Source of the DNA: Thermodesulfobacteriota bacterium
GTDB lineage: Bacteria > Desulfobacterota_D > UBA1144 > Nemesobacterales > JAJCZQ01
Reading direction: 5' to 3'
DNA: 64,000 nucleotides
NCBI GenBank assembly: GCA_965215275.1
Contig: OZ244044.1
Span: 32,001-96,000 of the forward strand
In this document: positions 1-64,000 of the stretch, in pieces
Position numbering within the stretch: the first letter of the stretch is position 1
Layout: each line of letters begins with the position of its first letter
The notes under the pieces: generated by a model
Seen by the model: only the letters and a program-made list of their open reading frames with translations
What the model was told of the DNA's origin: nothing
The model's database searches: none
Program-made: the position numbers and the translations under genes

Positions 1-865
1 AGTAGTTAATGGTCCGTTATTGTGTCTGCCCGCGTACTCGTCAACGTAGCGTTGCAGGTGTTTCCTGCTCATATAGTGTGGTAAGTTCCGGTATATCCCC
101 TCTTGAACGCAGACCGGAAACTTTCTATCCGGCGGTTGGTACGTGCTCGACCTTTTATATACTCTCCCACGCTGTGATTTACTCTCTCGTGAGCATATCC
201 CTTTTTACTCAATCCATTATATCCTGGATTATCATCCTTGTAAACCGTTGACCCGTCCGTAACCGTCTCTTTTATCATATTCTGCAGTTCTTCCTTCTTA
301 ATGGTTTCAGTTACCCTTGTCTTGATCTTCCTGTCTGCCCCTGACTTGATTCCTGCTACTGCTGACCTGGTCCTTCTGCCCTGTGTCCCTTCTGTCTTCT
401 TGCTTGCACGTTTGTTCTTTAACGATTCGCCCGCACGGGTCTCATCCATCTCTGTTGGAGAGAGCAAAGCATTATCCGACCGCCCTTCAAACGCTTTTCT
501 TATCCTGTGCGCTGAAAACCAGGCCGTATTCTGCGTTACCTCTAAATCCCTTGATAGTTTCAAACCTGAAACTCCTTTCAGATCGGTCGTTAACAAGTAA
601 ACGGACGCAAACCAAATCTGGAACGGTAATTTGCCTTGCTCCAATATCGTCCCCTGTCCTACGCTAAATCTCTTTCTGCAATCCTTACATCTGTACGGCG
701 TTGCACGTTCAGCCCTTACCGTCCTCATGCTTCCACAGTGAGGACAGAACCTGTCCTTCTCATCTTTACCCCATAATCTTTCTGAAAGGTAATTCCTTGC
801 TGATCCCTCATCCGGAAACTTCTTAAAAAAACTTGTAAAAACTTACCTTGTTTTTTTCCTCTCAT
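1..865 (-). pseudogene. IS1595-family (ISXO2-like DDE) transposase, frameshifted and running off the window edge
   Basis: ORF 69..728 has YRCKDCRKRF, EMDET and HERVNHS...IESF motifs. Other frames supply the N-terminus (FKKFPDEGSARNYL, FCPHCGS) and the C-terminus (MSRKHLQRYVDEYAGRHN), so there are at least two frameshifts. Confidence 0.9.
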
Positions 866-1155
866 CTATGGTTAATATACTTCCATAATATCACTCCTCT
901 ATCAAGTTGTCTTTATGTTAAACAAACAAGAACACATAGCCGGAGTGAAAACTGGTCGCAGAAAGGCTTATCTGTGCAGTTCAACTCACAAGAAGTCAGA
1001 TGAGTGTCTAGATATTCATACTTGTTGTATTCAATAGTGCTTTGCAAGAAAGAATAGTTGATCACAGGGAGATGAAAAGGCCGTATAGAGAAGTAACTCC
1101 CGTTAGCTGGAAGTATAAAACAAATTACTATGATCAGCAGAACAGGTTATATCGT

Positions 1156-1330
1156 TCATTCCCTTATGTTCTCCCCGGCCTTTTCAATCAAGTACAGGTA
1201 TCCGGACATAGTCTTTATGTTCAGTTCTGTTAATTCCCCTTCAACCCTTCTATCTCCCAAGACCTTAAAGACGGAGATTGCAGGTTCCTGCGTCTCATCG
1301 CCGTCTGGAAGAACCTGCTCGGCAGGGACA
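1156..1330 (-). pseudogene. Possible remnant of a BamA N-terminal POTRA domain
   Basis: A start-less frame reads ISVFKVLGDRRVEGELTELNIKTMSGYLYLIEKAGENIRE*, which fits a POTRA pattern. It lies directly downstream of lolD, where bamA commonly sits. Confidence 0.45.
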
Positions 1331-2011
1331 TTAGTTAACGTCGACTATTTTCCCATCCGACAGCGTTATCCTCTTGCTCAATCTGTCAATTGTCCTGAAG
1401 TTCTGGACGATCACAAGTGTAATGCCTTTTTCCTCGTTCAATCCTAAAAGGAGGTCGATTATGCCCATCCCCGTTTTAATGTCCAGGTTACCCGCCGGTT
1501 CATCTGCAAGCACTGCCTTCGGACCTAGAACGACAGACCTTGCAATTGCGACTCTCTGCTGCTCACCACCGGACAGTTCACCTGGCTTATGGCCTAATCT
1601 GTTTGCCAGACCAACCCTTTCCAGCGCGGCGGCGGACGTTTCCTCTGCCGTTCTGTTTTCCATTCCGTTCACCAGACAGTGTACCATAACGTTTTCCAAG
1701 GCATTTAGGTCCGGAAGAAGATAGGGGAACTGAAATATGAACCCTATCTTCTCGTTCCTGATCCGTGACAGGTTCTTGTCATCATGCTTAAAGACGTCAA
1801 TCCCATCAAACAATACCCTGCCCTCCGTTGGCCTCTTTAAAGTTCCCAGGATGCACAACAAGGTGCTTTTGCCAGACCCTGAATACCCCCGTATACCAAC
1901 AGTTTCACCATCGCGTATATTAAAGGTTACTCCCCTTAAAACTTCAACTGTATTGTTTTTATTTGACAAGGTCTTATAAACGCACTCAACCTCAAATATG
2001 TTTTTCATCAT
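1331..2011 (-). CDS. lolD: LolD-like ABC transporter ATP-binding protein, possibly degenerate
   Basis: GYSGSGKST, RNEKIGFIFQF, LSGGEQQRVAIAR and ADEPAGNLD are present; the H-loop VTH is replaced by VQN. Confidence 0.75.
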   Translation of the reverse strand: MMKNIFEVECVYKTLSNKNNTVEVLRGVTFNIRDGETVGIRGYSGSGKSTLLCILGTLKRPTEGRVLFDGIDVFKHDDKNLSRIRNEKIGFIFQFPYLLPDLNALENVMVHCLVNGMENRTAEETSAAALERVGLANRLGHKPGELSGGEQQRVAIARSVVLGPKAVLADEPAGNLDIKTGMGIIDLLLGLNEEKGITLVIVQNFRTIDRLSKRITLSDGKIVDVN

Positions 2012-2093
2012 TCATTAATATATTAGGACTTTAACCGGATCTTTGCAGACGTTCAAAAAAAAGAATTATAGTGAATAGTTGTCAAACCTCAAG

Positions 2094-2267
2094 CTACTTC
2101 TCTTTTTCCCTTCTATCTTTATCTTCATCAACTTCTTCGTCATAAAATCTTGGTTCAAAATCGGTTTTGCCCATTAATATCTTAACAATGTCGTCAAATA
2201 CTATCTCGTTCATTTCAGGATTTTTTCCCTGCTTTTTATACCATTCAAATTTACTCTTCTTTGTCAT
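2094..2267 (-). CDS. Small charged hypothetical protein (57 aa)
   Basis: ATG..TAG frame MTKKSKFEWYKKQGKNPEMNEIVFDDIVKILMGK..., with AGGAA upstream. Confidence 0.4.
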   Translation of the reverse strand: MTKKSKFEWYKKQGKNPEMNEIVFDDIVKILMGKTDFEPRFYDEEVDEDKDRREKEK

Positions 2268-2655
2268 TATAAGTTCCTGTTTCTTTCATATTCATATTTA
2301 TCAAAATACCTCTTGTATTCTAAATATTCACTTGTTTCCTCGTAGTTATTTTCTTGGTCGTAATTTGGAATAATCAAATAATTTTCCAGATCAAACTCTT
2401 TGACGTCAGACCCTGAACGGTTGACAGGCTGTATTTTACCTTTATTATTATCAGTGGGAACTGAATACCGTCAATTACAGTGAACGGGAAAAAAAAGGGA
2501 ATGATCCGTGCGTCCTGAATATCATTGTCATTGCAGGAAAGGAAAGAAAAGGAAATTACACTTGACATTCGTTCATAATACGAAGTAAAATATCAGTGTT
2601 ATGAAAAATTTCATGAAAAGATCAAACATAAAAACAAAAACACGTAGTTCCATTA

Positions 2656-2734
2656 CCCCCCCCCGTGTATACCTGACCTTTCAGCCTGGTATAAGTATTC
2701 TGTAAGAACAATGTTTAAGATAATCCCCCCCCCC
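2656..2734 (+). repeat. Two poly-C tracts (C9 at 2656-2664, C10 at 2725-2734) in the 5' region of the S8-like gene
   Basis: Directly visible homopolymers. Confidence 0.9.
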
Positions 2735-5700
2735 ATCCAGGTCATTACTGACTTTAGTCTTTATTCTACTGAGTATAATGGTCATAGCTGCAAAAGGGCA
2801 GAGCAGCCTGGAAGGACCATTATCTGAATGCAGAGGTAACAGTGCAGACGTGGAAGATCCGTTATACGGATGTCAGTGGCATCTGAAGAACACTGGACAG
2901 TTTATTTATTCAGGAAAGGAAATAACTGCAGGAGAAGATATAAATATAGAGGGAGTGTGGAACGATGACGTATACGGTTCCGGAATTAATATAGCAATAG
3001 TAAGTGACGGTATGGACCTTTCACATGAGGACCTTTCTGCAAACGTCCGTTCCGGACTGAACTATGATCATTCTGGAAAAAACAATTCTGAAGAAAACAG
3101 TTCAGAAAGCGTTGATCTGTCTGACGGTTCATCCTTTAGTGGAACACGAGCGGCAGGTGTAATTGCAGCAACTGGATATAACGGACTGGGAGTAAGAGGA
3201 ACAGCACCTGGTGCGAGTATATACAGTTACAGGTTATCCGGTGATCTCAGTGAAGCGGACGCAGGGGACGCAAAGGAAATAACCGCTGTATCGGTTAACG
3301 ACTGGGGACCGGAAGATAAATACTTACTTGTTCAGGCATCAACTGTGTGGGAAGAAGGATTGGAACTTGGAATAAGTAAAGGGTTTTACGGTAAAGGAGT
3401 GTTTTACGTCCGGGGAGCAGGGGACGGGCATGAGAATAACGATCAGGCTAATTTTTCTGAATATTCTAATTACTACGGCGTAACTGCCGTGTGTTCAACA
3501 GACGGCTTTGGAAAAAAGAGTATATTTTCAGAAGAGGGAGTAAATCTATGGGTATGTGCACCTGGTTCTGATATTGTAACTACTGATAACAATAACGATT
3601 ACGTTGTAACATCCGGAACTGTCCTATCAGCTTCACAGGCTGGAGGAGTGGCAGCACTGCTGAGAGAGGTGAATGGAAATCTGAGCTGGAGGGATATAAA
3701 GCTTATACTTGCGGGTTCAGCACGGCAGAACGACGTTTCTGACCTTATCTGGGAGACTGGAGCATTTAAATACGGCTCTGACGTGGAAAGATATAAATAT
3801 AATCCTAAGTATGGTTTTGGAGTGGTAGACGCGGAAGCAGCGGCAGAGCTTGCAGAAAGCTGGAAAGGCGTTGGTGAGATGAGGACCGTTACAGCCTTTT
3901 CAGATAATGAGATAACAATTCCTTATGGAGAAGGGAATGGAGAAGGAGAGGCAGACGGGGTCGCTGTCTCAGGACTTATTATCCCTGACCTTGAAGAAAC
4001 AACGTTTACGGAGTTCGTTGAAGTTGAACTTGTTCTCTCGTGTGACTGCTTACAGGACCTCAATATAAATATAACCTCTCCTTCCGGGACAGTATCTGAA
4101 CTTGTGCGGGAGGTTGTAAGTGGACCTTCGGATGAAAAAGAAAAGAACTGCGTCAGTTACCTGAGAAGAACACATCGTTTCGGGTCGGCAAGACACCTCG
4201 GAGAAGACCCTTCCGGAGAATGGATCCTTCATATAACTGATACTGCTTATGGAGATGAAGAAAATGAAGAAAACACCGTTACCCTGCACTCATGGAGCGT
4301 TAAGGTGTATGGACATTTTTATCAGGGATCTGGCAGTGAGATCACTCCTAAAGCTTTAACCTTCGGCGGTGCGACGATCCCAACCCAGAATTATTTTGTA
4401 GGAGAAGCAATAACACCAGTAATGCTGCCTGAGGCAACCGGGGCAAGCGACATAACATACAGTTTTAATCCTGCTTTAGCAAGAGGATTGGAATTTGATC
4501 AGGATACCCGAACTATAAGCGGAACACCAGCTATTACTCATGTGTCAGGTCGTTTGTATTCATATGTTGCAAGAGGTGGCGGACGGGTTGTAACTATAGC
4601 TTTTACTATTAGAATTAGCCCTCGACGAGTGCCGATCTTCGGCAATCAGACGGTAGAAGATCAGGTGTGGGGTAACGGCAGAGCAGTAACGTTAACTCTG
4701 CCTCAGGCTACCGGAGGTAACGGAACTTTAAATTACAGTTTAACTCCTGCTTTATCTTCTATTGGATTGAGTTTTAACAGTTCCACTCGGCAGATAACCG
4801 GAACGACCAACGTCAGTGGACAACTACCCGTAACTACTACTTATACTTATAAGGTAACTGATGATGACGGAGACACGGATACTCGCACCTTCTCTATTAC
4901 TATAGAAGCGAACTCAGAGCCGAGCTTTGGAGGTCAGACTATCCCGAATCAGATATATATTCAAGGGACAACGGCAGGTCTTCCGGTAACGCTTCCTGCT
5001 GCCACTGGTGGTAATTCTCCACTTGTTTATAGTATCTCTCCTGCTTTACCTAATGTATTGAGTTTTAATCCTGATACCCGAGTGATAAGTGGAACTCCAA
5101 TTCAACATATACCTATACCAGTAACTTATACATATAAGGTAACGGACAATGACGGAGATACAGACGAGTTAACATTCAGTATCACAGTAAGAGCAGAACC
5201 CAACACAATGCCGACCTTCGGCAGTGAGACCATAGAAAATAAAGTGTATATAAACGGAGAAGCAGTAATGGAAACACTGCCAGAGGCAACGTCAGGGAAT
5301 GCACCATTAACTTACAGTTTAAATAGGGGTAATAGTGCTTTATTTAAGGAATTGATATTTACTGCATCTACCAGAGAGTTAAGTGGGACACCCAACCTTG
5401 ATGCACGAATACTTCCTATAACTAAGGCTTTTACATATAAAGTAACAGACAATGATGGAGATACAGCAGAGATAACGTTCAGTATAACGATAGAAGAAGA
5501 CAGCGAACCGGACTTCAGCGTGACGACGATAGAAGATCAGGTGTACATGGGGAGATCAATAAGGTTGCCGGTAGCAACGGGAGGGAATGCACCGTTAGTA
5601 TACAGTATAACGCCTCCCTTACCTCCTGGGTTGAGATTGGACAGAAACACAGGGGAAATAAGCGGGACGCCCGCGAGTGCGTCGTCTGAGAGGACCTACA

Positions 5701-5933
5701 CGTACACGGTAACGGACAGGAATGGAGACATTAAAGAGTTGACCTTCAGGTTCAGTGCAGCGGCTCCGCCACCGACAGGTAGTGATCCAGGCGGAGGTGG
5801 AGGAGGATGTGCTGTATCAGATCAGAGCAGTGTTGCTTATGATATTCTCGGAGTAATGGCATGTCTGATGCTTATACCCGTGTCGGTATTGATCAGAAGG
5901 AAGGGAAGAGCTCGGATAAGGACCTGGCAATGA
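2711..5933 (+). CDS. Kexin/S8-family pseudo-protease with P-domain, five Ig-like (He_PIG-type) repeats and a C-terminal Gly-Gly-Cys/TM/basic sorting tail; open frame is 2778..5933, signal peptide frameshifted at C10
   Basis: DPLYGCQWHL, LSWRDIKLIL, YGFGVVDA and a P-domain (ITSPSGT, GEWILHITD, LHSWSVKVYG); repeats of LPxATGGNxxLxYS...ISGTP...YTYxVTDxDGD; tail GGGGGGCAV...LIRRKGR. Confidence 0.85.
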
Positions 5934-6349
5934 GGTCCTTTCAGGGACGTTCATGATAGAGGACCGCGTAATGGTCCTCCCCTGTACCCGTCCGCTTAAG
6001 GTAAAGGCAGCGTTACCGCGCACTGGACCGTCCCTGTATTCTGATGAGACGACGGGAGAAGCAGAGGAAGGCATCAGCACGGGTGATCTTCCGAACGTTC
6101 CGTTTACTGAGGTATGTTATTCTCTAAATTGAATAGTAATAAGTTCACATTGTCAGGACTTATAAAAGAAAACAAAAAAACTCAGCTATTATTATAAGGG
6201 TTAAACATAATATAGTAGCTGCTAAATTATCTAATCTCTAATTCTGGGGCAAATGGTATATGATTCCTATATTTAATTGGGTAGAATAGCAATTTTTATA
6301 ACTTATATAAATTTTTACCGTTTGTATGAAGAAATCTTGAAAAAATGTT

Positions 6350-6378
6350 TTGACAAATACAAAAGAAGTGATAAAAAT
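6350..6378 (+). promoter_or_regulatory. Candidate sigma70 promoter for tuf/S10
   Basis: TTGACA at 6350 followed by TGATAAAAAT; the -10 element is imperfect. Confidence 0.4.
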
Positions 6379-6472
6379 AAACAGTTTACATTTCAGATCA
6401 AAGATAAAGGTCGTCAGGAAAAAGGAGCAGGTAAACTCAGGGTAAGTTATAAGCAGGAGGAGGGAGTAATTA

Positions 6473-7657
6473 ATGTCAAAGGAGAAATTTGAGCGAGGAA
6501 AGCCTCATCTGAACGTTGGGACGATAGGGCACGTGGATCATGGGAAGACGACGTTAACGGCGGCAATAACAAAGGTATTGAGCAAGCAGGGGCAGGCGGA
6601 GTACGTGGAGTTCGGGGACATAGACAAGGCGCCGGAGGAAAGGGAGAGAGGGATAACGATAAGCATAGCGCACGTGGAATACGAGACGGACGGCAGGCAT
6701 TACGCACACGTGGACTGTCCGGGACATGCGGACTACGTGAAGAACATGATAACGGGAGCGGCCCAGATGGACGGAGCAATACTTGTGGTAAGTGCACCTG
6801 ATGGACCGATGCCGCAGACAAGGGAGCATATACTGCTTGCTAAGCAGGTAGGAGTGCCGTATATAGTGGTGGCACTGAACAAGGTGGACATGCTGGACGA
6901 TGAGGAGCTACAGGACCTGGTGGAGCTTGAGGTAAGGGAACTGCTGAGCCAGTACGAGTTCCCCGGGGACGATGTACCCGTGGTAAAGGTGAGCGCGTTA
7001 AAGGCACTGGAAGGGGACGAGGGTTGTGAAGGACAGATAAAGGAACTTATGGGGGAGGTAGACAGATACATACCTGAGCCTGAGAGGGACCTTGACAGGC
7101 CGTTCCTGATGGCGATAGAGGACGTGTTCACGATATCAGGGAGGGGGACAGTGGTAACGGGAAGAGTAGAGCGAGGGAATATAGTGGCAGGGGACGAGAT
7201 AGAGATAGTAGGATTTAAAGATACGCGCAAGACGGTGGCAACTAGCCTTGAGATGTTCAGGAAGATACTGGACGATGCCCAGGCGGGAGATAACGTGGGA
7301 GTGCTGCTCAGGGGGATAGGTAAGGAAGAAGTGGAGAGAGGGCAGGTACTTGCAGCGCCTGGTGCTATAACGCCGCACAGGCGTTTCAATGCAGAGGTAT
7401 ACGTACTGAAGAAGGAGGAAGGAGGAAGGCACACTCCGTTCTTTCCTGGATACAGGCCGCAGTTTTACTTTAGAACGACGGACGTGACGGGGAGCATAAA
7501 GCTGCCGGAAGGAGTGGAGATGGTGATGCCGGGGGATAATATAAACATGGAAGTGGAACTTATAAGTCCCGTTGCAATGGACGAGCAGTTGAGATTTGCG
7601 ATAAGGGAAGGCGGCAGGACCGTCGGTGCAGGAGTGGTTACTTCCATTACAGAGTAG
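6473..7657 (+). CDS. tuf: Elongation factor Tu
   Basis: [21 protein letters not shown], strong SD. Confidence 0.99.
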
Positions 7658-7672
7658 CTTTCAGGTATTTAC

Positions 7673-7993
7673 ATGAGCGCAACCGCTAAAATAAGAATAA
7701 AGCTGAAGTCCTTTGATCATAAACTGCTGGACAAGTCCACCGTTGAGATCGTTGATACGGCAAAAAGAACTGGTACAAGAATATCAGGACCCGTTCCGAT
7801 CCCGACCAAGGTAAGCAGGTACTGCATACTGCGTTCTCCTCACGTTAACAAGAACTCAAGGGAGCATTTTGAAATAAGAACGCACAAAAGACTGGTTGAG
7901 ATACTTGAACCGACCCAGCAGACGATCGATGAACTGATGAAACTGGAACTGGCTTCAGGGGTTGAAGTAGAGATCAAACTGACGGGAGTATAA
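7673..7993 (+). CDS. rpsJ: 30S ribosomal protein S10
   Basis: [18 protein letters not shown]. Confidence 0.99.
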
Positions 7994-7998
7994 CTTTC

Positions 7999-8637
7999 AT
8001 GATACAGGGTCTGATCGGAAAAAAAATCGGCATGACGCAGCTCTTTGACCAGGAGTCGCTCATGGTGGTCGTGACCCTGGTAGAGGCCGGTCCCTGTTAC
8101 GTTGTATCCAGAAAGACGGTTCAGAGCGACGGTTATGAAGCTCTTCAGCTGGGCTTTGGTAAGGGAAAACCCCAGAGGTTCAGCAAACCCATGTCGGGGC
8201 ATTTCAAGAAGTCGAAAGTCCCACCGCTGAAAGTCCTCAAAGAGTTCAAAGCTGAAAACGTCGAGGACTACCAGCCTGGTCAGGAAATTAAAGCGGATAT
8301 TTTCAGTTCAGGGGATATCCTGGATATTACGGGCGTGAGCAAAGGCAAGGGTTTTTCCGGCACGATGAAGAGGTACGGCTTCAGAGGGGGACCCAGTTCT
8401 CATGGAGGTATGGCTCACAGAAGACCCGGTTCCATAGGTCAGGCCTCTTATCCCGGAAGGGTCTTTAAAGGAATAAAAATGGCAGGAAGGATGGGTGGAA
8501 GGAACACAACGGTCCGGGGCGTCAGAGTGGTCAGCGTGGACCCTGATAAGAACCTGATCGCCGTCAGGGGCTCACTTCCAGGTCCTGATGGCGGGACTTT
8601 ATTATTAAAACTGGTCTCAAGGAACGGAGATAAGTAA
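7999..8637 (+). CDS. rplC: 50S ribosomal protein L3
   Basis: GKKIGMTQ, SKGKGF, RRPGSIG. Confidence 0.99.
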   Translation: MIQGLIGKKIGMTQLFDQESLMVVVTLVEAGPCYVVSRKTVQSDGYEALQLGFGKGKPQRFSKPMSGHFKKSKVPPLKVLKEFKAENVEDYQPGQEIKADIFSSGDILDITGVSKGKGFSGTMKRYGFRGGPSSHGGMAHRRPGSIGQASYPGRVFKGIKMAGRMGGRNTTVRGVRVVSVDPDKNLIAVRGSLPGPDGGTLLLKLVSRNGDK

Positions 8638-9261
8638 TTGCCGCAGATCGATGTTTATGACCTGAAGAAGAACAAGACGGGAGAGGCCACTCTCAGTCCG
8701 GAAATATTTGAATTTCCGGTAAAGGAACCTTTATTACACCTGGTTACGAGATGGCAGCTTGCTTCCAGACGTGCAGGTTCTGCTTCCACGAAGACCAAAG
8801 GGGAAGTAAGGGGAGGGGGCAGGAAGCCATGGAGACAGAAAGGTTCAGGAAGGGCAAGGAGCGGTTCCAGCAGGTCGCCCCTGTGGAGGGGAGGCGGGGT
8901 TACTTTTGGTCCAAAGCCAAAGGACTGGTCTTTCTCTCTGCCCAAGAAGGTCAGAAAGCAGGCGATCAGATCGGCACTGTCGCATAAGTATAAAGAGAAC
9001 ATGATCTACGTTCTGGAGGATTTTAAGCTTCCGAAGATCAAAACCAGGCAGGTAGTGGACTTTATGAAAAAATTCGATATTACCGAATGTCTTATACTGG
9101 ATAATGACGGGAATGAAAACCTGATAAGGTCGGCAAACAATCTGAAGAACGTAAAAGTCTCGAAAGGTAACGCGCTGAACGTCTACGACATGTTAAGGTT
9201 CAGGTATCTTGTTATGACGAAAGATCTGCTGGACAGAGTCCAGAAGGTGTTTAAAAATTGA
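8638..9261 (+). CDS. rplD: 50S ribosomal protein L4 (TTG start)
   Basis: KPWRQKGSGRAR. Confidence 0.99.
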   Translation: MPQIDVYDLKKNKTGEATLSPEIFEFPVKEPLLHLVTRWQLASRRAGSASTKTKGEVRGGGRKPWRQKGSGRARSGSSRSPLWRGGGVTFGPKPKDWSFSLPKKVRKQAIRSALSHKYKENMIYVLEDFKLPKIKTRQVVDFMKKFDITECLILDNDGNENLIRSANNLKNVKVSKGNALNVYDMLRFRYLVMTKDLLDRVQKVFKN

Positions 9262-9545
9262 AAGATCACAGAAATGTAATAAAATCACCTCTGATTACCG
9301 AGAAGACGACCGATCTTAAAGAGAAGGACTGGTACGTTTTTTCCGTTGACAGAACGACCACGAAGAACGAGATCAGGGACTCCGTGGAGAAGATCTTCAA
9401 GGTGAAGGTGGAAAAGGTCAGGACCCTTACCGTGGCGGGCAAGGTCGTAAAGAAGTTCGGGAGAACTATCGGCCGGCGCTCAGCGGTGAAAAAGGCCTAC
9501 GTTAAACTGAAGGAAGGGAGCATAGAGCTGTTTGAAGGTGTTTAA
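9258..9545 (+). CDS. rplW: 50S ribosomal protein L23 (TTG start)
   Basis: PLITEK, KKAYVKL. Confidence 0.98.
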   Translation: MKDHRNVIKSPLITEKTTDLKEKDWYVFSVDRTTTKNEIRDSVEKIFKVKVEKVRTLTVAGKVVKKFGRTIGRRSAVKKAYVKLKEGSIELFEGV

Positions 9546-9548
9546 ACG

Positions 9549-10391
9549 ATGGGAATAAGGAAGTACAAGCCGAAAAGTGCCGGGACCAGGTTCAGATCAG
9601 GTCAGGATTTTGCAGAACTGACAAGGGACCGTTCAGAGAAGTCGCTTACCATCTCGCTTAACAGGAGGTCCGGAAGAAATAATAATGGACGGATCACGAG
9701 TCGTGGCAGGGGAGGTGGTCATAAAAGGCTGTACAGGATAATTGATTTTAAAAGGGATAAGCACGGCGTGCCCGCAAAGGTGTTTTCGGTGGAGTACGAC
9801 CCTTACAGGTCCGCCCGGATAGCACTGCTTCATTATGATGACGGCGAGAAAAGATACATACTGGCCTCGGAAGGCATGAAGGTCGGAGATATGGTCTCTT
9901 CGGGGGTGGATTCTGAAATCCAGGCGGGGAATTCGCTTCCGATAGAAAAGATCCCCGTTGGTACCGTGGTTCACTGTATTGAACTGAGACCGGGTGGTGG
10001 TGCAAAGCTTGAAAGGTCCGCAGGTGCCTCGGCACAGATAAACGCGAAGGAAGGAAGCTATGCCAACGTCAGGTTAAGTTCTGGCGAGATCAGATTGATA
10101 CACGTTAAATGCAGTGCTACCATAGGACGGGTGGGAAACTCGGAACATCAGCTCGTAACGCTGGGTAAGGCTGGAAGGAGCAGACACAGCGGCAGAAGAC
10201 CGCACGTCAGAGGAGTGGCCATGAACCCCGTGGACCATCCCCATGGCGGTGGCGAAGGCAAGGCGACGAAAGGCAATCCACACCCCGTGTCTCCCTGGGG
10301 CTGGATAACCATAGGTTACAAGACGAGAAAGAACAAAAAAACGGATAAATACGTGGTCAGGCGGAAAAGAGTAGGCTACGGAATGGATTAA
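9549..10391 (+). CDS. rplB: 50S ribosomal protein L2
   Basis: [26 protein letters not shown]. Confidence 0.99.
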
Positions 10392-10405
10392 GGAGTAGAT
10401 GAATA

Positions 10406-10699
10406 ATGCCCAGATCGAGTAAAAAAGGTATTTACGTTGCTTCCAAGCTGATGAAAAAGGTTCAGATGCAGAAGGATTCCGGCAGCTTGCAGATCATAAA
10501 GACCTGGTCAAGGGGTTCTATGATCGTTCCTGAGATGATCGATCTTACGTTCGGGGTCTATAACGGAAGAAAGTTCATCCCGGTTTACGTAACCGAGCAT
10601 ATGATAGGGCACAAACTGGGAGAGTTCTCTCCCACCAGGACCTACCACGGGCATACCGCCGGGGATAAGAAGGCCAAGAGGTTAAAGGGCAGTAAATAG
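10406..10699 (+). CDS. rpsS: 30S ribosomal protein S19
   Basis: [17 protein letters not shown]. Confidence 0.99.
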
Positions 10700-10718
10700 A
10701 TCCGGAGTGATATTAACT

Positions 10719-11057
10719 ATGGTTTCAAGGGCAGTTTTAAAATATATAAAGGTATCTCCGAAAAAGATGGGTATAGTACTTGACGTTATAAGGAACAGGA
10801 ACGTTGAGGATGCGTTCAGTCTGCTTTCCGGATTGAAGAAAAAATCTTCTCCCATCGTTGTGAAAGCATTGCAGTCGGCCGTGGCAAATGCTTCCGAGAA
10901 GGGTTATTCGGAGACGGAATACCTGTACGTCAAGACCGCCGTCGCGTCCGCGGGTCCGACGTTAAAAAGGTATAAGTCCAGGGCAATGGGCAGGGCAACG
11001 CCGAGAAAAAGAAGAACGAGTCACATAGTGATCGAACTAGAAGGAAGAGGGCTGTAA
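10719..11057 (+). CDS. rplV: 50S ribosomal protein L22
   Basis: SAVANA, RAMGRA, RTSHI; start placed at ATG 10719. Confidence 0.97.
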
Positions 11058-11059
11058 AA

Positions 11060-11704
11060 TTGGGTCAGAAAATTAATCCGGTTGGTTTCAGATTAGGTAT
11101 TACCACGAGCTGGAACTCAAAGTGGTACGCGGAGAAGAACAAATACACATATCTGCTGCAGGAAGATATGCAGATCAGGTCCCTGATCAAGAAGAAGTTC
11201 TATCAGGCGGGGATCTCAAGGATCGAGATCGAGAGAGTTGCCACTGAACGCGTGAGGATAGTTATATATTCTGTACGTCCGGGCATACTTATCGGACGGA
11301 AGGGACAGGAGATAGAGGCGCTCAGAAAGCAGCTGAACGGCGTTACAAACAAAGAGGTTTACCTTGATATCAGAGAGGTAAGAAGACCTGAAGTAGACGC
11401 TCAGCTGGTAGCTGAGAACTGTGCGCTTCAGCTTGAACGTCGCGTGGCTTACAGAAGGGCCATGAAGCGCTGTATCTCTTCGGCGCTCCGCATAGGTGCC
11501 ATCGGGATCAAGATCATGGTTTCCGGAAGGCTCGGCGGTGCTGAGATAGCCAGAAAGGAGTGGTACAGAGAGGGGAGAGTGCCCCTTGCGACGCTGAGGG
11601 CCGATATTGACTATGGTTTTGCTGAAGCCAGTACGACCTATGGGATAATCGGAGTTAAAGCGTGGATATTCAAGGGTGAGGTACTGGAGAAAAAATCAAA
11701 ATAA
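11060..11704 (+). CDS. rpsC: 30S ribosomal protein S3 (TTG start)
   Basis: [22 protein letters not shown]. Confidence 0.99.
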
Positions 11705-11724
11705 GGTAGTTAATAAAAAGAGCA

Positions 11725-12150
11725 ATGCTGCAGCCAAAGAAGACAAAGTACAGGAAAGTACAGAAGGGGAGGATAAGGGGCAAACCCTCCAAGGGTATGA
11801 AAATATCCTTCGGGGAACTTGCCCTTCAGACACTTGAGAACGGGAGAATAACCTCTCAGCAGATCGAAGCAGCACGTATTGCTATTACCAGAAAGGTCAA
11901 AAGAGGTGCAAGGTTATGGATCAGGATATTCCCGGACAAGCCGGTTACCAAGAAGCCCGCGGAAACCAGAATGGGTAAAGGTAAAGGGGACGTTGATGCC
12001 TGGGTAGCTCCGGTAAGAAAAGGTCAGCTGTTATACGAGATCAGTGGAATTTCCGAGCAGCTCGCACGTGAGGCGTTCAGACTTGCATCGCATAAGCTGC
12101 CCGTGAAGACAAGGGTCGTGTCCAGAGATTACAGTGGAGGTCTGTTCTGA
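11725..12150 (+). CDS. rplP: 50S ribosomal protein L16
   Basis: RMGKGKG, KLPVKT. Confidence 0.99.
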
Positions 12151-12356
12151 TGGTGACGGCCAGTGAGTTAAGGAGTTTAACAGGTGACGAGTTCGCCAAG
12201 AAGGAAAAAGATATAAGAGAGCAGCTGTTCAGCATCAGGATCCAGGTCTCTACAAAACAGGTGAACAGTTACTCGGAGATAAAGAAATTGAAAAAAGACA
12301 TAGCTCGTATCGAAACGGTTAAAAGAGAAAAGAGCACCGGTTCAGGAGACGTTTAA
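12150..12356 (+). CDS. rpmC: 50S ribosomal protein L29
   Basis: ASELR, KKDIARIET; operon position. Confidence 0.96.
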   Translation: MVTASELRSLTGDEFAKKEKDIREQLFSIRIQVSTKQVNSYSEIKKLKKDIARIETVKREKSTGSGDV

Positions 12357-12601
12357 TGTCCAGAGGAAGACTGAAAACATTGACCGGGCTGGTAGTGGGG
12401 AACAGTATGGATAAAACGGTGGTGGTTTCTATAAACAGGATCAGAAACCATCCTCACTACAAGAAGCCCATAAGGTGGCAGTCCAGGCTCAAGGCCCACG
12501 ATGGCCTTAATAAGTGTCAGATAGGGGATAAAGTGGTTATTGCGGAATCAAGACCTATAAGTAAAACGAAGAGATGGCGAGTGAAAGAGATAATCAAGTG
12601 A
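12356..12601 (+). CDS. rpsQ: 30S ribosomal protein S17
   Basis: [16 protein letters not shown]. Confidence 0.98.
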
Positions 12602-12644
12602 GATACGCAGCGGTTTACCTGAGGCTGTCAGGCAGGAGTTACAG

Positions 12645-13013
12645 ATGATCCAGTCAAGTACTTATCTGGAGTCTGCGGATAATACGGGTGCAAAGAGGCT
12701 TTTCTGTATAAAGGTCCTGGGTGGTTCCGGGCGTAAATACGCGCGTCTGGGGGATATCATAACCGTCTCGGTAAAGGAGTCCATACCGAACGCCAGGGTC
12801 GAGAAAGGTGGAGTACACAGAGCGGTGATCGTAAGGACGAAAAAAGAACAGAGGAGACCGGACGGCACGTACGTGAGCTTTGATGACAATGCGGCGGTGA
12901 TAATAAGTAAAGATAATGAACCGGTCGGCACGAGGGTCTTTGGACCCATAGCAAGGGAGTTAAGGGTGAAGGGTTTTATGAAGATAATCTCACTGGCTCC
13001 GGAGGTCGTATGA
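12645..13013 (+). CDS. rplN: 50S ribosomal protein L14
   Basis: ADNTGAK, SLAPEV. Confidence 0.99.
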
Positions 13014-13032
13014 TCCGTATCTGGAGGAACAG

Positions 13033-13350
13033 TTGAAGAAGATCAGTATCAGGTCAGGTGACGTGGTGTACGTTACGACCGGTAAGGATAAGGGCAAGAC
13101 GGGCAAGGTGCTCAGGGTCCTGTCCGATAAAGGCAAGGTGGTGGTGGAGAAGGTGAACGTCGTTAAAAGGCACAGCAAACCCACGCAGAAGAATCCCACC
13201 GGGGGGATACACGACAAGGAACTGCCGGTAGATATATCGAACGTGATGCTGTACGATACCAGTACCAGTTCTCCGACCAGGGTGAGATTCGAGGCCGGAA
13301 AAGACGGTAAGAAGGTCAGGGTCAGTCAGAAAAGCGGAGAGACGATATAA
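13033..13350 (+). CDS. rplX: 50S ribosomal protein L24 (TTG start)
   Basis: [16 protein letters not shown]. Confidence 0.98.
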
Positions 13351-13904
13351 TGGAGCCAAGACTTAAAACGGTTTACAGAGAGGAGGTACTGCCTGAACTG
13401 ATAAAGAGGTTCTCGTATAAGAACGTTATGCAGGTGCCCAGGATCTCCAGCGTGGTCCTCAACATGGGCCTTGGTCGTCTGTCCGAAGCGGGAAGGAACA
13501 CAAAGATAGTGGAGGAAGCAGCTGATGAACTGATGCAGATAGCGGGACAGAAGACGGTCACGACAAAGGCAAAAAAATCGATAGCGGGATTTAAGCTCAG
13601 AGAGAATGTGAAAATAGGGTGCAAGGTGACGTTACGAGGTAACAGGATGTATGAGTTCCTTGACAGGTTTATCAACCTTTCCCTTCCGAGGGTAAGGGAC
13701 TTCAGGGGAGTTAACCCCGTGTCCTTCGATGGGAACGGGAACTATACCCTTGGCGTCAGGGAGCATATAATATTCCCTGAGATCGATTACAGCAGGGTGC
13801 AGACCGTTAAAGGGCTGAACGTAAGTATAGTAACCACTTCTGAAACGGACGCCGAGGCACTTGAGCTGCTGAGATTACTGGGAATGCCGTTCTCAAAAAA
13901 TTAA
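13350..13904 (+). CDS. rplE: 50S ribosomal protein L5
   Basis: [14 protein letters not shown]. Confidence 0.99.
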
Positions 13905-13914
13905 GAGGAAGATC

Positions 13915-14100
13915 ATGACAAGAAAAGCATTACTGGAAAAAGCAAAGAAAGAACCGAAGTTCGCGGTCAGGAAGGTCAGCCGGTGCGGTGCGTGCGGAAG
14001 AACGAGGGGTTTTATGAGAAAATTCGGAATATGCAGATTATGTTTTAGAAAAATGGCCAGTGCGGGGCTGATCCCCGGCGTACGAAAGGCAAGTTTGTAG
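13915..14100 (+). CDS. rpsN: 30S ribosomal protein S14, zinc-binding type Z
   Basis: 61 aa, RCGACGR...ICRLCFR. Confidence 0.98.
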
Positions 14101-14109
14101 GAGGTATCC

Positions 14110-14505
14110 ATGACCGATCCAATTGCAGATATGTTGTCCAGGATAAGGAACGCGATCATTGCAGGGCACGACAGGGTGAAGATCCCTCATTCCGTGGTCA
14201 AGTCCCATATAGTCAGAGTGTTGAAAGAGGAAGGTTATATCGATAAGGTGGAAGTCTCCAAAGAAGACAGCGTAAAGAAGTTCCTGATACTTAAACTGAA
14301 ATATACGGAGAAAGGGGAATCTGCAATAAATGAAATAAAAAGGGTAAGTAAGCTCAGCAGAAGGGTATACGCTGGCAGACATGATATACCCAGGGTCAAG
14401 GCCGGGATGGGAATATCCATTCTTTCCACTTCAAAGGGGATCGTTACGGGAGTGGCCGCAAGAAAACAGGGAATTGGTGGAGAGGTTATCTGTACCGTCA
14501 GTTAA
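14110..14505 (+). CDS. rpsH: 30S ribosomal protein S8
   Basis: DPIADMLSRIRN, STSKGI. Confidence 0.99.
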   Translation: MTDPIADMLSRIRNAIIAGHDRVKIPHSVVKSHIVRVLKEEGYIDKVEVSKEDSVKKFLILKLKYTEKGESAINEIKRVSKLSRRVYAGRHDIPRVKAGMGISILSTSKGIVTGVAARKQGIGGEVICTVS

Positions 14506-14520
14506 AAAAAGGTAGATCAA

Positions 14521-15069
14521 ATGTCCCGGATCGGAAGAAGAGCCGTTAAATTATCAGATAAGGTGAGCGTAGAGACAAAAGGCAGGGTCGTTTATGTAAA
14601 GGGTCCCAGGGGAGAACTGGAAGTAAGCCTGCCAGGCGGGATAGAGGTTAACGTTGAGCAAGGCAGCGTAAAAGTGACCAGACGCGGTGACGATAAGCAG
14701 AGCCGTACCGATCATGGACTGGCCAGGTCGCTGCTTCAGAACTCGGTTACGGGTGTATCCGAAGGTTTTTCCAAGACCCTGGAGATAGTGGGTACCGGTT
14801 ACAAGGCGGAAACGGCCGGCAGCGGGGGTTTGAAGCTCAGCCTTGGTTACTCGCACGTGATAGATTTTACCCTGCCGGAGGGAATTAAGGCAAAGGCAGA
14901 AGAAAGGGGTACAGTTTTAACTCTGGAAGGAATAGACAAGCAACTGGTCGGTGAGACCGCTGCAAAGATCAGGCAGCTGCGAAAGCCCGATGCCTACAAG
15001 GGAAAAGGGGTAAGGTACAGAGGGGAATACATGAAACTGAAGGTCGGTAAGGCTGGAGCTACAAAATGA
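14521..15069 (+). CDS. rplF: 50S ribosomal protein L6
   Basis: MSRIG, PDAYKGKGVRY. Confidence 0.99.
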   Translation: MSRIGRRAVKLSDKVSVETKGRVVYVKGPRGELEVSLPGGIEVNVEQGSVKVTRRGDDKQSRTDHGLARSLLQNSVTGVSEGFSKTLEIVGTGYKAETAGSGGLKLSLGYSHVIDFTLPEGIKAKAEERGTVLTLEGIDKQLVGETAAKIRQLRKPDAYKGKGVRYRGEYMKLKVGKAGATK

Positions 15070-15449
15070 GCAATAAGCTTTCAAGAAAGGCAAGAAAGGA
15101 CGTCCGGCATAAAAGGATAAGAAAAAAACTCTCCGGTACCGCCGATGTACCGAGGATCTCCGTGTACAGATCAAAAAAGAACATCTCCGCGCAGGTCGTG
15201 GACGACGTCAGTCAGAGTACGCTCCTTCATGTCTCCTCTCTATCACCTTATTTTTCTGATAAGGTAAAAGAGGCGGACGGGAACGTGTCAAGGAAAGTGG
15301 CAATATCAAAACTGGTCGGTAAGCATCTGGCGCAGCTTGCAAAGGGCAAAGGTATTGAGCAGGCCCGTTTTGACAGAGGGGGCTATTCTTATCACGGCAG
15401 GGTGAAGGCACTTGCCGATGGACTTAGAGAAGGCGGGATCAAGATCTAA
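15066..15449 (+). CDS. rplR: 50S ribosomal protein L18
   Basis: FDRGGYSYHGRVKALAD. Confidence 0.99.
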   Translation: MSNKLSRKARKDVRHKRIRKKLSGTADVPRISVYRSKKNISAQVVDDVSQSTLLHVSSLSPYFSDKVKEADGNVSRKVAISKLVGKHLAQLAKGKGIEQARFDRGGYSYHGRVKALADGLREGGIKI

Positions 15450-15467
15450 AACTTTAGGAGGAGAGCG

Positions 15468-15995
15468 TTGCAGAGAAAATACGTGGAACCGGAAGGTCTG
15501 GAACTGGAAGAAAAGGTGGTGCACATAAGAAGGGTCGCAAAGGTCACAAAGGGTGGCAAGAGGTTCCATTTCACCGCACTGGCCGTTGTTGGTAACAGGG
15601 ACGGCGTGGTTGGTTCCGGTCTGGGTAAATCCAACGAGGTACCTGATGCTATAAGAAAGGCCGTTGAGAAGGCAAAGAAAACCCTCATAGAGATACCCAG
15701 AGATGGGTCGACCATACCACATGAAATAATCGCCAAACATATTTCGACCACGGTGAAATTAATGCCGGCTGCACCTGGTACGGGAGTAATTGCCGGTGGT
15801 GCCGTCAGGGCAGTGGTATCACTTGCGGGAATGTACGATATTTTATCAAAGGTACTCGGGTCAAGAAATCCTATGAACGTGGTCCTGGCGGTTATGAAGG
15901 GACTGTCCGAGCTGCAGGTTCCTTCACAGATCGCTTCGGTCAGGAACAAGGAATTAAGTGAACTTGATATGATCAAAGGTTATTCAGCAGGTTAA
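15468..15995 (+). CDS. rpsE: 30S ribosomal protein S5 (TTG start)
   Basis: RVAKVTKGGK, PGTGVIAGG. Confidence 0.99.
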   Translation: MQRKYVEPEGLELEEKVVHIRRVAKVTKGGKRFHFTALAVVGNRDGVVGSGLGKSNEVPDAIRKAVEKAKKTLIEIPRDGSTIPHEIIAKHISTTVKLMPAAPGTGVIAGGAVRAVVSLAGMYDILSKVLGSRNPMNVVLAVMKGLSELQVPSQIASVRNKELSELDMIKGYSAG

Positions 15996-16007
15996 CAGAG
16001 GTTTTTT

Positions 16008-16439
16008 ATGCTTGAAAGATTATCTCCGTCAAAAGGTTCAAAGAAGTCTTCTAAAAGGGTCGGAAGGGGTTTTGGCTCAAAGGGAAGGCAGAGCGGTAAA
16101 GGGCACAAGGGTCAGTCGTCAAGGTCCGGAAGGAGCGTCTCACGCTGGTTCGAGGGTGGACAGACCCCGTTAAAGCTCAGGGTTCCGAAAAGGGGATTTA
16201 AGAACAGGTTCAAAAGATCCTTTGATGTTGTGAACGTGATGGACCTGTCGGTTTTTGAAGAAGATCAGAAAGTATCGATCGAATCCCTGGTTAACAAGGG
16301 TCTGGTAAGCGGTAAGAAGGAAGTGAAACTGCTGGGAGATGGTCAGCTGGATAAAAAACTTACCGTGCAGGTAAACGCGGCAAGTAAACCGGCAAAAGAG
16401 AAAATAGAAAAGTGCGGTGGTAGTATAGAGATCATATGA
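16008..16439 (+). CDS. rplO: 50S ribosomal protein L15
   Basis: GHKGQ, FEGGQTPL, PKRGF. Confidence 0.99.
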   Translation: MLERLSPSKGSKKSSKRVGRGFGSKGRQSGKGHKGQSSRSGRSVSRWFEGGQTPLKLRVPKRGFKNRFKRSFDVVNVMDLSVFEEDQKVSIESLVNKGLVSGKKEVKLLGDGQLDKKLTVQVNAASKPAKEKIEKCGGSIEII

Positions 16440-17767
16440 GTAGTAACGTTTCCTCCCTTCCAAGAATACCGGAGCTGAACAAGCGTCTGCTGTTTACGGC
16501 CTTTATGCTCATTATATACAGACTGGGCGTTTTTATCCCGATACCGGGGATAGACCCTGATCAGATAGCCCGTCTGTTCGAGCAGACCCAGGGAACTATA
16601 TTTGATATACTGAACATGTTTTCCGGCGGCGCCCTGGAGCAGGCTTCGATATTTGCACTTGGAGTTATGCCTTATATTACCTCGTCCATTATCATGTCCT
16701 TACTCGTTAAAGCGTTCCCGTCCCTGGAGGCGATGCAGAAGGAAGGAGAGGCCGGCAGGAGAAAGATAAATCAGTATTCAAGGTACGGGACTATCCTTAT
16801 CTGTATAGTTCAGGGATTTATGCTCGCTCTGACCCTGGAGGGGGGCAGCTTCGGTGCCGTGGGGATCGGTTCCTCTGCGGCAACGGACCCAGGATGGGGG
16901 TTCAAGATAGTGACCGTGTTAACGCTCACTGCCGGATCGATGTTCGTGATGTGGCTGGGTGAGCAGATATCCGAGCACGGGATAGGTAACGGTATATCCC
17001 TGATAATAGCCGTTTCGATACTTGCGGGGCTCCCGGGTGCGTTCTGGAACATGGTCAGGCTTGTAACGACCGAGGAACTGACCGTGTTGGGAGTACTGCT
17101 GATCTTGCTTTTCCTCGGCGTTCTGGTAGCAATGATAGTTTTTGTCGAAAGATCTTACAGGAAGATCCCCGTACAGTACCCGAGGAGGGTCGTGGGAAGA
17201 AAGGTTTATGGAGGACAGACGTCTCACCTGCCCCTCAAGACCAACCCCGCGGGGGTAATACCTCCGATCTTTGCCTCGTCACTTCTGATATTCCCGGCTA
17301 CCGTACTGACCTTTATTGACGTTCCGTTCCTGAGGAGCGCGTCCGAGGTCATGTTTCAGAACGCCTTGTTCTATAACGCTATATTTGCAGGTCTTATAAT
17401 ATTCTTCTGCTATTTTTATACTGCAATAATTTACGACCCGGACGACCTGGCGGATAACCTGAGAAAAAATGGCGGGAATATTCCCGGTATAAGACCGGGT
17501 AAGAGAACTTCTGAATACATCGGGAACGTGCTTAATCAGATAACCTTCATAGGTGCGATCTACCTTGCTGCCGTGTGCGTTCTGCCTGCGTTCCTGGAAA
17601 GAGAGCCCTTTAATCTGCCGTTTTATTTTGGAGGCGTGTCCCTTTTGATAGTGATAGGTGTTACGCTGGACTTTCTGCAGCAGATAGAGTCCTTTCTCAT
17701 TACTCACAGTTATGAAGGTTTTGTAAAAAAGAAAGGGATGAAAGGTCCAAGGAGATTCGGGAGCTAG
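16436..17767 (+). CDS. secY: Preprotein translocase subunit SecY
   Basis: SIFALGVMPYI, WLGEQI, GIRPGK; multiple TM segments. Confidence 0.99.
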   Translation: MSSNVSSLPRIPELNKRLLFTAFMLIIYRLGVFIPIPGIDPDQIARLFEQTQGTIFDILNMFSGGALEQASIFALGVMPYITSSIIMSLLVKAFPSLEAMQKEGEAGRRKINQYSRYGTILICIVQGFMLALTLEGGSFGAVGIGSSAATDPGWGFKIVTVLTLTAGSMFVMWLGEQISEHGIGNGISLIIAVSILAGLPGAFWNMVRLVTTEELTVLGVLLILLFLGVLVAMIVFVERSYRKIPVQYPRRVVGRKVYGGQTSHLPLKTNPAGVIPPIFASSLLIFPATVLTFIDVPFLRSASEVMFQNALFYNAIFAGLIIFFCYFYTAIIYDPDDLADNLRKNGGNIPGIRPGKRTSEYIGNVLNQITFIGAIYLAAVCVLPAFLEREPFNLPFYFGGVSLLIVIGVTLDFLQQIESFLITHSYEGFVKKKGMKGPRRFGS

Positions 17768-17774
17768 GAGAGTT

Positions 17775-18344
17775 ATGCGGATAATAATATTCGGACCACC
17801 TGGAGCAGGTAAGGGAACACAGGCAGCCCATATAAACGAGAGGTTTAAAGTTCCTCACATATCCACCGGGGACCTGCTGAGGGAAGCCGTGAAAAATGAA
17901 ACAAAGACGGGTCTGCTTGCCAGCTCCTATATGAACAGCGGAGCCCTTGTGCCTGACACCGTGATGATCGAGATGATCAGGGAGAGACTGACCAGGTCGG
18001 AGAACGACGTCTTTATGCTCGACGGGTTCCCAAGAACGGTCGCACAGGCCGAGGCACTTGATGAAACGCTTGAAGAGGCAGATCTGAAGTTGGATATGGT
18101 TATATTCCTTGACGTGAATGATGACGAGGTCGTTTCAAGGATACTGAACAGACAGGAGATCGAGGGAAGACAGGACGATTCCAGGGACGTGGTAAGAGAA
18201 AGACTGAACGTGTACAGAGAAAAGACGTCACCTCTTGTAAACTACTATGGATCAAAGGGTATTTTAAGGAAAGTAGACGGGATCGGCAGCGTTGATGAAA
18301 TATCACGGAGAATAGACCGGTTATTATTATCACTTGAACAATGA
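17775..18344 (+). CDS. adk: Adenylate kinase (short-LID type)
   Basis: GPPGAGKGTQA, LDGFPRT, GRQDD. Confidence 0.98.
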   Translation: MRIIIFGPPGAGKGTQAAHINERFKVPHISTGDLLREAVKNETKTGLLASSYMNSGALVPDTVMIEMIRERLTRSENDVFMLDGFPRTVAQAEALDETLEEADLKLDMVIFLDVNDDEVVSRILNRQEIEGRQDDSRDVVRERLNVYREKTSPLVNYYGSKGILRKVDGIGSVDEISRRIDRLLLSLEQ

Positions 18345-19096
18345 TCCATTTAAAGACGAAAGAAGAGCTGAAAAAAATGAGGCTGGCCGCCAGTGCCGTA
18401 AAAGAGGTACTGCTGAGCCTGAAGGAGAACGTAAAAGAGGGCGTGTCAACCTGGCAGCTTAACAGGATAGCCGAGGATATTGTGGACAGAAGGTCTTATA
18501 AGGCAGCGTTCAAAGGTTATTCCAACTATCCGGCCTCTGTGTGTTTTGCTTTAAATGAAGAGGTGGTGCATGGAATACCGTCAAAGGACAAGGTCTTGAA
18601 GGAAGGTGACGTTCTGGGAATAGATTTTGGTGCCTGCGTGGACGGGTATTACGGGGATTCCGCCATAACCGTTCCCGTGGGAAGGGTCTCGGAACTGACA
18701 AGGAAATTGCTGGAGGTTACTGAAACTTCATTGTTATTAGGTATTGACAATGCAAAACCAGAGAACATAATGAAAAGTATTTCCAAGTCGATACAGGACC
18801 ACGTGGAAAGTCAGGGGTTTTCAGTTGTAAAATCGTTTGTGGGTCACGGGATCGGGAAAAGCCTGCACGAAGAACCGCAGGTACCCAATTACGTTGAAAG
18901 TTCCCAGAGCGGGATCAGGCTTAAGAACGGTATGGTCCTGGCGATCGAACCTATGGTCAACGCCGGGACGGACGAGATAAAGATCTTAAATGACGGCTGG
19001 ACTGCTGTTACGGCAGATGGTAAACTTTCAGCTCACTTTGAGCATACCGTGGCAATAACTGATAACGGTGCAGAGGTATTGACCAAATTAAATTAA
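18341..19096 (+). CDS. map: Methionine aminopeptidase type I
   Basis: VVHGIP, GHGIG, AIEPM, SAHFEHT. Confidence 0.99.
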   Translation: MIHLKTKEELKKMRLAASAVKEVLLSLKENVKEGVSTWQLNRIAEDIVDRRSYKAAFKGYSNYPASVCFALNEEVVHGIPSKDKVLKEGDVLGIDFGACVDGYYGDSAITVPVGRVSELTRKLLEVTETSLLLGIDNAKPENIMKSISKSIQDHVESQGFSVVKSFVGHGIGKSLHEEPQVPNYVESSQSGIRLKNGMVLAIEPMVNAGTDEIKILNDGWTAVTADGKLSAHFEHTVAITDNGAEVLTKLN

Positions 19097-19110
19097 TGTA
19101 TGGGACCTGA

Positions 19111-19332
19111 ATGGCAAAGGAACAGAGATTAGAATTCGAGGGAACGATCGTAGAGTCGTTACCAAATGCTATGTTCAGGGTTGAGATAGAGGGTAAACAT
19201 CAGATCCTGGCTTACGTATCGGGAAAGATGAGAACGAGGTTCATAAGGATACTTCCAGGGGACAGGGTTAAACTTGAACTGTCGCCGTACGATCTGACAA
19301 AGGGCAGGATCACCTACAGGCTGAAAAAATAG
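19111..19332 (+). CDS. infA: Translation initiation factor IF-1
   Basis: [18 protein letters not shown]. Confidence 0.99.
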
Positions 19333-19352
19333 TGCAGGTGCGGGAATAAATC

Positions 19353-19466
19353 GTGAAAGTAAGAGCGTCGGTAAAGAAGATCTGTGATAAATGCAAGATA
19401 ATCAGAAGGAACGGTATCGTCAGGGTTATCTGCATTAATAAAAGACACAAGCAGAGGCAAGGTTAG
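19353..19466 (+). CDS. rpmJ: 50S ribosomal protein L36 (GTG start; below the ORF-track cutoff)
   Basis: Translates to [37 protein letters not shown]. Confidence 0.98.
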
Positions 19467-19485
19467 CTCAGGAGGAAAGCAGTTT

Positions 19486-19866
19486 ATGCCAAGGATCGCA
19501 GGAATAGATATTCCTTTAAATAAAAGAGTGGAAGTGGGATTGACCTATATATATGGTATTGGCAGACAGACTTCAAGGGATATCCTGAAGCTGGCAGATA
19601 TCGATCTGGATAAAGCGTCCAAGGACCTGGACGGCAATGAAGTTGCCAGGTTAAGGGAAATAATCGAGACTGATTACACGGTTGAAGGTGACTTAAGGAA
19701 AGAGATCCAGAACAACATCAGAAGACTGATCGAAATAGGTTGCTACAGGGGGATAAGGCACAGGCAGGGTTTACCCGTAAGGGGACAGAAAACAAAATCA
19801 AATGCAAGGACCAGAAAAGGTCCAAAGGGTTCGGCAATCGCTAAAAAGAAAAAAGTAGGGAAGTGA
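19486..19866 (+). CDS. rpsM: 30S ribosomal protein S13
   Basis: [18 protein letters not shown]. Confidence 0.99.
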
Positions 19867-19887
19867 TCATAAGTTCGGAGCTTTATA

Positions 19888-20274
19888 ATGGCTAAAAAGA
19901 AGGTAACAAAGAGAAAAGTTAAAAAGTTCGTTGAAGAAGGCGTGGTAAATATAAAGGCGACCTTTAACAATACCATTGTCAGCATCAGCGATCCGAAGGG
20001 CAACGTCCTTTCGTGGTCAAGCGGTGGAGCGAGAGGCTTTAAAGGAACGAGAAAGGGTACGCCGTTTGCAGCTCAGGTGGCAGCGGAGGATGCCGCAAAT
20101 AAAGCGGCCTCCATGGGCATGAAATCAGTTCAGGTCTTTGTGAAAGGACCGGGACCGGGCAGGGAACCTGCGATCAGATCACTGCAGGCGTCGGGACTGC
20201 GGGTCTCGTTCATAAGGGATATTACCCCTCTTCCCCATAACGGCTGCAGGCCTCCGGGAAAAAGAAGGGTATAG
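19888..20274 (+). CDS. rpsK: 30S ribosomal protein S11
   Basis: [14 protein letters not shown]. Confidence 0.99.
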
Positions 20275-20325
20275 AAAGTTATAAGTTCAGTATTATTCGT
20301 TTTTGAGGAGGTTAGATAATTTCAT

Positions 20326-20949
20326 ATGGGAAGATACACGGGACCAACTGACAGGCTTTCAAGAAGAGAAGGGATCAACCTGTTTCTCAAGGGTGAGCGG
20401 AGCTACAGTGGAAAATCTTCAGTAGAGTCCAGGCATCCGCCTGGAGAACATGGTCAGAGACGAACCAAGTTCTCTGAATACTGCGTGCGTCTCAGGGAAA
20501 AACAGAAGGTAAAGAGAATGTACGGACTGAGGGAAAAGCAGTTCAGAAGGTATTTTAAAAAAGCCGCCAAGCTGGAGGGTATAACGGGTTCGATCCTGAT
20601 ATCCATGCTTGAACGAAGGCTTGATAACGTTATTTATCATCTGAGCTTTGCCAGTACAAGGAGCGACGCACGTCAGCTGGTCGGACATAAACACGTGCTG
20701 GTCAATGATAGAACAGTGAACATCCCTTCCTTTCAGGTCGGTGAAGGGGACGTGGTTGCAGTGAGGGACAAGAGCAAGAGACTTTCCAGGATCAATCAGT
20801 CTCTGGAGCTGCTTACGAGAAAGCCTGTACCTCAATGGCTGGAACATGACAAGGATAATTACAGGGGCGTGGTGAAAAGATTACCGGAAAGAGAGGACGT
20901 GACGTTCCCGATCGATGAACAGTTGATCGTGGAGTTTTATTCAAGATAA
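20326..20949 (+). CDS. rpsD: 30S ribosomal protein S4
   Basis: LREKQK, LERRLDNV, LIVEFYSR. Confidence 0.99.
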   Translation: MGRYTGPTDRLSRREGINLFLKGERSYSGKSSVESRHPPGEHGQRRTKFSEYCVRLREKQKVKRMYGLREKQFRRYFKKAAKLEGITGSILISMLERRLDNVIYHLSFASTRSDARQLVGHKHVLVNDRTVNIPSFQVGEGDVVAVRDKSKRLSRINQSLELLTRKPVPQWLEHDKDNYRGVVKRLPEREDVTFPIDEQLIVEFYSR

Positions 20950-20975
20950 TAAATCAGGAAAAAGGGTTATAAATT

Positions 20976-22112
20976 ATGGAAAATCTCCCAGAAAAAAGTT
21001 CACAGGAAGTAGATTCAAAGCAGTTCCAGAAAAACTGGAAGGACCTTATCCATCCCAGAAGGATCGAAAAGGACGAGAAGGTCTCCACTGAAACGTACGG
21101 CAAGTTCGTCTGCGAACCTCTTGAAAGGGGCTACGGGGTGACCCTTGGTAATTCATTGAGAAGGGTCTTGCTTTCTTCCATACAGGGTCCTGCGATCACG
21201 GGCGTGAAGATCGACGGTGTGCTCCATGAATTCTCGACCGTGCCGGGAGTTAAGGAAGATGTTACGGAGATCGTTATTAACCTTAAAAGCCTGAATCTGG
21301 AAATGCACACGGACCAGCCACAGGTATTGAGGTTAAAGTTCGAAGGTCCCGGTAATGCCACGGCTTCGGACATAGAGGAAAATCACATGGTATCCGTGAT
21401 CAACAGTGATCAGCATATAGCAACGGTATCGGAAGACAGCCTGCTTGAAATGGAGATCACGGTTGAGATGGGCAGAGGCTACGAACCCGTTGAGAGGAGG
21501 AACAAGGTTCAGAAGAACATAGGGACCGTACATATCGATGGTCTGTTCTCACCTGTAAGGAAAGTTAACTTCATAGTTACTAATGCAAGGGTGGGAAGAA
21601 GGACGGATTATGAAAAACTGACCCTTGAAATATGGACAAATGGTACGATACTTCCCGAAGATGCCCTTGCTTACGCTGCAAAGATCATCAAACAGCAGCT
21701 GAACATATTTATTAATTTCGATGAAACGCTTTTTGAAGAGGAAGAAGAGGAGAAGGATATAAAGGGGACCAGGGGCAATGAGGAGATCCTTTTCGACCTC
21801 ATTAAAGATATAGACCTGTCCGCCAGATCGTTCAACTGCTTAAAAAAGGCGAACGTTGTGTTTCTGGGCGAGTTAATTCAGAAGACAGAGGACGACCTTT
21901 TGAACCTGGAGAATTTCGGGAAAAGGTCTCTTGATGAAATTAACAATAAACTTAAGGATATGTCACTGAAGCTGAATTCAGATATTGACGTTGAGTTGTT
22001 CGAGCAGGAAAGGGCAAGAAAAATAGCTTCGGATGAACTCCTCAGAAAGCGCGTCAGTGAACTGTCTGAGCAGGAAAGGGCAGGCGGGCTGGATGCAGGT
22101 GAGGACGGCTGA
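20976..22112 (+). CDS. rpoA: RNA polymerase alpha subunit
   Basis: EPLERGYGVTLGNSLRRVLLSS, NFGKRSL. Confidence 0.99.
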   Translation: MENLPEKSSQEVDSKQFQKNWKDLIHPRRIEKDEKVSTETYGKFVCEPLERGYGVTLGNSLRRVLLSSIQGPAITGVKIDGVLHEFSTVPGVKEDVTEIVINLKSLNLEMHTDQPQVLRLKFEGPGNATASDIEENHMVSVINSDQHIATVSEDSLLEMEITVEMGRGYEPVERRNKVQKNIGTVHIDGLFSPVRKVNFIVTNARVGRRTDYEKLTLEIWTNGTILPEDALAYAAKIIKQQLNIFINFDETLFEEEEEEKDIKGTRGNEEILFDLIKDIDLSARSFNCLKKANVVFLGELIQKTEDDLLNLENFGKRSLDEINNKLKDMSLKLNSDIDVELFEQERARKIASDELLRKRVSELSEQERAGGLDAGEDG

Positions 22113-22148
22113 TAAAGATATTGTGACCGGGAGAGATCGGAGAATCAT

Positions 22149-22757
22149 ATGAGGCACAGAAGAACTGGCAGGAAATTAGGAGTTGTAACAAAACACAGAA
22201 GGGCTATGCTGAGGAATTTAGCTACGACCTTCTTCAAGTATGGCAGCATAAAGACCACGGACGCACGTGCAAAGGAAGTGAGAAGGGTTGCCGAGAAGCT
22301 GGTCACTATGGCTAAAAAAGGCACCTTACAGCACAGAAGACAGGCAGCCTCGTACTTAAAGGACAAAGACGTTTTGAAAAAGCTGTTTTCCGAGATCGCT
22401 GAGAAGCACAGGGAACGCCCGGGTGGTTACACGAGGATAGTTAAACTCGGCTTCAGAAAAGGGGATGGTGCCCCTGTATCTTTGATCGAACTGGTTCAGG
22501 ATGAATATAAGTCCAGGCCTTCCAGGTCTAAAAAGAAAGGGTCTTCAGCGAAAGCCAGGGACAAGGTAAAGAAAGAAGGTACCCTTTCAGAAAAAAGCAA
22601 TAAGAAAGAATCTGCCGAAGAACTCGGCCTGGTCGAAGATAAAGCATCTGAAGTTAAGGCAAGAGAAGAAGCAGTGGATGAAAGTCCGGAAAGCTTAAAA
22701 GATGACGCCGCCGGTAATAAAACCGGTCCCGAACTGCAGAAGCAGAATGACGATTAA
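22149..22757 (+). CDS. rplQ: 50S ribosomal protein L17 with a charged C-terminal extension
   Basis: MRHR, RPGGYTRI. Confidence 0.99.
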   Translation: MRHRRTGRKLGVVTKHRRAMLRNLATTFFKYGSIKTTDARAKEVRRVAEKLVTMAKKGTLQHRRQAASYLKDKDVLKKLFSEIAEKHRERPGGYTRIVKLGFRKGDGAPVSLIELVQDEYKSRPSRSKKKGSSAKARDKVKKEGTLSEKSNKKESAEELGLVEDKASEVKAREEAVDESPESLKDDAAGNKTGPELQKQNDD

Positions 22758-22799
22758 GTATCGTTAGCTTTTCAGGCACTGAAGTATACGACTTCCTGA

Positions 22800-22826
22800 A
22801 AACCCCTTAAACCCCTTAAACCCCTT
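22800..22826 (+). repeat. Tandem repeat (AAACCCCTT)x3
   Basis: Directly visible between the convergent rplQ and sixA genes. Confidence 0.85.
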
Positions 22827-22871
22827 GAAACGAAAAACTATAACGACAGGTCCATCTTCTTAAAACATTTC

Positions 22872-23378
22872 TTAAAATGTTTTTCGGGAAACGTCAGAAG
22901 GTCTCCATAACCATCGAAGCTTACCGTTTCCCGGTTCGATCTTTTTCCATTTCTGTACGCTGAGGTCGATCCGTGCCATAGTTGCGGTCTTGAATATAAT
23001 GTTGCCGCCGCCTGTCATCAGATTTGCAAGGGTCGAACATTTGGGTTCATGTCCAACTAAAATGGCACTGCTGTACTTATCTGAAATAGATCTGATGCTT
23101 TCAATGATCTCTTTGACCGACCCGTAATAAAGTTTTTCATTTTCTATAACCGTGCATCTCCATCTGCCTGCAAGCATTGAGATCTCAAGGGTCTTCCTGG
23201 CCCTGATGGCAGTGGACGTAATTGCAAGTTCCGGTATCTGATCATATTTTTTCAGTAGTTTTCCCATTATTTCTGCACTTTTAATGCCTCTTTGGGCAAG
23301 AGGTCTGTCGTGATCAGAACCGTAAGCAGCTGTCCAGTCGGATTTTCCGTGACGATAAAGTATGATCCTTTTTGTCAT
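22872..23378 (-). CDS. sixA: SixA-like phosphohistidine phosphatase
   Basis: RHGKS, RPLAQRG, LVGHEP. Confidence 0.88.
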   Translation of the reverse strand: MTKRIILYRHGKSDWTAAYGSDHDRPLAQRGIKSAEIMGKLLKKYDQIPELAITSTAIRARKTLEISMLAGRWRCTVIENEKLYYGSVKEIIESIRSISDKYSSAILVGHEPKCSTLANLMTGGGNIIFKTATMARIDLSVQKWKKIEPGNGKLRWLWRPSDVSRKTF

Positions 23379-23576
23379 AGAATTAACATTTGAACCTGTT
23401 TGTGGTAAGTTGCTGCCGGTATTTTATTTGTTTCTTCGTTTTTTCAAAAGCACCTTATATAAAGAGAGTAACAGCTGTTCAGATTTTCACTTGCAGAAAA
23501 GTAAAATAATAACTGTTTTTTTGTTCTGACTTTTGTATAATTGTAGATTTTATTTTTCTGCTGAGGAGAGTACATC

Positions 23577-25454
23577 ATGAGCTTGCACATTAGAAATGAT
23601 CTGGAAAGTAAGTATCCGGACGTTTATACCGGCGAATCACTGGAAGCGTTAAAGCTGCTTTCTAAGTTCAACAGAGATCAGAAGGACCTTATGGAGAAAA
23701 GATATCAGAGAAGGGAAGACAGATACAGGAATAAAAAGAGGATCTCCTTTCTCGACCCTGATGACCTGATACCGGGAACGGATATAAAGGTTCAGGACGC
23801 AAGGGACGGTAAATTTGAAGGAGGGAACGTTCCTCATGACCTTCAAAGGCAGTGGATCCAGGGAACGGGTCCGGCAGCAAAACCCAGCTCTCCCGTGGAG
23901 GTCAGCATAAGGAACGTGGCTTATGCCCTTTTATCAGGTGCCGATGGATGGATGTTCGATGGTGAGGATGCACTTGGGCAGATAGACAGCATGTCCCTTG
24001 ATAACATCAGAAACCTGAAACTTGCAGTTCATAAGGACCCGCTGTTCCTGAGTGTCGCTGAAAAACTCGCAGGTACTATGAACAGGTGGGGTAATGAATT
24101 TTTCGGACGCGATATAATTGAGGACTGGAAAGAACAGCTTGATTTTACCACTGTGATCTTTCGTGCACGCGGACTGCACCTTGACGACAGGCACGTAAGG
24201 GATGAAGACGGCGTGGCAGTGTCCGCCTCCATAGTGGACGTGGTCCTGTACGTTACGAACGTCTACAGAGAACTGATCAGGAACGACAGGTCCATTGTAC
24301 TTTATCTGCCAAAGATCCAGACCGCGGAAGAGGCAGCCTTCTGGAATAAGGTCCTGTCTGCACTTGAGGAGCATCTGGACCTGCCGGCGGGAACCATTAA
24401 AGTTTACGTTCTGATCGAGCAGCTTGAGGAAACGTATCAGTTAATGGAAATTCGTGCGGCACTTGGAAAGCACTTTGTGGGGTTCAATACCGGCAGATGG
24501 GATTATATCAACAGCGTGGCGGATGCAATGGGATGGGATGAGGGTTTTGTAAATCCTAATATTGAATCCATCACGATGACGTACGCGTACATGAGAAATT
24601 ACGAGGACCGCGTTCGCCGGGCGGTAAACACGCCGGATATTAATAACAACTGTGCCTTATGGCAGGGAGGTATGGAGCCTAATATCCCGGTTGGCAGTGA
24701 AGAGGGGGTAGCCAGCAGCATGACGAAAGCGGTGGCTGGAGCAGAACGTGAGCAGCGTGAGGGTGCAAGTGGCAAATGGGTGGCACACTGGAAGATGGTC
24801 CACATTGTAAGACCCGTCTGGGAAAAAGCAGGAGAGGCCAATCAACTTGGCAGAAAGTTCTCTCCTCTTACCTATACGCGGGAGGACGATATGGGATTGA
24901 CCCGGCTTGAACCGGCTCCAAGAACGATCAGAGGGGCAAGGAACCTGCTGAGCGTTGGTATTCAGTACGGTAACGCTTTCGGACAGGGGTTTCAGGCGGC
25001 CGCGCTCAAACCTGCGGATTTTTTTGAAGACGACGATATTCTTTATCTTATGGAAGATGCCGCTACTGGTGAGATAAGGTTGAGCATACTTTGGGAATGG
25101 ATACATAAGGGGGCCAGGATGACGGAAGACGATCCCGGGACGGGGATAAAAGCGGGTGACGTGTTTACCGCTGAACTGTTTGAAAGACTTCTGGAGGAAG
25201 AGTATCAGAAGCTGCGTAACGCCAGGGATAAGGACGTACATGACGTGTCCAAGGACACCACTCTTCCCATTGCCAGAGAGATCGTAAGGACCTATGTAAT
25301 GGAAGAGATAAAAACCCCCTGGTACATTGATCTGCTCAATATCAATCTGAACAATCATGATTTGAAGACGGCTCAGAAAAGAATTAAACTGTACGTGCGC
25401 AGGTTTAAGGAAAAAAGAGAACGGATCACGGAAAATCTTGATTTTAAGTTGTAG
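23577..25454 (+). CDS. aceB: Malate synthase
   Basis: MFDGED, YLPKIQ, NTGRWDY, KWVAH, MEDAATGEI; adjacent to isocitrate lyase. Confidence 0.92.
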   Translation: MSLHIRNDLESKYPDVYTGESLEALKLLSKFNRDQKDLMEKRYQRREDRYRNKKRISFLDPDDLIPGTDIKVQDARDGKFEGGNVPHDLQRQWIQGTGPAAKPSSPVEVSIRNVAYALLSGADGWMFDGEDALGQIDSMSLDNIRNLKLAVHKDPLFLSVAEKLAGTMNRWGNEFFGRDIIEDWKEQLDFTTVIFRARGLHLDDRHVRDEDGVAVSASIVDVVLYVTNVYRELIRNDRSIVLYLPKIQTAEEAAFWNKVLSALEEHLDLPAGTIKVYVLIEQLEETYQLMEIRAALGKHFVGFNTGRWDYINSVADAMGWDEGFVNPNIESITMTYAYMRNYEDRVRRAVNTPDINNNCALWQGGMEPNIPVGSEEGVASSMTKAVAGAEREQREGASGKWVAHWKMVHIVRPVWEKAGEANQLGRKFSPLTYTREDDMGLTRLEPAPRTIRGARNLLSVGIQYGNAFGQGFQAAALKPADFFEDDDILYLMEDAATGEIRLSILWEWIHKGARMTEDDPGTGIKAGDVFTAELFERLLEEEYQKLRNARDKDVHDVSKDTTLPIAREIVRTYVMEEIKTPWYIDLLNINLNNHDLKTAQKRIKLYVRRFKEKRERITENLDFKL

Positions 25455-25547
25455 GACAGCTGGTGCACCAGCTGCAGCTGATTTAGTATGTTCAGGGAAC
25501 TGAACAGCTTATTTTTAACAAACATCATTTAAGGAGAGTAAAAGCAG

Positions 25548-27869
25548 ATGGCTTTATTTGAAAAGGAAATAAAACAGACCCAGGAGTATTTTAACTCACC
25601 CCGTTTTAAGGGAATTACCCGTCTTTACTCCGCAAGACAGGTCGTTGAGCAGAGAGGGACCATTAACAGGGATTATACCATCGCTAAACGGATGGCCGTG
25701 GAGTTTTACGACCTTTTAAGGGATCTGTTTAAAAAAGGTCAGCAGATAACGACCTTTGGTCCTTATTCGCCCGGACAGGCCATAATGATGAAAAAGAAAG
25801 GTATACAGGGCATATATCTTGGCGGGTGGGCCACTTCGGCCAAAGGTTCCATAAACGAGGATCAGGGAGCGGACCTTGCAAGTTATCCGCTGAGTCAGGT
25901 ACCGGACGAGGCGGCACCGATAGTACGAGCGCTTCTGTCTGCGGACAAAAACCAGAGATTTACGAGATCAAGGATGACGGCAGAGGAGAGAGCGGAAGTG
26001 CCGGAGGTGGATTACAGACCGTTCATTATTGCGGACGCGGATACGGGACACGGGGGCGATGCACACGTCAGGAACCTGATTCGCAGGTTCGTTGAGGTCG
26101 GAGTAACGGGCTATCACATTGAAGATCAGAGACCTGGAACTAAAAAGTGTGGTCACCAGGGTGGAAAGGTCCTGGTCTCGATTGATGAGCAGATCAAAAG
26201 GCTTAACGCCGCAAGGCTTCAGCTGGACATTATGAAGGTGCCTGGGATTATCGTGGCCAGAACGGACGCCGAAGCTGCTAACCTGCTCGATAGCAAAAAC
26301 GACGACAGGGACCATCCGTTCATACTTGGAGCTACCAATCTGAACGTGCCGAGCTATAAGAGCTGCTACGTTTCGATATTAAGAAGGATAAACAGGCAGG
26401 GGGTTAAGGAAATTAACGGACATCTGCTTTACAGGCTTTCCGATATTGCCGGAAGAAGAGCGGATGAATGGCTTGAGGAACATGGGATCTTTGATCTTAT
26501 TACTGCTGATTTAAAGGCTTTGAAAACAGGGGATACGTACGAGTTCGAGAGCGTCTTTGACAAGATCGTGACGCAGTTTGTGAAAATATGGGAGTCGGAG
26601 TCCGGATTGACCACGATCGGGGAAGCAGTTGCCGATATTATGGAGTTCAACGTTCAGCAGGGTTCGAAGTTCAGTATGACCGTTGCGGAGTGGAAAGAGT
26701 TTACCAGAACGGCGTCTATCGAGGATGCAAGGCTGAAGGCCGAGGAACTTGGAGTTAACTTTACGTGGGACTGTGAGCTTTCAAGTACGCCAGAGGGTTA
26801 TTATCAGGTCAGGGGAGGTATTGAGTACTCAATAGCAAGGTCTCTTGCCGTTACACCATTTTGCGATCTGCTGTGGATGGAAACAAAAACTGCCGATATT
26901 AAAGATGCAGAACAGTTTGCCGATGCGATCCATAACGTGTATCCCGATAAGATGCTCGCGTATAATCTGTCACCTTCGTTCAACTGGGATACAACGGGTA
27001 TGACGGACGAGCAGATGAAGAACTTTCCTAAGGAGATCGGAAAGCTGGGTTTTGTATTTGATTTCATTACGTACGGCGGTCACCAGATAGACGGTCTTGC
27101 CGCCGAGGAGTTCTCGCAGGCGCTTCAGGAGGATGGCATGCTCGCTCTTGCACGTGTACAGAGAAGGCTGAGACTGATCGACTCTCCATATAAGACCCCG
27201 CAGACACACGTTGGAGGACCGAGACTTGATGGAGCATTAGTGGCAAGTTCGGGCAGGACCGCAACTACAAAGGCAATGGGTAAAGGTTCCACTCAGTTCC
27301 AGCACCTTGTACAGACGGAAGTCCCGCCCAAGCTGCTTGAAGAATGGATAGTTTTCTGGGCAAAGCATTACAATATCAGAAAAAAACTGCGCGTGGAACT
27401 GAAGCCTCACACGGTTGGTATGAACGTGCTTGAACTGAACATTCTTGATAAATCCAATACCAAGATGGCAGACGTTATCTTTGAAACGCTGCAGGACAGG
27501 GAAAGAAGGATAATCCTTTCCGTAAGGGATCAGAACACGTTCAACCTTGATTTCAGACAGAAGAGGTTAATGACCCTGATCAGCCTGTTCCTGTTCCATC
27601 GTTACAAGGCCTTTTCCGTTCATTACGTCAGTCCGACCAATGATAATATGAAGCAGACGCAGGGTATGAAAAAGATCAGGATCTTCAGTAACGTTAATAC
27701 TGAGATCGGTCATATAATCGTCTGCAGTATTAATCAGACAAGGATCAGGGAACTTCTTGAAGCTGATCAGACGGCTTTAAAGGATATGATAGCTAAAAAA
27801 GAACCAACTTCTTCTGCAAGGAAGCCGTCCTCTAAAAAAGATCGTGGTTCAAAAAAACGTTCCAGGTAA
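25548..27869 (+). CDS. aceA: Isocitrate lyase, long ICL2-type
   Basis: [31 protein letters not shown], plus an extra C-terminal domain. Confidence 0.96.
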
Positions 27870-27871
27870 GT

Positions 27872-28660
27872 TCAGAGGATATCTTCACATTCCTGCGGGG
27901 GCCTGCGTTTAGGTTTCTTTGCTGAGTTCCTTTTGGGTCTTTTTTCAGAAAGCCATATTTCAAGGGCTTTCCCGCAGCCCGTTCCTTCCGGGATACGGGG
28001 TCCGGATCTGCATTTAATACTGTTATCAGGGCATTTAAGCCTTAGATGAAAATGACCGTCGTGTTTGTACCAGGGCCTGATCTTTCTAAGCCATGCCTGA
28101 TCGTCGTATATGGAGCAGAGCTCTTTTTTGATCAGCGGATTTACAAATATACGATCAACGTTCATATGTGACGCGGCCAGTTTCAGTACCCTGCCGTTTA
28201 TCCAGCTCCATTTACCGTGGTCGATCGCAGTTCTGGATCCGTTAAGGACCGACTCGGGGGACATTTTTTCTCTCTCGTTTACAGAGTACGGCCTTTTGTC
28301 TTTTTCAGCGTACCCGTGTATATAAAGAATATCTGCATCCAGACCGGTCTGATGGCTGCTGTGGTACTCTGGCATAGGACCACCGTTCTTACTGGACAGG
28401 TCTCCTATGAGCAGGGTTACACCGTAAGTTGATCTGATCTCAGATGCGATGTTTTCAATTAAACCTGTCAGGCTCTTGTGTCCGTAGTTGCTGTTCCTGC
28501 TGGTCCTGATCACCTGGTATCCAAAGCCATCGACTGGAAGCATATGAGAGTTCTTTATACACCCTGCCGTGTAGTAACCTACTGCAATGGATTCTTCAGC
28601 ACGCAGTTTCTCAAAAGGGGTGACAGAGACGGCGGCAAGTAGAAGAAAAACGTATAACAT
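27872..28660 (-). CDS. mepA: Penicillin-insensitive murein endopeptidase
   Basis: HSSHQTGLDADI, RIFVNP, HDGHFHLRLKCP. Confidence 0.92.
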   Translation of the reverse strand: MLYVFLLLAAVSVTPFEKLRAEESIAVGYYTAGCIKNSHMLPVDGFGYQVIRTSRNSNYGHKSLTGLIENIASEIRSTYGVTLLIGDLSSKNGGPMPEYHSSHQTGLDADILYIHGYAEKDKRPYSVNEREKMSPESVLNGSRTAIDHGKWSWINGRVLKLAASHMNVDRIFVNPLIKKELCSIYDDQAWLRKIRPWYKHDGHFHLRLKCPDNSIKCRSGPRIPEGTGCGKALEIWLSEKRPKRNSAKKPKRRPPQECEDIL

Positions 28661-28777
28661 TATATAATAGTTATAAGTATCGAGGGTAAAACAGTACTAT
28701 CAAAGCTATTTACTTGTCTTGGCGAACAAAGTATATAGTTCCCTTTATCAATATACCAGAATTAAAACCATGGAGAT

Positions 28778-29437
28778 ATGAGATTGAACAGATTTTTCTT
28801 TTATTCTTTTGTAGCGATAGCAGCAGCTGGGCTGCTTTTAACCGGCAAGATAGGCGAGTATTATAAACCTGAAAATACTGAAAAGGAGAAAGAGGTCATG
28901 GCGGACAGGAAAAAATTACAGGTCGCTACTTTGGCAGGAGGATGCTTCTGGTGTATGGAACCTCCGTTTGAAAGGTTAGACGGGGTTGATCAGGTGATCT
29001 CCGGTTACTCCGGAGGCGTAGAAGTCGACCCTGCTTATGCAGAGGTATCCTCAGGACGCACGGGTCACACCGAATCAGTTCAGATATCGTACGACCCCGA
29101 TAAAGTGTCCTATGAAGACCTTCTGGACGTGTTCTGGATGAACATTGATCCCACTCAGGCAGACGGTCAGTTTGCCGATAAAGGCAGACATTACAGAACG
29201 GTGATATTTTATCATGATGACGAACAGCGAAGGAAAGCTGAAGGATCAAAAAAGAAGTTAGCGGGTTCCGGGAAATTTCAAAAACCCATAGTTACGGTAA
29301 TTGAACCTTTCAGATCTTTTTACAGAGCCGAGGATTATCATCAGGACTATTACAGGAAAAACCCCGTTCGTTATAATATGTATAAGAAAGGGTCCGGGAG
29401 AGAGGGTTTTATCAAACGGACCTGGGGTGATAGGTAA
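28778..29437 (+). CDS. msrA: Peptide methionine sulfoxide reductase A with an N-terminal signal/anchor
   Basis: AGGCFWC, AEDYHQDYY. Confidence 0.97.
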   Translation: MRLNRFFFYSFVAIAAAGLLLTGKIGEYYKPENTEKEKEVMADRKKLQVATLAGGCFWCMEPPFERLDGVDQVISGYSGGVEVDPAYAEVSSGRTGHTESVQISYDPDKVSYEDLLDVFWMNIDPTQADGQFADKGRHYRTVIFYHDDEQRRKAEGSKKKLAGSGKFQKPIVTVIEPFRSFYRAEDYHQDYYRKNPVRYNMYKKGSGREGFIKRTWGDR

Positions 29438-29514
29438 TGGTCACGTTTTCAGAAAGACGGGTTTTTAAGAGGTCTTAACGGATAAAAGTGCCTGTATTGA
29501 TCACTGATCCGTTC

Positions 29515-30051
29515 TTATCGAATGGATCTTCTTACGTAGTTGGACTTTAGATAACTGATTATTTCGTCAGTTGCTCTGCCGCTTGCACCTAAAAGTACGC
29601 TTCCGCTTATCAACCCGAACTTTGAAGTACCTTCAAAGCTGGACTCTGCGATCAGGGTTCCGCTCTCTTTATCTGTAAACCTTATTTTAATAACTATACT
29701 TGTGGTCCTGACCAGCTGTTTGTACCACTCTGGAGGCTGTATATCAATGATCGTTCCATCAATTATCATAACACCGCTGGAAGCAGCGACCGGTGATCTG
29801 ACCACCCCTGTGAAGGTAAGTTCTTTTCTGAGCTTTTTAGCAAGCTGATTCGGTATCTGCAATTGAAGATCAGGAGGTGAGTTGGGAATATCGGACCCGA
29901 AGTCAGGGATCTCAACTATTTCATACCTTCCGAACTGGTGCACAGGGGCCTGTGTTTCGAACGTTCTTCTTGATCCACAGGATATCAGAACTGTGGTTAA
30001 GATCACAAAAACTGCAACATGGAAAAAGAACTTATGGTCCGCTTTTTTCAT
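29515..30051 (-). CDS. Hypothetical lipoprotein
   Basis: Hydrophobic N-terminus ending in a LISC lipobox. Confidence 0.7.
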   Translation of the reverse strand: MKKADHKFFFHVAVFVILTTVLISCGSRRTFETQAPVHQFGRYEIVEIPDFGSDIPNSPPDLQLQIPNQLAKKLRKELTFTGVVRSPVAASSGVMIIDGTIIDIQPPEWYKQLVRTTSIVIKIRFTDKESGTLIAESSFEGTSKFGLISGSVLLGASGRATDEIISYLKSNYVRRSIR

Positions 30052-30115
30052 GGTACTGAATTATCTAATAAAAAATCCGTATTGTAAAGAAGGCACTCTG
30101 TGCGTTAAAACCTGC

Positions 30116-31192
30116 TTAAAAGTGTCTGATCACCTCATAGTAGGTGTTACGCTGGGCCGGCCGGAACCCCGCTGATCTTATCATGTGAACCAGTTCATCG
30201 ACCGTTGACCTTCTTCTGTTGTCCGCACAGGCCAGGACGTTTTCATCAAACAAGGTCCCCCCAAGGTCGCTTGCACCGTAATGCATCGTGATCGATCCCA
30301 TCTTCTTGCCTTGAGTGAACCATGATCCCTGTATGTGTCTGAAGTTATCAAGATATATCCTTGAGAGGGATAAGACCCTCAGATACCTGTCTCCTCCGAT
30401 CTCGTTCGGGAGTTTTTTTTCCAGGAACGTGTTCTTAGGCTTGAATATCCACGGTATAAAGGCAAGGAACCCTCCGGTCCGGTCCTGCAGCTCCCTTATG
30501 CGCGTCAGGTGCTCAATAATATCTTCGTCATCTTCAAAGTGTCCGAACATCATGGTCGCGGTGGTCTTAAATCCGATCTCATGTGCTTCTGACGTTATCT
30601 CCATCCATCTGTCCGCGTCTATTTTGAGCGGACTGATCTTTTTTCTTGTCTTGTTCGTCAGAACTTCCGCTCCGCCGCCTGGTATGGTTCGCAGACCTGC
30701 GTTCCATAAGCTTTGCAGCACTTCACGGGAGGTCATGTTCTCGTATTTTGCTATTGCTCCGATCTCTGGAGCGGAAAATGCGTGCAGATGGAGACCGGGG
30801 ATCTCCTCTGTGGCCCTTCTGACTATTTCAATGTAGTAATCCAGTTTGATATCGGGGTTATGTCCACCCTGCAGCAGTACCGTGGTAGCACCATTGTGAT
30901 AGGAAGTTTTCATAATGCTTATTAACTTGTCGACGCTGAGCGTGTAGGCGTCCTGTGCCTCCTGCGGTCTCCAGAAGGCACAGAATAAACATTCTGTATC
31001 GCAGACATTGGTATAGTTGGGATTGGTATCGGTTACAAAGGTCACAACGTCATCAGGATTAAATCTCTTTCTCACAAGGTTCGCTATAGCACCGAGCTGG
31101 AGCAGGTCTCCCTCTCTGAGCAGATGAAGAGCTTCCTCCGCGGTTATTCTTTTTTCTTCGATTGTTTTTTTATATATTGCCTGAATATCCAT
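30116..31192 (-). CDS. mqnC: Cyclic dehypoxanthinyl futalosine synthase (radical SAM, MqnC/CofH family)
   Basis: NYTNVCDTECLFCAF, LLQGGHNP, PGGGAE, TTATMMFG, HIQGSW. Confidence 0.88.
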   Translation of the reverse strand: MDIQAIYKKTIEEKRITAEEALHLLREGDLLQLGAIANLVRKRFNPDDVVTFVTDTNPNYTNVCDTECLFCAFWRPQEAQDAYTLSVDKLISIMKTSYHNGATTVLLQGGHNPDIKLDYYIEIVRRATEEIPGLHLHAFSAPEIGAIAKYENMTSREVLQSLWNAGLRTIPGGGAEVLTNKTRKKISPLKIDADRWMEITSEAHEIGFKTTATMMFGHFEDDEDIIEHLTRIRELQDRTGGFLAFIPWIFKPKNTFLEKKLPNEIGGDRYLRVLSLSRIYLDNFRHIQGSWFTQGKKMGSITMHYGASDLGGTLFDENVLACADNRRRSTVDELVHMIRSAGFRPAQRNTYYEVIRHF

Positions 31193-31200
31193 AATACAGA

Positions 31201-31485
31201 TCAGCTTTCAACTCCTTCACCAAAGCCGTGTTCGATAAGTTTATCGATCTCATTATATGCCTGTTCCGAATCCTCGCCACTTGCCACGACTTCAATGACC
31301 GTTCCTTTAACGGCGGCAAGGGACAGCACGCCCAGTATACTCTTTCCATCAACGGCGTAGCCGTCTTTTTTTATCGTTATGTCAGAGCTGAACTTGCTTA
31401 AAACCCTGACAAGATGGGCGGCAGCTCGGGCGTGTAACCCAAGCTTGTTCTTTATTTCAAAAATCTTTGAAGAATGACTGCTCAA
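31201..31485 (-). CDS. ptsH: Phosphocarrier protein HPr
   Basis: GLHARAA and GKSILG motifs. Confidence 0.96.
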   Translation of the reverse strand: MSSHSSKIFEIKNKLGLHARAAAHLVRVLSKFSSDITIKKDGYAVDGKSILGVLSLAAVKGTVIEVVASGEDSEQAYNEIDKLIEHGFGEGVES

Positions 31486-31517
31486 ATTATTGCGGTTCCC
31501 GGAAGCACGCTTGTGCT

Positions 31518-32288
31518 CTATCTAAACGGTAATCTTATATCCGTCTCTTTATTTAAAATCAAATCTTTTTCATAGTTTATCTGAAGTTCGTTTGATAAGT
31601 AGCTTAATTTGATCTTCTTTGGAAAAAGCAGACCGTTTATGCTCTTGTAGTTCGAGTATTCGACGTGTAACAGGTTGTTATCACCGGTTTCTATATCGGC
31701 AGACATTATCTGACCGTTATAAGGGTTTATATAGAGCATGGTCTTAGAGTCCCTGGAGTTTGTATAAGTGACGGTCAGGAGGTTATTTTCTTTTCCTGTG
31801 ACCGGGTTCTGGTCCGGGTCCCAGAGTCCGAACGGGACTTTTCCAAAAAGAACGTCTATAAGTTCTCTGATCTTGACCACAGGCGGAAGGTCGGGATAAA
31901 AATACGACAGATCAAAACTGTCGGTATCTTCAAATACGGCCTGGTCATCTGGCGTCAGTAATACGACCCGTTTACCATCGGAAGTCAGCGTCGCAAGGCT
32001 GTGACCGAAGATGGCAAGTGCTTCAAGATGGAACGTGGAACTTTGTCCCAGGACCGTCACCTGCCTTATGGAAATGTTCTCAAAGCTGTTCCTGACCCTT
32101 ACTCTGGCTATACCTTGCAGTGTTACGCGTTTGTCGTTATCCGTTCGTACCTTATGGAGTATTTTATCCGTGTCAACGCTTTTGTAGCTTACCTGCTCAA
32201 GACTTAAGGCGCATGAACCGGCCAGTACCACTACAAGTATTACGTAATAAAACCGCACGATGGAAAACCTGGGCCTCTCAGGTATCAT
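31518..32288 (-). CDS. LolB-like/DUF4292-like lipoprotein
   Basis: LAGSC lipobox, YSNYK..FPKKI pattern, downstream of a TPR gene. Confidence 0.6.
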   Translation of the reverse strand: MIPERPRFSIVRFYYVILVVVLAGSCALSLEQVSYKSVDTDKILHKVRTDNDKRVTLQGIARVRVRNSFENISIRQVTVLGQSSTFHLEALAIFGHSLATLTSDGKRVVLLTPDDQAVFEDTDSFDLSYFYPDLPPVVKIRELIDVLFGKVPFGLWDPDQNPVTGKENNLLTVTYTNSRDSKTMLYINPYNGQIMSADIETGDNNLLHVEYSNYKSINGLLFPKKIKLSYLSNELQINYEKDLILNKETDIRLPFR

Positions 32289-34035
32289 CTCTGTTAATAC
32301 CCGTTATTTTGTTTTTCAGTCTCCGTTCAGCGTCTTCGCCGTCGATGTTTTCCCTGTTAGTTCTGATCAGCTCAAGAGCACGTTCATAGGTTCTGATCGC
32401 TTTTATCTTATAGCCTTCCTTAAGGTAGGCGTCACCTAAATGCTCTCTGATCGTTGGGTTATCCGGGGAAAGCTCTGACGCCAGTTCGAGATGTTTAATT
32501 GCCTCTGATAATCTTCCCTGTTTATAATAAACCCAGCCAAGGCTGTCGATTATGTATCCGGTGTTTGGAGAAAGCTTTATGGCTCTTTTTATATATTCTT
32601 CAGCTTGCTTAAGATTAACGCCGTCATCAGCGTACGTGTAACCCAGGAAATTAAGTGCGTCAACGTGATCCGGGTTCAGGGATATTATACTTTTCATTAT
32701 TTCGATGGATTTCTTTTTCTGGTCGTCGGAGAAGTACACAAAGGCCAGTAAATAAAGAATGTTTTCGTTACTGGGTTCCGTTTTTAAGTATTTTGAGTAT
32801 ATATCCGTTGCCTTTTCATATCTTTTCTCTTTTTCATAAAGGCCACCCAGATAACTTATAATCAACTCGTTGTCTGGCAGTGCTGAATAAGCCGTTTCGA
32901 GAATTTTCAGGGCCTCTGGCATATTGTCCGTCTGCTGTTCTATGAACGCCTGCTGAACCACTGAATCGTCATAGAACTCTGATGTAGCGGGAATATTCTT
33001 TAATATCTTCTGGGCGGTTTTATAATCTTTCTGTCCTAGGTGGCTCAGTGCTTTGTAGTATATGGACGTTTCATGTTCAGGTCTGAACTGCAGTATATAG
33101 TCCAGCTTCTCAATTGCCTGTGCAAACCTTTTGATCTTGAGATTCACCGCGGCGACCTTGAGTTTTATATCCAGGCTGTTCGGGTACAGCACCTCGGCGT
33201 TCTGTAACTGTTTCAGTGCTTCACTGTATTTCTTCATTTTGTATAGATAATTTCCATATTGTTCGTATACGTTGAGATTGTTCGGGTAATGCCTCAGCAG
33301 GGCTAAATAATGCTTTTCTGCTTTTTTAAAGTTACCCTGGGTTTCCTCTATGGACGCGAGAGCAAGTATTGCCACGAAGTTCTTTGGATTTACCTTCAGC
33401 AGTTTTAAGTACAGGGATTTGGCTTCCTGGATGTTCTTTTCCTTTATAAGTATCTCTGCCAGAAAAAGAAGGGCGTTCTCATCATCAGGATCAATGCTTA
33501 TGGTTTTTTTAAGAAAGGTCGCAGCTTTAGGATTATTTCCCTCTCTTATGTAATGCAGCGCCAGGAACAGGTACGAGTTTGCATCACTGGGGTCGATATC
33601 GATCGCCTTTCTGAAGTACCTTTCTGCCATTTTTTTGTCTTTTGTGTATGGAGAGGTCGAAACGATCTTTCCAAGGAGTTTGTACGACTCCAGGTGCCTG
33701 GGATTAAGTTTAATTGCCTGCTCCAGCTTCTTTTTTGCATCTGAAACACGATTTACCGCGGTATAAAGCTGTGCAAGAGCGTATTTTATATGAGGTGATC
33801 CTGGATCTGACCTTTCGGCGACCTTCATGTGTTTTATTGCCAGCCGCAGGTCATTATTGTGATAAGCAAGCATTGAGAGGGAAAAATTATAATAAGACCT
33901 GTAGGATCTTCCCTTGTATTGAGAGGTACCCCATTTTTTTATGACCGTGGTATCGTCGGTCCTGACAGGTGCACATGACACGAGCAGTACCATGGCGACA
34001 AAACCGCATAGGATGTAAGATAAATAGTTAGGCAT
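32278..34035 (-). CDS. TPR-repeat lipoprotein
   Basis: LVSC lipobox, many TPR units, ALNFLGY..DSLGWVYY. Confidence 0.92.
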   Translation of the reverse strand: MPNYLSYILCGFVAMVLLVSCAPVRTDDTTVIKKWGTSQYKGRSYRSYYNFSLSMLAYHNNDLRLAIKHMKVAERSDPGSPHIKYALAQLYTAVNRVSDAKKKLEQAIKLNPRHLESYKLLGKIVSTSPYTKDKKMAERYFRKAIDIDPSDANSYLFLALHYIREGNNPKAATFLKKTISIDPDDENALLFLAEILIKEKNIQEAKSLYLKLLKVNPKNFVAILALASIEETQGNFKKAEKHYLALLRHYPNNLNVYEQYGNYLYKMKKYSEALKQLQNAEVLYPNSLDIKLKVAAVNLKIKRFAQAIEKLDYILQFRPEHETSIYYKALSHLGQKDYKTAQKILKNIPATSEFYDDSVVQQAFIEQQTDNMPEALKILETAYSALPDNELIISYLGGLYEKEKRYEKATDIYSKYLKTEPSNENILYLLAFVYFSDDQKKKSIEIMKSIISLNPDHVDALNFLGYTYADDGVNLKQAEEYIKRAIKLSPNTGYIIDSLGWVYYKQGRLSEAIKHLELASELSPDNPTIREHLGDAYLKEGYKIKAIRTYERALELIRTNRENIDGEDAERRLKNKITGINRDDT

Positions 34036-34229
34036 GTTACTGTTCCTGCTGATCCCAGGTTTAGAATATCAATATAGTGAGGAAATAACAACGGCGTTAT
34101 CAATACTTGCGGACGTTACAAAGAGTTTAGATGGCAGGAATGGCAGTTCCCTGATGTTAAGGTAGTCAGTATATTCCTTTCTGCTTCACTGTAGTACGGC
34201 TTTTGTCTGATTGAAAATAGTTACGGCCG

Positions 34230-36338
34230 TTAAAACTTTGAAAAATCATATATACGGGAAAAAAGATCCTTTATTTCGTTAAGTAAGGCTAATCGGTTGT
34301 TCCTTAACTCCTTATCTTTATCCATTACCAGGACCGAATTAAAAAAGTTATCCACCGGTTTTCTTAAGGTTTTTATTCGGTTGAGTGCCTTTACGTGGTC
34401 TTCCATCGGTTTTCTTATTTTCTCGAGTGTTTTTATATGGTCCTTTACCGGATTTCTTATAGTTTTTATCTGACTGCGTACCTTTGTATATTCATCGTAA
34501 AGGATTTTTTCTGATCTGTCTTTAAAAAGGTCCATGTCTAACTTGGTCCTTGTTTTGTTTTTTGTAATATTCGCAATACGTTTGAAAACGGCTGTAAGTT
34601 CGTCAAAGCTTTTTTGTTTTTTAAATCTTTCCATAGCTCTTATTCTGTCGTGGCTGTCAAGAACGTTGTCAAAACCGGTTGAAAGCACTGAATCTATAAC
34701 GTCGTTCGAATAGCCTTTTTCCAGTGACAGGTTCTTAAATCTTTCGGAAACAAAGTTCATGATCTCAGGAAGGACCTTGTCCGTACTGGTCGTGGTGGTT
34801 ATTTCTTTCAGCACGGTACTGAACATGGTCTTCAGGTTAAAGTTCAGTTTCATCTTTAGAACGATCTGTATGATACCGATCGCCTGTCTTCTGAGTGCGT
34901 GAGGGTCGGCGGAACCAGTTGGTTTTAATCCGGTTGCAAAACAGCAGGATATGTTATCGACCTTATCTGCTATACTGAGCAGTGCACCTGTCTCCGTTCC
35001 GGGCAGGTTCCCGTCTCGTTCCCTGGGCATGTAGTGTTCTTCTATTGCCGTGGCGACCCCGGTCCTGACCCCTGATCTTTTAGCGTAGTGTTTACCCATG
35101 GTTCCCTGAAGTTCAGGGAGTTCAAACACCATTTTTGACACCAGGTCTGCCTTTGACAGATTTGCCGCTTCGATCAGACGGCTGACCAGATCAGGACCAT
35201 GATCTTTTGAATATACTGCGAGTTTTTCTGCAACCTTCTTTAATCTTTCCGTTTTTTTATAGTAACTTCCGACACCGGAGAGAAATACCATATCTTTAAG
35301 CTGGACCAGATTGTTCTCCAGTGGTTTTTTTATATCCTCGTTCCAGAAAAACTCCGCGTCCCTGAACCTTGCTCTTAAAACCCTTTCATTGCCTTTCACT
35401 ACGTGTTCGTTATTTACAACGCGGGTACCGCAGACAAAGATAAAACAGGGCAGGAGCTTTCCGGATCTTGAGGACACGGGAAAATATTTCTGGTGTTTCT
35501 GCATCACGCTTATAAGGACTTCCTTGGGTATTTTGAGAAAGCTCTTTTCAAACGTTCCGTAAAGCACGACCGGACGTTCGACCAGGTTTGTGACCGTGTT
35601 GACGAGTTCTTCATTTTTTTCAGCCGTTCCGCCCAGTTCCGATGCCAGCCTTTGTACCTCATCTTCTATGAATTTTTTTCTTTCAGATTGATCCAGAAGT
35701 ACGTCCCTTTTTTTCAGTTGGTCCATATAGTCGTTCCAGCTTTTGGGTGAGAAGGGTCCTGGTGAAAGGAACCTGTGACCGTAGCTTTTCAAGCCGCTTT
35801 TTATATCCTCCAGTTCGAATACGAGTCTTTTAGTATTGTAGACGCACATTATCCACCTTATGGGCCTTGCAAAAGTCATTTTTCCGCAGCCCCACCTCAT
35901 TGATCTTTTAAAGCGGACCGAACTGATTACCTTCGGAAGAACGGTCTTTAGGACCTCACTGGTCTTTCTTCCTCTGATCTTCTTTTTAAACGTGAGGAAC
36001 TCCCCGTTATCTCGCCTGACCACGTCAAGCTGATCAACGCCTATCCCGTGGGACCTTGCAAACCCGAGAGCTGCTTTAGTGGGTCTTCCGTCACTGTCGA
36101 AGGCTGTTTTTTTCGGTGGACCGAAGTTTTCAACTGTTTTTTCCTTCTGGTCCGGCAAAAGGCCGGAGACCCTTACCGCTAACCTCCTGGGAGTATAAAG
36201 GACTTCTGTGCTTTTGAACGTAAGTAAGTTCTTTTCAAGCTCCTTACCTATTAATGCATCTATGTCTTTTGCGTACTCTTCTAGGAACAGGGCAGGGATC
36301 TCCTCACTTCCTATTTCAAGCATCAGTTCATTTTTCAT
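34230..36338 (-). CDS. glyS: Glycine--tRNA ligase beta subunit
   Basis: [30 protein letters not shown]. Confidence 0.98.
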
Positions 36339-37209
36339 CTTTGTCCCTTAGCAGAGGAAAGCTTAGCTTCTGTCTGTTTTGCAGGTAGGATTCGGCACAC
36401 ATGTTAGCAATACTTCTCACTCGGGCAATATAACTGGCCCGCTCCGAGACGCCGATCGCTCCCCTTGCATCTAACAGATTGAAAGTATGGGAGGATTTCA
36501 GACAGTACTCATAAGCCGGTATAGGCAGTTCTTCTTCGATCAGCCTCTTACACTCTGATTCGAACTTTGTGAACATATCTGCTAACATATCAGGGTCGGA
36601 CAGTTCAAAGTTGTATTTTGAGGACTGCAGTTCGTTCTGATGAAAGATCTCTCCATACGTTATCTCGTCGGTCCATTTAAGATTAAAAACGTTATCAACC
36701 CCTTGCAGGTACATGGCGATCCTTTCCGTTCCATAAGTTATCTCGGCAGAAACGGGGTCTAGGTCAATACCCCCGGCCTGCTGAAAGTAGGTGAACTGGG
36801 TTATTTCCATCCCGTCAAGCCAGACTTCCCAGCCCAGCCCCCATGCACCAAGGGTCGGGGACTCCCAGTCATCTTCCACGAACCTTATATCGTGCTCAAG
36901 CGGGTCTATTCCCAGGAACTTAAGACTGTCCAGATAAAGCTGCTGAATATTCGCTGGTGATGGTTTTATCAGGACCTGAAATTGGTAGTAATGCTGAAGA
37001 CGGTTCGGGTTATCTCCATATCTTCCGTCAGCCGGTCGTCTTGATGGTTCAACGTAAGCCACGCTCCAGGGCTCTGGTCCCAGACATCTTAAGAAAGTGG
37101 CAGGATTAAAGGTTCCTGCACCCTTTTCAGTGTCATAGGGCTGAACTATTATACAACCCTTTTTTACCCAAAAATTTTGCAGATTAATTATCAGTTCTTG
37201 AAAGTTCAT
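36328..37209 (-). CDS. glyQ: Glycine--tRNA ligase alpha subunit
   Basis: [28 protein letters not shown]. Confidence 0.99.
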
Positions 37210-37226
37210 TGTGCAGGTTAGTTAAA

Positions 37227-37481
37227 GGGAATTATATACAAACTGCTCTGAAAATATAACTGACCGTTTAAAATACTATAATTATTTCCTACGGCTTGCT
37301 GAAATGATCTGTCTGCTTGATCTGCTGAAAAGTTATTGGTCCTGATCAGAAATCCCATCAGACGGGCAAGAGGTAAACAAAGATTCAAACAGAAGATGAA
37401 GGTATTAAGAGCGGTCGGCAGATCTGATTTATGCGTGTTGCTTGATAAATATGGATTATAGGGAAAACAGTATATGATCCA
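37227..37481. mobile_element. Possible MITE-like relic bounded by two inverted copies of the dispersed motif
   Basis: GGGAATTATATACAAACTGCTC at 37227 and an inverted GGGAAAACAGTATATGATCC at 37461; no target-site duplication seen. Confidence 0.35.
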
Positions 37482-37621
37482 TGAACTTTGTAATAGACAC
37501 CGGATATATCTGCTTGACAGATCTTTATAATGTTTTTTTCCATCCTGTATTTTCATTCATAGTTCATTATATTATTGACATATTTACAAAGTTGTAAGAA
37601 AATAGCTGCTTGTTTTTCTCA

Positions 37622-37696
37622 GAGTGCGTAGCTCAGAGGGAGAGCGCTTGCTTGACATGCAAGAGGTCGCAGGTTCAAATCCTGCCGTGCTCACCA
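37622..37696 (+). tRNA. tRNA-Val (anticodon GAC)
   Basis: Acceptor stem GAGTGCG/CGTGCTC, anticodon arm CTTGC-TTGACAT-GCAAG, GGTTCAAATCC T-arm, encoded CCA; TTGACA at 37575 upstream. Confidence 0.97.
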
Positions 37697-37716
37697 TATT
37701 TGGGAACTGTCAACTT

Positions 37717-39624
37717 ATGAAGATCAGTATTAAAGATGGTGAAGAAAGGGATTTTCCACCTGGCTTGAGCATTGGGGATATTCTGGATGCCTTCGGGTTA
37801 AAAGATGACTGCATCGGGGCCAAAGTAGATGGAGTTATTGTGGACCTCTGGCACAACGTTGAGGGAGATTCTGAAATCGAACTGGTAAGAAGCAGGTCCG
37901 AGGATGGTCTGCACCTTATAAGGCATACAGCTGCACATGTTATGGCCGAGGCGGTACAGTCCCTTTATCCAGAAGCTAAGGTAACCATAGGTCCTGTAAT
38001 TGAGAATGGATTTTATTATGATTTTGATCTTTCAAGGGGTTTTACTCCTCAGGACCTGGAAAAGATAGAAGAACGTATGGAGGAAATAATTGCGGAGAAC
38101 AGGCCAGTTACCAGAAGGACGGTCTCAAGGGAAGAGGCAGTTGATATATTTACCAGGAATGGCGAGAGCTATAAAGTTGAAATAATCAAGGACCTGCCTG
38201 CAGGTGAGAGTATTACGATCTACGATCAGCAGACCTGGTATGATCTGTGCAGGGGTCCCCATGCTCCGTCAACGGGACTTGTGAGCTCTTTCAGGCTTAC
38301 CGGTTCTGCCGGTGCTTACTGGAGGGGTAATGAGAACAACCCCATGCTTCAGAGGATCTACGGCACTGCGTTCTGGGACAGAAAGGGGCTCAGGAAACAC
38401 CTTGATCAGCTTGAGGAGGCAAAAAAAAGGGACCATCGCAAACTTGGTAAGGACCTTGATCTGTTCAGTATACAGGATGAGGTCGGTTCAGGACTTGTGC
38501 TTTGGCATCCCAGGGGCGCCAGAGTAAGAAAGGTGATTGAGGATTTCTGGCGACGGCAGCATGACAGAGCTGGTTATGAAATACTTTTTACCCCTCACGT
38601 TGCCAGGCTTGATTTGTGGGATACGAGCGGTCACACGGACTTTTACAGTGAGAATATGTTCTCTCCGATGGAGATGGGGAATTTAAAATATCAGATAAAG
38701 CCAATGAACTGCCCATTTCATATAATGATCTACAAAAGTAAAGTAAGAAGCTATCGTGACCTGCCTTTAAGATGGGCGGAGATCGGAACCGTTTACAGAT
38801 ATGAGAAGTCCGGAGTTCTTCACGGGCTGCTTCGTATACGTGGTTTTTCTCAGGATGATGCACACATATTCTGCATGCCCGATCAGCTTAAGGATGAAGT
38901 TATCGGTGTTATGAACCTGACGATAAGTTTTCTGAAGACCTTTGGGTTCAGCGACTATGAGATCTATTTATCTACAAGTCCGAAGAAGTTCATAGGGGTT
39001 GAGGAGGACTGGAGAGAGGCAACGGATGCGATCAGAGAAGCTTTGGAAACCCTTGAACTGGATTATGAGGTTGATGAAGGTGGAGGGGCGTTTTACGGAC
39101 CAAAGATAGACCTTAAAATTAAAGATGTACTTGGAAGGTCCTGGCAATGTTCGACGGTCCAGGTGGATTTCAATCTTCCAAAGAGATTTGACATGAACTT
39201 TGTAGGTGATGATAATACTCGCCATACTCCTATAATGATCCACAGGGCAGTTTTTGGGTCTATAGAGAGGTTCTTTGGAATACTGATAGAGCATTACGGT
39301 GGAGCGTTCCCATTCTGGTTGAACCCTGAGCAGGTCAGGGTTGTAACTGTGGCGGAAGTTCATAATGTTTATGCCGAAAGTGTCTGTAACGAATTAAAGG
39401 CTTTAAACTTCAGGGTAGAAAAGGACCTTAGAAATGAAAAGCTTGGATATAAGATCAGAGAAGCAGAGAACATGAAGGTTCCTTATACACTGATAATAGG
39501 ATCTGAAGAAGTCAAGTCTCAGACCGTGTCTCCAAGAATGCATGGAGGAGAGAAGTTAAGTTCAATGAGCCTTAGTGACTTTATTGAAATAATACGGAAA
39601 GAGAACCAGATAACTTTATCTTGA
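37717..39624 (+). CDS. thrS: Threonine--tRNA ligase
   Basis: RHTAAH, DLCRGPH, RDHRKLG, KPMNCP; true start is ATG 37717, after the tRNA. Confidence 0.99.
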   Translation: MKISIKDGEERDFPPGLSIGDILDAFGLKDDCIGAKVDGVIVDLWHNVEGDSEIELVRSRSEDGLHLIRHTAAHVMAEAVQSLYPEAKVTIGPVIENGFYYDFDLSRGFTPQDLEKIEERMEEIIAENRPVTRRTVSREEAVDIFTRNGESYKVEIIKDLPAGESITIYDQQTWYDLCRGPHAPSTGLVSSFRLTGSAGAYWRGNENNPMLQRIYGTAFWDRKGLRKHLDQLEEAKKRDHRKLGKDLDLFSIQDEVGSGLVLWHPRGARVRKVIEDFWRRQHDRAGYEILFTPHVARLDLWDTSGHTDFYSENMFSPMEMGNLKYQIKPMNCPFHIMIYKSKVRSYRDLPLRWAEIGTVYRYEKSGVLHGLLRIRGFSQDDAHIFCMPDQLKDEVIGVMNLTISFLKTFGFSDYEIYLSTSPKKFIGVEEDWREATDAIREALETLELDYEVDEGGGAFYGPKIDLKIKDVLGRSWQCSTVQVDFNLPKRFDMNFVGDDNTRHTPIMIHRAVFGSIERFFGILIEHYGGAFPFWLNPEQVRVVTVAEVHNVYAESVCNELKALNFRVEKDLRNEKLGYKIREAENMKVPYTLIIGSEEVKSQTVSPRMHGGEKLSSMSLSDFIEIIRKENQITLS

Positions 39625-39742
39625 GATAAATAACGGTTATATAGATGTTATTGGTGTTTTTGTGTAATATAGTTAATATAGTATTGACAAGAAATAGTAA
39701 ATGTGATAAATACTGATATAAGAATAAGTTGGAGGAGAAATT

Positions 39743-41074
39743 ATGAAAAAGATTTTCGTTCTGTTGTTGATGCTTACTTTGTTTTTTACCGTTTCATGTG
39801 ATGATGACGACGGAGGTGTGCAAGGTGAAGCAATACCAAGAAACAGTGTGTTAATTTTCCATCCTAATCCTGACGGTGACGAAGATGTTGAAAGGGATGT
39901 AACAGGGTTGGAGGAATACGGAAAAGAAGATGTACGTGTCTTTGACAAATTCAGGGATGTCCTGTCTACAGGCAATTCAGGTTGGGCTGCTTATAGATGG
40001 AGTTCTGATCATGCTGCTAGTGCTGCTGGTGATGATACTGCCGATACTGCGGATTGTAATGGTGCCTATAAGGTTTCTTACTTGGAAAGAGCGGCAGAAA
40101 ATGCTTATCGTTTTGTAGGGGCAGGGATCTGTCTTGATGGCCGCACTATTGATAACATTTATACCGATGGTACCTATGACGGTAAAGATGAGGACCCCCC
40201 TGGTGATCCAACCGGTATCCCTCATACCGACGCCAGAATTGCAAATCTGCAAAAACTGGTTGATGATACTACACTACTTGTAGATAATATTTCTCATCCT
40301 TCTAGCGATACCATTATTAATGATAAAATTACTGAGACTTGTGGTACACATTCTACTCCAACGGCTATAGGCAGCATAACTGATATAAACAATGAAAATG
40401 GAGAACTTTACCTGTTTATAGCAGAGGTAGAAGTAGATGGTACATTAGTATCTTCAGTAGTGTCTTCAGTAGAAGTCTTATGTCATCCTGATTCAGACAT
40501 AGAAAGCACAGATATATACGAAGCTACGGATGATTCTGGAAGGGCGTATATAAAAGAAGTAGTAGATGAGCTATTTAGCTTAGAAATTATTCATGACCCA
40601 GAAACATTAAAGGACCAGTTCAATGACCATGTAGATGAAGGTGTCTGGAGTGTACACACGGCTCCAAAACTTAACGAAGCAGGAAACGCCCTGGAGTCTG
40701 ATACTTTGAATGATCCACCTAAGCTCAGTTATTTCAGGATATCTGGTAACATTATTAATGACGACTATGATCCTGAAGCTGCAACTATAGATCCAGCGAA
40801 CTTAAGACGATTTATAGTAGGTGCAGGGATATATCTGGACGAAAATAACGAGAATGCTGCCGATGGTGTAGAACTTGAAGGAATTAGAAGCAGGGTCAAA
40901 GAGCATGCTGGAGTCTTGTTAGAGGCGGAGGCAGAAGCGGAAGCAGCAGAGGAAGAATTTAACAGTGACGGTACGTTCTTTGATAATGATGACGGAAACG
41001 TAGACGACACTGATTTTTATTCGACAGCTATGTTAGAGGAAGAGGAATACATTTTTGTCTGGGAAAATCGGTAA
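39743..41074 (+). CDS. Acidic lipoprotein with Cache-like domains (paralog A)
   Basis: Lipobox FTVSC; GWAAYRW..KVSY..FVGAGI, LYLFI..LCHP..DDSGRAYI..KLSYF..IVGAGIY; SD GGAGGAG. Confidence 0.8.
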   Translation: MKKIFVLLLMLTLFFTVSCDDDDGGVQGEAIPRNSVLIFHPNPDGDEDVERDVTGLEEYGKEDVRVFDKFRDVLSTGNSGWAAYRWSSDHAASAAGDDTADTADCNGAYKVSYLERAAENAYRFVGAGICLDGRTIDNIYTDGTYDGKDEDPPGDPTGIPHTDARIANLQKLVDDTTLLVDNISHPSSDTIINDKITETCGTHSTPTAIGSITDINNENGELYLFIAEVEVDGTLVSSVVSSVEVLCHPDSDIESTDIYEATDDSGRAYIKEVVDELFSLEIIHDPETLKDQFNDHVDEGVWSVHTAPKLNEAGNALESDTLNDPPKLSYFRISGNIINDDYDPEAATIDPANLRRFIVGAGIYLDENNENAADGVELEGIRSRVKEHAGVLLEAEAEAEAAEEEFNSDGTFFDNDDGNVDDTDFYSTAMLEEEEYIFVWENR

Positions 41075-41143
41075 TTCCCGTTAGTTTTTCATTCTCGAGC
41101 GATCAGCAAGAGATGATGTGACGGATGTATTAGAAGAATGCAA

Positions 41144-41191
41144 GCAGGGTTAATTGAGTGTCATCCTGACGGTCAGTTAACCCTGTTTTTT
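41144..41191 (+). terminator. Intrinsic terminator after paralog A
   Basis: CAGGGTTAA...TTAACCCTG stem followed by a T run. Confidence 0.8.
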
Positions 41192-41554
41192 GTTGTGTGT
41201 GTGAATATATTTAATATCTATAAACTTATGGATGGTTTTGGCAAAGGAGCACACACAAGGTTGGTATTAGATATCAGAGGCAGTAGAGGAACTGAAAAGC
41301 ATTACTGATACTTGATGAAATGCATAAAAAGTTGAAAGTGCATTTGAGTAATCAGAACTAATAAGGTAGTATATCACTGTAATGGTTCGGTATGTAACCG
41401 GGGGATGGTATTCTTATTAAACTCTTATATAATGGATAAACTGGAATATAGGGTATGAACTGGTGTTTGAGAACAGGTAATACATACCGCGATGTAAACT
41501 TATTTAAGTGATAAAACGGGTGACTAAAACGGATATTATTGGAGGTAAAGCGGT

Positions 41555-42097
41555 ATAGCAAGGTATAGGGGTAATTATCAATCTAACAGGACCCCTGAGA
41601 CCAGAGTTAATTCAAGGATCAGGGTACCAGAAGTAAGGCTTATTGACGTTGATGGAGCACAGTTAGGGGTTGTGAACACTCAGGATGCCTTGGGAAGAGC
41701 TAAAGAGCAAGGGGTTGATCTGGTGGAGGTGGCTTCCAGTGCAAGCCCGCCGGTTTGCAGGTTGATGGATTATGGTAAGTATAAATACGAACAAAAGAAG
41801 AATCAGGCTTTAAAGAAGCAAAAGAGCCAAACTACCAAAGAGATAAAAATGCGACCGAATATCGGGGTAGGGGATTTAAATGTAAAGCTGAACCGTATCA
41901 GAGAGTTCCTTAACAATGGACATAAAACAAAGATCAGGATATTTTTCAGAGGAAGAGAGATCATTCACACTGACATAGGACGTCGGCTGGCGGAAAGGGT
42001 GTATGAGGAACTCAAGGAGATCTCAACCATAGAACTGGAGACAAAACTGGAAGGGAAGAACTTAATAATGGTTTTATCACCGATGAGGAAGAATTGA
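41555..42097 (+). CDS. infC: Translation initiation factor IF-3, ATA start
   Basis: In-frame RVNSRIRVPEVRLID upstream of the called ORF; GGAGGT 8 nt before ATA; PPVCRLMDYGKYKYE. Confidence 0.95.
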   Translation: MARYRGNYQSNRTPETRVNSRIRVPEVRLIDVDGAQLGVVNTQDALGRAKEQGVDLVEVASSASPPVCRLMDYGKYKYEQKKNQALKKQKSQTTKEIKMRPNIGVGDLNVKLNRIREFLNNGHKTKIRIFFRGREIIHTDIGRRLAERVYEELKEISTIELETKLEGKNLIMVLSPMRKN

Positions 42098-42103
42098 GAA
42101 AAA

Positions 42104-42307
42104 ATGGCAAAGATAAAAATGAAGACCAACAGGAGTGCGGCCAAGAGATTTACATTCAATGCCGGTGGAAAGATAAAGAGGAACAGAGGCGGGGGCAGTC
42201 ATTTAAACGCTAAGAAGAGTGCAAAAAGAAAGAGGAGATTGAACGGGAAGGTCTACCTGGAAGGCAGCAGTGCAATAAGGATAAAAAGTTACGTTCTTAA
42301 TGTGTAG
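42104..42307 (+). CDS. rpmI: 50S ribosomal protein L35
   Basis: KMKTNRSAAKRF; operon position. Confidence 0.97.
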   Translation: MAKIKMKTNRSAAKRFTFNAGGKIKRNRGGGSHLNAKKSAKRKRRLNGKVYLEGSSAIRIKSYVLNV

Positions 42308-42327
42308 GTTTTTACAGGAGCTGGTAT

Positions 42328-42684
42328 ATGCGAGTTAGAAAAAGCGTAGCATCAAGAAAGAGAAGAAAAAGGGTTCTGAAACTTGCCAAGGGATACTGGG
42401 GGCGAAGAAAGAACAATTTACGAAGAGCAAAGGAAACTTTAAGAAGGGCATTTGCCTATGCTTACAGGGACAGAAGACGAAGAAAGCGGGATTTCAGAAG
42501 ACTCTGGATAATAAGGATCAATGCTGCTGTCAGACCTTTTGGTATATCTTACAGCAGGTTCATTAATGCTTTAAAGCGATCAAATGTAGACCTGGACAGG
42601 AAATCCTTATCTGAAATGGCTATAAGGGACCCAGAGGCATTTAAATGCGTGGTCGAGGTTGCAAAAGGAACATCAGCTAAATGA
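42328..42684 (+). CDS. rplT: 50S ribosomal protein L20
   Basis: KRDFRRLWIIRINAA, DRKSLSEMA. Confidence 0.99.
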   Translation: MRVRKSVASRKRRKRVLKLAKGYWGRRKNNLRRAKETLRRAFAYAYRDRRRRKRDFRRLWIIRINAAVRPFGISYSRFINALKRSNVDLDRKSLSEMAIRDPEAFKCVVEVAKGTSAK

Positions 42685-43342
42685 TCTCATCACTGAAGTC
42701 GTGCGGGTCTTTATTCAGCGGGCATTTATCACAGTTTGCTCTCCTGCCACAGTGATCCTTCCCGACCTTTATGATAAGTGCGTGGTATTCATTAAAGGCA
42801 GCATGGTCTTCTTCAAGGTTTTGCATAAAGATCTCCTGCATCTCATCGTAAGAGCAGTTCATGGGTATCATACCGTGCCTGTAAAGTATCCTGTAGGTGT
42901 ATTTATCAACTACAAAAACAGGTTTGTTTAGTGCGTACAACAGGATGGTGTCGACCGTTTCGGGACCTATACCGTTTATTGACAGCAGTCTGTTCCTGAG
43001 TTCGTTTTTGTCTGCATGCATCATGTTTTCCGTCTTACCGTCAAATTCCCTGTTTATAAAGTTCAGGATACTTTTCAGTCTGAACGTCTTTTGATTGTAG
43101 TATCCCGAGGGTTTAATTAGTTGAGTCAGCTTTTCAGCTGGCAGATCAGAAAGATTTCTTTCATTTAAGACCATGTGGGACTTTATATTCCTGATCGCCA
43201 GTTCAGCGTTCTTCCATGCGGTGTTCTGGGTCAGTACCGCTCCGACCACGCATTCAAAGGGACTGTCCGCAGGCCACCAGTTTTGCGGTCCGTAGTGTGC
43301 AAAAAGGTATTCGAATATATCGTTTATTCTTTTATTCAGCAC
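42677..43342 (-). CDS. Endonuclease III-like HhH-GPD glycosylase
   Basis: WWPADSPFE, LTQNTAW, GIGPETVD, VVDKY, C-terminal Cys cluster. Confidence 0.9.
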   Translation of the reverse strand: MLNKRINDIFEYLFAHYGPQNWWPADSPFECVVGAVLTQNTAWKNAELAIRNIKSHMVLNERNLSDLPAEKLTQLIKPSGYYNQKTFRLKSILNFINREFDGKTENMMHADKNELRNRLLSINGIGPETVDTILLYALNKPVFVVDKYTYRILYRHGMIPMNCSYDEMQEIFMQNLEEDHAAFNEYHALIIKVGKDHCGRRANCDKCPLNKDPHDFSDEII

Positions 43343-43441
43343 TGACCTATACCGTTATTTATCTGTGAACTTTAAGTGATCAAAGTAAGTCTGAGCATTT
43401 TTAATAAAAAGGTATCTGAACATTAACGGGTTACAGAAGCG

Positions 43442-46400
43442 TCAGAAGTCAAAGTGGTAGAATATATCCACTCCTGTATTACTGCCTCCGATCACACTGT
43501 TGATCAGAAAGGAATCGGTAAGATCATATTCTATATTTACTTTGTTTTGAAGATTGGGTGATGAAGTGGTAATTACTGACAGTTCCCGTTTGTAGGACAC
43601 GTATAATCTGTCATTAATAAATGAACCCACTTTAACCTGTGGTTGAGAAAAATTCCCCTGCTTGCTGTTCTGTATACTGACGACGTGGATAATACTATCC
43701 AGTCCCAGTTTTGGCAGAATAGACGCTGTAAGTTCCTCCATAGCTATGCTGGAGGCAAGTTCCTGAGAGAGATGTCTCTGGTCGGAACCTAATTTCGCAT
43801 TTGGAATTCCGAAGATCAGATACGATATTATGTCTTCTTTGCTCATAGGAGGCGTGCTGGACAGATTGATCGTCGGGTCTTGAGCTTCTCCGACTATATT
43901 GATCAGGATATTCCTGTCCTGGATCTCATAATCAGCGGTCAGGTCGACCTGTGGGTTGAACTCTTCAATGGACGGGAAATTCAGAAAGCCTTTTTTTATC
44001 TTGAACAGTTTGCCAAAAACCGTATAGTTGCCTTTTTTAGTGCTGATGGTTCCGGATATAACATGAAATGCTCCAAAATCCTTGCTGATATTCAGGTCCC
44101 CTGCGACCGCCACCTTGGCATTTTGTTGAGAAATCCACGTATTGTCCGGTATATTAAGTTCGAGGTCGGCTGCAACGTTGTTCTTGTAGTAAGTCCCGTC
44201 TTGTTCAGCAGTTTCGTGTTTTGTTTCAGGAACGTCCACAAAAGTTATATCACTGGAGATTTGCTCTTCGCGTTGACTTTTGATCTCGATCTCAAGGTCG
44301 TTCGGTTCTAATTTTCCCGTCAGTCTGATCTTCCAATTTTTGCCTTTTAGAGCAAGGATGCCGTTTAACTTCGTGTCGAACAGCGTATACTTGATATAGA
44401 AATCATCCAGGTTTATATCCGCCTGGTATGTGAAGTTATCTAAGTTGGCGTCTCCGGATACTTTAGCTTTTCCCTCACTTGAGGTAACTATGGTTTCCAG
44501 GAGAGTTGCACGGTTGTTTTTAAAATCTATTACTGCATTGTTCGCACTGATGGAGTTTTCCAGAAGTGGGGTCAGTATGCTGGTATTTTCAAGTTTTGAA
44601 GTGCCGTTCAGCTCAGGAGCGAGAAGGGAACCGGTTACAAGAAGATCGGTCGTCAGATTTCCGTAAAGCTCCTTTATATAAGGTTCGAATAAAAGCAGGG
44701 GAGATATGTCCATACCATTGAGTTTCATTTTAAGATCCAGTTCTGCCTCCATGAGTTTGCTCAGATCATAAAAATCGATCGGGGATCGAACAGTTCCACT
44801 TACTACCGAATAGGTACCGTCCTTGTTCTTGTCTCTCAGATTGATCCTGGTCTTGTTTTCCAGTCCCGTGATCTTTATACTTGGTGAAAAACGATACTGG
44901 TCATTGATCATGATACTGTCAGAACTGCTGATCAGTGATACCCTGGGTTTACTGAGATGACCGCTCAGGCTGAACTCCAGGTCGGCATATCCCTGTATAT
45001 TAACGTCGTTTGGCAAAAGGCTGGAGACAGAAGCGAGGTTTATGCTCTTTACTTTGATCATAAGATCGGACTGTTTGTCGTTGTAGCTTAGGTAACCATC
45101 TGCATATATCTCGCTTTTTCCATTTTTCAGTAACAGGGAATGAATATCGGTCCTGTTCGGACCAAGAGAGATCGTTAATGTTTCCGTATTGGATAAAGAC
45201 TGCCCGCCCAGATCCAGATCAAGAGTATGTATATCTATTTTTTTATTACTGTTTTCAAAATTATAAACGATGAGATCGGAAACCATTCTTTCGGTATCGC
45301 TGAACTGACCGTTTAAATGGACCTTGACGTCCTGACTGAACGTCTTTGCCATGAACTTTAATGTCTTCAGGTATGTATTGCCGTATTCGATCTCGTGAAG
45401 ATCTGAATTTATATCAAAGTCCAGTACTTCGTTCTTCCGAAATTCAGTGGAAAGATCTATCTTACCCTCTTTAACGTAAAACTTGTTCCCGTATTTCAGT
45501 CCTGAAATATCCGCGTTTACGTTCATCTTCGGGTTTTTCATGCTGCCCGTCAGGGTACCGTTCAGCTTTACCGCTCCTCCGGGTTTTACTTCTTTGTTAT
45601 AAAGATTGTTTAAGAAGGCGATGTCTTCTGATGAGGCGTTAAAAAGCACGTTAATGCTGTTTTCCTCATCATTTTCACCTTGCATCTCCAGGGAAAAGAA
45701 ATTTGAAGAGACGTTCAGGAACAGTCTTTTAAGGTTCTGTCCGTCGTATATTGAGTCTATACTGCCTCTGATCAGCGAGATCCCGTACATGGTTGAGTTA
45801 TCAAAGCTTCCCTTAACGGTAAGTGCAAGATCGTTTTTGGTCTCTTTGTAAGGAATATCACCGGAGACTTTCAGATCTGAGTTCAGCAGGACCGAGCTGT
45901 CGGACAAGGCGAGCAGAGAGGAAACGGGGAATTTATATGATCTGGTTTTCAGATCGAAGGTGAAACGGTCGGCAGAGACCTGCACCCGGCCGTCGGCTTT
46001 CAGAGGGTTTTGTTCATCGACCCTTAAGTTCAGATCAGAAACGTCAAAACTGGCCGTAAAGTTGCTTTTATCAGACCAGGAACCCTTTACCGCGAAAGTG
46101 GTATCGGCTTTGAGATCGTTATGGACCTTCAAAAGTCCGGACCTGATACCTATAGTTTTGAACAGGTCCTTTATTAACAGGTCGTCAAGGTCTGTATTGA
46201 GGTAATATTCATTGATCTTTTCTCCGGTAAGGAGCTGCTTAACGTCAACGTACCCATCAACGCCTGACCTGCCCAGTTCATAATTAATGTCCCCTTTTAT
46301 ATCTATCCTTGTACCGTTCATCCTGATATCCTTAAATGACGCCTGTAACCGGTTATCTCTTATTGTGGAATTAGTGATATCTACGTCTGCTTCCGCGGCG

Positions 46401-47242
46401 ATATTGCTCAGACTGTATATCTTCGCTTTGGTTTTGATATTTGCATTGAACGTCCCAATGCCGTCATAGCTGTATTCATCAAGAAGAACATCTGCCGTGA
46501 TCTCGGGAAAACTAAAATCGTTCACAGTCCCGCTGCTTCTTATGTCCATCCCGTTTACAGACCCTTTGAGATCTTCAAAAGTCGCCCCGTGCGTTGTTAT
46601 AATGGCGTTTGTTTTAATGTCTCTGAATTTTAAGTTGCCAAGTTTATTAAAATCGACGTTCAGGTCATAGGCATCTACAACGAACTTCTTATTTAATTCG
46701 ATCAGATCGATCGATAATCTGGAATCATAAAATAAAAACGTCAGATATCTGTCTTTAAGACCGTCATCGATTATCACCTTTGATCTGCTGATCGAGGCGT
46801 TGCTCAGATATACGTTTATCGGTTTTTCCCCGTCCTGCTTTTTTTTCCTTGTCTTTATTTTTCTGAAATTCCATATACCGCTTTCATCTCTCGTTATATT
46901 GATCTCTGCACCACTTACCCTGGCTTTTCTGAGGGGTATATCTCCATTTATGAAAAAAGACAGTAAGGAAGGCAGGTAATATTGAGCGGTTATCTCTTCT
47001 ATTTTTACAAGAGCTGTTTCTTCGGTTATCAGCTCAACGTCCCTGAGGGTTATATCGTATATTATGCTTCCCTCTATACTTCCGATATGGAACCTCTGAT
47101 CGATAGAGGAACTTACCTTGCTGTTTACAGTGGTCCTCAGAAATTCCTTAAAGTGATGAGTCTGAACGTATGTTGCCGCTGCGATGATCAGAGAAGCTAC
47201 AGAGAATATTATTATCAGCAGTGTAGATGAAATAGGCCGCAT
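43442..47242 (-). CDS. tamB: TamB/AsmA-like translocation and assembly module protein
   Basis: N-terminal anchor, long beta-rich body, C-terminal LSSTPPMSKEDIISYLIFG..GVDIFYHFDF. Confidence 0.82.
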   Translation of the reverse strand: MRPISSTLLIIIFSVASLIIAAATYVQTHHFKEFLRTTVNSKVSSSIDQRFHIGSIEGSIIYDITLRDVELITEETALVKIEEITAQYYLPSLLSFFINGDIPLRKARVSGAEINITRDESGIWNFRKIKTRKKKQDGEKPINVYLSNASISRSKVIIDDGLKDRYLTFLFYDSRLSIDLIELNKKFVVDAYDLNVDFNKLGNLKFRDIKTNAIITTHGATFEDLKGSVNGMDIRSSGTVNDFSFPEITADVLLDEYSYDGIGTFNANIKTKAKIYSLSNIAAEADVDITNSTIRDNRLQASFKDIRMNGTRIDIKGDINYELGRSGVDGYVDVKQLLTGEKINEYYLNTDLDDLLIKDLFKTIGIRSGLLKVHNDLKADTTFAVKGSWSDKSNFTASFDVSDLNLRVDEQNPLKADGRVQVSADRFTFDLKTRSYKFPVSSLLALSDSSVLLNSDLKVSGDIPYKETKNDLALTVKGSFDNSTMYGISLIRGSIDSIYDGQNLKRLFLNVSSNFFSLEMQGENDEENSINVLFNASSEDIAFLNNLYNKEVKPGGAVKLNGTLTGSMKNPKMNVNADISGLKYGNKFYVKEGKIDLSTEFRKNEVLDFDINSDLHEIEYGNTYLKTLKFMAKTFSQDVKVHLNGQFSDTERMVSDLIVYNFENSNKKIDIHTLDLDLGGQSLSNTETLTISLGPNRTDIHSLLLKNGKSEIYADGYLSYNDKQSDLMIKVKSINLASVSSLLPNDVNIQGYADLEFSLSGHLSKPRVSLISSSDSIMINDQYRFSPSIKITGLENKTRINLRDKNKDGTYSVVSGTVRSPIDFYDLSKLMEAELDLKMKLNGMDISPLLLFEPYIKELYGNLTTDLLVTGSLLAPELNGTSKLENTSILTPLLENSISANNAVIDFKNNRATLLETIVTSSEGKAKVSGDANLDNFTYQADINLDDFYIKYTLFDTKLNGILALKGKNWKIRLTGKLEPNDLEIEIKSQREEQISSDITFVDVPETKHETAEQDGTYYKNNVAADLELNIPDNTWISQQNAKVAVAGDLNISKDFGAFHVISGTISTKKGNYTVFGKLFKIKKGFLNFPSIEEFNPQVDLTADYEIQDRNILINIVGEAQDPTINLSSTPPMSKEDIISYLIFGIPNAKLGSDQRHLSQELASSIAMEELTASILPKLGLDSIIHVVSIQNSKQGNFSQPQVKVGSFINDRLYVSYKRELSVITTSSPNLQNKVNIEYDLTDSFLINSVIGGSNTGVDIFYHFDF

Positions 47243-47457
47243 AATCCTAAAAAATATCTTATTAGATTACAACTTACAATCCAGTAGCATGAACTTGTTT
47301 TATTTAAAAGGTATATTTCTGCTTTTTTAGTGGTACAATACTTACAACTGCAGGAATTCCTTTAAGTGAGTTTAAGGGTTGTTCAGTTAAATTATTGCAA
47401 TCATATACTCCTCTGCGGTTTTTAACTTGACTTTAATATTTACGAGCACAGTACACT

Positions 47458-48813
47458 ATGATCAGATTGCTGAAAATACCGCTCATACTTATCGTTGCTG
47501 GATTTATTGTTGGATATGTGATTTTACCGGTCCTGCCGAAGTTCGAATGGGACCCGCCCGAGGTGAAGTTTACCAGCAATACGGGATATATTGGACTGAA
47601 CCCGTTTGAAATATCTTTGGTGGACAGTGGCGCGGGACTGAAAAGCGCCATGGTTTACCTGAGTGATGAGAACACTGAGACCTTAATAGCGAATAAAAAC
47701 TATGGTCCCGGGGTCAGTAAAGACAGCATCATTATAAAAATAGATAAAAAAACAGGGATTGAAGAGGGTAAGGTCGGGTTAAAAGTGGTTGTTGAGGATC
47801 ACTCGCTTATAAGATTTTTCAAAGGTAATGTAACCAGCCTGGAAGTGACCTTTAACCTTGATCTTCAGCGTCCAAGGATAAAAGAGTTATCAGGCGCCCA
47901 GTATATAACGCACGGCGGGTCGGGTTTTATAATTTACAGATCTTCCAAAGACACAAAAAAAAGCGGGATAAGGGTCGGAGATTATTTTTTTCCTGGTTAC
48001 AGTGGTTATTTTAATGATTCAACCCTGTACGTCTGCTTTTTTGCCTATCCTTATGACCTGGGTAACGATGGAGAGGATATGTACCTGTACGCGGTCGATG
48101 TAGCTGGAAATGAGATGTCAACTCCCATATTCTATAAACTTTTAAAAGCCAGCTACAAGCAAAGCACCCTGGTTATAAGCGAAAAGTTCATTTTGAAAAA
48201 AATGCTTCCTTTTATTGAAGAGCAGGTGGATGATCCCGAAGACAGGGTTCAGGAGATATTTCTTACGGTTAATAACAAGATGCGCAGGGAGAGTAATAAA
48301 AAGATCGAGGAAATAACAAAACAATCAAAAAACCAGAGATATTGGTCTGGAAAATTCCAGCAGCTGTCGAATTCAAAGGTCATAGCGACTTTTGGGGACA
48401 AGCGAACTTACATTGTAAAAGGCGAGAACATCGATCAGCAGTACCATCTTGGCTACGACCTTTCCGTTACAAGGAAATATCCGGTTGAAGCTGCTAATGA
48501 CGGGGTCGTAACGTTTGTAGGAGAGGTTGATATTTACGGCGACTCGGTGATCGTGGACCATGGACTGGGAGTTATGTCCCTTTACTCTCATCTGAGCTTG
48601 ATCGTGGTGAATGAAGGAGATGAAGTAAAGAAGGGTTCCATAATAGGCAGGACCGGCACCACGGGTTTTGCAATTGGCGATCATCTGCATTTTGGTATGT
48701 ACGTTCACGGTGTACCCGTAAGACCGCTCGAATGGTGGGATGCTAAATGGATCGATGAAAAAATATACAGCCGGATCGAGTTTATACAGATGAGAGATGA
48801 GGCAAATAACTGA
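47458..48813 (+). CDS. M23-family metallopeptidase
   Basis: HLGYD, YSHLS, DHLHF. Confidence 0.93.
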   Translation: MIRLLKIPLILIVAGFIVGYVILPVLPKFEWDPPEVKFTSNTGYIGLNPFEISLVDSGAGLKSAMVYLSDENTETLIANKNYGPGVSKDSIIIKIDKKTGIEEGKVGLKVVVEDHSLIRFFKGNVTSLEVTFNLDLQRPRIKELSGAQYITHGGSGFIIYRSSKDTKKSGIRVGDYFFPGYSGYFNDSTLYVCFFAYPYDLGNDGEDMYLYAVDVAGNEMSTPIFYKLLKASYKQSTLVISEKFILKKMLPFIEEQVDDPEDRVQEIFLTVNNKMRRESNKKIEEITKQSKNQRYWSGKFQQLSNSKVIATFGDKRTYIVKGENIDQQYHLGYDLSVTRKYPVEAANDGVVTFVGEVDIYGDSVIVDHGLGVMSLYSHLSLIVVNEGDEVKKGSIIGRTGTTGFAIGDHLHFGMYVHGVPVRPLEWWDAKWIDEKIYSRIEFIQMRDEANN

Positions 48814-48836
48814 TACGTCGTCCGGAGCACTGAAGC

Positions 48837-49559
48837 TTGATCGTTTATGGCAGAAATCCGGTATTGGAGATCTTAAATTATGATCCCGCCTCAATTAAGG
48901 AAATATTCTTATCCCGCACCAGTTCCTCTGAAAAATTTACCGAAATAGTTCGAACCGCAAGAAAGAAAGGAATAAAACTGTCTTTTGTGGAAAGGGACAG
49001 ATTAAATATCCTGTCCGATACCTCAAAACATCAAGGTATGGCCGCGGATATAAAAGAGTTCCGATACGCTTGCTTTAACGATCTGTTAAAAAGAAAGGAG
49101 AATGTATTTTATCTTATACTTGACCATTTGGAGGACCCTAATAATCTGGGAGCGATTATAAGGACTTCCGCTTTCTTCAGCGTTGATGGTGTTTTACTTC
49201 CAAAGAACAGGGCAGTGGGGGTTACACCTGCCGTGATCAAGACCTCCTCGGGTACGACTGCAGCAACCCCGATCTGCAGAGTAGGCAGTTTAAAAAACGC
49301 CATAGATGAGTTAAAAAGGAACGGTTTCTGGATAGTTGGTGCTGATGCTTCTGCGGAAAAAGCGGTTTATGACCTTGATACTGATGGTTTAAAGCTCGCA
49401 CTGGTAATAGGGAACGAAGGCAGGGGTATTGGTAAAGGAATTAAGGACGGGTGCGATTTCCTGGTATCTGTTCCTAAGACCGGAGATACTGACTCTTTGA
49501 ACGTCTCTGTTGCAACGGGAATTATGATATATGAACTGACAAGGTCAAAAAGGACTTGA
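48837..49559 (+). CDS. rlmB: 23S rRNA G2251 2'-O-methyltransferase
   Basis: YGRNPV, HQG, DPNNLGAIIR, GNEGRG, SLNVSVA. Confidence 0.93.
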   Translation: MIVYGRNPVLEILNYDPASIKEIFLSRTSSSEKFTEIVRTARKKGIKLSFVERDRLNILSDTSKHQGMAADIKEFRYACFNDLLKRKENVFYLILDHLEDPNNLGAIIRTSAFFSVDGVLLPKNRAVGVTPAVIKTSSGTTAATPICRVGSLKNAIDELKRNGFWIVGADASAEKAVYDLDTDGLKLALVIGNEGRGIGKGIKDGCDFLVSVPKTGDTDSLNVSVATGIMIYELTRSKRT

Positions 49560-49585
49560 AAAAAACAACAATGGTCCGTTGATTT

Positions 49586-49942
49586 TTACGTGCTTGAGAA
49601 CTGCTTGTTTATAATACTGTTGTAGTAAAAATCGATCGTATGCTCAAGTGACTTTAAAAACAGATCAATGATTTCCTGCTGACCTTTCTCCGATCTTATA
49701 AATACTGAAGCGTCTGCTTTTTTATCTAATATGAGCTTTAAGTTTTCGGAGACCGACTCGGCAAAGTTTTCCCTGTCGTTGTTTAAAGCTATTTCTATTA
49801 AAGCCTGGTCCTGAGCGTCATATTTTCTGTTTGTAATTGCGGCCGACAGGCTGCCGATGAGTTCTTTAGTTACAGACCCTTTATAATTCTCCTTCAAAGA
49901 GGTTTCAAAGATCTTTATGAGCTCTTCAGTATAAATAGCCAT
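49586..49942 (-). CDS. Hypothetical protein
   Basis: 118-aa ORF with protein-like composition; no motif recognised. Confidence 0.65.
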   Translation of the reverse strand: MAIYTEELIKIFETSLKENYKGSVTKELIGSLSAAITNRKYDAQDQALIEIALNNDRENFAESVSENLKLILDKKADASVFIRSEKGQQEIIDLFLKSLEHTIDFYYNSIINKQFSST

Positions 49943-50021
49943 GGATGTTCGGTCGTTCAGTAAAGATCAGGGAATTATATCTGATGTTGCCCGAGATTAA
50001 AAAACAAGCGTCAATTCTTTT

Positions 50022-51574
50022 GGGATTTATATACTTAAGTACCAAACAAAGGATTTAACATATAAATGGGATTGTAATATAATTACAGAGGAATGGATAG
50101 TGAAAAGAGGATAATTAAGCAGACGAGGACTGACCGCAGAGTGATTGGATTGAATCACCCTTCAACTCATAAGGGTTTGGAAAGGACTTTGGACCAGCTT
50201 ACTTATCTGTATAACTGTGCTCTGGAAGAAAAGAAAGAAGCGTACAAAAAATACAAGAAGCTGAAGAAGTGGGGTTTGTCAGAAGAGAGATTACAGATGT
50301 ATTTCTACCCACAATGGGAGTTTGGTACTTCATACAACAAGAAGAACAGAGTTAAATATCTGGAAACAGTTTATGAAGCAGTTAACAGGTTTGTAAGTAA
50401 TATCAGACCTTGTGATGATCCAGTTAACTGGAGAGAGTTAACTGAACAGGAGATGAAGAAGAAGTCAGTAAGTTATGAAGATCAGGCGAAGTCGCTGACG
50501 GAGATAAGGAATGATGTTTTATTGAAAGAATTCAGCAAGGCAGGAGTTCAGGCACAGCAAAGGACGTTAAAGAGAGTGGATAAGGCTTACAGTGATTATA
50601 TTAAAGGATTGAGAGGCAGTCCTAGATATAAGAACAGCAGCAGGAAGGTAAGAAGTTTTGAAACATATACATGGGGAAATGTAAAGAAAGGAGAGAGAAG
50701 GACATATTTAACGGTAAAGGGAGCAGGCAGGATCTCATTCAGGGGAAGCATACCGGAAGGAACAAAATACATAAGAATATTAAGAACAGCTTTAAGAGTG
50801 GAGGTTCAGTTTGTTTACGAGAAGATAGCTGGAGAGGACAGAGGACTGGACAGACCTGTAGGAATGGACCTTGGAGTAAGGAACAGGATTGCTTTATCAG
50901 ATGGGTCGTTTTACAAGGGAACTGAAGTAAGCAGAAAGAAAGACAAAAGAAAGCAAAGAGCAGTTTCAAGAGCTGAGAAAAGTTCGAACGGCAGAAAGAA
51001 GAAGATAAAGCTGCTTACGAAGGAACGAGCAAGAACAGCAATGAAGGAACATAACAAAGTTCACAGGTTAACTACAGAACTGTCAAGAGCGTATAATTTT
51101 GTTATATCAGAAGATCTGAGATTAAGGGATATGAGCAGATCGGCAAAGGGGAACGTGGGAGATCCGGGTAAGAAAGTAAAGCAGAAATCTGGATTAAACA
51201 GGTCCTTACGGGAACAGCAATTGGGCAAGGTATTAGATCAGCTTGAATACAAGGTTAAAAGCACTGGTGGCAAGCTGATCAGGAACCCGGCTCAATATAC
51301 GTCACAGACCTGTTCTGAGTGCGGATACAGAGATAAAAGGAACAGAAGAGGAGAAGTATTTAAGTGCGTGTATTGCGGTCATAAAGACCATGCAGACACG
51401 AATGCAGCTATAAACATTTGCAATAGTGAAAACACGCTATGTCGGGTGGGACAGCCAGACTTGAGCTCCCGATGCAGGCTGTAAATGTTTTATCAAAAGA
51501 GAACAGGGAATCAAGAGGGACTCTGCTTGCAGAACAGTATGTTTAGTACTTGTGTGCTAAAGTATATAACTCCC
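50022..51574 (+). mobile_element. tnpB-only element bounded by imperfect inverted repeats
   Basis: Left GGGATTTATATACTTAAGTAC; reverse complement of right GGGAGTTATATACTTTAGCAC (18/21 identical); no tnpA inside. Confidence 0.7.
50093..51484 (+). CDS. tnpB: RNA-guided endonuclease TnpB family protein
   Basis: RuvC motifs GMDLG, SEDL and ADTNAAINI; zinc finger CSECG..CVYCG; YTSQTC; KSGLNRSL. Confidence 0.96.
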   Translation: MDSEKRIIKQTRTDRRVIGLNHPSTHKGLERTLDQLTYLYNCALEEKKEAYKKYKKLKKWGLSEERLQMYFYPQWEFGTSYNKKNRVKYLETVYEAVNRFVSNIRPCDDPVNWRELTEQEMKKKSVSYEDQAKSLTEIRNDVLLKEFSKAGVQAQQRTLKRVDKAYSDYIKGLRGSPRYKNSSRKVRSFETYTWGNVKKGERRTYLTVKGAGRISFRGSIPEGTKYIRILRTALRVEVQFVYEKIAGEDRGLDRPVGMDLGVRNRIALSDGSFYKGTEVSRKKDKRKQRAVSRAEKSSNGRKKKIKLLTKERARTAMKEHNKVHRLTTELSRAYNFVISEDLRLRDMSRSAKGNVGDPGKKVKQKSGLNRSLREQQLGKVLDQLEYKVKSTGGKLIRNPAQYTSQTCSECGYRDKRNRRGEVFKCVYCGHKDHADTNAAINICNSENTLCRVGQPDLSSRCRL

Positions 51575-51590
51575 TAACCAGATAAGCATT
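51430..51590 (+). ncRNA. Putative omegaRNA (reRNA) overlapping the tnpB 3' end; boundaries approximate
   Basis: Position typical of TnpB guide scaffolds; terminal hairpin TTTAGTAC-TTGT-GTGCTAAA at 51542-51561. Confidence 0.55.
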
Positions 51591-51602
51591 AAGGAGAGAG
51601 AA

Positions 51603-51773
51603 ATGGGAGACAAATTTAGAAGGGATATTCAGGATATTATGGACAGGTTTTCTAAAGAGCAAGATGCCAAATTTGCTGAACAGAGTGCCAAGATTGCTGA
51701 ACAAACTATTAACCTGACAGCAGAAATCAAACGATTACTGGAAATTAATAAAAACCAGCAGAAAAACCAGTAA
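51603..51773 (+). CDS. Small coiled-coil-like protein (56 aa)
   Basis: SD AAGGAGAG; MGDKFRRDIQDIMDRFSKEQDAKFAEQSAKIAEQTINLTAEIKRLLEINKNQQKNQ. Confidence 0.6.
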   Translation: MGDKFRRDIQDIMDRFSKEQDAKFAEQSAKIAEQTINLTAEIKRLLEINKNQQKNQ

Positions 51774-51949
51774 TTCTCCTGTTACCTTCTTTGATCAGCA
51801 TTAAATAACCTGTATCTGCCAATGTATAAACTCTGAATCTGTTAGATTTGATTCATCCAGGTCCACTTTTTAAGAAAAATATACTTACTGCTCCGTTAAA
51901 AAGCAGTGCGAAAAAAATATAAAATTCCCTTCTTTTAAATAACGTTCCT

Positions 51950-52987
51950 TTAACCTGACCGTTTTTCACTGAAATTATTAATATTCTCCAGAATAGAACT
52001 GATAAGTCTGATAGTGCTTTCTATATCGTCTTTATATGCGATGGAACTCGGACTGTGCATATATCTGGTGGGAACCGATATTGCTGCTGCACGGCATCCC
52101 TTGCCTGTAACCTGCATTGCCGTGGCGTTGGTACCGCCTACTTTTTTAACTGTGATCTGACAGGGTATTTCCTTCTTTTTTGCGGTCTCGTTTATAAAGA
52201 AAGAGAATTCTCTGTCTGCTATCAGGTATCTGTCAGATAGCCTTATTTCCGGTCCTTTGTTTACGTTTGCCATTGATTTATTTGCCGGTATTCCTGGAAC
52301 GTCCATTGCAACGGTGCCTTCCAGGGCAATAATAAAATCAGGTTCTACGACTGGGGTTATAAGCCTTGCACCTCTTAATCCTATTTCCTCCTGCACTGTT
52401 GCGGTGACAAAAAGGTCGCAATTGATATCAGGACCTCTTTTCAATGCCTCGATTATGATAAAAAGTCCCATTCTGTCGTCCAGTGCTTTTGAAATAACCG
52501 AATCTTCCGTTTCCACAAGTTCAGTACTGAAGGACACGTAATCCCCTATACTGACCAGGCTCTTGACCTTATCGGCAGATAGTCCGACGTCAACCACACA
52601 GTCCTCGATCTCCGGAACTTCCTTATTATTGCCGCTTTTGCTTACATGAGGAGGGGTAGCCGCTACCATACCGGCAAGTGGTCTTTTACCCCATATCGTC
52701 AGTCTCTGGGCATAGTAGACCCGCGGGTCCATACCTCCCATGGGGGTAAGGTTTATAAATCCCTTATCGTCTATATAATGGACCATAAAGCCAACCTCGT
52801 CCATGTGTGCGTCAAGGACCAGTTTACGACCTTTTCCCCTTACGTGTGCAATGACGTTCCCCATTGCGTCTGTGGAGATGTCCTTTGTGAAACCTTTAAG
52901 TTCTTTAATTACAAGGTCGCGTATAAGACCTTCTCCTCCGGGCATACCCGGAGTATCGCATAATTCCTTCAGCAGTTTTATGTTCAT
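51950..52987 (-). CDS. M42-family aminopeptidase
   Basis: AHMDEVG, KALDDR, QEEIGLRGA, RYMHSP. Confidence 0.95.
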   Translation of the reverse strand: MNIKLLKELCDTPGMPGGEGLIRDLVIKELKGFTKDISTDAMGNVIAHVRGKGRKLVLDAHMDEVGFMVHYIDDKGFINLTPMGGMDPRVYYAQRLTIWGKRPLAGMVAATPPHVSKSGNNKEVPEIEDCVVDVGLSADKVKSLVSIGDYVSFSTELVETEDSVISKALDDRMGLFIIIEALKRGPDINCDLFVTATVQEEIGLRGARLITPVVEPDFIIALEGTVAMDVPGIPANKSMANVNKGPEIRLSDRYLIADREFSFFINETAKKKEIPCQITVKKVGGTNATAMQVTGKGCRAAAISVPTRYMHSPSSIAYKDDIESTIRLISSILENINNFSEKRSG

Positions 52988-53072
52988 TTGGCCCTTTATT
53001 ATAACTTACAAACTATGTATTTCCAGAAAGTTAATTGATTTGAGGGGGTAAAACCTCTACTATTTTAACGAT

Positions 53073-54434
53073 ATGGGTAAAAAGATCAGTTCCAATACCA
53101 GTTCTTCTCTGTTCCTGCAGCCTGAGTCGACCAAACCTCTTGCTGAAAGACTGAGACCTGAAAAGCTGGAAGAGGTCGTTGGTCAGGATCATTTGATCGG
53201 AAAAGACGGAGTGATTAAAAAGATGATCGATGCAGGTGCGATCCAGCCCATGATCTTCTGGGGTGCCCCGGGTACGGGCAAAACTACCCTTGCCCGTATT
53301 ATAGCGGACCAGGTTAATGCCGATATATACCATATAAATGCAATATCCTCGGGAGTTAAAGATCTGCGGGAGGTAATTGAAAAGGCCAGTGAATCGATCC
53401 TGACGGGTAAAAAGACCGTTCTGTTCGTAGACGAGATACACAGGTTTAACAAATCGCAGCAGTCAGCTCTTCTGAAGAGCGTGGAGGATGGGACCGTGGT
53501 GCTCATTGGTGCCACTACCGAAAACCCGTCCTTTGAAGTCATTTCTCCGCTTCTGTCAAGGTCTCAGGTCTACACTTTAAACCCGCTTAATGAAGTTGAT
53601 CTGAAAGAGATATTAGTTCGTGCTTTAAAAAGTATATTTAAACAGGGAGATAAGAGCGGCAGCAGGCACGTTGAGATAAAAATAGATAAGAAGGCGGAAG
53701 ATGAACTGATCAGGCTGGCGGGTGGAGATGCGAGGGTAATGCTCAATGCCCTGGAAGTCGCGGTTTGTACGGTCCCTGCTGATAAAGATGATGTAACAGC
53801 AATAGATCTGGGTATGGTAAAGCAGGCTTATCAGACCAGCAGATACAGGTATGATCAATCCGGTGAAGATCATTACAACACCATTTCAGCTTTTATAAAA
53901 AGCGTAAGGGGCAGCGACCCCGATGCTTCGGTCTATTATCTGGCAAGAATGCTGGAAGCAGGTGAAGACGTTAAGTTCATCGCAAGAAGGCTTATAATCC
54001 TTGCCTCGGAGGACATAGGGAATGCAGAACCATATGCCCTCACTCTGGCAACCAGCTGCTTTACCGCGGTAAACTACGTTGGGTTACCTGAAGCGTCTTT
54101 GATACTGGCTCAGACTTCCACATATCTTGCAAGTTGTCCAAAAAGCAACGCTTCCTGTCTGGCAATTGGAAAAGCCGTTAGTGAGGTCAGATCAAAACCT
54201 AACCTGGAGGTGCCGATGCATTTAAGGAACGCTCCTACTAAACTTATGAAGGATCTGGGATATGGTAAGGACTACAGGTATTCACACAACTACAAGGGAC
54301 ATTTTGCGGACCAGGATTTCCTTCCTGATGAACTGGCGGACAGAATATATTACGAGCCGACTGAAATAGGACGTGAAGCCTCGCTCAAAAAATACCTTGA
54401 AGCCAAATGGAAGAAGAGACGAAAGATAAAGTAG
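53073..54434 (+). CDS. rarA: Replication-associated recombination protein A
   Basis: PLAERLRP, DEIHRFNKSQQ, KSVRGSDPDA, SEDIGNA. Confidence 0.97.
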   Translation: MGKKISSNTSSSLFLQPESTKPLAERLRPEKLEEVVGQDHLIGKDGVIKKMIDAGAIQPMIFWGAPGTGKTTLARIIADQVNADIYHINAISSGVKDLREVIEKASESILTGKKTVLFVDEIHRFNKSQQSALLKSVEDGTVVLIGATTENPSFEVISPLLSRSQVYTLNPLNEVDLKEILVRALKSIFKQGDKSGSRHVEIKIDKKAEDELIRLAGGDARVMLNALEVAVCTVPADKDDVTAIDLGMVKQAYQTSRYRYDQSGEDHYNTISAFIKSVRGSDPDASVYYLARMLEAGEDVKFIARRLIILASEDIGNAEPYALTLATSCFTAVNYVGLPEASLILAQTSTYLASCPKSNASCLAIGKAVSEVRSKPNLEVPMHLRNAPTKLMKDLGYGKDYRYSHNYKGHFADQDFLPDELADRIYYEPTEIGREASLKKYLEAKWKKRRKIK

Positions 54435-54557
54435 CTTTGATTGGGAACCGTAATGATACTGATGGTATTTAATGATAAGACCGTAACGGACCCCGATTGA
54501 TGAAAATACCAGAGCGGTTAACATATTCAGCGAGTTTTCCAGACGGCGTAAAGGATC

Positions 54558-55598
54558 ATGAAAGTAGGAGTTACCGGAGCAACGGGGTTTATTGGTGGAA
54601 GGTTATTAAGAAGATTGCTGAGCGAAGGTCACAAGGTCAAATGCCTCGTAAGGAACCAGGATAAGGCCAGGCTCGTTGAAAGGATCGGGGCTGAGGCATA
54701 TACAGGAGATCTTTCCGACCCGGCGAGTCTGGAAGGTTTTCCTCAGGACTGCAGGTACATCTATCACGTTGCTGCACTTGTATCTGAATGGGGTAAAAAA
54801 TATGACTTCTATAGGAACAATGTGCAAGCTACAACGACCTTGCTGGAAAGTTCACAAAAACATGGTGTAAAAAGGTTTATCTTTGTCAGTTCTTCCACGG
54901 TCGTCTGGACGGTGAGCTTCTGGAAAATGCACGACCTCAGGGATATAGAGGAGAGCTATCCTTATCCTGAAAAATACACCGACCTGTATAACGAATCCAA
55001 AAGCATGGCAGAAAAGCTGGTGCTGCGTTTTCATAGGGACAACGGTCTGGAAACGGTCGTGATAAGACCATCGAACGTCTGGGGTGCAGGTGATAAGGTT
55101 ATCCTTCCCAGGATTATCCAGGCGGCAAGGAAAGGATTTCTTATACGGATGGGTTCCGGAAAGAACGTTATAACTCCGTGTCACGTTGATAATCTTGTTG
55201 AGAGCCTTGTTCTGGTAACAGAGAAGGATAGCGCAGCGGGAAAGGTCTATTTTATCAATGATGGAAATAAGGTGGAATACTGTGATTTTCTAAAGGACCA
55301 GCTTCGCGCCGCTGGAATAGACTGGGAACCAAACTACCTTATTCCTTATAAACTTGGCTATCTTATTGCTCTGTCCATGGAAATGCTTTATAAACTCATA
55401 AGGTCACAGTCTCCACCGGTCTTAACGAGGTTTGCCGTTGCCGCGCTTTCCGGCACAAGGAGCTACAGTACCGCACGGGCGGAAAAGGACCTTGGGTATA
55501 GGAGCGTAGTGGACTATAAAGAGGGAATGGAAAAGCTCAGGCAGTGGATAGGCAGCGATACGGGACCGGGGGCAGGGGGCTCGTTCTTAGATGGTTAA
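54558..55598 (+). CDS. NAD-dependent epimerase/dehydratase (extended SDR, 3-beta-HSD-like)
   Basis: TGATGFIG, YNESK. Confidence 0.9.
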   Translation: MKVGVTGATGFIGGRLLRRLLSEGHKVKCLVRNQDKARLVERIGAEAYTGDLSDPASLEGFPQDCRYIYHVAALVSEWGKKYDFYRNNVQATTTLLESSQKHGVKRFIFVSSSTVVWTVSFWKMHDLRDIEESYPYPEKYTDLYNESKSMAEKLVLRFHRDNGLETVVIRPSNVWGAGDKVILPRIIQAARKGFLIRMGSGKNVITPCHVDNLVESLVLVTEKDSAAGKVYFINDGNKVEYCDFLKDQLRAAGIDWEPNYLIPYKLGYLIALSMEMLYKLIRSQSPPVLTRFAVAALSGTRSYSTARAEKDLGYRSVVDYKEGMEKLRQWIGSDTGPGAGGSFLDG

Positions 55599-56298
55599 AA
55601 ATGATGATACTGCCGTACGGGTCCGTGGATTGAGTAAATCCTACGGTTCTTCAAGGATCTTAAGCGATATGGACCTGGAACTTCGAAAGGGGGAGTCTGC
55701 AGTTCTTTTTGGTCCTAATGGTGCAGGTAAGACCACGCTCGTAAAAATACTTGCAGCACTTATAAAGCCGGACGCCGGAGAAGTGTATATAAATGGCCGT
55801 AGTTTGAAAAAAGAACCGCAGGAAATAAGAAGGACGGTAGGCGTTGTTTCTCATGAGCATTTTTTATATTACGACCTTACAGTGGCGGAAAATATGAGGT
55901 TCTTCGGCAGGCTTTACGGAGTTGAGGAACTGTCTGAAAAAGTAGACCTCAGCCTTCAGGGTCTGGGTATCCATTTCAAAAAGAACGAACTTGTAAGGGA
56001 CCTCTCAAACGGAATGAAACAGAGAGCGTCAATAGCCAGGGCCATGTTGCATGAACCTGATATACTGATGTTCGATGAGCCTTTTGCAGGACTGGATAGT
56101 GAAGGTGTTTCTTTTCTGATCAACGTTATTGAAAGATCCAGAAAAAACAATAAAACCGTTATTGTTACCACACATAATTCAGATTTAGGATTAAAGATCT
56201 GTGATGTGGTTCTCATGCTGGACCAAGGCAGGGTGAGGTATAAAAGACCGGCTGGTGAAGTCAGTTCGGACCAGTTAAGAACGGGAGCAGGCCTTTAA
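55591..56298 (+). CDS. ccmA: Heme ABC exporter ATP-binding protein
   Basis: GPNGAGKTT, LSNGMKQR, DEPFAGLD; first gene of the ccm cluster. Confidence 0.9.
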   Translation: MVKNDDTAVRVRGLSKSYGSSRILSDMDLELRKGESAVLFGPNGAGKTTLVKILAALIKPDAGEVYINGRSLKKEPQEIRRTVGVVSHEHFLYYDLTVAENMRFFGRLYGVEELSEKVDLSLQGLGIHFKKNELVRDLSNGMKQRASIARAMLHEPDILMFDEPFAGLDSEGVSFLINVIERSRKNNKTVIVTTHNSDLGLKICDVVLMLDQGRVRYKRPAGEVSSDQLRTGAGL

Positions 56299-56398
56299 CG
56301 TTCTGGCGTTGTGTTTTTCAAAACAAAAGCTAAAATTAAACGGCACTGGACCGGACTGAAAACCTTTATTGATCACACCCGGTTGTGTCGGATAAAAT

Positions 56399-57070
56399 AT
56401 GAACAGTATTACGACCATACTCTGGAAGGACATTGTAAGAGAAATGCGTACCAGGGAGATGCTCTTCTCAATGGTGGCTTTTTCGGTCGTGGTGGTTGTG
56501 CTGTTCAGTTTCAGTATAGACGTTACCAGTAAAAATGCCGCTTTTCTTGTTCCCTCACTTTTATGGGTATCAACGGTATTTGTCGGAACTTTGGGTCTGA
56601 GCAGGTCGTTTGCAGTGGAAAAGGAAAACGGTGCCATTACGGGCGTTCTTTTAAGCCCTGTTGACAGGAGCTTTTTATATTTTGCAAAAGTTCTGAGCAA
56701 CTTTCTTTATATTTTAATAATACAGCTGTTACTTACGGCACTTTTTATCCTGCTGTTCAATATAAACGTCAAAGGCGGTTTTTCAGACCTGCTGCTGGTA
56801 CTTGTGCTGGGAGGTATAGGTTTTTCCTCTCTTGGAACGCTTTTTTCCACAATGGCCATAAATACCAGGCTGCGAGAGATGATCCTTCCAGTTATACTCT
56901 TTCCCTTACTTTTGCCCGTTCTGGTAAATGCAATAAAGGCAACGTCAGTAATTTTAGCTGGCGGGGCTTTTAGTGAGGTTTTTGTTTTTTTAAAGATAAT
57001 GATCAGTTTTGATATAATTTTTCTTGCAGCGAGTTCGCTTGTTTACGAGTACGTGGTTGAGGGGTCATAG
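56399..57070 (+). CDS. ccmB: Heme exporter permease
   Basis: WKD, RSFAVEKENG, LPVILFPLLLP. Confidence 0.93.
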   Translation: MNSITTILWKDIVREMRTREMLFSMVAFSVVVVVLFSFSIDVTSKNAAFLVPSLLWVSTVFVGTLGLSRSFAVEKENGAITGVLLSPVDRSFLYFAKVLSNFLYILIIQLLLTALFILLFNINVKGGFSDLLLVLVLGGIGFSSLGTLFSTMAINTRLREMILPVILFPLLLPVLVNAIKATSVILAGGAFSEVFVFLKIMISFDIIFLAASSLVYEYVVEGS

Positions 57071-57077
57071 TTACCAG

Positions 57078-57728
57078 ATGAGGATCATACTGTATATATC
57101 AGCTTTTATATTGATGCTCTTATCCACCTGGGCAGCGTTCATTTATGCTCCGACCGAGTTGAAAATGGGGGATATACAGAGGATATTTTATTTTCACATG
57201 GGATCGGTCTGGGTGGCAACTATTGCGTTCACAATGGTCTTTATATCAAGTATTGCCTATCTGATAAACAGGAAAAGAGAGTGGGATATAAGAGCTTATG
57301 CATCCGCCGAGATAGGGGTCGTGTTTATCACGATAACGATAGTAACGGGAAGTATCTGGGCAAAGCCCGTGTGGGGTACCTGGTGGACCTGGGACCCGCA
57401 GCTTACCACGACGTTCATATTGTGGATACTTTACTGTGTCTATTTATTGATACGTGCAAATTCAGGTTACGATGAAAAAAAAGCCAGATACTCTGCCGTT
57501 TTTGCCATTATTGCATATATAGACCTTCCCCTGGTCTATATATCAGCAAGGGTCATGCGAGGTATTTCTCCGGTTGTATTTGGGCCCGGGGGCGGAGGGA
57601 TCGAACCTGAGATGATGCACACCCTTTTACTTGCATTACTGGCGTTTACCCTTTTATTTATAGTGTTAATAGCAGAGCGGATAAGAATAGAAAAGGCCAG
57701 GTACAAGATCGATCTGCTGGCAAATTAA
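57078..57728 (+). CDS. ccmC: Heme exporter protein C
   Basis: RIFYFH, WAKPVWGTWWTWDP. Confidence 0.96.
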   Translation: MRIILYISAFILMLLSTWAAFIYAPTELKMGDIQRIFYFHMGSVWVATIAFTMVFISSIAYLINRKREWDIRAYASAEIGVVFITITIVTGSIWAKPVWGTWWTWDPQLTTTFILWILYCVYLLIRANSGYDEKKARYSAVFAIIAYIDLPLVYISARVMRGISPVVFGPGGGGIEPEMMHTLLLALLAFTLLFIVLIAERIRIEKARYKIDLLAN

Positions 57729-57740
57729 GGAGGTTTTATA

Positions 57741-57857
57741 GTGGGATATCTTTTCTGGGGTCATGCGGCAACCTGGATAATTATAGTCCTTTACACGGTC
57801 TACCTGATAAGAGAGACGAAAAAACTTGAGCAAAAGCTGGAAGATATTGAAAAGTAA
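57741..57857 (+). CDS. ccmD: CcmD-like small membrane protein (38 aa, GTG start)
   Basis: SD AAGGAGG; MGYLFWGHAATWIIIVLYTVYLIRETKKLEQKLEDIEK; lies between ccmC and ccmE. Confidence 0.8.
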   Translation: MGYLFWGHAATWIIIVLYTVYLIRETKKLEQKLEDIEK

Positions 57858-57867
57858 CAGAACTAAC

Positions 57868-58302
57868 ATGTTAAAGAACAAACTGAAATTTATCGTTGCG
57901 ATCGTAATAATAATAAGCACTTTAAGCTATCTTGTGTTTGCAGGCGTGAAGGACACGATGGTCTATTACCTTACCGTAAGCGAACTTAAAGCCAGGGTCC
58001 CTTCCGTCTATGGAACCAGGGTGAGGGTTTCCGGTGCCGTGGTTCCCGGTACCATTGAAAAAAACGCCGACAGGGACCTTAAGTTTCAAATAGCCGATGA
58101 CCGTGGCAGCATTGACGTTGTTTACAGCGGGATCGTGCCCGATATATTCAGGGACGGAGTTGAAGCGGTCGTGGAGGGGGAGTATTTCAGCAATAACCAG
58201 TTTGAGGCTGATGTGCTTCTGGCAAAATGTCCAACGAAATATGAGTCGGACGAGCAGCTTTATGATCTGAGTGGAAAAATGGTTGATGTGGCAGATAGGT
58301 AA
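57868..58302 (+). CDS. ccmE: Heme chaperone CcmE, CxxxY variant
   Basis: YYLTVSE, PDIFRDG, LLAKCPTKY. Confidence 0.95.
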   Translation: MLKNKLKFIVAIVIIISTLSYLVFAGVKDTMVYYLTVSELKARVPSVYGTRVRVSGAVVPGTIEKNADRDLKFQIADDRGSIDVVYSGIVPDIFRDGVEAVVEGEYFSNNQFEADVLLAKCPTKYESDEQLYDLSGKMVDVADR

Positions 58303-60259
58303 CGTCTCCATTTATTTTGCTTTTTTTCTTTCACTTTACACTGTAGTGGCTTCACTTGCAGGAGTGAGGTTAGGTAGCACGGACCTGCTGAAAAGCAGCA
58401 GGAACTCTGCCTTGTCGATCTTTGTTCTACTGCTTATAGCCTGTTTTTCGCTTGTCTATGAACTTACCCATCTGAATTTCTCACTGAGATACGTTGCACT
58501 TAACACAAGCACGGACCTTCCCGTGATATACAGATTTACGGCACTCTGGGCCGGACAGTCAGGTTCATTACTGCTCTGGTGTTTTATTCTGTCGATCTAT
58601 TCAGCAATAGCCGTTTTCAGACCTGGTAATAAATATCTGTCCTTTGATCCTTACGTTACAGTGGTGCTCTTTTCCATACTTACCTTTTTTCTGTACCTGA
58701 TCACTTTTACTGAAAATCCCTTTCAAAAAGCCCCTTTTGTTCCAGAAGAGGGAAGGGGGCTGAACCCGATATTACAAAACGCCTATATGGCGATCCATCC
58801 CGTAACTCTTTATCTGGGATATGTTGGATTGACGGTTCCTTATGCCTACGGAATGGCCGCACTGCTGAGCGGAAGACTTGACGATACATGGATCAGGAAT
58901 TCCAGGAAGTGGACACTGTTTGCCTGGACGTTCCTTAGTATTGGATTGATACTCGGTGCAAGGTGGGCGTACCTTGAGCTTGGATGGGGAGGTTACTGGG
59001 CATGGGACCCGGTTGAAAATGCGGCTTTTATGCCCTGGTTATCTGCAACGGCTTTTCTGCATTCGGTTATGATCCAGGAAAGGAAAGGAATGCTGAAAAA
59101 GTGGAATATAATACTGCTTATAATTACTTTTTTTCTAACGCTTTTCGGCACTTTTATTACAAGGAGCGGTATAATATCCTCGGTCCATTCCTTTGCCCAG
59201 TCGGATATAGGTCTCCCGTTCCTCTCTTTTATAGCCTTTGTACTTATTTTTTCATTTGCAGCTTTTGTCTACAGACTGAAAAGCCTTGAGGAGGAGGATA
59301 GTTTTGATTCCATTCTTTCAAGGGAAAGTGCCTTTATATTCAACAATCTGCTGTTCTTAGGGGCAGCTTTCACGGTGTTTATCGGAACACTGTTCCCCAT
59401 TATCTCCGAAGCGCTGGCTGGGGAAAAGATCCTTGTCGGACCGCCGTACTTCAATAAAGTAAACGTACCAATAGGGCTTGTTCTTATTTTCTTAATGGGA
59501 GTTGGTCCTCTTATTTCATGGAGAAAGTCTTCCGTGGACAGCTTACGGAAAAATTTTCTTGCCCCGGTCCTGGTCGGTATTTCAGTAACGGTGGTTTTAT
59601 TTGTTTTAAATATCAGGGACGCGGTCGCTTTGATAACGTTCGGTATATGCGGTTTTGTCGTCACTACGGTCTTTGCTGAGTTCTGTAAAGGGATTTCAGT
59701 AAGGATGAGCAGAAATGAAAATATGCTCACGGCGTTTGCGATGCTGATCTCCAAAAACAAAAGAAGGTACGGAGGGTATATAGTTCATCTCGGCGTCGTA
59801 TTGATCGTAATAGGTATAACTTCTTCATCAACGTTCAATGTAGAGAGGAAGGTGAGCGTTAGAACGGGAGAGAAAGTAGAGGTCGGAAAATATGAATTGA
59901 GATTCAGGGGTCTTGAAACTTACGATAACGATGCGAAAAGCGGCACCAAGGCCATTCTTTCCTTAACCCATGGTAACAGGAAGGTCGGGGAGCTTTATCC
60001 TGAAAAGAACGTTTATAAATACGAAGGGAACAGAGAGATCAACCAGGAAACCGAAGTGGCTTTGCGGTCCACTCTGACCGACGACCTGTACGTTATACTT
60101 TCTGACGTAATAGATCAGAACAATGTTGTTTTAAGGATTTTTATAAATCCGCTGGTGAGCTGGATATGGGCTGGCGGCATAGTGGTGGCTTTTGGTGCCG
60201 CCGTAGCCATGATGCCTGCGTTCAAAGGCAGAAAGGTGCGCGGGGTGGTAGCCGAATGA
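58286..60259 (+). CDS. ccmF: Heme lyase CcmF
   Basis: WAGQSGSLLLW, WGGYWAWDPVEN, SVHSF. Confidence 0.97.
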   Translation: MWQIGNVSIYFAFFLSLYTVVASLAGVRLGSTDLLKSSRNSALSIFVLLLIACFSLVYELTHLNFSLRYVALNTSTDLPVIYRFTALWAGQSGSLLLWCFILSIYSAIAVFRPGNKYLSFDPYVTVVLFSILTFFLYLITFTENPFQKAPFVPEEGRGLNPILQNAYMAIHPVTLYLGYVGLTVPYAYGMAALLSGRLDDTWIRNSRKWTLFAWTFLSIGLILGARWAYLELGWGGYWAWDPVENAAFMPWLSATAFLHSVMIQERKGMLKKWNIILLIITFFLTLFGTFITRSGIISSVHSFAQSDIGLPFLSFIAFVLIFSFAAFVYRLKSLEEEDSFDSILSRESAFIFNNLLFLGAAFTVFIGTLFPIISEALAGEKILVGPPYFNKVNVPIGLVLIFLMGVGPLISWRKSSVDSLRKNFLAPVLVGISVTVVLFVLNIRDAVALITFGICGFVVTTVFAEFCKGISVRMSRNENMLTAFAMLISKNKRRYGGYIVHLGVVLIVIGITSSSTFNVERKVSVRTGEKVEVGKYELRFRGLETYDNDAKSGTKAILSLTHGNRKVGELYPEKNVYKYEGNREINQETEVALRSTLTDDLYVILSDVIDQNNVVLRIFINPLVSWIWAGGIVVAFGAAVAMMPAFKGRKVRGVVAE

Positions 60260-60606
60260 TCAACTTGGTCATATTGATAATATCTCTTGTGATCTCCCTT
60301 TTTGTGATCATGCCACTCGTGAGAGGACTGATCACAGAGGATAGCGTCGAACGTGATAAAAAGACGTCTTCAGACGGTTCATACAAAGAAGACCTTTACG
60401 ACCTGGAGAGGAAGAAAGATCTGATAATCAGTGAGATCGTGGACATTGATTTTGACTACGGGCTTGGCAAGTTGAATCATCAGGACTACAATGAAATTAA
60501 GGAAAAGTACAAGCTCAAGGCGGCGGAGATATTAAATCAGATCGATAAGGTAAAAAAAGTCGGATCTCGTAACGGCAGGTCGGATAAAGGCAACAAAGGG
60601 ATGTAG
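60256..60606 (+). CDS. CcmI/CycH-like N-terminal membrane protein
   Basis: TM helix followed by EIVDIDFDYGLGKLNHQDY; coupled to ccmF. Confidence 0.65.
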   Translation: MINLVILIISLVISLFVIMPLVRGLITEDSVERDKKTSSDGSYKEDLYDLERKKDLIISEIVDIDFDYGLGKLNHQDYNEIKEKYKLKAAEILNQIDKVKKVGSRNGRSDKGNKGM

Positions 60607-60685
60607 GAGGCTGGTTCAGATAAATATCTGTCCGCACTCTTGTAAGTCATAAGATATAAAAAACCTTGAGAAAATACTGCCGGTA

Positions 60686-61933
60686 ATGATGAAGAAAGGT
60701 CTTATATGTAAAGTTCTGCTTTTGCTTGTTCTGCATGTATATACGGATCATTCCTTTTCAGATGAACTAAGAGGCAAATGGCTGTTTGAAGACAGGAACT
60801 GTACCAGATGTCATACAATAGGCAGGGGAATATTTGTAGGTCCGGACCTTTACGAAATAGGCAAAAGGTACGATAAGGATGATATTACAAGCTGGATTAC
60901 CGACCCCGGGGTAATTTATCAGAAGGCTGGTAAAATGCCTGTGAATGAAGGTTATCCTCCGATGCCCAGGCTAAATGTCCCTGCTTTGGAAGCCGAGGAA
61001 ATAACCAGGTTTCTGCTTAACAATCAGATTAAAAAGACCGACAGGACGGGCGGCACTATAACCGGGAAGGTTAATAACAGAACGAAAGGTGATATCATCG
61101 TTGAGGGTGCTGACGTATATCTCAGGTCTTTTATGGGTGATAAAAAGATGGATGAGAAGCTGTCCATTTCAAATGAGGAAGGGGAATTTAGCTTTCGTAA
61201 TTTGAGATGGGACAGGAGCTACAGCTTGAGAATAAATTCAAACGGCGTGGAGTATGAAACCGCGAGAATGGTTTTTCCTCCTGATAGAGGTGTAATTGAT
61301 CTGGACCTGCCAGTTTATGACTTGAGCAGTAATGATTCAGGCATAGTAGTAAATGTTAACCATCACGTTATAGAAGTGGAGGATAAGGCTGTTTCCGTTG
61401 TGGATATATACCAGTTTGAGAACACGGGAAACACCATCTTCATGGGTAAAAAGGAACCAGAGGACGATTTTAACAAGACCATCAGGCTGAACGTTCCTGC
61501 AAAAGCCGAGAATATCAATTTTATGCAAGGGATCGAAAAGGAAAACGCCGTGAGAGAAGACGATGTGGTATATGATACTGCTGGTTTTCCGCCAGGAACA
61601 AAAAGAGTGGTAGTTGCTTATAAATTACCCTTGGGTTTTGGAAGAAGTAAACTGAAGAAGTCTTTTCACTATGATACCAGATCCGCTGTTGTGATAGCCA
61701 CGGAGTCAAGCAACGTTAAAGTGGATGGATTAGGTGATATGAAAAACGTTTCCTTGGATGATCAAAACTACCGGCGGTGGATCGGTAATGATATAAAAAA
61801 GGGGAAGGATATAAAGATAAGCTATTACAGTATGCGATTGGAACTCAATAAAATAGAAATTTATCCTATAATCATCTTTATATTGCTACTTCTGTTTGCA
61901 TTTTTATTCAGAATTAAAAAGAAAATAAAATAG
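60686..61933 (+). CDS. c-type cytochrome fused to beta-sandwich domains with a C-terminal TM anchor
   Basis: Signal peptide, CTRCH..VGPDL..MP, carboxypeptidase-regulatory-like GTITGKV..GEFSF, C-terminal hydrophobic helix. Confidence 0.8.
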   Translation: MMKKGLICKVLLLLVLHVYTDHSFSDELRGKWLFEDRNCTRCHTIGRGIFVGPDLYEIGKRYDKDDITSWITDPGVIYQKAGKMPVNEGYPPMPRLNVPALEAEEITRFLLNNQIKKTDRTGGTITGKVNNRTKGDIIVEGADVYLRSFMGDKKMDEKLSISNEEGEFSFRNLRWDRSYSLRINSNGVEYETARMVFPPDRGVIDLDLPVYDLSSNDSGIVVNVNHHVIEVEDKAVSVVDIYQFENTGNTIFMGKKEPEDDFNKTIRLNVPAKAENINFMQGIEKENAVREDDVVYDTAGFPPGTKRVVVAYKLPLGFGRSKLKKSFHYDTRSAVVIATESSNVKVDGLGDMKNVSLDDQNYRRWIGNDIKKGKDIKISYYSMRLELNKIEIYPIIIFILLLLFAFLFRIKKKIK

Positions 61934-62083
61934 TTTTATCGTGAGGTAATAACAACTGACAGATTGTATTAGTTTTGTTGATGTAATATAGTTTTGACAA
62001 GATATAACTCATGTGATACAACTACCTTGTAAATGTTCTGAGATTTTAAATTTATAGACAATTACGGAGGGGGGGGGGTAATT

Positions 62084-63376
62084 ATGAAGAAGATTTGCGT
62101 CTTGTTGTTGATGCTTACCTTGTTTTTTGCCGTTTCGTGTGATGATGACGACGGTGGCGTACAAGTCGTACAAGGTGGAACAGTAGAAGTAGAAGAACCA
62201 AGAAACAGTTGGCTGATTTTCCATCCTAATCCTCAATCTGACGGTAGTGAAGGTGATTTAACTGAGGAAAGAGATGTAACAGAGTTGGAAGAATACGGCA
62301 AAGAAGGTGTACGTGTCTATGGCAAATTTATGGATGCTCTATCCACGGACAATTCAGGCTGGGCTGCTTACAGATGGAGTTCTCGTCATGATTTTACTGA
62401 TGATGGGAATAATACTCCTGATGCTACGGACTGTGATGGTGCATATAAGGTTTCTTACGTAGAAAGAGCGGTAGATAACTATTTTGTAGGGGCAGGAGTG
62501 TGTCTTGGTACCTTTAATAATCCTTCCGTTAATAATTATCACGACGACGCTAGAGTTGCAAATCTGCGATTTTTGATCAATCAAGCTTTAGGTAGTGGTT
62601 CAGGTATAGACGATTTTGAGCGTGCTAATCCTGACACTAACGATGCTGCTGTTAATACTGCTATTGAAACTGTATGTGACACATTTTCCACTCCAACATC
62701 CATAGATAGTTATGTGAGCAATACAGATATAGAAAATGAAAATGGGGAACTTTACCTGTTTATAGCAGAGGTAGTAGGAGATACTACAGTAGTACCTTCA
62801 GTAGTATCTTCAGTAAACGTCTTATGTCATCCTGATTCAGAAATAGAAGGCACAGATATCTACGGAGTTACGGATGATTCTGGAAGGGCATATATAAAAG
62901 AAGCAGTAGATGAGCTATATGAATTAGAAGGTGATACTATTAGAGATTACACAGTAATAGAAGGTGTCTGGAGTGTATACACGGTTCCAAAACTTAACGA
63001 CGCAGGAGGAGGAAACTACAATTTGGAACCTGATACTTTGAATGACCCACCTAAACTCAGTTATTTCAGGATATCTGGTAATATTGGTGAGAATAACAGA
63101 CGATTTATAGTAGGGGCAGGGATCTATCTTGATGCAAATAACGCAAATGAGGCCACCGGTAACGAGCTTAAAGTTATTAGACAAAGGGTAAGAACGGCCG
63201 TTGGACTCTTGAGAGGAGAAGAGATCGCTGAAGAGGAGGAATTAAGCAGTCTGTTCGCTGATGGAAATGCTTTTATTGCTGATGGAAGTGAGTTCATTTT
63301 AAATGCTGATCCTGTCGACCAAAATGATATGATCATTGATCCAGAGGCATACATTTTTGTCTGGGAAAACCGGTAG
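62084..63376 (+). CDS. Acidic lipoprotein with Cache-like domains (paralog B)
   Basis: Same lipobox and conserved blocks as 39743..41074. Confidence 0.8.
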   Translation: MKKICVLLLMLTLFFAVSCDDDDGGVQVVQGGTVEVEEPRNSWLIFHPNPQSDGSEGDLTEERDVTELEEYGKEGVRVYGKFMDALSTDNSGWAAYRWSSRHDFTDDGNNTPDATDCDGAYKVSYVERAVDNYFVGAGVCLGTFNNPSVNNYHDDARVANLRFLINQALGSGSGIDDFERANPDTNDAAVNTAIETVCDTFSTPTSIDSYVSNTDIENENGELYLFIAEVVGDTTVVPSVVSSVNVLCHPDSEIEGTDIYGVTDDSGRAYIKEAVDELYELEGDTIRDYTVIEGVWSVYTVPKLNDAGGGNYNLEPDTLNDPPKLSYFRISGNIGENNRRFIVGAGIYLDANNANEATGNELKVIRQRVRTAVGLLRGEEIAEEEELSSLFADGNAFIADGSEFILNADPVDQNDMIIDPEAYIFVWENR

Positions 63377-63438
63377 TTCCTGGTAGTTTTCATTCTCGAG
63401 CGGTCAGCGAGAGATTGTGTGATCAATGTATTAGACGT

Positions 63439-63488
63439 AAACAGGGTTAACCGAGTGTCATCCTGACGTTCAGTTAACCCTGTTTTTT
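63439..63488 (+). terminator. Intrinsic terminator after paralog B
   Basis: AAACAGGGTTAAC...GTTAACCCTGTTT stem followed by a T run. Confidence 0.8.
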
Positions 63489-63539
63489 AGTTTTGTGTGT
63501 GAATATGTTTAATATTTATGAAATTAGGGACGGTTTTAG

Positions 63540-63796
63540 GTAGACCTGGACAAAATCATTATCTGAAATGGTCTGTAAGATAATACCCTGAAGTATTCAA
63601 ATGCGTGGTTGAGGTTGTAAAAACGAACATCCGCTAAGTAATTTCATCACTGAAGTCGTGTGGGTCTTTATTTAGGGGACGTTATCAGAGTGATCTTCCC
63701 GACCTTTATGATAAGTGCACTATATTCATTAAAAGCAGCGTGGTCTTCTTCAAATGGGTATCATACCGTGCCTGTAAAGTATCCTATAGTGTATTT
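63540..63796. pseudogene. Decayed duplicate of the rplT 3' end and endonuclease III-like gene 3' end
   Basis: Aligns by eye with 42586..42905, with substitutions and internal deletions. Confidence 0.92.
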
Positions 63797-63817
63797 CTAT
63801 GTATATAATTCCTATTT

Positions 63818-64000
63818 TTAAATATCTCCAAAGTGAAACTGGACAATCGATACAGAAGCTATTGCGGCAGTTTCAGACTTTAATATTCTTGGACCCAAGC
63901 ATACTGTTTTTATTTTCCGAAGTTCAGATCTTTGAATTTCTTTTTCTGAAAAGCCCCCTTCGGGTCCAATTATCAGATTTACAGTGGAAACTCCTTTATC
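63818..64000 (-). CDS. rsmE: 16S rRNA m3U1498 methyltransferase, 3' part (truncated by the window)
   Basis: LIIGPEGGFSEKE..LGPRILKSETAAI. Confidence 0.93.
   Translation of the reverse strand, partial: DKGVSTVNLIIGPEGGFSEKEIQRSELRKIKTVCLGPRILKSETAAIASVSIVQFHFGDI

What the first reader, a model, noticed from the sequence alone, without database searches (positions are those of the whole stretch)
39743..41074. Stand-alone lipoprotein made of circularly permuted tandem Cache domains
Seen: after the lipobox the protein begins with what looks like the second half of an sCache_2-type domain (LIFHP..GWAAYRW..KVSY..FVGAGI). A full domain follows (LYLFI..LCHP..DDSGRAYI..KLSYF..IVGAGIY), and the protein ends with a first half (helices..FNSDGTF..YIFVW). 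Four Cys are conserved in both paralogs. There is no TM or signalling output domain. Known: Cache domains bind small ligands and are usually fused to receptors. Inference: the C-terminal strand completes the N-terminal half-domain, within one chain or by head-to-tail polymerisation, defining a possibly undescribed ligand-binding or surface family.
Basis: inference. Interest (0 to 1): 0.7.

Follow-up and report, generated by a model that had tools for sequence, protein, structure and literature searches.

The report
Circularly permuted double-Cache lipoprotein family
This gene encodes a predicted membrane-anchored protein whose two small-molecule-sensing Cache domains are written in a shuffled order, so that its last strand is predicted to complete its first half-domain, and it likely binds small acids such as acetate or pyruvate without any signalling part of its own.

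Summary
Window 39743-41074 encodes a 443-aa protein with a lipobox and two sCache_2 repeats in the order B-A-B-A (A = helices plus strand 1, B = strands 2-5) instead of A-B-A-B. All 27 family members end 2-4 residues after the strand-1 motif; all 30 more distant Cache relatives end on a B half. The middle domain matches sCache_2 structure 4K08 (Z 14.1). In a compact homolog's model the terminal strand is confident (pLDDT 83, ten strands, pTM 0.78); in the window protein's model it is not (about 54). The six-residue carboxylate pocket of PscD is complete in the split domain only if the last strand joins the first half. In-chain closure is inferred; pairing was not displayed, and no complex prediction was available, so a swapped oligomer is not excluded. 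Receptor-less tandem-Cache lipoproteins are common; the permutation is the new part. The family is narrow (3 of 120 genomes of the class, one Dehalococcoidia genome). This genome has six copies; the thrS-infC copy is the parent. No chemoreceptor or kinase with an outside sensor domain was found as partner. New variant of a known kind.

The parts
39743..41074 (+). Gene for the permuted double-sCache_2 lipoprotein (443 aa, P0001)
   Evidence: full-length homologs; intact frame in all six paralogs
39743..39799 (+). Signal peptide and lipobox Cys19
   Evidence: hydropathy 1.93 and lipobox pattern in 20 of 27 members (pattern recalled); signal peptidase II gene in the genome
39839..40135 (+). N-terminal half-domain B (residues 33-131; strands 2-5; H40, Y84, W86, K110; Cys105/Cys130)
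   Evidence: homologs match dCache_2 positions 217-296 here; aligns to PscD 5G4Y
40217..40840 (+). Complete middle sCache_2 domain (residues 159-366; Y223, F225, H248, H305, A307, K327; Cys200/Cys247)
   Evidence: model aligns to 4K08 38-181, Z 14.1, rmsd 2.9, 138 aligned
40841..41071 (+). C-terminal half-domain A (residues 367-443: long helix 377-409, acidic loop, terminal strand 435-442 with Y436 and F438)
39684..39691 (+). Invariant TTGACAAG upstream of all six paralogs, likely a -35 box
   Evidence: not listed by the consensus promoter scan
41145..41191 (+). Long hairpin plus T run, likely intrinsic terminator, kept behind all six paralogs
   Evidence: 21 pairs, 2 with a change on both sides; not listed by the terminator scan
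62084..63376 (+). Paralog (430 aa, P0002), a dispersed copy

Best explanation
The protein is a circularly permuted tandem of two sCache_2 domains behind a lipobox, predicted to close on itself so that its last strand completes the N-terminal half-domain, and it likely acts as a membrane-anchored binding protein for C2-C3 carboxylates. Shown: order B-A-B-A, internal duplication, sCache_2 fold of the middle domain (model), no TM or output domain. Inferred: the C-terminal helix and strand 435-442 join residues 33-131 in the same chain, giving a two-fold pseudo-symmetric ring with the chain ends at the strand 1/strand 2 hairpin; two disulfides (105-130, 200-247); origin by permutation by duplication from a repeat array; a PscD-like pocket in the split domain (Y436, F438, H40, Y84, W86, K110) and a changed pocket in the middle domain (H305 and A307 where 13 of 25 aligned members have Y and F). 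Least certain: the job, taken here to be capturing and holding short acids at the cell envelope, since no receptor to relay a signal was found.
For: Order: compact homologs match dCache_2 217-296 at the N-terminus and 90-188 in the middle; against normal-order tandems of the same order the family aligns shifted by half a repeat (P0026 38-269 to L021 138-406, 95.7%); 27 of 27 end on the strand-1 motif, 0 of 30 distant hits do and 30 of 30 end on a B half. Fold. Closure: P0026 model has ten strands, terminal strand 323-329 in a block of pLDDT 83, first strand 42-47 at 84, pTM 0.78; the edge strand 2 has only strand 1 as neighbour in this sheet (established PAS/Cache topology, recalled). Middle domain is A+B, not B+A: it aligns whole to 4K08, and Cys200/Cys247 are lost together in P0017 while Cys105/Cys130 are lost together in P0026 and P0027. 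Origin: the two B-A units are sister groups against 27 normal-order junction units, support 99/97. Ligand: PscD binds through Y90, W92, H103, Y143, W145, K156 (PMC5062169, passages; F for W92 in 4EXO, PMC11844446, passages); the split domain has Y-F-H-Y-W-K in 15 of 25 aligned rows (23 with all six columns filled), K and the second Y in 24 of 24. The window encodes malate synthase and isocitrate lyase, which use acetyl units.
Against: In the window protein's own model the terminal strand has pLDDT about 54 and the first strand about 52-59. No call displayed the contact. Profiles from normal-order proteins detect the C-terminal A half in only 8 of 27 members (5 bits or more), not in P0001, and the direct profile match of that piece to the seven normal-order tandems is 1.5%. 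Alignments are shallow (25 rows). Motif match does not fix the ligand (PMC5062169 says so itself). No transporter is linked to any copy except a NupC-like gene (label recalled) near one; no TRAP DctM was found and the two SSF genes are unlinked and unassigned. Six diverging copies with dN/dS 0.44-0.97 are more than a plain acetate trap would seem to need.
Confidence: 0.55

Rival explanations
1. Same permuted fold, but the copies serve as variable surface recognition or adhesion proteins; the pockets bind host-derived small groups and the acidic loops and outer helices diversify.
For: Six copies; the helical half of the middle domain has 34% identity and pooled dN/dS 1.02 against 74-76% and 0.41-0.60 for the strand cores. 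Another genus of the order has its own set of receptor-less tandem Cache proteins with C-terminal anchor-like tails (up to 13 matches in one genome). Cache domains enriched in sponge archaea were proposed as host-recognition candidates (PMC7848895, one passage).
Against: Pooled pairs are not independent and alignment error in loops inflates dN; relaxation explains the values too. Two relatives have one copy each. Surface exposure and habitat were not established here.
Confidence: 0.15
2. The C-terminal helix and strand complete the N-terminal half of a neighbouring molecule, giving swapped dimers, rings or chains on the membrane, by analogy with type V pilins.
For: The end is tightly fixed: 25 of 27 members stop exactly two residues after the WE motif, 2 of 27 after four, also in the Dehalococcoidia member. 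An Arg lies just before the first strand in several members (R33 here). Type V pilins are lipoproteins that self-complement as monomers and exchange a C-terminal strand after cleavage (PMC13655056, passages), so a closed monomer model does not exclude this.
Against: One chain closes in the model. The two linkers from strand 5 to the next helix are homologous, as a symmetric ring needs. The Arg is absent in P0026, P0009 and P0013. No second subunit gene or protease is linked in the loci read. Mfa1 model score 14.6 against a cut-off of 130.
Confidence: 0.12
3. It is an accessory sensor that binds a carboxylate and passes the signal in trans to a membrane receptor.
For: Solute-binding proteins do stimulate receptors (PMC8050422, abstract and passages). 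Weak matches of homologs to the MctS sensor kinase model (E 3e-6 to 1e-5, far below cut-off).
Against: No MCP in this 99.9% complete genome (control rang in 8 of 14). Only two HisKA kinases, neither with a sizeable outside domain. No receptor next to any copy or homolog read.
Confidence: 0.1
4. Only the middle domain is functional; the terminal halves are leftovers of a truncated repeat array that do not assemble.
For: Low confidence at both ends of the window protein's model; structure searches aligned only the middle domain.
Against: Both ends keep the pocket residues, better than the middle domain does in this protein; the terminal strand has dN/dS 0.40 and a fixed end in 27 of 27; sequential aligners cannot match a split domain whole.
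Confidence: 0.05

Closest known systems
sCache_2 sensor domains (PF17200): Adeh_3718 4K08, PscD 5G4Y, VP0183 4EXO
   Same: Fold of the middle domain (Z 14.1-15.1 to 4K08) and the carboxylate pocket residues
   Different: Those sit between two TM helices of chemoreceptors; here a lipobox, no output domain, two repeats, one split across the termini, long acidic insertions, two inferred disulfides
dCache_2 (PF08269), described as a duplication of sCache_2 (PMC4822843, passages)
   Same: Two sCache_2 repeats in one chain; compact homologs pass the Pfam cut-off
   Different: Order is B-A-B-A, cut at the strand 1/strand 2 hairpin; the window protein itself is below the cut-off
Receptor-less secreted or lipid-anchored sCache_2 repeat proteins (P0032, P0033, P0035, P0054; L020, L021, L024)
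   Same: Signal peptide or lipobox followed only by Cache repeats
   Different: All in normal order, ending on strand 5; uncharacterised as far as my searches show
Type V pilins (FimA, Mfa1)
   Same: Lipoprotein with a conserved C-terminal strand that fills a groove
   Different: Beta-sandwich fold and protease-triggered exchange (PMC13655056); here a Cache fold is predicted and no polymer is shown
Natural circular permutation by duplication (saposin/swaposin, DNA methyltransferases; PMC3320104, passages)
   Same: Repeat array cut at matching internal points
   Different: Not found described for Cache domains in my searches; the one mention concerns how the old Cache motif mapped onto DcuS and CitA (PMC4822843)

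Membership tests
sCache_2 domain (PF17200) | N-terminal helices plus five-stranded antiparallel sheet | tested here: met
   middle domain aligns to 4K08 over 138 residues, Z 14.1, rmsd 2.9; P0026 Z 15.1, rmsd 2.6, 131 aligned
sCache_2 domain (PF17200) | Same fold formed by the split domain (C-terminal A plus N-terminal B) | tested here: inconclusive
   ten strands and a confident terminal strand in the P0026 model, weak in P0001; contacts not displayed
sCache_2 domain (PF17200) | Profile score above the curated cut-off | tested here: inconclusive
   P0001 no hit, P0002 19.4 of 25 bits; P0018, P0019, P0020, P0026 pass
C2-C3 carboxylate-binding sCache_2 (PscD type) | Y, W/F, H, Y, W/F, K pocket motif | tested here: met
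   split domain Y436 F438 H40 Y84 W86 K110; middle domain keeps four of six
C2-C3 carboxylate-binding sCache_2 (PscD type) | Measured binding | not testable with these tools
   needs thermal shift or ITC
dCache_2 (PF08269) | Two sCache_2 repeats | tested here: met
dCache_2 (PF08269) | Collinear A-B-A-B order | tested here: not met
Cache-containing transmembrane receptor | Flanking TM helices and an output domain | tested here: not met
   none of 27 members is longer than 470 aa
Bacterial lipoprotein | Signal peptide with lipobox Cys, and processing enzymes in the genome | tested here: met
   pattern in 20 of 27 (4 of the 7 misses look N-truncated, 2 have Cys at the same place); signal peptidase II present; lipidation itself untested
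Type V pilin | Family profile score | tested here: not met
   Mfa1 model 14.6 bits against 130
Type V pilin | Conserved Arg/Lys cleavage site after the anchor | tested here: inconclusive
   Arg before the first strand in some members only
Type V pilin | Polymerisation by strand exchange | not testable with these tools

The most novel reading that the evidence does not exclude
The permutation turned a sensor fold into a self-assembling surface protein: the fixed C-terminal strand, which carries two of the six pocket residues, is exchanged between neighbouring lipoproteins, so that ligand binding and polymer or ring formation are coupled, and six paralogs can co-assemble.
Probability: 0.1. Interest if true: 0.75.

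Novelty: new variant of a known kind. Interest (0 to 1): 0.42.

Why it matters
It appears to be a natural circular permutation of a Cache domain, the commonest extracellular sensor fold of prokaryotes; I found none described. It shows that the strand 1/strand 2 hairpin can carry the chain ends while the pocket motif is kept, which is a useful hint for designing split or permuted carboxylate biosensors. It also points to an unexplained class: receptor-less Cache proteins, expanded twice in one bacterial order. The family is small and no function is shown, which limits the weight.

Tried and rejected
Sequence search of solved structures with P0001 alone: one chance hit. Foldseek on the P0001 model: none at E 0.001 or better, best 4K08 at 1.6e-3. 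No pilin or other second fold was listed by the structure searches, which cover mainly the middle domain. Longer, fused forms: none among 7991 candidates of 787-2245 aa (weak evidence). Metagenome contig scan: 533 pattern matches, none confirmed. A single B-A unit protein: not seen among the 41 hits; P0028-P0030 are short pieces of family members. G012 hit is a signal-peptide-like match to an unrelated protein. Sequencing runs: no RNA holder listed; no reads were laid. ESM Atlas gave only generic Cache clusters, whose domain order cannot be seen. A crude motif regex missed many strand-1 motifs and was replaced by profiles. Earlier findings of this scan: nothing. Rejected: two independent permuted domains B-A, B-A (the middle A+B aligns whole and the 200/247 Cys pair bridges it); assembly artefact (27 sequences from several sources share both ends).

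Full report
Observation. The paralog is at 62084-63376. tblastn and a profile search find six copies in the 1.99-Mb genome, 37-61% identical to this one, none with a stop inside.

Family. A database search gave 25 proteins of 243-470 aa, six of them from this genome. A profile search of 1.84 billion representatives gave 41 hits: 11 family members or pieces (E below 1e-22), then a gap, then 30 ordinary Cache proteins (E 6e-10 and weaker). In the class, 3 of 120 genomes match, all in this genome's family. A relative's record is labelled Thermodesulfobacteriota; that the lineage is the one called Dadabacteria, often sponge-associated, is my recall and was not tested.

Domain order. Call A the helices plus strand 1 and B strands 2-5. 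Pfam places the N-terminal part of compact homologs at dCache_2 217-296 and the middle at 90-188. Profiles of the pieces match B with B (98.5%) and A with A (93.2%), and mismatched pairs at 0.2-0.3%. Against seven normal-order tandems from another genus of the order, the family aligns shifted by half a repeat (95.7%); the C-terminal piece alone matches them poorly (1.5%). Profiles built from the 30 distant hits find a B half first in all 27 members (in the N-truncated P0022 it is the middle one) and an A half at the end in 8 of 27, best 30 bits in P0026, none in P0001; all 30 distant hits end on B (these were the training set). 27 of 27 members end 2-4 residues after the strand-1 motif, 0 of 30 distant hits do. 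The order B-A-B-A is therefore shown.

Structure. The P0001 model (mean pLDDT 68.8, pTM 0.74) aligns residues 159-366 to the whole of 4K08, Z 14.1, ahead of 4EXO at 11.6. Its terminal strand 435-442 is weak (about 54). The P0026 model is better (78.4, pTM 0.78): ten strands, the last at 323-329 in a block of 83 and the first at 42-47 at 84; middle domain Z 15.1 to 4K08, Foldseek E 4.5e-6. Because strand 2 is an edge strand whose only neighbour is strand 1 (recalled topology), I infer that the model closes the split domain within the chain. The Cys pairs are lost together (105/130 in P0026 and P0027; 200/247 in P0017), which suggests two disulfides, the second tying A to B in the middle domain.

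Ligand. PscD holds propionate with Y90, H103, Y143 and K156 between W92 and W145 and binds C2-C3 acids (PMC5062169, passages); 4EXO has F at the first aromatic site and a His-to-Leu change shifts specificity to lactate (PMC11844446, passages). The family profile aligns H40, Y84 and W86 to the PscD sequence; Y436/F438 and K110 are placed by motif spacing and the internal repeat. The split domain has the full set in 15 of 25 aligned rows (P0004 also; P0007 has His for the first Tyr). Two of the six residues come from the last strand, so the conserved pocket exists only if the ends meet. The middle domain has Y-F-H-Y-F-K in 13 of 25, but H305 and A307 in this protein.

Origin. In a tree of continuous B-A stretches (13 of the 27 members, 27 stretches of distant hits; the seven tandems were left out), the family's two units are sister groups, 99/97: one internal duplication at the root, fitting permutation by duplication (PMC3320104, passages). 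The gene sits between thrS and infC also in L005 and L006, while in 4 of 4 relatives checked that lack it thrS and infC are adjacent. The five dispersed copies carry the same upstream box and terminator; between them they also carry decayed pieces of thrS (2 copies), rplT (4), the downstream glycosylase gene (3 by DNA match) and the next gene (1). This locus is therefore the parent. Pairwise dN/dS is 0.44-0.97, lowest in the signal peptide and strands, near 1 in the middle helices (pooled, non-independent pairs).

Partners. No MCP, no DctM, two HisKA kinases without a sizeable outside domain, two unlinked SSF transporters. Neighbours differ among copies and in the Dehalococcoidia locus. Malate synthase and isocitrate lyase are in the window. 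The role as a carboxylate trap is thus a best guess; surface recognition and strand-swapped assembly are the live rivals.

Comparison and novelty. Receptor-less Cache repeat proteins are ordinary: 20 of the 30 distant hits show only Cache families in Pfam, and several read as lipoproteins. The permutation is what is new. A search for 'circular permutation' with 'Cache domain' gave 5 papers, 4 listed; I read passages of one (PMC4822843), where the term concerns the old motif's mapping on DcuS and CitA; the other three I saw as listings only. Searches showed nothing on this family. PMC8050422, PMC13655056 and PMC7848895 were seen as passages. No supplements were read; those of PMC4822843 list Cache proteins and could include members. 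Verdict: real, new variant of a known kind, interest 0.42.

Noticed in passing
L020, L021, L022, L023, L024, L032-L035, L037, L038 (G017, G021, G033, G036, G039): One genus of the same order has its own expansion of receptor-less secreted sCache_2 proteins, mostly normal-order tandems, most ending in a Gly-Gly-Cys, hydrophobic, basic tail that looks like a sorting signal (label recalled); 13 and 12 profile matches in two genomes.
   Followed up: partly
G000:C1 near 95540, 1293640-1293840, 1299410-1299690, 1426990-1427240, 1428820-1429090, 353810-353930: Decayed fragments of thrS, rplT, an HhH-GPD glycosylase gene and a tamB-like gene (label recalled) flank the dispersed paralogs, with infC and rpmI missing: segmental copies of the parent locus.
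   Followed up: yes
window 41075-41370: About 165-300 bp of non-coding DNA behind the gene is 73-86% conserved in all five other copies, more than the terminator alone needs; not searched against RNA families.
   Followed up: partly
window 2778-5933: 1051-aa subtilase-like protein with repeated beta-rich modules and the same Gly-Gly-Cys, hydrophobic, basic tail.
   Followed up: partly
window 50093-51484: 463-aa TnpB/Cas12f-like protein of IS605 type.
   Followed up: no
window 60686-61933: 415-aa protein with a CxxCH motif after the cytochrome c maturation genes, no Pfam hit at 1e-5.
   Followed up: no
window 41540-42097: The infC reading frame seems to begin upstream of the listed GTG (Pfam IF3_N match starts at model position 23), as expected for a non-standard start codon (recalled).
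   Followed up: no
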